Source of the DNA: Microbotryum violaceum
Lineage: Eukaryota
Direction: 5' to 3'
Length of the DNA stretch: 64,000 nt
Assembly: GCA_001244265.2 (NCBI GenBank)
Contig: CDLV01000017.1
Span: 62,001 to 126,000 of the forward strand
Both the position numbers and the translations under genes were made by a program. How positions within the stretch are numbered: the stretch's first letter is position 1; every line of letters begins with the position of its first letter. The notes below the pieces were generated by a model. It was not told the origin of the DNA. It did not search any database and was given only the letters and a program-made list of their open reading frames with translations. This document shows positions 1 through 64,000 of the stretch, piece by piece.

Positions 1-48
1 TGCCTCGTCTCATAAATAAAAATAAATAAAAAAATGTAGTGACAGGGA

Positions 49-3000
49 TCAGACCACACCTCTCCACCCTCTCCCTACTCTCTCCACAGCGCCCCTGACC
101 CCGTCCACCATCGTTGAGGATCTCGATCGTGCCGAAGCCGCGACAGCGAACAAGGCGACTGGAACGTCCCTCAACAATTCGTACGCGGCGAGGTACTGAT
201 TCCCGTAAACGATCGAAGCGAGCCATGTTGTTGATTGAGGGTTGAATATGAACGCTCTGGACTTGGGACTTGGCGGTGGGGGTAAGAGTCCTGCTAGGGA
301 TGCTGAGGAGAGTAGACCGATTGCTGTTGAAGAGGAGGAGACGGCTTGGGTGGAGCTTGGAGGTGACCGGACGGGTAAGTCGAGGATCAGGGGTCGGAGT
401 TCCGAGATGGCGATGAGGATCGAGTCCAGTGGTAGTCTGGTATTCATACTTCGGGTCAGACGAATTCGACATTGGTAAAAGAATGAAAGCAAGAGCAACT
501 CACCCCTCACGCCAAGAAGCGACCCATGCTTCACCAGGAACGAATCCATTCTTGCCCACGAAGGGTGCATCCTCGTCTAAATCACCAGCATCCAGCGATG
601 TCCTCCTCGACTGATCCTCCGACGCCCTCGTCGACGCCAAAGGATCCGTCTCGTTCGTACCTTCAGGTACAGATGAGTCCGTCGGTCCCAACGACAGATC
701 CGCGACCGATATCGTCTCCAACGACGCTCCTCGTTGCCTTCTCTTCCCCCTCTGCTTCTCCGACAACTCGTCCCCTTCCTCCGTCGCCCCACTCGTCGAC
801 GACGACCTCCTCCGCGTCCCAATTTCGACCATCTCCCCCTCCGTATGGGCCATCGCCGCAGCCTTTCTCAACTTCCGTTCAGCCTTGAGTCTTCTTGCTT
901 CGGCAACGCCCATCTCCAAGGTGAACTTGCTCAGTTCGTCGAATCGTTGGTGGTTCCGCAGGATGGCGTAAACGAGCTCAGGGTTATCCGATAGTTGGTG
1001 ATGTATGACGTTGTTGAACGCTTCGAGGAGATAATACACCAATCGAGGGTTACCCTCTTCCATCAACAGAAAGTTCGGTGCGGAGAAAGCCAGAAAGAGT
1101 TGCGTGAGCCGCGTCGATGCAACGGTTGAGAGTTGCTTGAAATGGGGGGATGCGTTCGTGATGGAGAGGACGAGGGTAGGGTAAAAAGGTGCGATCTTTC
1201 CTTTGGTTGTGAAGACGAGGGTATAGATCGATACGACCAAGAAGTCAGCTAATGACCCCGGTACGCCGTATTTGCTGCGCAGGGAGAGCTTCATCTCGAC
1301 GGGGGCGTTCCAACGTGTCGACAGGCCAGGCTCGGCCGAAATGGACTGCAGCATGAAGGCGGACAACCGAACGACGCCCAGTTGTGCTGCACATAGTCGC
1401 GGTAACATCAGCCAGGGCCGAATCTCGGGAAGCCAATTGACGCGACTCACTCTCATCATCCTTGTACTCAAGGCAAAATGCCATAAGCAGCACTATCAAC
1501 TGACTGCTCAGTTCCTCCTTCTCCCTGGAAACCCATTTCCACAGCTTAGGATTCAGGTCAAGCATCCTCCAAAGCACGATTAACGCGTTCGTCACGTCGG
1601 CATTGACGCTCGTCGTTTTTCTCGTCGTCGTATTGCGCCCTGTCGCCCCCGACAAGGCCCCGACGACCGTGCGCGGGATCGCCAAAGCCGATTCGTTCGT
1701 CGCTTGGTCGAGGACGTGTAACACCCCTCGGACGACGAGATCAAAGTCGCTCGTTCGATGCAATTTCGAGACGTAGTAAGCAAACGAATTGACTTCGGAT
1801 TGGCGGGCCGATTGCTCCGTTACCGGATCCGAGGATGGGATATGATGTTGAGCTAACAAGATCGAGAGCGATTGCAGACACGCTGATACGAGCAGCCCCC
1901 GAACATCTTCTGCGCCGAGCCGCATCACCGCACCTCCGATTATCCCGGCGGCCCCGCTGGCGGCACCTAGGAGAGCCGAGGCCTTGCCTTTGGAAAGGCT
2001 CTGCGGTAGCGCATCGGTTTCGTCGGTTGATGATGGGAGTCCAGCGTTGAGCGCGGTGTTGAGGATCGAGCATAGAAAACAGAGGACGACCTTGCGGTCA
2101 ATAGATGAAGACACGAAGGCTTGTCGCCATCGATTCGGCATGGTAGGGAAGAGGTGAGGTGGAGTGACGAGGGAGGGCACGGAGAGGAGGATGTTGAGCA
2201 GCCGAAGGACTTCTAGTCGAGCGGAAAGGATGGGGAGCGGGGACAGAGGGAGCGCCGAAGACGATGGATTCGCAATCCCTGCTTCCCTATGGGCGGACGT
2301 GGTTATGGTGATCGCGTCAGCGCGGCGAATCGCTCGGAGTTCGGACGATCCTTGACTCACCAAATGACGTAGGCGATCGACCCCCCTTCGGCAGCTCGAC
2401 ACTCTTCCGGCACGGTCAGACCAGGTACAAAAGCCAAGTCGACCAAAGCGGCCAAGAGCCTCTCGGCCAGTGGTGGGATTTGGAGCCATTCGGACTGCTC
2501 TGCTGGATCAGTCGCGCCGGAAGCACCATTCGCAGTGAATCTTGCCGACGTGTCGACTTCCTCCTCATCGTCGTCTTCGTCTTCCAGAACAAAGTGACCG
2601 GCTTCTCCGTCTGCTTCATCCTCGTTCACTTTCGTAGAAGCACTGCTCGTCGTCGCCGAAGCCAAAGAATTCTTTCGAACCCTGACCCTGGTCGGCTTCC
2701 AAAAGACATCGGTCTCCAAATCGGAGAGAGTTCCATCGGGTCCTGGCCGGGTCAAGTAAGGCACCACCCTAGTGAGCACCCTGACGCAGTTGATGGCCTG
2801 TCTCGCATTGTTGTCGTCGTCTCCTGAAAGTGCGGCAGTGAATCCTTCGAGCAAAGAACCTCCCCCCTGATTCGGCCTCTTGGGGAATCGGTCTTGACCG
2901 AGAAGCTCGAATAATCGGTCGCACGTGACTTCGACCAGGGTCTTGAGGTTCTCTTCCGTGGCCTTGTTCAAGGAGTTGGCATCGACGAGGGTGATGAGGT

Positions 3001-3322
3001 CCGACAACGAGTCGAAAAGAGTAAAGTACTGTGCCCAATACGCCGAGTCCGTCTTGGGAATCCGGGATGACGAGGCGAGCAAGGCGACACCGCGCCGCGG
3101 GGAGGTGCTGAACGTCAGCTTAGCGTCTTGCCCACTGTGGAGAAAGAGTCAGGTGTAAGCCTATGAACTTTGAGGGTGTTGACCTAACTCCTGACAGGTG
3201 TGTGCGGTGATGAGGTAACAAGAGGTGACCTGAGGTGGAGCGCTATGGCCGGCTCGGAGACGACGAGTTGATACAGCGTGCACTCACAACAACTTGGAGG
3301 TGAACCCAAGCTTGCCCAGCAT
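49..3322 (-). CDS. HID1: HID1/Ecm30-family (high-temperature-induced dauer formation) protein, multi-exon
   Basis: Manual splice of the 5' exon ATG 3322 (MLGKLGFTSKLF|GQDAKLTF) into ORFs 2357-3082, 1245-2489, 500-1471 and 49-570. HID1-like segments 'YWAQYF', 'NCVRVLTRVVPYL', 'YLLEAFNNVIHHQLSDNPELVYAILR', 'WVASW..RLPL'. Family recognised from memory, no search run. Confidence 0.8.
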
Positions 3323-3572
3323 GATGAGCTTTGTTGCCCTGACCCCTGCGACGGACTGGTTAGCTTTGAAACTTGACATACGAGTCGGAAGGTGAGCGCG
3401 ACGACACGCCCCCCCGCTACGTGCTCGTGGCCACAATTGCACATCACGAATCCCCGCGTGAGCTGGACCAGTCTGCTAATCGACAATTAATCGCGAAGCC
3501 TTTCCTCGCAACGGACGTTTCTCTCGATCTTACATCCCATCACGTGCGATCAACACCCCCACCACCACCACC

Positions 3573-4506
3573 ATGTTCCTCTGCATCCCCATCGTCTATG
3601 GCTGTCCATCAAAGTACGTCTGCATTGCCCGACCTGTCGCTATTACTCCACCTCCTCGCTCCCGAGTGCCACGCGTGACCGCAGTGTACGCGTGTGGCGG
3701 CCCCCACTCTGACGGGTTGATCAGCATGGCGCCGCGTGACGCGGTGTGTGGAGCTGCGCTTGCATGGCCGGCCGTTCAAGGGAAAGCCACAGTGCACGAG
3801 CTGGGATTGGAGTGGCTCACTACGCGTCCCAAGCCAGACGAGCTTGTACACAGGATCTTTACAAGATGCGAATGTGGCACTGACACTCTCAAATTTCCCC
3901 GCAGGCTGACTCAGGAGGGTCACGAGCAAATCATCTGCCCCGTACGTGTTAGCACCATGCCGAGTGACCCCTGTCCGCATCGCATCGTGGCCGTGGCTAG
4001 TGCTGAACTGCGGACTCGTACAATACAGCGCTGCCATAACTCGGGCACTCGTCAATACAAGCAAAAGAAGTGGTTCGAGGTCAGTTGAGTTGGAACATGG
4101 GAGCTGATATAATTGAGCTTGTGACTGACTTTCGTTGGGTGCTGCCCTTCCCGCGCAGCTGTGCTATGTACCCCTGTTCGTGTCCTCGCACACGTCACCT
4201 TGTCACCCCAAACCCTTCGCTCATCCCTTGACTCATCACAGAATTCCGCTCGGCTCGAAACAAGTCTACATGTGCCCGAGTCAGTTGCACCTCTTTGCGA
4301 TCAATCTCATACCTAAAGTCGCTCACTAACCTCCGGATCTCACAACCTTCGAACCAGTCTGTCAATGGCGTGCCCCTGTCGAGAACGTCAACGTCGACGA
4401 ACTATCATCTGGGAAAGGACAAACACAATATGGCGTTCCCGCAGCACCACCGACGTCGAACTCGCGTGGTTACGACGTCGCTTACTCGACACCCACGGCC
4501 AAGTAA
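3573..4506 (+). CDS. Small zinc-ribbon protein (zinc-ribbon_15-like), about 6 short exons
   Basis: Hand-spliced across GT..AG introns: MFLCIPIVYGCPSK|LTQEGHEQIICP|RCHNSGTRQYKQKKWFE|LCYVPL|IPLGSKQVYMCPI|CQWRAPVEN...PTAK* (TAA 4504-4506). Two CxxC pairs (CPRC, CPIC) flank a 'WFELCYVPLIP' motif typical of this fungal family. Confidence 0.75.
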
Positions 4507-4658
4507 CCGCGCCCGTCCATCTCGGAAGTTTAGGACCATCATGCCTCGCTATGTACATTTTGTACTGTGTATTACCCTTACATTGCATTGAAATTTCGCC
4601 ACTCGTTCCAAAGTAAAATCACACCGGTTCCTGCAGCCGCGTAAGGTAGGGCAACCCT

Positions 4659-7035
4659 TCACAATTTGCTCTTGCCCTTCTTCCTCTCCGCGTGAAGCTT
4701 GGCCACCTCGGTCCTCAAGATCTTCTTGTCCGTCTTACCTACACCGTTGCGAGGCAATTGGTCGTAAAACGCGATCATGACGGGTACGGAATGTTTAGGC
4801 AATTTCTTGGCGACAAAGTCAATCAGTTGCTGCTCGGTGACTTGGGACCGGTACTCGGCTTTAACGACCACCGCCGCGCTGAGAAATCCGAGTCTCTTCG
4901 ATGTCAGTAGAGCTCTCTGGAGACTTCAGAATCCGGACTCACACCACCGTTTCACCGAGCCTCTCATCTGGTACCCCAAATGCAGCGCAATTCATAACCT
5001 TCTCCTCCTTGAAGAGCTCATCCTCGATCGTAACGGTCGCGATGTTTTCCCCACCTCGAACGACCATGTCCTTGATACGGTCCGATATGTACAGGAAGCC
5101 GTCCTGGTCGAGGTAGCCGACGTCACCTCTATCATAGTAAACATAAGATGAGGCCCCTCCACTCGATCGATTGGACATATACATAAAGTGACTCACGTTC
5201 GATAAAACCCATCTGCGGTAAAGGCCTCCTTGGTCGCCTTCTTATTCCTCCAATACCCATTCGTCCTCCCCGGTCCGCTTATCCAAACTTCCCCCGCCTC
5301 TCCCACGGGCACCTCTTTGAGCGTGTCAGGGTTCATGATTTTGATATCCACCACGGGACAAGGCAGACCAGCCGTCTTTGGTCGAAGGAGGTAATCCTCA
5401 CCCACGACGGAAGTGGCCATGGAAGAAACCTCCGTCGCACCGTAGCCTTGTCCCGGAGCTGCGCCGATCTTGCCTACGTCTTTGGGTAAACCACCTGATG
5501 ATGGCGCTCCTCCAACACTGACGGATTCCAGCAGATGGCTTGCACCTCGTTTACGTAGGACGGCGACGACTTCAGTGGCCATGAAGGGGATCCCGCTGAC
5601 GGAGGAGATTTTCTCTTTAAGGATCAGCGAGGCAGCTTCTTCGGCGTCCCATTTGCGAATTAAAACGATCTGTAAAGGAAACCGTTTATTAGCATTCTAG
5701 GTGGCATTAAATGAGGAATCCGAGTTGAGATACCTTGGCCCCAATCGCGGTACCCAACCCAATCACACTATGGTTTCCCATCGCATGGAACATAGGCACG
5801 GCCAACAAGGTGGATTTTTGCACATCGTCTGGACTCGGCGTCGGCAACGACTCGCCTCGACGGAGAAGCATGCGGGCACCGCCATACAGCGAGTTGATGG
5901 TGTTGTGGATGTACTGGCGCGAGGTCGTCATCACCCCTTTGGGTAGGCCGGTCGTGCCTAGGTGGAATAGAATAGGAGAACCCGATTTGGAAGATTAAGC
6001 GACATCGGCTGATTACAACGGTGGACAGAGAGGACAGCTCTACAGCACCCACCCGACGTGAAATAAATTGTCGCCAACTCGTCTGCCTCGGTCTTGACCT
6101 CGGGCACCGCCAACGTCTTGTGAGCCTTGATCTCATCCGAGAAATTGAGAAACCCGAACGAAGAAGCCTTGGGATCCCTGAACGAGAGCACGAAACGAGT
6201 CCCACCGAGTTCCTCCAAACTCTTGGTCATGGGCGAAATGAGAGGTGATCGTTCAGAATCGACGAACACCACGCGAGGGGTCGTGAATGTCAGACAGTGG
6301 TGCAACGAATCGGCGGGGAGCCAGGCGTTGACGGCGACCGTTACGGCACCGATCCATTGAGTTGCCTGTTTCGACACATTCGAGTCAGACAATGGGTTTA
6401 TCGAATCTCCTGAATACCGTTCTGAGTCTACAGGAGGCAGTGGGATCGTCTACTCACCCACCACACCCAGACCCAGTCGGGCAGATTGCGAGCACAAATG
6501 GCGATGCGATCGCCCTTTCTGCACCCCAGCTGATGGTACAGATATGAAGCATAGTGCTCGACAAGCTTGTGGGCATCTTCGTACGTGTACCTTTCGTCTG
6601 AGCATCACGTCCTCAGGTTGTTTTAGCACATCAGATCGATGATCGTTTTTCGCGAATCAAAAAGCCAAGATTGCTCAAGTGCCGGCGACCCACTCGGCCG
6701 AGTACCCCGGACTCCGGCGGTCGATTGTGGGGAAGTCAGCCGGCGTGGAAGTGCAGTCCTGAGGCGACTTACTCTCGTAGATAATGTAATCCTTCTTCCC
6801 GTGGGCCTAGAGAAGGTAGGGCGTTTGAGCACCCGATCTGGTAGCTCTGAAATCCTTCAATACTGACCTTGCAAATCATCCACAAGCTCCTCGTCGTTGG
6901 AGGCGCATGCTTGTAGATCCTCGTCGGCACGCCCTTGATCTCGACCGTGGACATCTCCCAGGGCATTCCGGGGGACGTCAAGATCTGGTTCACCTCTTGG
7001 AACGACCTGGCGGGAAAGTTGGCAGGGATCGACAT
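4659..7035 (-). CDS. AMP-binding acyl-CoA synthetase, peroxisomal (PTS1 -SKL)
   Basis: ANL-superfamily motifs across exons: YFTSG|TTGLPKG, GYGATE, GFYRT|GDVGYLD, DRIKDMVVRGGENI, LPRNGVGK. The C-terminus is KGKSKL*. Confidence 0.88.
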
Positions 7036-7118
7036 CGTGTTGCTCGGATGGGATGCGTGAGTGGGTGTGGAGGGTGTGTAGATGGGCCAGTGGGACGAAA
7101 GAGAACGGAGTCGTCCAA

Positions 7119-7159
7119 TGCCGAGCGCGGTGCCGAGCGCGGTGCCGAGCGCGGTGCCG
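7119..7159. repeat. Tandem 12-mer (TGCCGAGCGCGG)x3.4 in the promoter of the acyl-CoA synthetase
   Basis: Direct reading: units at 7119, 7131 and 7143 plus a partial unit. Confidence 0.9.
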
Positions 7160-7899
7160 GGCCGAGTGTGATGCCGGCCGAGTCTCCCTCCGGTAAGTTC
7201 TGGTCGAAAAGATCAGCGTCGCCGTCAGACACACTGCACCTCAATTGGAAGATTTAACGTGATGGAGTTCCAAAAACTCTGGCACGTCGAATCTGTGCAA
7301 ATTGGCTTTCGCTCTCGGTCGGAGCACTTCAGCCGAGTTTTGCCGGAGTTCAGTATCAGTCCCACCCAATTGACTTGAATGGGGTCCGGAATTTCGATCT
7401 CGACGTGGTCGACGACTTTGGTGTGGTGGGCCTACCTGGGAATCGTGTGAGATTGCTTCCCGGTCTCGGTCTCGATCAAGTGTCGCAAAAATTCTGGTAT
7501 TCGTTAGCGAGCGTTCGCCAGTGCGTCAGTATCGGCGGCGCGGCACCATTTAGGAGAGACCCCTCTTTTCCTTTGCCATCGTCTCTTACTGCCATCGGTG
7601 CTCCAATAAACAGCTTTCAGTACGAGCTGGGAATTTGAGGCCAGCCAAATCAATACTATTGCACCACCCCGGCCGCCATTGACTCATCATCGGCTCCACC
7701 TTATTAGCCCTATTCGACGCGTTCCTCCGAGTCGTTCGAGCCACACGGACGTGTCCTCGCCTGTCTCGTATTGGCTGACGCACGCGTCGCTCTTCGCCCG
7801 TCTCGATCTTCAACTCTGCGACGTCTTTCGGCGATTCGGTCGCACAGCACAGCCGTGTCGCACGAGCTTCGGGTTCATACCCTTGGATCCTCATCTACC

Positions 7900-10800
7900 A
7901 TGGATTATCGCAAGCGGTAAGCCACATCTTTACAAGGGCGTGCCATTGCCTTGAAAGCGCACGTTATTCACCCGGGTGGGACTTCCTCCGGCAGACTGGC
8001 GCGCTTCCATCAACTACTGCACCCGGCCAATACGGACAACATCGACGAGCACAAGCGTTCAGCTCGTCAGGAACTCACCGAGTTGAGCTTAGGAAGTGAG
8101 TCTCATACGGAGGTCATACTCGTCTGGCGCGCCGTAGATGGACAAGGGTCTTGGCTCGCACCGCTATCGCCGACAGTCTAAGCTTGGCTTCCACATCATC
8201 GACATACAGAAGCTAATACGCTTCATCTCGTCTTATAGGTATTCCGGACGAATACAGGCCCGCGACGTATCGCATCCTGCTCAATCTATCGCCGGCTTCA
8301 GTCTCGGCCGACCACTACCTCGCCTTCGTGGAGGAGATATCCAAACGAGTGGCATCGGAAGTACCACCCTCGGTCGACGAGAAACCTTCCAAGACGGACA
8401 AGCTGTTGCGCGAGATTCAAAGGGACGTCGAAAGGACTTTGACGCCGCTGGCTTGGTTCGGGGCACCCCTTTCGACCGGCGACGAGGACCAGGATGAGGA
8501 TTCGCTCTGGAAGCGAATAGCGCTGCTCGATGCGGTCGACACAGAAAAGTCGAAGAATTTGAGCGCAACAACACGCAGTACGGAGGTTGTTGCGGCAGAT
8601 TCGAAGACTAAATCGGATCAGGCCTCATCGACTCGGCTAAAGACTCGAAGAGCGGCCCTCTTGCGTCCCCTCTTCATCTACGCGACCCTCAATCCGGGAC
8701 TTTCCTACGTGCAAGGGATGAACTCGTTGCTCGCCGTTTTCTACTGGATCTTTTCTTCCGATCCAGAAACCACACCGATTGAAGCCGAAGCCGCCGCCTT
8801 CTTTGCCCTCGGCGCGATCTTCTCCCAGCTTCGCGATCTCTACGTGCCCTCACTCGACGGAACTCCCGTGACGTCCTCGTCCTCATCTATTTCCCTGAGA
8901 GGAAGTGCACCCACAGGACTGGGCGCGACGTTGGCGAGGTTTACGAGTCTGCTCACTTGGCTCGATCCGACGGTCGCGATGGCGCTCGAGCACAAGAATG
9001 TCGATCCTTCGCTCTACGTCTTCAGGTGGCTGACGACTTGGTTCGCGAATGATGTGAGTTTTCTTTGTAAAATTGTGTATGAACTGTTTCCTTGTAGGTT
9101 CTAACTTCCTCTCATTCTTTATCAGTTCCAACTGCCCGATCTTGTCCGGATATGGGATCGAGTTATCGCGCTGTACCCAGCTGAAGACGAGGTCCAGCCC
9201 GTCGAAGCCCTGTCTCCGGTGCTTGGACACCTCATCGACCTCTCGCTAGCCATGGTTCTCTTTGAACGTCCGACCGTCGTTTCACCTTATGCCGACTTTC
9301 AGAAGGTCATCATGGTGCTTCAAGACCCTCAAATTGGAGGCGAGGATGTCGAGAAGTTGTTGGCTACAGCCTGGGAGATCAGGCAACGTCGGATAGGCAA
9401 GGTCTCGAACCGCGTCGCCCTCTCGCCCGTGTCCGAGCCCACGAGCTCCACCTCCTCACCAACAACGACGACAAATTGGAGATCGGCGGCGAACAAATGG
9501 GCTTCGGCCGCGAGTGCGGCCGCATCGACTGCCTCAGCCAGTCCGGCAGCCAATTCGATCCGACAACGCTTCTTCTCGGCACCAAGTGCCCCTGCGATGC
9601 CTTCTCCCCGTAGGCCGAATTTGAATCACGCTTCAGAGTACGATCTCGATGATGGTGCCTCGGTCGCGGACAGTGAGGCTTCGCTTAGCAGTATCCCTCC
9701 ACCTCTATTCGCGTCGAAAGGTCAACATGTCCGTGTCGCAACATCACACCTGAGGCCGACTCCGGCACCTGTAGCTATTCACGAAGAAGTCTTGACCGTT
9801 GACGGACGAGTCTTACCCCCACCGCCGGACCGCATTGACCAAAACCCCTCGCTGGCTCAACTGATCGAGGATGAACTCCCACGGTCCATTCGGGATCCCT
9901 ATGACAGCGATGAGGAAGACGACTACAGCGTCGACGATTCAACCGACGGTCCTACACTCGCTGAACGAGCAGCCAACAGTTGGGGGACGTGGAAGAATCG
10001 ATTTGCTGCCAGTGACACCGCTGCTTCATTGAGCAAGCAGGCGACAAACCTCTCGATCGCAGCGCAGGTCCAGGCAGCGAATCTGCGGCAATCGACCGTA
10101 AATCTTGGGTCTTCCGACTCGTACGCTGCCTTGAGCAAGACGACGACGAACCTGTCGGCGCAGGCTGCTTTGCTGAAGGAGCAGATTACGACGACGGATC
10201 GGTTATCCAAGTTGAAAGAAACGGTTACGGGAGCGAGCGGGAGATTCATGGCTTCGACGGGATCGGAGCGAAGCCCTAGGCGGCCTGGGTCGCCGATGGA
10301 AACACCTTTCACACCACCGAGGTTTCCGTCGGACGAAAGAGGCTCGTTTGCTGCTCCTGCGTCGCCAACTTCATCCGAAATGGGTCGAGGGGTAAGTGGA
10401 GGTGGCAGCGGGGGTCCCAAGCCTCTGTTGCTGAGCGGAGCCGCTCGACGAGCCGCTGGTGACTCGGCCACTTCACCGTCACCGCCTGCTGGCTCACGAA
10501 GGAATTCCATCATTTTTGGGCGATCGCCCTCGACGTCACCTGTGCTCAATCGGTCGCCTCGCATGGGGTCGTCAGATATTCAGTCGGACGGACCTATGCT
10601 CGGATTGGCTCAATCCAATTCGCGCAACACCTCAGCTCTACACGGTCGGACAGCGTCGTATAAACCTCCCTTGAGCACTTCCATTGCTCCTTCCTCTGAG
10701 GTGACGCATGACGACCAGCCGATCTCATCACTCCGAATCTCGGGTGTGGCTCGACGACCGTCCTTCCCCGAGGGCCAACTTTCATCGACCTCGACCGTAT

Positions 10801-11582
10801 CCTCCAAGCGAGCCGAAAACGGTCGAGGCTGGACCCTGACCGATGCACCCGTTAATCCAGCCCTTTCTATATCGAGCCAGTCTTCGCAAGATCGACTCGC
10901 TCCTCCGCCCGGCTCGAGGCGCGACGATGCTTCGAGCGATGCTGGATCGGACGAATCCTTCCATTCCGTTCAAACACCAAGCAACGTTGCGACGCCTCTT
11001 GAATCGCCCGAACTCTCGACGAGAGGGCCATCGGAGGACGTTCGCAACATGTTCGCCGCTTCAGACGTCGCCGCTATCGCTGCACCACCTCGAAGATCCT
11101 CGTTGGCGGATAGATCGGCCTCACCACCGCCTAGAGGATCGTCCTTGATGTCGAGTCGATCAAATGAGCCCTTGCAGACGACGGGGCTGTCTTCGATCAT
11201 CACCGAAGAACCCTTTCAACCTCCTTCATCCCCTTCCCAACCCCGTTCCCCAGAACCCGATCTCGACACCCCTCTATCGCCGACAAACGATCTCGAAGCC
11301 TCGGCCTCGCGAAGCAAGATTGTTCGTCGACCGGTCATTTCAAAACGTCGAGCCTCGGCACGCATGTCGGCCATGTCGAACCCGACCTCAGAGTTGTCAA
11401 CCGAGGACCGAAAAGCCGTGTCTGCGTTTTTGGCGGGGGAGACGGATGCTATTGGGGACTTGTCGAGGAATAGGAGTCGGTCGAGTGCGACGAGTAGGAA
11501 AAGTCGTGCCAAGAGGGAAAGTGCGGCAAGTGGGTGGAGCGAAGGGGATATCTTGGATGCGTATAGAGAAGATAGGGACTAG
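7900..11582 (+). CDS. TBC-domain Rab GTPase-activating protein (TBC1D13-like) with a long Ser/Pro-rich tail
   Basis: Arg finger 'EIQRDVERT', Gln finger 'YVQGMN', 'FRWLTTWFA', 'RIWD'. Putative ATG at 7900 followed by a GTAAG donor; the last exon lies in ORF 9219-11582. Confidence 0.85.
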
Positions 11583-11715
11583 GACCTCGTCGGGGTGCTT
11601 GTTTATGAGCTCTTGTGGTATACTTTGCTTCGTGTTGCAGAATCAGTGAATACCTTCAGCACATAGATGTACGTCCAGTATGTGGTAGGATGATTGAATA
11701 AGATTACATACAACA

Positions 11716-12863
11716 CTAGCTCGTTCCGATGGCATTGTCTCCGTTCCTCAACTGTCCTATCGGCGGTTTGTTCTCTCGTTCAAGATCAGTATCTGTATCC
11801 GAGTCTTTTTGGTCCAGTTCATCGAATAAAACGGATCGTACACCCCTCCAAACTCTTTCCAATTGAGGCAATCTCGGCATCAACTCCTACTCGGGGAAGA
11901 AGATCCGATCCGCAGAAAGCTCAGCTCCGAACAGGCTTTTCAACACCGAGGCGCTTTCTCGCATGCTCGCATGCTCACCTCATAAGCGATAATCAACTTT
12001 CCATCGTCGGTATCGACTTTCGGTTTCTGAATCACGACCAAGACGTAGCGAATCCCCCATCCGTAAATGACCTCGTTGAGGGTGATGTCCTGGATGTCGC
12101 TCAAGGGGAGGAAGACATTCGAGCCCGATCGAAGGAGGGTGAAGGTCGATGATGAGAAGGGGAAGCGGATAATGAGACCTCTTGATGTGGTAAGTTGGAG
12201 ACCTAGGGATCCGACGGCTAGGAGGGATTCTGGGGGGGGGGGTGAAGGCGGGCGCACGGTCAGGGGTCATGTGGGGTCAGGAGATGTACACTGTCAATGA
12301 GGCTGGACGCTGATGACGAAGGCGCAACATTGTCATCTAGTGGATCCGGGTAATGATCCGAATGGATGAAAAGTCGCATGGGGTCTTTGTGTTGAGAGCT
12401 GGCACAGCAACTGAAGGCGTAGCCTCTGGCTTGATGGCAGCAAAGCTGATCACAAAGCCGACGTGTACCCTCGTCCTACCTGTACTGTCGACGCTCACAA
12501 TCCCTTCCGTGCATCTTCAAGCATCCTTCCATAGACGTTCCAGCTATAGGAGAAGTAGGAAACTGCGCTGGGGCGTGTACTCACCAGAAGTGACCGTGCC
12601 AGACTTGAGCTTAATCCAACCCCCTGCCAGCAACAACCCCATCCACGTAAAGTAGCCCTGTGTAACGTGTTCCGTATCTGGTCAAACTCTGCACCAACTT
12701 TTCAGAATGAAGCAGGACCACTCACAGACCGCAGCAACAGCCACGCGATCACGCTCCACGCGAGCGCGTCCGCCCACGGCGACCCGTTCGCGTCCGAGTG
12801 CACGATGTACGACTTTTGAATCAACGAATGGTCGACGATCTCCGACCGACTCGTTCGTCCCAT
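11716..12863 (-). CDS. GPI15: GPI-GlcNAc transferase subunit PIG-H/Gpi15
   Basis: Hand-spliced 4 exons: MGRTSRS...WSVIAWLLLRS|GYFTWMGLLLAGGWIKLKSGTVTS|ESLLAVGSLGLQLTT..LPLSDIQDITLNEVIYGW..|ELMPRLPQLERVWRGVRSVLF..*. Matches the PIG-H consensus (ESLL..GLQ, IQDI.INE, LLPR..LE.VWRG). Confidence 0.8.
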
Positions 12864-13556
12864 CGTGAGAAAGATGGCCGCGGGGACGGTAGGGAGGAAG
12901 GGCGGACCTGCGTCAGACTGGAAGTCGACAGTGTTTTAACCGCCGCCGCTCGGATAACTCAACGACGGTCTCCTCTGGAATCCTTTGTACGGTCATTATC
13001 CAAGCCTTTCTGGATCTCCGGTAGTCATCACATGCCATGCAAGGGGAGATTCTTCTATCAATCGTCATCTGCAACAGGTCCTATGGTCCCAAGCGGTGTA
13101 TGTGCGAGAACAGCCCTCCCAAGAATTAAAATCAACCGACGTCCTCGTAAGGCCAATGCAGCCCAGACTAGTACGCTCGAACAAAACACACCAAAAAAAC
13201 AAATACCCACACATACCCACTTTAAACATGAGACATCTTCTTGAGCCCCAAAGACACGACCATAACCTAAGCTGCCAACCCCCAGCAATTGCACCAAGCC
13301 TAACTGCAGTGGAACTGGAACTGGAATTCGAACGCCAGCGCTCTTCGCCTGAGCCCCGTATTATCGGATGGCAGATGCCGCGCAAACCCTGGGCCCAACT
13401 TCACAAACTTCAAACATGCAGTCTGTGACACGGAACATCTAAAGACGGAAACCGGACGCTCACATTATCCTTTCCAATGCTCAGGAAGCTATAACAATAC
13501 GCTGACCGGAAGCTTTGGACCTGGCACTGCAGAGCCGACCCACCCACTGCCACTAG

Positions 13557-13582
13557 CGTCACGTGATAAAACGTCACGTGAT
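13557..13582. promoter_or_regulatory. Tandem pair of CGTCACGTGAT (extended E-box, bHLH site)
   Basis: Two identical 11-mers 15 bp apart. TCACGTGA is the Cbf1/bHLH-type consensus. Target gene unknown. Confidence 0.35.
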
Positions 13583-14448
13583 GACCGCAAAAACAAATCA
13601 ACATTTTGAAGGCCTTGCTCAATGTCATAAGGAAAGCACTTCGGCCTGCCAAACTTAGATCGTTAAACACTCTATACTATCATGCACCGTCAGCATCAGC
13701 ATTCGCAGAATACACCTACAGGTAGGGCAACTACGAATTTCTCCCTATCATCGACGCGAGAAATTACTTCTCAGCGTGAATCGTGGACTGTGTGAGTGTG
13801 AGGCAGCCATACCCGAACTCAGAGAAGGAATGAGGTATCCTGAGCAGGTTTCGTCAAACAAGACTCCAAGGGACCAACGCCTCGACAGTAGTGTCGACAC
13901 TGTGACTCGGAGCAGCGCACGCGCCACCAAAAGAAAGGCTCGGGGCTCGGACTCCGCGTTTCGCCCATTCTCACGAACGACGATCTTCACCTCGGCAAAC
14001 CGACGAGCGAACCGACACTCATGCCTCATTACCCAGTGCTGCGGTTGCCCGATCAACATACAAACAAGGGACAAGGAAACAAAAGAGATCGTGCCACTGC
14101 CTGATATGCCGCGCTACGCTCCTCTAAGAGCCCTCTTCCTTCGCCATCTGTAGGCCCGCGCCTCCAATTCACTAATACTCATCAGAGCCGTGAGCCTCCA
14201 TTTCCTTTTCCTGTCTCTCTTTAGCTTTACCGTAGAACTCTCCTCTCTTTCCCTCCCCCTATCCATTCATTATCCCCGAACTCACACGGATCTACCTTCG
14301 ATAATCGCTCGACACCGCTTATCGACTTTCTTCACTCGACTTTCCTTTCGCGTCGAATACAATTCAAGGACTTGTACCGTCTTCTCTTGCCGTTCGATAG
14401 AGAGAGTACAACCTGGGCTTTCCTCTCGACTTGACACGATCTGGGAAG

Positions 14449-15061
14449 CCTACACCATCTCAGTGATTCCCAGCCCAACCAATCACCTTCGACCGAATCC
14501 TTACCCAACCCAACACAACACCAAAAACGAACGCAATGGCAACCTTTCAAATGCAGGACTTCACCGGGGCAGCCGCCCCCCAGCCGGATTGTCAGAGAAA
14601 CGTTCCAACCGCCGGTTGATCGTAACCGGCCGGGGCTTCCCTCCATGACTGCCACCTCGGCCAAGGGAACCCTCGAAAAGCATCTGCTTCACATACTCGA
14701 AATTTCTGGCGTTACCCGCTCGAGGCGACAACCATGTATATGTGCCGAGGCTGGCTTGGGCAAACGAGACCTTGTCCTTGTGTTGCCTCGAGCGGAAGTC
14801 TCGAGTATGTGGAGTAGGTGCTTTTCGAGCGTTTCCCTGGCCGAGGTGGGTGGCAGTCATGGAGGGAAGCCCCGGCCGGTTACGATCAACCGGCGGTTGG
14901 AACGTTCCTCTGACAATCCGGCTGGGGGGCGGCTGCCCCGGTGAAGTCCTGCATTTGGAAGGTTGCCATTGCGTTCGTTTTTGGTGTTGTGTTGGGTTGG
15001 GTAAGGATTCGGTCGGTCGAAGGTGATTGATTGGACTGGGGGATCAGTGAGATGGTGAAGG
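14449..15061. repeat. Long inverted repeat (foldback): ~280-bp arms, ~50-nt spacer
   Basis: 14449-14730 is the reverse complement of 14781-15061. The ~165-bp core (14491-14654 vs 14861-15013) has only 2 substitutions. No TSD seen. Confidence 0.97.
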
Positions 15062-16577
15062 AACCGAATGAACGGCGTGACTTACACTCGGACGAAGATG
15101 ACTCCGCCCTGTCGAGTTACACTCTCCGCTATGGACTCCAAGGCTCCAACAGCAAGTTGTTCGAGCTTGCGGAAGTGACCCAGAAGAAACCGGAGGCTAC
15201 CTCGTAGCGCAGCTCGTGTCTCGACAAACTGCTATCAGGCAACTCAAGGCTCTGCTGCATCCTCAAGAAACCACATCTTTGCAATGAGCCGTCACGATGG
15301 GAAGCAAGTCTAAGCTGGGAAAGGTAAGCTTTGGCTTTTTTCACGTCACACCCTACTAGGTGGTCGGTACGATCTCGTCACTTTCTCAGATTGCTGATGC
15401 AGAGACACTCTTCGTCGTAACAGAACGTCGTCAAGAACGACCAGGCCCGAACTGCGTCTGCGCTCGTGAGGCTCGAGGGAGCGGTCCGCTCGCTCCAGCG
15501 TCAAGACGGTTGATACCTTTGAGCAACCGCAGATCGGAAGGGATCACTCACTCTCCGATGTGTACAAAGACCAAAATGTCCGTACAATGTCCAGTTCCGA
15601 CCTTCAGGGCTTGAGTCTGCTGGCGCCGAATGGGAATGCTCGGTTTTCAACCCCAAGCATATCTGTGTCCCCACCGAGTGCGCAATCCTTAAATCGTTGC
15701 GGCAGCAAGTATTCTCTCCGTTTTGTACATCGCTTAACCGGATGCGACCATTTTCTGATCTGCTCTCATTTCGACCCTTTCCAGCCTGGGATTGAATTCC
15801 AAACTCGCGAGGTTGGAGCACCTTCAGCAGAGGAGGTATGACGCCCATTTGGTGTATGATCTGGGACCAGAAAGCTTCTTCTTACTTGCTCGTCTGTTTC
15901 AACTTTCTCTCTTCCTCAGGTGAATCAAGACGAGTCGCCTGTCGAGTGCACTGTTCCCTCACAAGCCGTCGCGTCGAAGCGCTCCAAGACCATAACCGGG
16001 ATACTTCAACACCGGGTCAATCGCAAGATGGTCGGCACACAAGCACGCCGCATCCCTGTTTCGATAGGACATAAACTTTCAAAGCATTGATGGACGCTCT
16101 ACGACCATCACTTGCAGGGGGAATCTTGAGGGTGTATGGGTACCGAGTAGTCCTTAATGGGGTGATACTTACGAAGGCGTGCTGGGCAGGATGAATGGAC
16201 GTGAAGATGAAGAAATAGAAGTACATGGCGAGTCACAGCTGTAGCACTAGAGCCCGAACCGCTGAAGGGACGGCTCTTTTTCAGAGCTTTCTCTCACGAG
16301 TAATTCCTTCGCTTTCGCTTCAGAGAACGATTAGAGTGTGACGTTGGAGGAAGATGAGAAGTAGTACTCGAATTGCCAGGAATAGCTACTCCGAGATCAA
16401 GAGCCAGCTCCAATCTTGAACCCCGTGTACGATTTTGGTTCCGCGGGTCTCGGTCGTGAGCGACGTTACGCGTTGATGAGAGTCTCATCGCAGCTGTATA
16501 AATCAGGGGTCATCGAGCGGCAAAGGTCAGCTCAATGCGCCTAGCGATCCTCAAAGCGGCGCGGAAGTCTGACTCAA

Positions 16578-17137
16578 CTACTTCTGGCTGTTCTTGTCGA
16601 TGCATTCGGTATACTTCGCCTGAATGGGACATTGATCGGGGGCCAAAGTACCATCAGTGAGGCACTTGCCCAAGCAAGCTGCCTTCGTCAAGCTAATTTA
16701 GGCGAGGTCGAGGCGAGGGCAGAGGTTATCCGGAGGTTAGTGAGGCTGTTCGTGTCAGGCCGAGACTCGCATGCAGGACAGGGCGAAACATACACGTCGG
16801 GTTGAGATGATTTCGCGGGTTGGCCCTTGCAGCGATCATTGCATGCTCTATAATCCAAGATGAGGTATCATTGGGGTGAGCGAAACATGGGGATGAGCTA
16901 TGCCCCGGCTAGTCAACCCGCACTCACGAACAGTTCTTTGCCACCAGCTTCTCGAGGTTTCTGTGCGGAGGATAAGGTGTCAGTGGGAAAGGGGGTAGGA
17001 CTTCAAGAAACGTGAAATCCCAAGGATACCGCTCACTGGGTTGGAAGAGGTGGGGCCATGGAGGGGTTTAAGGGATTCATGGCCGCGGTCGACACGACAA
17101 TGCCAAACACAGTCGCAACGAGGAGAGTCAACCGCAT
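16578..17137 (-). CDS. Small secreted cysteine-rich protein (~100 aa, candidate effector)
   Basis: Exons 17137-17037, 16960-16928, 16847-16794 and 16692-16578, all joined by phase-2 GT..AG introns: MRLTLLVATVFGIVVSTAA-MNPLNPSMAPPLPTQNLEKLVAKNCSACNDRCKGQPAKSSQPDVLTKAACLGKCLTDGTLAPDQCPIQAKYTECIDKNSQK*. Hydrophobic signal peptide and 7 Cys. Confidence 0.8.
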
Positions 17138-17335
17138 CGTACGTTTGACGCAGTGTAAGGACCGTGGGGGAGCTGGTGCAGATTAATAGTAAGATATCGT
17201 GGTGACAATTCCAGGTGCGGGAAGAAGCAGTGCGGAACGAAAGCGCATTGGAGGAGATCGCTATCGTACCACCCACAGCGACACGCCCCCTTGAGACAAG
17301 CTCCTGTGAAACGGGCGAGCGACGGACGCGCATCA

Positions 17336-17538
17336 TGTCAGAGTGTATATTGCTGTTTCATCCCACTTCTATTACCGATCACGACTAGTTACTAGTTGTT
17401 GATATTAGTCGCCTCGCGCGGCTATTGCTTGCCTCGCGCGCTCCTATTCTGCGCTTCTCTTCTTTCTCCAACTGTCTTTACTATCATCCTCGGCTCTCGT
17501 ACTAAACGTATCTCGTGCCTCGGCTTTAGGTTCTAATA
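17336..17538 (+). repeat. 5' LTR (203 bp, TG...TA)
   Basis: Near-identical to 21048-21230. Starts TGTCAGAG, ends TTCTAATA, and is immediately followed by the PBS. Confidence 0.95.
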
Positions 17539-17542
17539 GGTT

Positions 17543-20500
17543 ATGAGCCAACCTGCTCGGGGCGACTCCGATGATATTGGTGGCATGGCATCCACGCCTC
17601 CTCCACCATCGTCATCAACGTCGAACCAGCCCTTCGATGTCGCCCCCGCCACCGTCGTCACGCTCACCAAGGAGCAATACGACGCTCTCGTAAAGAACCA
17701 ACGCCCCGCACAAGCGCAGGAAGACGACGCAATCTCCATGCGTCACCTTCTCCCCCCCGTCAACCCTTCCGCCTTCCCCGATGACTCGAAGCTCACCGAG
17801 GATAACTACGTTGACTGGGACCTCGCAATGTCGACTACCTACGCTCGCGAGGTCTGCGCCTACCTTCGCAAGGGCCAGCACGACCCTTCTTGGCCACCCG
17901 CCTTCCACACGCGCTGGGAGGATTACGCGGCCCGAGCGCTTGCGTCCTCGCTCACGGTCACGACCAAAGCCACCATCGGGCCACTCATTCAAACGGGTGG
18001 CTCGGCGCACGACTGCTGGCTCGCGCTCGCCGCACGCTACGCGCCTAGCGATGCCCAGGCCTACTCAACGCTGATCAAAGACTACTTCATCCCAGCCCAG
18101 GTGCGATTCACACGCTTGTCACCACCAAGTCCCATGGGATCCCTTTACTTACCCTTCACCGTCGCTACGGTCATGCCTCTGTTCAGACACTTAAAAAACT
18201 GGCGGCCTCTGGCCAGGTGGAGGGTTTGGATTGGACCTATAGTGACCTCGAGTGTGTAGACTTCACCTGCAACGCGTGCCTCGCATCCAAAGCCCATCGT
18301 TTGCCGTTCCCCCCTTCGTCGTTCCACGCCTCGGAGCCGCTAGCACTGGTCCACTCGGATGTCTTGTCCTTTCCAGAGGAGTCGTTCAGCCACAAACGGT
18401 ACCTCGTCACATTCGTCGACGACTTCTCGAGGAAAACTTGGGTCTACCCCATCGGGCACAAGAGCGAGGTCCTTCCGACGTTTAAGGACTGACTTATGGA
18501 GATCGAAAACGAGACAGGTCGCAGGGTCAAAACGCTCCGCTCAGACAACGGGGGTGAATACGTCTCTACCGCCTTCAATGGTTTTTGCGTGGCACGCGGG
18601 ATCCGTCGCGAATTGACCATACCGTACACGCCCGAGCAAAACGGTCGAGCCGAGCGGCTCAACCGATCTATCGTGGAGGGCACCCTGGCTTTACTGATCG
18701 ACTCGGGACTCCCACGTACGTGCTGGAACAAGGCTGCCATGTGTTACATCCACACCAAGAACCTTTCGCCTCATGCGGCTCTCAAGGGAGGAGTACCAAA
18801 TTGTCGCTGGTCAGGCCCCCCCCCCGACCGTGGGAGCGCTTCGAGCATTTGGTTGTCGCGCCTGGGCCACCGTGCCGGCTCATCGTCGGGACAAACTCGA
18901 CCCGAAAGGGATTCCGCTGGTCTTTGTGGGTTGCGATCGACACGCGAAAGCCTGGCGCCTTCTTGATCCCTCCTCGATGCGCGTGAGTTTGAGCCGGAAT
19001 GTGACGTTCCTCGAAACCGAGTTCCCCTTCGTTGCCGTTCCCGCCCGCGTCACACCGCCTTCCGTTCCGGGTTTCTATCCCCGTCCTCCACCTGCCGACG
19101 CTCCGGCAACGCCGTTACCTCCCGTGCTCGTCGAACCCACCCAGCCGCCTTCGCTCGACGACGATGCCACTTCTTCGATCCACCTGCCGCAGCGTCCTCC
19201 GGAACCAGCACCACCGGAACCAACTCCACTCGCCAAAGTCAAGCCCACTTGGGAGTACGGCGATGTTGCCAAGGTTGGTCTCGATCCAGGGAAGTACGGT
19301 GAAATCGATGCTCGGAACATCATCGCTGGCCCCCGGACTCGCCGCCAACTGGTTCCCACCCTCATCACGCGGGAAGACCTTGTTGGCGGACCTGATGGAC
19401 CCACTCCCGCCTTCCAGGGCATGCTCCGTGCCTTCGCATCCACCAAAGCCGGCTTTGCGGAGCACGACTTATCCGTTGTCCGAGATCCAGCCAATTGGGG
19501 CGATGTCATCCGATCGGGACAACAGGACACGTGGGGTGGCCCGGCACACGACGAATTCGATTCACTTCTCAACGAATACGAGGTGTTTGAAGTCATTGAC
19601 TCCTGTGAGCTCCCCGTGGGTGAGATCCTCTTACGGTCGGGCTGGGTGTTCCGAACTAAACACAACCAGCACGGGGACATCATCGATCGCAAGGCTCGTC
19701 TCGTCGCCCACGGTTGTGCCCAACGCCCTGGCATCGACTTCGAGCAGAACTATGCCCCCGTCGTCAAGTTCACGTCCATTCGGGCTCTCATTGCCCTCGC
19801 CGCGGCCAACGGCTACCATGTCCATCAAGCCGACGTCAACAAAGCGTACCTCCACGGCAAACTTGACAAGCCTCTCTACATGCGCGTTCCACAAGGCATC
19901 GACATGCCTGGCAAGATCCTCAGGCTGTCCAAATCCATCTACGGACTTCGCCAAGCGGGCACCATCTGGAACGCGGAGATTGACTCGACTTTGCGCTCCC
20001 TCGGATACGTGCCCACCCGATCGGACATCTGCATCTACCGCCGCAAACACGACGGGCACTCTCATTACATCGCCTTGTACGTTGACGACTTGCTGTTGGT
20101 TGGGCCCTCTACCGCCGAGATCGACAGGGTTCTCGACGCGTTGGAACTCGCATATGGTATCAAACGTCTCAGGCCTGCCGAATACATCCTCGGCATCCAA
20201 GTCAAACGCGGGCACAACGGGTCCATCACACTTTCCCAAGAGCGCTACCTTCGAGATATCTTGGCCAGGTTCCAATTCGCCGATGCCAAGCCGGCGGGCG
20301 TCCCCATGCAACCCGGTGTCGTCCTCGATTTCGAAAACTCGTCTGCTACCCCTGAGGATCGCACTCGCTACTTGCAGGCCATTGGTTCGTTGATGTACGC
20401 CGCGGTTGGCACTCGTCCGGACCTCGCTTTCGTGGTCAGCTACCTCGCGCGCTTCTCGCAGCAACCCGGCCCGGAGCATTGGACAGCCATCAAGCACGTC

Positions 20501-21034
20501 CTCCGCTACATCAAAGGCACGCTGGACTTGGGGCTCACCTACCGCAAGACCAACCAACCGCTCCATGGCTACTCGGATGCAAACTGGGGAGCCTGCCTGA
20601 CAACCTCGCGATCGACCATGGGCTACGCATTCATCTTGTCCGGAGCCGCCATTGCTTGGTGTTCCAAACGGGAGCACAGGGTCGCCAAGTCTACTACCGA
20701 CGCGGAATACCTCTCTCTTTCGTACGCTAGCGGGGACGCCATTCACCTGAGCGAACTCCTGAGCGAACTCGGCGCTCCGGTTCCCGGTCCAGTCGTGCTC
20801 TATGGTGACATCCAAGGTTCGCTTGCTCTGGCACAACACCCGACCAACCATCAGGGATCTCGTCACGTTCGCATCTCGGAACACTACGTCCGCGAGAGGG
20901 TTGCTGAGAAAGAGATCGAGGTCCGCTACATTGCCACTGGCGACATGTTTGCCGACATCTTCACCAAGGCCTTGGGTCCCAAGCCGTTCATCTTCCATCG
21001 GACAAATTTGGGCTTACGAGGTGCAGTGGTATGA
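17543..21034 (+). pseudogene. Disrupted copia gag-pol
   Basis: Gag N-terminus (17543-~18088) is fused out of frame to the pre-integrase region (HRRYGH..CNAC). Integrase core HSDV/SDNGGE/NGRAER carries a TGA at 18490-18492. Frameshift at the C10 run near 18816. RT (KARLVA, YVDD) and RNase H (YSDANW, DIFTKAL) lie in ORF 18773-21034. No protease or Zn-knuckle motif seen. Confidence 0.92.
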
Positions 21035-21047
21035 CAGCACGGGGGGG

Positions 21048-21230
21048 TGTCAGAGTGTATATTGCTGTTTCATCCCACTTCTATTACCGATCATGATTAG
21101 TTACTAGTTGTTGATATTAGTCGCCTCGCGCGCTCCTATTCTGCGCTTCTCTTCTTTCTCCAACTGTCTTTACTATCATCCTCGGCTCTCGTACTAAACG
21201 TATCTCGTGCCTCGGCTTTAGGTTCTAATA
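21048..21230 (+). repeat. 3' LTR (183 bp)
   Basis: Same sequence as the 5' LTR except two C>T changes and a 20-bp deletion between GCCTCGCGCG direct repeats. Confidence 0.95.
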
Positions 21231-22749
21231 CATCACCCCTCACCGCGTCACCACTCACCACCGTGACGTCCCGGCGGGTGAAGGCGGACGATGGGCGAGG
21301 CACGGACGCGTCCTGCGTATCAGCGACTCGGATCGCGCACTTTTATGTTGATCTTCAACATGTGGAGTCATCAGTCTGCTACCAGTGAGAAAGAAGGGGG
21401 GAAAAGTGCCAATTTCCTGGCCAGATCACTATACTAATCGCCGCCTCAGAAGTCATCAGACGGTGACTCCGTCACGGGCCGGCCGGGCGCACTCAACACA
21501 CTCGGCCCGGGTCCCGAGGCCCATGATCACCGCGCCAAAAGGCGAGCGATGCCGAGCAACTTCTCACGCCAGTGCTGGCTGTATAGAATATCTTGTCATT
21601 TAACTGACCAGCACTTGGTCAGGGAACTTCAAAATTTCGACTTAGTGCAGCACTTGTCACTGTAGAATACTAGTAGGAAGGGTACTACAATCTAATCGGT
21701 TTCTCGGCACCAACCTCATGATAAGATAATGCAGCGCACTCTATGGCTTGGTGCTTGCAGTTGGGTCATACAGATGACGAGGGTGGTTTTGGCGTGACAG
21801 CCTCGGCCGCAGGTGTGGAATTTGATGGGCAGACCCTTGTCGTGTGAAGTTGTTAAGCTGAGGTCAACGAAATCACGAGTTCGGCGCTGGTGAACCGCAG
21901 CGCAGTGACCGCAGAGAGAGAAAAGTGCGTAGCTGTCCTTATGGGAGTGATGATGTGTAAGGAGAGAGAGACGGATAGAAAGAAGGAAACTTGAAGCACG
22001 AGGTGGTGTGTGATCGAAGGCATGTGGCCTGTACATGTGCTCGGCTTCGAGTCCCCGACCGAGGATCAGACGCGACCATCGCCTGCGTCGCAGGTATCGT
22101 TTAGCCGCTCGGAGCGGGCACGGCGCTTGTGAGAGGCCGAGTTCAGGAGTCATTTCGGTTGTAGCGAGGCCGACTTCCGGAGTCATCTCAAACTGTCAAG
22201 GTTAACACCGGTTCTGGCAAGGTCAAACACCGGTTTCCGCAGACTTCTCATCGATAAAGCGCTTCCGGGTAAACTCAGTACTTCGAGGGCATAAGGATCA
22301 ATTATCAACGACAAGGCATGCGGCATTCCTGTTCTCAGGTAGATGTGCTCAGCGCTTTAGGGCCGAGTTCGATGACCAGAAGGGTTGAGTAACACCTAGG
22401 ACAAGAAATCAGGGATATTGATACATCGCAGAGTCATTCCCTGTACAAGTGGCAGATGCGGCCCGGGGTGTGCAGTAGAGAGGGTTACCCCATTTCAGTT
22501 GGCGCTAATCTGCGCGCAGTCAGGGTGACTCTTGACTGGGCGCTCACCTCTGGGCCACAGCGTTTTCACATCGGACGAATGCTCTGTTTTTGAGTGAACA
22601 TCGAGCGTGACGTCAGCTCCCCATCGGGGGGCATTTTGGGATCGTGGTCGGCCACTTGGCTCGCTCTGCCCGTGACGATTCGCTAAGCTCAACACGGCCC
22701 CTGGGGATATTCTTAGATAAGAGTGGCAAGCCAAAATTCTACATCATGT

Positions 22750-34301: not shown

Positions 34302-36938
34302 CGTCCCTGGACCGCAGCTCTTGCCAGCGTGGGAGCAACCGTCCCCTTCTTCTAGTCAATCACCACCTGCACTTGCGCCTTCAAAGTCGGATCCGGATTC
34401 TGTCCTTGCGTCCCCACCGGCCGCTTTCCTGACTCGGGCCGTGCAGCACCAATTCAACAACATGTCCCCGATACTCGAACCGCCGAGATCGACGTTCCTC
34501 GTCCGACCCGAATCGTCCATTTCGCAACGACTGGCCGCGAGTGCAGCCGGTGCTCACGGCGCATCATCATCATCCTCCTCAGCTGCATCGAGGCGTCATT
34601 CATCGAGGCCGTCTCCAGTCGAGGCCCCTGGATTTGCAATCGCCGCGAATGTACACATGCCCAAGGAGTGGAGGGTCCAATACGAGATCTGGACGACACG
34701 TAGCATGAAGGCCGAGCAGCCGAGAGCGCCCGTCGCAGAAACGCCGATCACCGTACCGAGTGCGACAACTACGGCAGAGCATGAAACAAATTATCAATGC
34801 CTCGCAGCAACGGAGCCGGCTCTGCCACGACCAACGACCTCGAGACCAGTCATTAACAGAGTATCCGACTTGTCCACCGCATCACTATCGACTCCTGTTC
34901 GTGAAGACCTGTTGTCGACCGTCTCGACCACGGCGACGGCCGCATCCTCCGTCCATTCCTCACCCGTCTTGACCCCTTCGTCCCCGGCGACCACCATTAC
35001 CACGCTCGAAGATGCACCCGTGACCTCCCCCTCGATCCCGAACGGAGTCACATCGACCGTACCGTCTTCATCCCCTACGTCGCCCAATGGGGATCGAACC
35101 GCCGCTGCTGATCAAACGTCGACACCGAAATCGCCCACCGATCCGACTTTGGCCTCGACCTTGGCTCCTCCGGCTACACCCGCACCGTCAGCTTGGGGCG
35201 TCAAAAAGTCGTGGGCCGATCTACTGCGGTCGCCCGGTTCTTCGGTTTCATCGCCTACGCGCCAAGAGGGCTCAGTAGCACGACCTCCCATCATCGAGTA
35301 CATCCCGAAAGCTTCTCCCAACGGCATCGGCAAGAAGAGCCTCGCGCAGACTCTCGCCGGCGTAGAGAACGAGTTTCAGCAACCCCACCCTATTGTCCCT
35401 CGAGGCTTGATCAATAACGGTAACCTCTGCTTTGCGAACGCGATCCTTCAGGTACTCGTCTACTGCGCTCCGTTTGTGAACCTGTTGGACCTGATCAAGA
35501 AGGAAGTTAAGGGTGATCTGAGTGGGAAAACCCCTTCGATGGACGCGATGTGAGTTTGAGTGATACCTGATCGTGTCTCGAGAAACGCGATTTCGCTGAC
35601 ACGTTGCATTGGTCTTTGTAGGATCCACTTTTTATCCGAGTTTCATTCGTCCACCAAGACGAACATTGTCTCGCGCAACCGACTCTCGAAATCGATCCCT
35701 TCTTCACCAGCGACACCGCGCACCAAGCTCAACAACCTCAACGCGCACTCTAAAACACCGATCATACCTTCGTCCCAACCCCACGACACCTTCATCCCTT
35801 TGTCAGAGTACGTCGAACCTTTCGTCCCCGAAGGCGTTTACGAATCGCTCAAACCTAATAAGCGTTTCGATGCGATGCGACGAGGGCATCAAGAGGATGC
35901 TGAAGAATTCTTGGGCTTCTTCCTCGACACTTTGCATGAGGAGATTCTGACTACGATTGATCGTGTGGATGGGGCTAGTAAGAAGGAAACCGTTCACGAG
36001 GTCAAGGAGGTCGAGGAGAAGCAGGATGAGGAGTGGGTCGAGGTCGGGAGTAAAGGAAGGATAGCTACGACTAGAACGGTGAGTTCTATTTCAAGCGCGT
36101 TTAAAATGCTCTGGGGATGTAGATTGAGGAGTGGTCTCTACCCTTTTGATCGGGTCAGACGGAAACGCGCGAATCGCCCGTAACTCGCATTTATGGCGGT
36201 CAACTACGATCGATCCTACGTTGCCCCGGTCAAAAAGACTCGATCACGCTTGAACCGTATCAGCGACTGCAACTCGACATTGAACCTGATCACGTTCGGA
36301 CGATCGAAGACGCTTTGCTCAACCTCACCTTGCCCGAACCTCTACCGGGTTTCATCTCCGCCAAGGGTTTGCGCGTCGAAGCGATGAAGCAAGTTTACCT
36401 CGAATCGTTCCCTCCAGTATTGATCTTGCACCTCAAGCGTTTCGTTTTTGATAATGTTGGTGGGGTACAAAAGAGTGGAAAGTTGATTGGGTATGGGACC
36501 GAATTGGAAATTGGGGAAAAGATCGTCGGACCGACGAAACGCACGGGTAAACCGGTCAAGTACCAATTGTTTGGTGGTGAGTGAGAGTGCAAGTGATGAA
36601 TGACTTTTTGATCGGGCGATGTTGACGGATGGTACACCTTTTTTTTTTTTGGCGCGTTAGTCGTCTATCACCATGGTAATTACGCTTCAGGGGGTCATTA
36701 CACCGTCGCTGTTAGACAACAGATTCATTCGAACGGATCATGGTTACACATTGACGATACCTCGATCCGACCCATCTCTACCGCCGACGTTGCCGTAAAG
36801 GTTACAGGGAAGGGGACGGGGACAGGGACGGGACGCGAAGGTGCAACTACAAGTTCGGGTGTGGGATCTCATGCGTCGTCGATGATGATGGATGGGGAGA
36901 AGAGGGCTTACTTGTTGATGTACAACCGTGTGGACTGA
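33136..36938 (+). CDS. UBP3: Ubiquitin-specific protease Ubp3/USP10 with a long low-complexity N-terminus
   Basis: Cys box PRGLINNGNLCFANAILQ, QEDAEEFLG, LHLKRF, His box YHHG..GGHYT, WLHIDD, AYLLMY. A KSWADL motif precedes the catalytic domain. Start ATG is inferred. Confidence 0.88.
34258..34299 (+). repeat. (CAG)14 microsatellite encoding polyQ in Ubp3
   Basis: Direct reading; in frame within ORF 32941-35553. Confidence 0.95.
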
Positions 36939-37220
36939 GTGCATGTTTGAGCAAATGCAAAATCGGTGATTTTTTGCTATTACTCAAGATATATCGTGGA
37001 CTTGGGAGTCACTTTTTAAAGAGCAAGCAGACAAGAGGTGCCACCCTATCGCGAGACGGCGTGTGCGGTTCTCTCGATCGGCCTCGGGCAGCATTCGCCG
37101 GAGATGCCGAAACGTCTTCGCCGCTCGCCGTTAGCCGTTCGCCGCTCTCGCCGCATTAGTAACTCGCCGATCGTGTACTCTCTTTCTCTCTCTCTCCGTA
37201 CACTACCAACCCTACCACCC

Positions 37221-39058
37221 ATGGCCCCGATCAATCTCCCCATCTCACACCTCTCCGAAGGACTAACCATAGACACATTCTATCGTCTACTCACCCAATT
37301 CCTCCTCGACCCGCGTCTCATCTTCCTCCTTACCTTCCTTCACACACGAGCTCTAGATCAATCCCCTTTGAAGTTATTTCAACTCGTCTGGCAAGGTCGA
37401 GCAGATACGCTCACCAACTCTTTGGTGGGATGTTTGGTATTGAGTTTATTATTATGGTTCAATGAATCGTTGAGTCATGCGAGTAGGAATAATTGGGTTT
37501 TAGGAGGAAGTAAGGCTGTCAAGTGGGGGTGGGATCAAGAGGGTGAGAAAGTCGAGGTGGTGATTATTACCGGTGGTACGTAAGCCTAGGTATGAGAAAG
37601 CATACGTTCCGGGATTACCCCTGGAGTAAAGTGTTCGAGTTCAGGGGGTGGCGCTGAGATTTGTTGTTCTATGTTCATGTTCCGTGTGTAGGTTCAGGGT
37701 CAGTAGGTTTGGAAATGGTCCGAGGTTTCGGCGAGATGACCAAGGCCAAAGTAGTCGTTCTTGATGTCGTGGAACCGAAAGGGGGACCCTGTGAGTTAGG
37801 CACACCGCAGTAAAGGTTTTTTTTTTTACTGAGGAAGGGATGGCTTATCGTGTTTTTTGGTACCTCCCAGTCCCCAATATGACCTTCTATCATTGCGACC
37901 TCGGTTCTCCCGAGGAGATCAAAAAAGTGTGCGAAACGGTCCTCAAACAGGTTGGACAACCGTGAGTATTTTTACGGTTACCCTTAATAAACTAGTCAAA
38001 AATTTGACGAGGGAATTTTAAATAACAGTTCGGTCCTGATCAATAACGCCGGGGTCGTTCGTTCGGCCTCGATCCTCAATTCGACGACTCGAGATGTCGA
38101 TCTGTAAGGCTGGTTGGTGGTCGGTGACCTGCCTTTTCGTATTGCGGAATGCTATGAAGCTAATCTTGAAGCATTTTGTGCGGAACAAGTACCTACGATA
38201 TCAACGTCAAATCGCACTACTACACCGTGCAGGCTTTCTTGCCAGGAATGATCAAGAAGGGCAAGGGGCATATCGTGGTGCGTACTCGAGCCCCTCAATT
38301 CGAGTGAGGCTTTCTCGGACTAATGTTGGATCTATGCTCAGACAATCGCGTCAAACACGGCTTACATCCAAGCCGCCAAAGGCGTCAGCTGTACGTCCCA
38401 TCCTCAGACCCCCTTGGCTCACTCTTGACATAAATCCTGACCCTCTTTCTAATTTCCCCCTCAAGATGCCGCATCCAAATCCTCCACGCTCTCCTTCCAC
38501 GAAGGTCTAACCGAAGAACTACGCCATCTCTACGAACCTTCGGCGCGATCTATTCGCACGAGTGCCATTTTACCCGGTCATATTCAAGGACCTATGTTTG
38601 ATGGTTTCGATGCGGGTATGCCGAGTTGGTTGATGCCAAGTTTGCAGCCTTCTACGGTCGCGCGTTTAGTAGTGAGGTGTGTGATCAGTGGGGAGTCACA
38701 GGTGAGTTTTCTTGTTGGGATATGTTGATGGTGTGGTAGATCGGAGAGAAGGGGGCTGGTTGGTCATGCCAGCCAGTCACGGGGGCTCGGCTGACCGAGA
38801 CCCTGAAACATGTGGGTGTGCAGTTTATCATCGAACCTTTGTACGCCAAGACATTACCTTTGGTCCGTGCTCTACCTACCTGGTTAGGCGATGTGTTGTA
38901 TGGGTGAGTTCGATACCTTCCTTCTACTTCTATTTCTCCCCGTTACGCGAGCTGACACGACCGACCTGAACTCCTTCCTCCGAGTCCGCCCGAGCAGCTT
39001 GGCCAAGAATTCATTGGCGCAGGTGCAGCTTGATCAGGGTGGTAAAAAAGTGCAGTAA
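37221..39058 (+). CDS. Short-chain dehydrogenase/reductase with N-terminal membrane anchor (retinol-DH/Tda5-like)
   Basis: VVIITGG|SGSVG Rossmann motif, VLINNAGV, VNVKSHYYTVQAFLPGM..GHIV, and catalytic Y|AASK, spread over many short exons. Confidence 0.82.
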
Positions 39059-39330
39059 TTACTGGGTGTTTTTGTTTTCTGATGTTTGTTTTGTTTTTTG
39101 TATGGTGTCAAAAGTAGGAGTGCGCTGCGGAGTTTTTGAAATTATGCCCGATTAAGAAAAGTGCGCTCAAGTGAATGAATTTGAGCCCGTTTCGTCATTA
39201 CGCATTACGATACGGCCTATTTTTGGCGAAGGGGGCTTTCGTTCCTTTTGCTTCTTGCTTCTTCCTGGTCTGCTCTGCTCCTCAACGCCCGCTGCGTCGT
39301 TCCCTCAGCTCGTCCGTCTCTCCCACCGGT

Positions 39331-42118
39331 ATGCTCCCGTCAACACGGACGACATTGCTCCGTGCGAGCCATCAGACACCCCTCGGTGGCTCCCCCTTCC
39401 GTGCCCATCTCGTGCGGTCAACGCCTGCCTCGGCCTCACGCTCGGCCACGCGCTCGATCGTCATAGCTCGGTCAAGCCTTCCCGTCTCCCCCCTCAGTTC
39501 CCGCACGCTGTTCAGCTCCTCCAAAGCTCACCCACCCGACTGGAAACCTCTCTACCGACGTCGACCGATCCTATTCACCTGCATCGCCCTTCCCACCACC
39601 TTGATCGTTTCCGTCGTCGTGATCGGTGCCGGTTTATTAGCCTACGATGCCTCAACTTATCAAGCTAAACATATCAAGAACGTCAATGTAGATCCGTTGG
39701 CTTTGAGTCCTCATAGGGGAGGGAAGAAGGACCTCAAAATTGCCGAAGTGTTGATTGATGATACGGTAGGTTACAGCGAACAGCGAGCGTTGGAGTGAAC
39801 GTTCGTGGGAACAGGGGAGGGAATTCAATCACTGATGATGGATCGGATCGGATATTCTTTCAGGACGACGAGAAACATGCGAAATCGTTCAAGAAACAAA
39901 GGATGGTTATCGTAGGAGGTGGATGGGGCGTAAGTACTACTGCACCCTCTTGCAAACGGGGGAGAAAATTCGGAACCCCCATCTCTGAGAACGCTCCCCC
40001 TTATTCATTTTCACACCCCTTTCAGAGCGTAGGCATCTTGAAACATCTCGATCCCGACCAATGGCACGTCACCGTTGTCGCACCCGAAAATTACTTTTTG
40101 TTTCACCCTCTTTTGCGTGAGTACCAACAGTTCACACCAAACGTGGTGAATTTTCGCAGGTCGTTTTCGCTAAATCACCTAGAATGTCTGTTTTTGAATT
40201 CGTCGTAGCCTCCGCAACGGTTGGGACGGTCGAAGTGAGGTCCTTGGTCGAACCGTTGAGGAAAATCATCGCTCGCGTTAGTGGGCATTACCTCCAAGCA
40301 AAGTGAGTGTTGCTTTCAACCGAGGCATGGGAAGCCTGCTGGAAGCTAAAATTTTGACTATGGGAAAGGGCCGTCGATGTGGATTTTTCGGAACGGTTGT
40401 TGGAGGTGCAGGGTCATGGACAAGAGAACTTTTACGTTCCGGTCAGTCGATTCAGTGTAGGAAAGACCTAGAGCTATGTTGAGTCTTGGTCTCGCGCCTC
40501 GACAGTACGACCGCCTAATCATCGCCTGCGGTTCCGTCAACTCGACCCACGGCGTTCCTGGCCTCGAACACTGTCACCAACTGAAAACGGTCCCGGACGC
40601 TCAAAAGATTAGAAGAAGGGTGATGGACAACCTCGAAAAGGCGTGCTTGCCCGAAACCGAACAGGAGGAGCGCGAACGATTGTTGAGTTTCGTCGTTTGC
40701 GGCGGTGGACCGACGGGAGTCGAATTTGCGAGTGAATTGTTTGATATGATCAATGAGGATGTGCTGAGCTGTGAGTGTTTGATGTGGAGAGTGAAGTGAT
40801 TCGTGACGGAGGGGGACTGAAACAACGTCCCCTGCTGTCTCTGCTTACAGTCATGCCCAAGATCCTACGCGACCAAGTCTCGGTGCACATCATCCAATCG
40901 CGCGACCACATCCTCAACACCTACGCCGAGACGATCTCACAATTCGCCGAAGCCAAGTTCTCAAGAGACGAAATCGATACCATCCTCAATGCGCGCGTCA
41001 AAGAGGTCAAACCGGATCGAGTGATCTATACGACCAAGGGTCCGGATGGGAAGCTGAGTGAACATAGCGTCAAGAGTGGTTTCACGTTGTGGTCAACTGG
41101 GATCGGTGAGCACACTTTCTTTTACCATGAGGTTTTTGGTTTTTGAGCGAGTGAAAGAAGACTGACCTAACAAGGCTGTATTGGGGGTCGAAAGCGATGA
41201 ACCCTTTCACCGAACGCGTCGCTTCTTTACTTCCTAATCAATACCACAAGCATGCGCTCGAGGTCGATTCTCATCTTCGAGTGATTGGCGCTCCATTGGG
41301 AACGGTTTATGCTTTAGGTGATTGTGCGACGATAGAGACGAGGTTGGTGGATCATCTTTTGGAGATGGTCGAGAGATGCGATGAGGATCATGATGGGAAC
41401 ATCAATGATGCCGAATTTAAAAAGATGATCAAGGTGCGCCCCCTCCAGTAAAGTTTTCGACCTATTTGGTAGTTAGCGCGGAAGAGGCTAATCGTAGACT
41501 GTTTTTTTTTTGTGTGTGTGTGGGGGGGGTTCCGATGGATAAGATGGTGAATCGCAAATTCCCTACGGCGCAAATCCACGTCGACAAGATCCAAGACATC
41601 TTTAACAAGTACGCGCGCAGCGACAAAACGTTGGGGATGAACGAGTTGGCCGAGATGTTTATCAACATTTCGCAAAAGATGACTAACCTTCCCGCAACGG
41701 CTCAAGTCGCGAATCAACAAGGGGTGTATTTGGGAAAGAAGTTTAGCAAGATCGCCAAGGTCGGACATGAGGCGGCTACGATTAATGGGGTGTATGATGA
41801 TCCGGATGACCTGTTGTACCAGCCTTTCAAGTACCGTAATCGTGAGTCCGCCCAAGGAAAGCCTATTCGACAAGCGTGTTTCCTTGATCCTGACCCTGTT
41901 TCTTCCACACCTGCCAACAAACAGTCGGCTCCCTCGCCTATGTGGGTAATTCTGCCGTCTTTGACGTGAACGGCTACAACTTTGCCGGGGGTTTGGTCGC
42001 CATGTACCTTTGGAGGTCCGTGTATTGGTCCGAACAAGTTTCGACGAGGACGAGGGTGCTGTTGATGCTCGATTGGATCAAGAGAGGAATCTTTGGCAGG
42101 GATTTGTCAAAGTTCTGA
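39331..42118 (+). CDS. Mitochondrial type II (external) NAD(P)H dehydrogenase with EF-hand, NDE1/64-kDa type
   Basis: Arg/Ser-rich presequence, VIVGGGWG, VVCGGGPTGVEFASEL, LWSTGI, YALGDCAT, EF-hand DEDHDGNINDAEF, LPATAQVANQQG, C-terminal LDWIKRGIFGRDLSKF*. Confidence 0.92.
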
Positions 42119-42370
42119 ATACATATTGTGTGATTTATATGTGCGAATTGTCTGAGCTTTTTGTGTAGTGGTAGTGATATAGAGATGATTCCTGAAAGAT
42201 TTGGATCGTATGCCTAGTCGTTGGTCGTTTGCGGATTGTTGCAGTCACCTTGGCGCTCCTTCTCGCAGCGTCTGCTCCCTCTCTTCCTCCCTCTCTTCCT
42301 CCCTCTCTCCCTCCCTCACGCGCTCGCCATCGCACCCATTCGACACGGTCCAAAGCACCGATAGAATAGC

Positions 42371-45300
42371 ATGTCGTCCGCGTCCGAGATCCTATCCAAC
42401 TGCTTCCAAGCTGGCCTCGACTACCCAATCCTGAACTACGTCTCTTCTCTCTGGTCTGACCCTCAAGCCGATCCTAACGATGATCCCGTAGAGACCTTCA
42501 TCCGTCCCTTACTAGAAGGAGAACAAATCGAACCTAGAAAGATAGATCAAGTTTGTGAAGCTTTACAAGCTTTATGGGTCGAGCAAACGGGAGGATCGAA
42601 AGGTAGGAGTGGGAAGGGTGAACCGACCAAGTTGGAAAACGTGTTGGATATGAGGAGGCAGGAGGGGTTGAGTAAACGACAGACCGTGACGCAGGTGGTG
42701 GATATAGCTTCGGTCGTGAGTGCATTTAATTGAGCACTATAGGCGGGGGTAGGGATAGATAATGCTGATACGGTTCGACTTTGCAATTCGGGTTTGGATC
42801 CCGTCATCCGCCCATTTGCCATTCGCCACTCGATACGCATCACAAAGGTCAAAGCACGCGACACTCAAGTCAATCTCAAAGCTCTCGAAAAAGCCGAAGC
42901 CAAAATTGCGGCCAAGATGGCCAAACGTGATCGCAAGAACGCGTACGAATCCTCCAAATTACTCGACGCCGCCAAGGCCCAAAAATCCTACGAGGAATTG
43001 TTCCTCGAAGTGAACCCTTTGCAGAGCTCGAGTCAGAATAAAGGAAAGAGTAAGGATATTCATTTGGAGAATATCGATGTTAGCTTTGGTTCGTTGAGGA
43101 TCTTGAGTAACGCCACCTTGACGCTGCCCCATGGACGGTGAGTCGCAGGTTTTTGTTCTTTCGGGCGGGGAAACGGAACTTGAGCGCAGGTTAGATAGAG
43201 CGCAGGGAACTGATAGATGACCTTGCTTTGACATAGACGAGCCGGGTTGATCGGTCGTAACGGTATCGGAAAGTCGACGCTGTTGCGCGCGATGGCGTTG
43301 CGAGAAGTCGCGATCCCGCAACACATCACGATCCTCTACGTTCAACAAGAAGTCATCGGCGATGACACCCTCGCGATCGATTCCGTCCTTCAAGCCGACG
43401 TTCATCGTACGCGTCTCATGAACGAGGAAGCTGAGCTCAATGCGACCCTGCAATCGATGGAAGATGCGGCCGACCAAGCCGAAGCTTCGGCAAAGGAAAA
43501 CGGCGCTCTCCCCCCGGCACAAGACGAGGCTTCCTCCTCCGCCGAAGCGAAAAAGAAGGATCGCAAGAGGGACGAAGTTACCGTTCGATTGGGAGAAGTT
43601 CAAAACCTCTTGGTCGAGATCGATGCCGATTCGGGACCGAGTCGTGCGGCAGAGTTGTTGGCCGGTTTAGGATTCTCGGCTTCGGATCAAAAGATGCCGA
43701 CGAGGGCTTTCTCCGGTGGGTGGAGGATGAGATTGAGTTTGGCGCGTGGTACGTTCGGCTTTCCATCAGTGTTCTCGGTAGGGGTTTTTTTTTTTTTTCC
43801 TGATCACACAGGTTGGAAAACATCCTCACAGCATTGTTTTGCAAACCCGATTTGCTCTTGCTCGACGAACCTTCCAACAACTTGGATCTCAACGCACTTG
43901 CATGGTAAGTACACGTCTGTGGCCTCTACACCTTAGGACCCAATCAGACTGAACAGCCTCCACTAAACCCCCTGCTCCCTCCCCAGGCTCGAAGACTACT
44001 TGCAAACCTGGCCCTCGACGCTCTTCGTCGTCTCCCACGACCGAGCCTTCCTCGACGCCGTCGCAACGGATATCATCCACCAACACAACGAACGCCTCGA
44101 CTATTACAAGGGCAACTTTACCCAATTCTACGCGACCAAGTCGGAGAGGGCTAAGCAGCAGAGGAGGGAGTATGATGCGCAGGAACAGTACAAACAGCAC
44201 TTGCAGGCTTTCATTGATCGATGGAGGTGTGAGTACTCCCGCATCGGAGCCGGAAGTGAATTGGTTGGTTGACGCTTTCATCCCTTGTGAACGGAACGAT
44301 AGACAACGCGAACCGAGCCGCGCAAGCTCAAATGAAGATCAAGATTCTCGAAAAATTGCCCGACCTCGAACCGCCCGAAGAAGACGACGTTGTCACTTTC
44401 AAATTCCCCGAAACAGACAAGATCTCCCCACCGCTCCTTCAACTGTCCGACGTATCCTTTGGGTACACGAAGGACAAGCTTTTGTTGAAGGATGTGAATG
44501 TGGATGTTGGGTTGGATTCGAGGATGGGCTTGATTGGAGCTAACGGAGCGGGCAAGTCGACGATGTTGAAATTGTTGATTGGGGAGTTGCAGCCTACGAG
44601 TGGGCAACAAACGAGGAATGGGAGGTTGAGGATCGCCTGTAATTCTTTTTTTGGTTCCGTGTTCGTCGTTGTCGTTGTCGTCTCTGAGCTCGTGAACTGA
44701 CAAGGGTGTTTTTTGGGGGAGTTGCGGTGTAGATTTCGCGCAACACCACATCGACTCATTGGACCTGACGGTCAACAGCGTTCAGTTCCTCGCCAAGATG
44801 TTCCCCGGCAAGTCCGAGCAAGAGTATCGTCAACACTTGGGTGCTTTCGGAATCACGGTGCGTTGCTACCACCACAAGACTCGACTTTGTGGGGGGGGTG
44901 GTGGGGCTGATATGTGTGGGAGTTGGTTCGTGATATAGGGTATGACGAGTTTGCAACTCATTGGAACGTTGTCCGGAGGTCAAAAGAGTCGAGTTTCGTT
45001 TGCTACTTTGTCGTTGCAACAACCTCATGTGAGCACTCGTTTCATTCTGCACTTTCTCCCATAAAGAGTCTGACACGATTTTTCTCTTTACACACCAGAT
45101 CTTGCTGCTCGACGAACCGACCAATCATCTCGATATCGAAGGTCTGGACGCGTTGATGAACGCGCTCAAGGCATGGAATGGCGGTGGTGAGTTTTCGAGG
45201 AAAGAGTTTTGATCGCATGCCGCACCGGAAATTGACGTTATTTTTGCCCATCTCGTGCCTCGATTAGTGATCGTCATCTCCCACGACTCGACCTTTTTGC

Positions 45301-45641
45301 ATACGTGAGTATCCTTGACTTTGGGGAGGGATGGTTCAGCACTTTATCTCACCAGAGTTTCGATCTCACAGTGTGTGCGATCAGTTGTGGGTCTGCGCGG
45401 ATCAAAAAGTCGAAAAGTTTTATGGCGATGGTCAGTCGTCGAACGAGTTTGCTTGTGATGCTGTTTCGATGTTGATGATGTTCGTGTGGTGCTTTGTGTG
45501 CATCTGCAGTCACGGAGTACAAGAACATCATCGTACGTACTACTTTTGTGCGTGACTCGCACGCCATGTTCCGAGCTGACCGCGCGCTCTCTCACTCCAC
45601 CCTTGAAACAGGTCAACAATGCCAAGAACAAGCCCACGTAG
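42371..45641 (+). CDS. GCN20: ABC-F protein Gcn20/ABCF3
   Basis: Two ABC cassettes ([25 protein letters not shown] and [27 protein letters not shown]), no TM segments, and a Gcn20-like N-terminal extension. Confidence 0.88.
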
Positions 45642-45901
45642 TAGATCTTGGCATAGCTTGTTTCCTCTTTTCGTTCGCAATCTGGCAAGACCGGCTGGGT
45701 CTGTTGTCTTTTGAAAGTGAAGCGGACCGGAATGAGCCGAGGAGGTCCAAGCTCAAACGCGTGGCAGTGACGACTGACGGGGTCGTCGCGCGTCGTCAGC
45801 GTCAGCCCCCACCTCGTCCCACGCCGCTCTCTTCCCGCTCTTCTCACTCTTCTCGCTCTTCTAACCTGATCCCGTTACAACCCAGCTCATCCAAGCTCAT
45901 C

Positions 45902-47310
45902 ATGTCGCGAGGCTACGACCGCTCTCTCGTCACTTTTTCACCCGATGGTCATCTATTCCAAGTAAGTTAACCTCCGCTAACCGCTGCTCGTCGGCCCTCC
46001 CTCCTCCCCTCCTCGCTCCCTCGCTCAAACTCAACCCTAACCCACCCGCTCTCTCTTCCTCCCTAACCCACCCGCTCTGAACCTCTACCTCCCAGGTGGA
46101 CTATGCCCTCGAAGCCGTACGTAAAGGTACCTGTGCCGTAGGTGTAAGAGGTAAACAAGTTGTCGTACTCGGCGTGGAGAAGAAGTCCGTCATGCAACTA
46201 CAGGACCCTAGAACGGTTAGGAAAACGGCCATGATTGATGATCATGTTTGTTTGGGATTCGCGGGTGAGTTTCTCCTAGGGAGGTTTCCTGGGGCGAGGG
46301 TGTAGGGGTGCTGGGTGCTGGTGGTGGTGCGTTGTGTTGGGAGGGAAGAGGGAGACGGAGAGGGAGTGGGGTTGATATGACGCGGCGTTTGCTGGGGGGA
46401 GGATACCCGCGGTTGGAGAGGCGTGTGGTCAGGCTTACTCTAGATGGTAAGGATACACGGGAGCTAATCACTTTTATAACAACTACCCACCTGTTCAGGT
46501 CTGACTGCGGACGCGAGGATCCTGGTCGACCGAGCGAGGATGGAATGTCAGTCGCATCGATTGACCGTCGAAGACCCCGTCACGGTCGAATACATTACTC
46601 GACACATCGCCGGTATTCAACAGGTGAGCCAATCTAGAGAGTTTTCACTTGGGTTGTGCTCTCACTTGAACGACTACGCAGGACCCTAATTGACGTTTTG
46701 CCAATCGTTCTCATAAAACAATAAGAAATACACCCAATCCGGCGGGATGAGACCGTTCGGTATTTCTTGCCTCATCATAGGCTTCGACCACGATGACCCA
46801 ACCCCTCGTTTATACCTAACCGAACCCTCGGGAATCTTTTCGGCTTGGCGAGCGAACGCGATAGGGAGGTCGTCCAAGACCGTACGTGAATTCTTGGAAA
46901 AGAATTGGGTCGCTGATTTGGATAAGGATGAAGCGGTCAAGTTGGCGGTCAAATCCCTTTTGGAGGTCGTACAAACGGGAGCGAAGAATATCGATTTGGC
47001 CGTCATGACCGGTCATGGTCAAGTTAGGGTGAGTTGAGTGGGAACGCGGGGATGCAGCTGCTATGCGGGATGGGGGCAGAGAGAATGTCGTGGCGAGTGT
47101 TTTTCTCTCTCTCTGAGCTGAGCTGAACCATTCCTCTTTTTTTAAACACAGAATTTGACATTAGAAGAGATCGAAGCGGTCGTTGCGGAGATTGAAAAGG
47201 AGAAGGAGGCCGAACAGGAGAAGAAGAAGAATCGATTGGCCGCGACGGCCGCGTCGAGGGAAGCGATGACCGTCGGTCCGAGTGTGACGCAGTCGTTGGG
47301 AGAGGTATAG
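45902..47310 (+). CDS. PRE6: 20S proteasome subunit alpha4 (PSMA7)
   Basis: [95 protein letters not shown]. Confidence 0.95.
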
Positions 47311-49346
47311 AGCGTTTCTTTTTGGTCTACGAATGAAGTGTAATCAAGATGGGTTTGTTTTTCTGCTTTTAGATGAGTGTGCGTTATTGGAGTATCACGA
47401 CGTGAGGCGCGTGGAGGGGAGCGCGGAGAGATGCAGCCTTGTGGTATGGCGCCAGTTCGCCCGACCGATCCGTCCCGAGGACTTGGCCATCGTTCGTTCA
47501 TTCCGATTGTGCAACGAGATGTCTATGAATGATTCAACCAGCCACTCGCATATGACGACCCAAACGAACTTTCAAGACAGGGGCTCTCCAGCCCAGCTTG
47601 GGACATCTGGACCGCTCTCACCTCGTGACCTCGAACATCTACGATCATCAAGACCGGTGCACGTTAGCCATGCCATGGATGACGTACACATTCAGTCTCC
47701 TTTTGTAACCTCTTTCTTTCCTGTTTTCCTGTTTGATCGGTTTCGATTCTGTAGAGGGTCTAGACACCGCCTCAACAAAGGGTGCCGAGCGCGGGAAGTA
47801 TTGTTGGCTCCCAAATTCGCCGTCGGCTGATCGTCGAATACTGGAGGCCCATTCCTCCCCTGTTGTTATCGACAGAGTCTCGACCCTTGAATGACGTCAG
47901 CCCATCCCGTATCCAAACTTTTATCAAGGCTCATGGAACAACAGCAGGCGGTGTTGGTCTAGTTGAATTTGGACGAGGAAGAGGTTGTATCGTACGACGA
48001 TGATCTGTCACTGGGAAAAGGTTCAAGAACTTTCTGGAGCCTCATTTTCGACCTCATTTTCGACTCGGAGGAGCTCGAGGAATGTCCACTTCATCCAGTG
48101 ATGCAAAGTGCCGAGTCGCGACAGCGCCTCTGCATGTGGTCGTGGTGAGCCCCTCCTGCGGAAATTGGTGGTCAAGCTGTTGATTTTGGCGAAGGAGGGT
48201 TTGAAGAGGCGAGACATGGTAAGCCAAATCTCGTTGGGCCCATATTTTCAAACTCGACTAGGTCGGACTCCAGCTTAGGTTTCGGCATGTCGAGATGTTA
48301 AATGTCAGTTCAAAGGGGTGTTTCATTTCCGCTGATGGTGCGACGGATTTGCGCGAACGCTAAAGAGCTGAACTAGCTTGTCCATGCGCATATGTCACCT
48401 CGCTCCTCAGTCCCACGACCGTCATGCCATTGACAACCAGCTGGGTAGATCATGGGTCTTACGCACTTCCCACCTGCGCTTCGGACTCTCCCTCATGCTG
48501 GGGTACCTTCTCATTCCACGACTTTTTTCCTCTCGTGACCCCAAATTCCTTTTCCTACCTCACCGGTTGAGGATGGCTTTCATAGCTTGGTTTGGGGGGA
48601 CGCGTGTTTGAGTTGGATACGAGGTATGATAGGAAGGAGGCGGGGGGGGGTTGGGACAGCTGCAGGAAGAAAAAAGGGAAAGGGGAAAGGGGAAGAGTAA
48701 GGAGGAGGAGAACGGCCAGGATCGCGCCAGGAGGCTCCGAGTCACAGGAGCTGAGGTAGGAGAATCGGAGGTGAGGTTCTTGAATTTGTGGGAATAAAGT
48801 ACTTTTGATTCTTGAAGAGCCGCTACCCAGACTACTGCCCGAGTTGCGATCGATCGTGCATTCGACCGAGGTGGAGTTGGACGCGCGCGACGCGCTCCTA
48901 TCTTGATGATCAAGATGGAAATTTTGAGGGACATCGTAAAATGGTATTCCCCCCAAAAAACTGCCTCGAATTTTGATGTGACCTGCGCAGCTCTGTGCGA
49001 TGACGCACCACCAGGTAATAGCCCGGGTTGCACGTGTAAAGGCGGTACTACGCGAGAGTGAGTGGGGGGGAAGAGCGACGACGAGCGTCTATACGAGAGT
49101 GGGCCCCCCCGCTTTGTGCAGTGGCCTGCAGTGGCCGTGTCCGGGGCCGTGTCCGGGGCCGTGTCTGGATGGCGCTCTCTCGCTCGCTCCTCTCCTCTGC
49201 TCACGATCTCGCCGCGATTATCACCTGCACTTACTCTCCTCTGGTCATACACATTGAGCCTTGATCAAGGTCGACTGTCTCTGCGGATCGTGTGCACCCC
49301 GCTGTAGCTGCTGGACTGGATTCACGTGACGTGAGGTGATCGCAGG

Positions 49347-51451
49347 ATGGCCTCCTTCCCCACTTGGAGTCGCATCGGCGCCCCTACTACGACACGCGCT
49401 ATCGCCGCACGGACCTCGTCAAACGCTAACGCTGACGACGACACGCATGACTCGAACAGCAGCCGGCTCGGACAGAGTCACCGCAGCATCTACACCGCCA
49501 CATCCGCTCACTCTGAAACCACCACGAACGACCCATCCCCAGCACACGGTGGCCGCCGTCGTCGATCGTACCTCCGATTGCTGGTCGGAGTAACGGCGTC
49601 GGCGTTGATCGTGTCGGTGCTGCTCGTGTCGTCGTCACGCTTCCATCCGCGTCGCCACGACGAACTGTTCCGCGCGAGCACCACCCTCAGTGCCAGTGCC
49701 AGTGCCAGTGCCAGTGCCAGCCAAACGATCGACACAACCTGGCTAGAACTTACCGCAAGACCCGTCTTTGACACTCGTCTCATCGTCATTCCGGCCTCGT
49801 CGAGGAATTGGGATGACGTCTATTTGAGCTATCGCCACCACGTCCTCGGCTTCGTCCAAGCGCTCGGCAACTGGCTCACCCCGCTCTTTCTCGATCCGGC
49901 GAACACCGTCATGTCGGCCGATCAGGTATTCTACGTTGAAGATTTCGATGGTGATCACAATGTCGAGGTGGATGAGGTGGATTCGGAAAGTGTCGTCGAT
50001 GGTGCTTGGTCCCATTGGAGTGAGAGCGCGGTATTCGTCGAGGTCGGTTCACTGTCACGAAAGCGCCGTCCCCTGTCTGAACCGCTCAGCTGACCATGTA
50101 CTTTCCACGCCCACAGGCGACGCAAGCAATGTACGCTTCTAGGCCGGCCTCATTCGGCCCCCACATCCTCCTCGAACCTCTGCAGTTGCACCTCTACCCC
50201 ATCACGGCTTTCGCCAACACCGATATGCACGCCTGCAACCTCTCCTCGACCCCCGACGACTCTTCATCGCTCCACAAGTACCCTACCCCACCACGACAGG
50301 GTTGGATCGCCCTGATCGAACGAGGCGGCTGCCCCTTTTCCAATAAAGTCAGGTTCGCGCAAGAGAGGAACGCCGCTGCTGTTGTATTTGGTGACTCGAG
50401 TACGCAGGAAGGCGGCGTCTCGGGTGGGTTCGGGTTGCTCACGCCTTGGAGCCCAGGTAAGCACAATGACCACGACAAGATTCCACCTCTTCATGAGCTG
50501 ATGTTGTATCGTACGTGTTTGACAGATGATACCCATGACGTCCGGATACCTTCAACGTTCGTTTCGCGAGCCTCGTATCTCTCGATCCTTCGAACCTGGC
50601 AGGACGTACAAGACGGGCAATCCAAAGACCCTCAAGGCCTGCTCGTCACCTTGTCCAAAGACGAGCTCTTTGCTTGGCCCCTGCTCGACCTACTCGTCCT
50701 GATCCTCTTCCTCCCCTCCCTTCTCACGCTCTTGACGGTCTTTACCCAACGTCTCCGAATGATCCGCCAACGTCGATTGGACCGAGCGCCTCGCGACGTC
50801 GTCGCCAAGTTGCCCGTCTTCCTGTGGGGTGGTACCGAAAAGGGGCCACAAACGGTGTCGATCTCTTTGGATGAAGAGCAAGTGATCGGATCGAGCTCCT
50901 GCGTTCATTCCATCGCAACCGAATCGACGCCTTTGCTCGACTCTTCTAGCTCGATCACGGCTGCGATTCCCTGCCCAGCCTACCTCAAATACCTCCCCGA
51001 CGCCATCACACGACGGATCCGTCGCCCGAACTCCTCCTCATCCGCTCTAGCCCCCCGCCGTCGCTCGAATCTCAAATTCCGACCTTCGAACGAATGTTCC
51101 ATCTGTCTTTCCGAGTTTGAAAACGGTGACGCAGTGATGGAATTGCCCTGTGGGCATCTTTTTCACAAGGAGGAGATTGAATCGTGGTTGTTGGAGAGCA
51201 AGCGCGTGTGTCCGATTTGTAGGGCCAGTATCACGGCTGAAGATGGGGTCGAAGAAGAAGGCCTGGTCGATGGCGATGGAGGTGATCCTTCTCGTTCGAG
51301 AGCACAAACTGTCGACGCGACGACCCAAACATCCGCCGGCTCATCGTCTCCTCTTGCCGTACCCAGTGACATCATCGACCAGGAGAGGACGGCACTCGCC
51401 CCCATCGCGACCGGTTCGAGTGTGACGCTCGACTTTGTCCCCGATTCTTGA
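49347..51451 (+). CDS. PA-domain / transmembrane / RING-H2 E3 ligase (RNF13/RMR-like)
   Basis: N-terminal hydrophobic segment, PA domain (WIALIERGGCPFSNKVRFAQ), TM helix, and RING-H2 CSICLSEF..LPCGHLFH..WL..CPIC. Confidence 0.88.
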
Positions 51452-51741
51452 CACACGTAGACTCTTCTCCGTCTGTCCAAGTTCCGCTTGTTTCTTCTTC
51501 GTGTTTGGGTTCCGTATTGTATCTGCATGTGTAGTGTCTTTCGTACGTATATGTGTGCATCCCCTCTCGTTTTCGTTTATTTGCTTTCTTGTCGTCGATG
51601 TCCATTTATTTGCAACGGATCGCCTCATCTTTTCCCCACTCTATGCACAGCACACTACAAAATCCAGTTTCCACCAAGCATATGCTCCGTACTCAATGCA
51701 CCGAGAACAACTATAAGTTAAACGTCACCGCCCTACTGAGA

Positions 51742-54700
51742 CTATCCTCGAGGCAACGAAGGGCGTCTCGACTCGAAATTAAGCTTCGTCAACCCACTAC
51801 CCCCAACGCCACCCATCATCGGACCCAAACTACTCCTCGCCGTCGTCGGTCTCCTAGCAACCATCGTCTGACTCTTCCCCCTTCTCGATGATAAAGTTTG
51901 TTGGCGTCGTATCTCTTCGTTACGGTCAAAGATGATGGATTTCTTACGCATCGCTTGCGCGAGAAAGTGTTCATCTTCTTTGTCATCATCGTCATCGTCC
52001 TCATCGTAGGAGGAGGAAACCGGATTTTTGTTGATAGGAGAAGCGGAGGGTTGGCTATCGGTTCCTCGGGATGAGCTGATACTTTTTGAAACCTTAAGCA
52101 TGGTTGAACCCTGTTGAATAGGTTCACCACCACGAAACGCTTCCTTCCCCTGACTCGTCTCCTTCATCAATGCCATCCACTCATTCGTCAAAGGCGTTCG
52201 TCGATCCATAGGCACCGACACCGCCGCCTCATGAGACGGAGAAGTTATAACGGTCTTCTCGATCGCCGAATCGACCGAACAACTCGATTGATGATGTCGT
52301 CTCGTACTGAAAGAACGCTCCAACTCTACCCCACCACCACCACCTACATCGGGACGCGGGGAGGGGGATAATTTCGAACTTGACGTCGCATCTATGAACG
52401 TCCTTTCCCTTTCGCGTTCACTTTCCGATCGATTCGGTGGCGGACTACTAGGCGTCTTGGATATCATCCCATTGTTCAAAGACCATTTCGTCGTCGAACT
52501 TAAAATCGATCTCCAGCAATCGAAATTATCTTCCTTCCCTCTAGGAAGTGGTAGAGTTTGACATCTCGCACGTTCCTTGGGGTCCGAATCGTTAGTTTCG
52601 CAAGATTTGAAATCCTTAGGTGAACTTGCCGAAGCGGTTCTTGGTTGACCAAAAGTTGGAAAACGAAATCCCTCGGTTGATAAATCGGTCGTTATGGAAG
52701 GAAGGTTCAATGCTTCGGGTTTGGTACTACGTCGTTGGGAACGGTTCGATTCGCTCGAAGCTGAGCCGGCTATCGAGGTGGATCGGGTCGGAGAAGGGTT
52801 GGTGATCAATCCGCCGTGGTGGGATGCATAAGCGAGGTTGATGGCTGGATGCAACAAAAAAAAAACCTCCCAATTCATCAGAAATTGGAGAGGAAGTTGG
52901 CTTCTTTGCTTGACAAGACTTACCATTGAACCTATACTCCAACGAATCGCTCGGCTCCAAAAACTCGTTTCCATCTTCGCCCGTGACTCGCATCAGGTTG
53001 ACGTAATCGGCATAAGAAGTTGGGGAGAGGATCAACGAGCGACCGTCACCGAACCGAAGGGCGACGATGAACTCTGCGTAAAGTAAAAGGGATGAAATAA
53101 AATAAGAAATCATCGCTGGAAAAGGTGTAGGATAGGGGAGAACGTACTCCGAGATCCGGGCGGTGCTATCTCCTGCGACTTGACGGCGAGGGCGGGCAGC
53201 GTACCCGTGAATTCAGTCACTGATCCCTGTCATCAGCGGTAGAGAGGAAGTTTCAGAACCACCACAGCGGTAACTGAGATCTTTAAAGACTTTGATGAAA
53301 TACCTTAGACAACTTCAGCTGCCCCTCGCACACCATGAGCGAACGTGATGACCATTTCCTGTAGGGGGGGGGGGGGGGGGCGATTCCGATCAGTCTCACA
53401 ATGTCAACTGGGCCTCGGAGCCGAGCATGTGTAACAAGGCTCGACTCACCATTTCGACGACTCGGACATGAGTAGACGTAGTCCTGGGATCGTTTCGACC
53501 GGACTTTTGGAGACGAGGACGTTCTCGATGAACAGGAACGCTTGAGGATATTGGCTCAGCGGTGGATCGAATTGGACCCCCCCAGGCAATAACTGTGAAA
53601 GACCGATCCAGATCAGATGCTTGGAGCGTGTCGGTAGCATACTCGAAACATACCGTCAACACGTCATATTGCTTCAACTTTCGACCGACCATGGCAGCGT
53701 CGTCCGAGTGACAGCCCTACGGAAGAAAGGAGAGGAAGGGGCCCGGATCAGAGCCGGCGCCCGGAAAAAGCAGTTGAAGCAGGCCGAACGCACCAAGACC
53801 GCGCTGACGAGTCGGTGTTGCTCAAAGGACCACATCTCTTCTTCCCGCGTGATTATTCGGCCTGGAAACCCGGAAAACCCAAACAGGTCGGTTTGCTCCT
53901 TATGTGGGACCGTACGACTCCTCGATCTGGTCACTTTGGACGGAAATGCCTTGACGGCCCCCGAAAGCTTGGCCGTCGGGCCGCCTCGACCATCACCGCG
54001 AGCGAACATCGCCGTGACCGCGACGGACGAGCGTCGTCCCGAAGTAGGGAGACTAGTCCCCTGGAATGCTTCGGTCTCGTATGGCATCTGTGGGGGCGAA
54101 TGGGATCGATTGCACTCCTCTTCCTCCGCTGTACGGGGGAGCGATATCTGGCTGCCCGTGCTGAACGACGAGGTCGAGTCCGGGAATACTTCATGGGCCG
54201 AGGAGGAGGATTCGTCGAACAAGCTTTGATTCGGCGATCCTTCTGGCATGGATGATTGGGCCGAGGAAGCTGGTGTGCGGAAAACTTCCGAGAAGCCGCC
54301 GCCGAGCACGAAGGGTGAGCTCGGCTCCTGAGGCGGAAAGGAGGCGTGTTCGGTTGGCCCCTGTCTCAGCGCCCGAGGTTAAAGTCTCAAGTCAGACCAG
54401 AGTTCGTCGCAGGGGCGGTCGCGTGATAACGAAGGAATGAGCTGCAGCTTGAACTCACGGTAGGACTACGGATAGCATCTTTGGCTGTCTGTGAATGCGA
54501 TGTAGCTGAATGCGTTGACGTCGACATGACCGCTGAGGTCGCCTGTTTGCGCTGCGTCGCGACGGCAACCTGCAATGTCTCACGCTGAACACTTTCTCGG
54601 AGAACGGACGGAGTTCCACAGGGGAGGAGTTTCTGCAGTGCTTGCAGCTTGACCTCGCCTATCCTCATCGTCTCGGGCACCTCGAGCACGATCCATCGGT

Positions 54701-54785
54701 CAGTATAGAGATGGCGGATCGTCAGGCGGAGGTGGTTCGCACGGGGCGGGGGATAGGGTAGCTGCAGGTGTTGGTTAGACGCCAT
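51742..54785 (-). CDS. Hypothetical protein, multi-exon (possible ubiquitin-like N-terminus and PH-like segment)
   Basis: Long same-strand ORFs (54387-54785, 53674-54309, 53446-53640, 51742-52974) separated by GT..AG introns. Domain guesses are tentative. Confidence 0.6.
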
Positions 54786-55459
54786 TGACCCGCCTCAAAG
54801 GGCCTGGCTTGTAAGAGAATGCGACCACTGGAGGCGAGTGAGCCGTTCCGAGATGGGTGAAAGTGAGCTGAGAGAGCGCGTCGTCGTCACGGCTAGCACC
54901 GCGATCGCCGGATTTGCCAGTCAGTCGAGGAGGACTCAGGTGACGTCTTCAGGAAGCTAGTAGCTGCCACGTGGACCGCAGACTAGGGAGGGATAAGGGG
55001 GTCCGATCCGCCTCCTCAACCTGCCAGACTGAGCTTGAAGAGCATACGGTTTACGGGTGGTGGAGGACAGAGGAGACAGTGGTCGGGGACAACGATGCGA
55101 AGATGAGGGACGGCCCGGTCGAAGTCAAGTGAGCTCGCGCCTCGCCATGCTGGCGTCCACGGCAGTCCACGGCCGCTAAGCGGGTGCTCTCCTAGCTGCT
55201 CTCCTGACCGGCTCGCTCGCCGTTTCCCGTATCGGCTCAAAAGGAGCGCTGTCTCCTACCTGGAGAAATGCACCGACCGTCTGAGAAACCAACGGACCTG
55301 CTCCCATTCTTGCTGCTGCGGCAAGGAGTCCAAACGAGAATATTTTTACAGAGCAAACGAGTCATCTACACCTTGGAAGATAAACCTTCCACCATTCACG
55401 AACCCAGATAAAAAAAACCCAAGAAGTCACGACGCAAACATAATCAGGACCAAGGCTCC

Positions 55460-57821
55460 CTAGATTGTGTACACGAACGAGGGGTGTTTATCACCCAAGT
55501 CGCGTAGCTCCTGAAGGGAGTAGACACGCTTCTCGTGATCAGGCAACGAGTTCTGGAACTCGATCTCGCGCTCCTTCTTCTCGTTCTCGCGCTTGAGTAG
55601 ATAGGCGTAAAGGGGCGCGCAGAACAAGCCGAGCACAATGCAGCCCAAAACGCTGCCGTCTACAAAGAGTCAGAGCGGGGTCACCAGGCCAGTGAATCAG
55701 TGAATTGGTCCAAGGGCGATCTATGCATGCTTCGGTCAACTCACGACCGAGGAAATAGCGGGGCTTTTTGCGGTAGACGTTGGACGAGACGAGCGCACCC
55801 AAGTTGCCAATTCCGATCTAGTGTTATGAGCAGGTTGAAGATGAATCAGCTTCTGAACCACACCCTGAGTCGAGTACGAGTGAGAGACGACTCACCTGGA
55901 ATGCACTTCCGACACCTCGCTTGGTCTGACCGGACAAGTTGTTGGAGAGCCACGTCACGACAGCGGGCAAGCCACCGTACGAGCCGGCAGCCGTCAAGAA
56001 GAGACCAAAGTACTTGACACCACTCGGTGCAGGGGTGAGATTGATGATGATGCCAAGTGCAGAGAGACCCAAGGCGGCCATGACGAAGGGGAAACGAGTC
56101 TTCATGCGATCGGCGTAGATGGCGGTGATGAGGACGTAAATGCAAGCAAAGACGTAGACAGGGATTGTCAGGAGCTGGACTTGAGGTCGGGTGTACTTGC
56201 CGAATGCTTGAATGAGCGTGGGCATGAAGAGACCGATCGAGTAACTGCAACAGTTAACAAAACCTCCGGTCAGTCGCTGGACCAGTTCCTCGGCCAAATT
56301 CGATGCCGGTGGCCAACTCACAGAGGAACGACAATGCCGAAGTAGTAGCCGAGAGCGAGCCAGCATTGCCACGACGTCAGAGCCTGGCGGATGTAGGTCC
56401 AGCTGACATTGGTCGCCTCGCCCGAGGCGCCCGAATCCGTCGTCTTGCGCCAGATGATGAAGTCCTGCTCCTCCTTGGTCAAGAAATGCGAGGATCGCGG
56501 CGAGTCGACGATGGCCCAAAAGGCACCGATGCCGGCTAAGGTAGTCAGGAGCCCTTCGACTGAGCGGCGTTAAAGGAGGAGTAGTTGTGCATGGGTCAGT
56601 GAGCGTGGCAGCGAACTAGACGCTACTTATGACTTACGGATAAAGATCCAGCTCCATCCGTTACGGCCGCCAACTCCACTCATAAACTGGATGCCGTATG
56701 CCAAGAGTCCGGAGAAAGCGCCACTGAAAGATCGGCAGGTGTTTGCAGGTCAGCTTTCTGGAGGGTATGTTCCCGCCTCGCCACTTGACGTCAGAACTCA
56801 CGCCAAAGTGGCCGCCGAAAAGAAGAACGCGATGCGTTGCTGGCACATGTGACGAGGGTACCAAAGTGTGAGGTAGAGAATGACTCTGTGATGCAGGCCA
56901 CCGAGTCAGCAGGGAAGCACGCGAGCGGAAGGAGCAAAGCCGGCGCACCCTGGGAACAAGCCAGCTTCGGCGATACCCAAAGCTACGCGAGTCGCGACGA
57001 GGCCGGCGAAGTTGTGTACGACTCCCACTGAAAAGTTCATACCAGTCTCTTGTCAGCACCTGATCAGGTCTCACATTAAAGAAAATCTCCTCCTTGTCGG
57101 GCAACTTACTCAAAGTCATGACGATGCCCCAGACAATGGTGATCGAACTGAGCCAGATCGACGGTCGCAGCTTCTTGAGCATCAAGTTTGAAGGAACCTC
57201 AAACAGACAGTAACTGATGAAGAAGGCCGAAAGTGCAATGGCATAGTCGTCTCCTGCGGATGGGATGCCGAGAAAAGATATTAGCCCGACTGGCCGACAC
57301 GACGCTGGGTGTGGCAAAGTTGTACTCGACCCACCCGTCATCTTGAGATCAGCTTCGAGCCCGGCAAGACGAGCATTCCCAATATTTCCGCGATCCATGA
57401 ACGACAGTAGGTAAAGCTGCGGAATGAGGATTGGTTGCGCCTCGTTAGCGAAAACCCTCACGAGCTCTGCCCGTCTTCCAGATCAGCCCAACTCACCAAG
57501 GCGAGGTACGGCAACAAGCGCAGATCGACCTGCACGGAGCCAGCAGCAGTGTGAGCTTTTGCGCGTAATGCAATGCGAGTAAAGTCTTGGGCCGCTCACC
57601 TTTCGCCAGATCTTCGCCTCTTCCTCGGGAGTAAACATCCTCGACGGCTTGACGATTTCCTCGCCATTGTGGGTATTGGAGTAGCTGCCCTCACCGGCGT
57701 GTTCGGAGGCCGTAGATTGGCCCGACAAATCCTCGATGTGTTGCATCAGCTGCTCGTGCTTGTACGGCTCGGAGCGATAGGTCCCCGGCGCGTCCACGGG
57801 GCGAGACTTCTCGTTGTCCAT
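55460..57821 (-). CDS. MFS transporter, Dal5/Tna1 (allantoate/nicotinate, anion:cation symporter) family
   Basis: LSFMDRGNIGNARLAGLEADL, FEVPSNLMLKK, LGIAEAGLFPG, WLSNNLSGQTKRG, and C-terminal DLGDKHPSFVYTI*. Confidence 0.9.
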
Positions 57822-59533
57822 CCTCGTTGCGGCGGAAATGTGCGCGCGAAGGCGGTGAATGTGGGGGACCAAGCGCGTTCACACCAGGGTGACGTGGCTT
57901 CTAAAAAGAGCCGGGCCGGAGAGAACTCGTTCGCGCTGAAGGGTCGACGGGTGGACGTAAATGCAATTGGCGACGAGAAAATCGAGAGCGCGATGTTTGG
58001 TTCGTGAGTGGCAGAAGGAGGAAAGGGCTCTTCATAAGCAGCCTGCTACAGGATGAGAAAGTGACTCCGCCTTCGGACTATAGTCGGTCGAATTACCCCG
58101 AACGTTTTGCCGCAGGCGAATGGCGCTTATTCTCACTTACCCGCGGGGCCCCGCGCGTGGGGGCAAATTGTCCGACTCGCGCGCGCAAGGTCACACAACA
58201 GGGCCGAACCACGAAGCAACGGCTTCTAAGTTTGACGTCACAGAAAGTTTAGGCCAAGCCTTTGCCTTCTCGCGGCCATTCGCCTTTCTGTCAACCCTAA
58301 TTTTAAAAGGCAGTCGCGACGACTCGCGAGTCCGATATCAATGATCGGGATCACGCATTATTGGCCGTCGAATCCGTTGTCTCGACAACTTGCCCCTCCA
58401 ACAAGATTTCGGGCGGGCAGCTGGTTTTTCAGCGAAATGCGCTAGTTGTGAAACATCCAGATGTCTATTCACACAGCAGGCCTTGCTTCGTTTACGAAGA
58501 ACAGATCGCTGGGGGAGGGAATTGATCTAGCAAACTCACGAGCTCAAGATCGCCACCTCGCAGAGCTAGTAGTCAAGGTCACTTTCATCCTCAGGCTGCT
58601 AGTATAGTGGTTTGGAATCGTCCAGCCATGTGCCTGCAATTCCTAGCGAACGGGACCGGCTTACTAATCTGTACCTTGGTATTTATAATCAGCGAGGTAC
58701 CTGGGTATAGATACAAGTCAATCGTCGTAAGCGGTCTGCTGACGGATACGGTGTCCAAGCTCTGCTCTGAGCTGAGGCCGAGAGAGTGGAAGGAAGATTC
58801 CCTAAACTCCGACAGAAGGGACGAGGGAATTCGTCGACCAGCAGTAATGGGAACGGTTTTGCCCAAAAGTGCGGATTACTTGGAAGTGATCCTCTTGTCC
58901 CAATCCAGAGATTGAAGTTCATCCCAGTGTTGTGCGAGAAGAAAGGATTCTGCGTGTCGAGCATTACCAAAGTATGTCGTCATACGGGACTCTAGTTGCA
59001 CGAAAATCGGACATCGTCGACGCTGAGGATCACACACTGCAGGATTAATGCTAGAGTTTCCGACTCGATTCGCTCGATTAAGTATAGCCAAAGGCCGAGG
59101 CTCGCATTGAGTTAGCATGGAGGGTGGCAAAGAAGCAAGGGTTTAGGGGTCAGTTCAGCTTTCATGGGGGACAGCTTCTCGATGCTCTCAGCGCGAACCT
59201 TCCTCGTCGTTTCAGCCAGTTGATGATAGGACTCGGCAGTAGTACAGGACCGTTCAGCTATCTATCTCAAGACAGAGATCTTCTTTCATATTTACATGTC
59301 GACCAACAGATTGCATACACGTTGTACGATTCCACGAACCTAAGTATCGGACAAGCCTTGACAAACGCCTACAAAACCGCAAGGGCACTCTGAGGCGTGA
59401 GGCCATGTGATCAACTCTGGGGATCTGAAAGCAACGTACGCAATCCCAGCGAATGACCTCGACGAGTAGCGAGAAAAGCGAAGCCATGACGTGGTGCAGG
59501 AAGTGATTTGAGCGATGTGGCCGGGCCGAGAGC

Positions 59534-64000: not shown

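What the first reader, a model, noticed from the sequence alone, without database searches (positions are those of the whole stretch)
14449..15061. ~610-bp foldback locus: candidate endogenous hairpin-RNA (siRNA/milRNA) gene in an effector island
Seen: two ~280-bp inverted arms around a 50-nt spacer. The ~165-bp core is near-perfect (2 substitutions) and the arms are more diverged at both ends. Several loop-proximal differences (e.g. CATCTGCTTCAC vs GTGGAGTAGGTG) would be G-U pairs on a + strand transcript, while a few elsewhere are A-C. There is no TSD and no transposase, and a long pyrimidine-rich leader-like tract (about 14190-14400) precedes the left arm. Established: long inverted-duplication hairpins are Dicer substrates and are the inverted-duplication route to new small-RNA genes. 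Inference: a transcript through this locus would form ~270 bp of dsRNA, possibly yielding small RNAs against its own gene family or host targets.
Basis: partly seen in the sequence, partly recalled or inferred. Interest (0 to 1): 0.8.

Follow-up and report, generated by a model that had tools for sequence, protein, structure and literature searches.

The report
Folded-back LINE relic, partly transcribed
The hairpin is real, but it is the front end of a broken LINE retrotransposon doubled back on itself in an anther-smut fungus; one arm lies in a spliced non-coding RNA, yet nothing shows that the whole hairpin is transcribed, makes small RNAs or silences anything.

Summary
The inverted repeat is real: 247 of 261 aligned bases match, and contigs from 2 of 4 runs laid cross its centre unchanged. 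The arms are not effector sequence. They are the 5' leader end and first ~64 codons of ORF1 of a decayed LINE family in Microbotryum. The 'pyrimidine leader' is a solo LTR (14149-14454, 5-bp target duplication). The right arm keeps the empty site, so the fold-back most likely predates the LTR. Outside a 167-bp core the arms differ about as much as from paralogues; the core (165/167) looks recently homogenised. G-U bias is absent (7:5). One run holds a three-intron, + strand RNA with no long ORF that contains the right arm and continues through a decayed gene; its start is unknown. Dicer, Argonaute and RdRP domains are encoded, but 0 of 589 hairpin 21-mers match another copy perfectly. Verdict: a Mu-killer-like architecture, most likely a rearrangement scar with at most incidental, self-directed siRNAs. 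Earlier scan notes report similar transposon fold-backs elsewhere in this genome, none at this locus. Interest 0.33.

The parts
12975..14148 (+). 5' leader region of a decayed LINE (non-LTR retrotransposon) copy
   Evidence: 70% identical over about 1.2 kb to the 5' part of the 7.3-kb copy on C10. A contig of RNA-type run X19 covers 13852-14178 with no difference, strand unknown.
14144..14148 (+). left target-site duplication (CCATC) of the solo LTR
   Evidence: sequence; flank printout
   Evidence: 7 other matches in the genome, 5 near full length at 83-90%. 5-bp duplications at 3 independent sites among 6 full-length copies (this one, L007=L008, L011); a purine tract lies 5' of 2 copies and a shared downstream sequence 3' of 3 copies.
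14455..14459 (+). right target-site duplication (CCATC), start of the left arm
   Evidence: sequence
14455..14727 (+). left arm: end of LINE leader plus about 64 codons of ORF1 (ATG at 14536), frameshifted
   Evidence: alignment to C12, C10a and C10b copies; tblastn with ORF1 homologue P0031
14490..14656 (+). homogenised core of the left arm (partner 14849-15015)
   Evidence: 165/167 identical between arms versus 80-86% to paralogues; flanks 30/34 and 52/60
14728..14784 (.). centre of the hairpin: about 15 nt of unassigned sequence, then 14743-14784 = the next stretch of ORF1 in inverted orientation
   Evidence: the right arm aligns to the family from reference position 1033 back to 720 while the left arm stops at 991
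14785..15063 (-). right arm: inverted copy of the LINE leader end and ORF1 start; carries the empty (pre-LTR) site and two 4-bp tandem duplications at the core edges
   Evidence: 1912-nt contig in run X19 with three joints at GT-AG, GC-AG and GT-AG introns, absent from the 3 other runs laid; longest ATG ORF 55 aa
15463..16145 (+). decayed paralogue of a lineage-specific gene (intact-looking relative on C15 resembles MVLG_03441), with in-frame stops
   Evidence: tblastx 34% over 85 aa and 52% over 23 aa; no Pfam family

Best explanation
It is a rearrangement scar in a dead LINE. (1) A LINE copy was cut off about 64 codons into ORF1, and about 320 nt of its own front end was copied back in reverse. 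The inverted centre fits a polymerase template switch (structure shown, mechanism inferred). (2) Later an LTR retrotransposon inserted at the base of the left arm and was reduced to a solo LTR (insertion shown; order inferred from the empty site in the right arm). (3) Much later a 167-bp tract of one arm was overwritten from the other by template switching or gene conversion, which explains the near-perfect core without selection on RNA pairing (pattern shown, mechanism inferred). (4) RNA polymerase II now transcribes at least the right arm on the + strand, antisense to the LINE, and continues into a decayed three-intron gene (shown in one run). If some transcripts start in the LINE leader or solo LTR, they fold into about 260 bp of duplex that Dicer could cut. 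Those siRNAs would match this locus perfectly and the surviving, already broken LINE copies only with mismatches, so the effect would be mainly local and incidental (inferred).
For: Arms are LINE 5' sequence: ORF1 continues in the C12 copy and, in the C9 copy, runs on into an endonuclease frame in the same orientation. Exo_endo_phos E=8e-5 (below the curated cut-off) and RNase_H E=4e-7 (above it) in the C10a copy. 33 of 55 matches to that copy reach its last ~100 nt, while only 5 loci hold the first 1.4 kb. The divergence pattern is non-uniform: 2 of 20000 permutations give so long a near-clean run. Outside the core the arms are 30/34 and 51/61 identical to each other versus 28-29/34 and 77-83% to paralogues. 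Both core edges coincide with 4-bp duplications in the right arm. No G-U bias (p=0.77). 0 of 589 21-mers match any of three other 5'-bearing copies perfectly; 2-24 match with 1 mismatch or fewer. A second copy of the family (C10b) also ends in a fold-back, 82 of 96 columns identical. Template switching is reported to homogenise arms and invert spacers, for short repeats (PMC8604942, abstract).
Against: The locus is not silent: the right arm is in a spliced RNA, and a solo LTR and LINE leader point into the left arm. RNAi domains are present. 72-98 of 589 21-mers match other copies with 2 mismatches or fewer and 159-228 with 3 or fewer, and the C10b copy is held in the same RNA-type run, so potential targets exist. 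An old hairpin that still has a near-perfect core could be under selection; conversion and selection are not exclusive. The reverse-transcriptase domain was recognised only by eye (recalled motifs); Pfam and PDB searches of the fragments found nothing.
Confidence: 0.58

Rival explanations
1. Functional Mu-killer-like locus: the solo LTR or LINE promoter drives a transcript through both arms, Dicer makes siRNAs, and these silence (or once helped extinguish) the LINE family in trans; the core is kept near-perfect because it is useful.
For: Architecture matches Mu killer: a partial inverted duplication of a transposon's front end (PMC3440606, abstract and Introduction). Promoter-bearing elements lie upstream in sense orientation. 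The right arm is in a + strand RNA and a contig of the same run covers 13852-14178. RNAi domains are present and reported expressed in M. lychnidis-dioicae (PMC4469406, passages). The larger LINE copies examined (C10a, C12, C9, C17) have broken frames.
Against: No perfect 21-mer against the 3 other 5'-bearing copies. No G-U bias. The core is explained by DNA-level copying, since it also carries frameshifting indels shared by both arms. No intact target element was found among the copies examined (only 40 of 52 candidates were scored).
Confidence: 0.17
2. No hairpin RNA at all: the RNA starts inside the inverted ORF1 fragment from a LINE antisense promoter (or the decayed gene's own promoter) and runs out through the leader into the flank, as mouse L1 antisense fusion transcripts do. 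Any effect on LINEs would be by antisense pairing in trans. This concerns how the RNA starts and is compatible with the scar origin.
For: The RNA is + strand by its three canonical introns and so is antisense to LINE ORF1 over its first ~215 nt. An antisense promoter in mouse L1 ORF1 yields fusion transcripts and limits retrotransposition largely without Dicer (PMC3985663, abstract).
Against: Contigs cannot show a start site, and only one RNA-type run was laid. No antisense promoter is known to me for this family. A contig of the same run covers the upstream leader and LTR edge.
Confidence: 0.3
3. Different origin: two independent LINE copies inserted in opposite orientation and were fused by a deletion, then partly homogenised.
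For: Outside the core the arms are hardly closer to each other than to paralogues; shared derived sites number 1 of 34 and 1 of 53 columns.
Against: Both copies break within about 40 nt of the same ORF1 position. Only 5 loci in the genome keep this 5' region, so two side by side is unlikely. The C10b copy shows a comparable single-element fold-back.
Confidence: 0.1
4. One reading: a dedicated hairpin/milRNA gene aimed at an effector family or at host-plant transcripts.
For: A long stable duplex; partial transcription; short Cys-rich frames of unknown nature lie 9-11 kb away.
Against: The arms are LINE sequence and match nothing else in the 64-kb window. Flanking genes by Pfam are Hid1, AMP-binding, RabGAP-TBC, Copia pol, Ctf4/WD40 and a ubiquitin hydrolase. 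TE-overlapping fungal hairpins are flagged for scrutiny (PMC9757828, passages).
Confidence: 0.03
5. MITE or fold-back DNA transposon, or assembly artefact.
For: Long terminal-looking inverted repeats.
Against: The 3 other arm matches are single-armed for this segment and belong to a LINE. Contigs of two studies cross the centre unchanged.
Confidence: 0.02

Closest known systems
Mu killer (Muk) of maize (PMC3440606: abstract and Introduction read; PMC11624286: passages)
   Same: [quoted passage not shown]
   Different: Derived from a LINE, not a DNA transposon. About 0.6 kb rather than about 4 kb. Old and 15-24% diverged from surviving copies, with no intact target found. Hairpin transcript, siRNAs and trans-silencing are unshown.
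Template-switch (quasi-palindrome) homogenisation of inverted repeats (PMC8604942, abstract)
   Same: Arm homogenisation and an inverted spacer arising without selection.
   Different: That study concerns short repeats in yeast genes; a 167-bp tract here could equally be recombinational gene conversion.
Mouse L1 ORF1 antisense-promoter fusion transcripts (PMC3985663, abstract)
   Same: RNA antisense to LINE ORF1 and leader that runs on into flanking DNA.
   Different: Start site and promoter are not mapped here, and the LINE fragment is part of a fold-back.
Fungal milRNA/hairpin small-RNA loci (PMC9757828, passages)
   Same: Stem-loop potential in an RNAi-encoding fungus.
   Different: Much longer stem, TE-derived, and no small-RNA evidence.

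Membership tests
Mu-killer-type silencer locus | partial inverted duplication of a transposon's 5' part | tested here: met
Mu-killer-type silencer locus | transcript that contains both arms | tested here: inconclusive
   the right arm is in a spliced + strand RNA; contigs cannot show its start
Mu-killer-type silencer locus | siRNA production from the stem | not testable with these tools
   no small-RNA data reachable; RNAi domains present
Mu-killer-type silencer locus | near-identical, intact target elements elsewhere | tested here: not met
   0 of 589 perfect 21-mers in 3 copies; frames broken in the copies examined; counts are lower bounds
Mu-killer-type silencer locus | dominant silencing in trans | not testable with these tools
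   needs genetics
fungal milRNA / hairpin-RNA gene | discrete Dicer-cut duplex from an expressed stem-loop | not testable with these tools
   needs small-RNA-seq
fungal milRNA / hairpin-RNA gene | one-strand preference for pairing (G-U over A-C) as a sign of selection on RNA structure (criterion recalled) | tested here: not met
   7 versus 5, p=0.77; low power with 12 sites
MITE / fold-back DNA transposon | dispersed two-armed copies with target duplications at the arm ends | tested here: not met
   3 other arm matches are single-armed for this segment; the only duplication found belongs to the LTR
LINE (source of the arms) | AP-type endonuclease after ORF1 | tested here: met
   Exo_endo_phos E=8e-5 and 3e-4, both under the curated cut-off
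LINE (source of the arms) | reverse transcriptase domain | tested here: inconclusive
   no Pfam or PDB hit on the fragments; motifs seen by eye only; RNase H hit downstream
LINE (source of the arms) | many 5'-truncated copies sharing the 3' end | tested here: met
   33 of 55 matches reach the last ~100 nt; 5 loci hold the first 1.4 kb
solo LTR (14149-14454) | TG...CA ends, 5-bp target duplication, dispersed copies | tested here: met
solo LTR (14149-14454) | parent element with gag-pol between two such LTRs | tested here: inconclusive
   shared internal-like flanks at L009, L010, L012, L013; no full element was traced

The most novel reading that the evidence does not exclude
A natural 'LINE killer' in a basidiomycete. 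An old fold-back of the LINE front end was given a promoter by a solo LTR, had its stem refreshed by concerted evolution, and is expressed as a spliced hairpin RNA whose siRNAs helped extinguish the family. With the sister fold-back on C10 (whose RNA contig would cover both arms if unspliced) and the other transposon-front fold-backs noted in this genome, it would be one of a genome-wide set of self-made silencer loci.
Probability: 0.15. Interest if true: 0.68.

Novelty: new member of a known kind. Interest (0 to 1): 0.33.

Why it matters
As a scar it is ordinary, though it is a clean example of an old inverted repeat with a recently homogenised core, which can be mistaken for selection on RNA structure. 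If the full hairpin is transcribed and diced, it would be a natural Mu-killer analogue for a LINE in a fungus and would show how Microbotryum's RNAi pathway acquires transposon-specific triggers. Having a partly expressed locus and an expressed sister copy makes that directly testable with one small-RNA library and 5' RACE. My searches listed no paper on hairpin-derived small RNAs in Microbotryum; the library lacks most subscription journals.

Tried and rejected
Rfam over 12000-17000: 1 match, E=0.43, far below its gathering score. Run search: no RNA holder listed by record; X19 was unlabelled and I judged it RNA from its spliced joints. In X19 no contig was laid on 14512-14725 and the spliced contig stops at 14847, next to the inner edge of the core; with one run and contigs only, this cover gap is not used as evidence on the start site. 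Contig depths were not used to rank expression. Run X20, guessed to be RNA, covers introns unspliced and was treated as DNA-like. Only 4 of 24 listed runs could be laid; 56 records and 37 difference rows were not shown. Searches for what the decayed downstream gene encodes gave nothing usable: Pfam, Atlas (best 0.76), and 3 representative hits that proved unrelated repeat or other proteins. A zinc-finger-like C/H spacing is my impression only. The upstream minus-strand gene looks PIG-H-like by recall, but Pfam gave no hit. The bacterial promoter scan is irrelevant to a fungus and was ignored. No paper names MVLG_05773. Earlier-findings look-ups by sequence, relatives, words and near place returned nothing. 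Host transcriptomes and genomes of sister species could not be searched. No genome-wide count of fold-backs could be made because the genome is not available as a file. Secretion signals of the short Cys-rich frames at 23.7-25.8 kb were not tested. No paper supplements were opened; those of PMC4469406 may bear on TE annotation and expression.

Full report
1. Observation. The inverted repeat is the only long one in the 64-kb window. A global alignment of 14456-14727 against 14785-15054 gives 247 of 261 identical columns, with 14 substitutions and 4 internal indels. The core 14490-14656 has 2 differences in 167; the outer part has 4 in 34 and the inner part 8 in 60. The region folds to -543 kcal/mol on + and -531 on -, and 0 of 20 shuffles come near on either strand. 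The claimed G-U preference does not hold: 7 G-U, 5 A-C and 2 other, p=0.77. Contigs from runs X4 and X17 (different studies; 2 of 4 runs laid) cover 14627-14878, both inner arms and the centre, with no difference. X4, X17 and X20 join the upstream LTR to the left arm, and X4 joins the right arm to the flank; none spans the whole locus. An assembly artefact is therefore very unlikely.

2. Organism and context. A window protein is 96% identical to a Microbotryum saponariae protein and 87% to one of M. intermedium; the genome is 33.2 Mb in 20 contigs. Pfam names the neighbours as Hid1, AMP-binding, RabGAP-TBC, a Copia element (LTRs 181/183 identical), Ctf4/WD40 and a ubiquitin hydrolase. The stretch 21-26 kb holds dispersed repeats and short Cys-rich frames that I did not test for secretion. 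The arms match nothing else in the window, so they are not derived from a local effector family.

3. The arms are LINE sequence. The arm matches 3 other loci at 76-85%, and the homology extends 1.2 kb upstream to 12975. One locus is a 7.3-kb element on C10 with Exo_endo_phos (E=8e-5, under the cut-off) and RNase_H (E=4e-7) frames. It finds 55 matches, 33 of which (itself included) reach its last ~100 nt, while only 5 loci hold part of the first 1.4 kb; 40 of 52 candidates were scored. This is the 5'-truncation profile of a LINE. The ATG at 14536 corresponds to the start of a 328-codon frame in the C12 copy, annotated as hypothetical protein MVLG_05773 in M. lychnidis-dioicae. In the C9 copy the end of that frame is followed in the same orientation by further ORF1-like sequence and the endonuclease frame. 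The reverse transcriptase was recognised only from recalled motifs; Pfam and PDB gave no hit on the fragments. Each arm is thus about 80 nt of leader plus about 64 codons of ORF1. The left arm stops at family position 991, while the right arm runs from 1033 back to 720, so most of the 'spacer' is the next piece of ORF1, inverted. An inverted repeat with an inverted spacer is what a template switch produces (geometry recalled; arm homogenisation and spacer inversion in PMC8604942, abstract). No LINE 3' part follows: 15062-17330 is single-copy.

4. The 'leader' is a solo LTR. 14149-14454 has TG...CA ends between two CCATC. It has 7 other matches, with 5-bp duplications at two further independent sites (L007=L008, L011) and internal-like flanks at others, which orient it on +. 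It is 92-93% identical to its closest relatives over aligned columns. The right arm continues past a single CCATC into sequence matching 14136-14143, so it preserves the empty site and the fold-back most likely predates the LTR.

5. Old repeat, young core. Outside the core the arms are 30/34 and 51/61 identical to each other, against 28-29/34 and 77-83% to paralogues. Inside it they are 165/167 identical to each other and 80-86% to paralogues. A run this clean arose in 2 of 20000 permutations (the 19 events include one end gap). Both core edges fall on 4-bp tandem duplications in the right arm, and both arms share frameshifting indels inside the core. The simplest reading is one recent copying event between the arms, or conversion confined by those indels; selection alone would need matched changes on both arms at many sites. 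This is inference.

6. Transcription. Run X19 carried no label, but one 1912-nt contig lies on 14847-15321 and 15422-15704 with no difference and shows three joints that the other 3 runs lack. The joints fall on canonical introns 15324-15423 (GT-AG), 15705-15784 (GC-AG) and 15836-15919 (GT-AG), which fixes the strand as +. The RNA therefore contains the right-arm core and outer arm, antisense to the LINE, and has no ATG frame over 55 aa. Its downstream exons are a decayed paralogue of a gene elsewhere on C15 (34% over 85 aa, with stops) that resembles MVLG_03441 and has no Pfam family. The same run has a contig on 13852-14178 (leader to LTR edge, strand unknown) and an 804-nt contig whose differences identify it as the C10b copy. 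Where the spliced RNA starts cannot be read from contigs. This rests on one run.

7. Silencing potential. Piwi (2 loci), Dicer_dimer (1) and RdRP (1 locus) are present, matching the set reported as expressed in M. lychnidis-dioicae (PMC4469406, passages). Of 589 21-mers from the hairpin, 0 match any of the three other 5'-bearing copies perfectly, 2-24 with one mismatch or fewer, 72-98 with two and 159-228 with three. The larger copies examined have broken frames. siRNAs, if made, would act best on the locus itself.

8. Comparison. It is built like maize Mu killer (PMC3440606, abstract and Introduction; PMC11624286, passages), but one defining feature (a near-identical intact target) was not met and three are open, so I do not file it as a member. 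The partial RNA is reminiscent of mouse L1 ORF1 antisense fusion transcripts (PMC3985663, abstract). Fungal hairpin loci that overlap TEs are flagged for scrutiny (PMC9757828, passages). RIP-like TpCpG mutation is described for the genus (PMC5381629, passages); I did not test for it. A second member of this LINE family ends in its own fold-back (82/96 columns, 4 G-U versus 3 A-C). Unchecked scan notes list at least seven more transposon fold-backs in this genome. That makes such structures look like a common product of repair here; it is a lead, not evidence.

9. Verdict. A real feature, a new member of a known kind (TE-derived inverted duplication), most likely a scar with incidental hairpin potential (0.58). 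A functional LINE-silencing locus remains possible (about 0.15-0.17). An effector- or host-directed small-RNA gene is unlikely (0.03). Interest 0.33.

Noticed in passing
L004:1118-1940 (G000:C10, about 1,250,015-1,250,837): A second 5' fragment of the same LINE family ends in its own fold-back (arms about 100 nt, 82/96 identical, sense-oriented loop). An 804-nt contig of RNA-type run X19 starts at L004:1922 and, if unspliced, would end at about 1119, covering both arms; only its first 320 nt could be checked.
   Followed up: partly
L023:5900-9954 and L024:2584-5798 (G000:C12): LINE copy whose 5' part (leader plus 328 ORF1 codons) is inverted relative to the rest, as expected from twin priming (mechanism recalled); its ORF1 piece is annotated as a hypothetical gene in M. 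lychnidis-dioicae.
   Followed up: partly
window 15065-17022: Transcribed, spliced, decayed paralogue of a Microbotryum-specific gene family (MVLG_03441-like; three clusters in M. saponariae) with a zinc-finger-like C/H spacing and no Pfam match; one intron is GC-AG.
   Followed up: partly
window 17336-21230 and 32810-32894: Young Copia element (LTRs 181/183 identical) with broken gag-integrase frames, plus an older related LTR fragment at 32.8 kb.
   Followed up: no
L009:1812-1860 and L013: Just 3' of the LTR family's end lies a short inverted copy of the LTR's own last bases, and no tRNA-like primer site was evident; may indicate self-priming.
   Followed up: no
window 23690-24340 and 25180-25790 (minus strand): Short cysteine-rich frames split by probable introns, possibly small secreted proteins; no Pfam hit of note.
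   Followed up: no
L007 and L008 (G000:C2 and C1): Two 3.3-kb loci are 99.9% identical across both flanks of the solo LTR, so the two largest contigs share a duplicated or homologous segment.
   Followed up: no
window 14509-14730: Run X20 (a different organism label) carries the left arm with 2 substitutions and 14 gap letters, hinting at polymorphism near the hairpin centre; low depth, single contig.
   Followed up: no
window 22135-22325 and 25550-26290: Two further dispersed repeat families with many diverged copies (65-90%).
   Followed up: no
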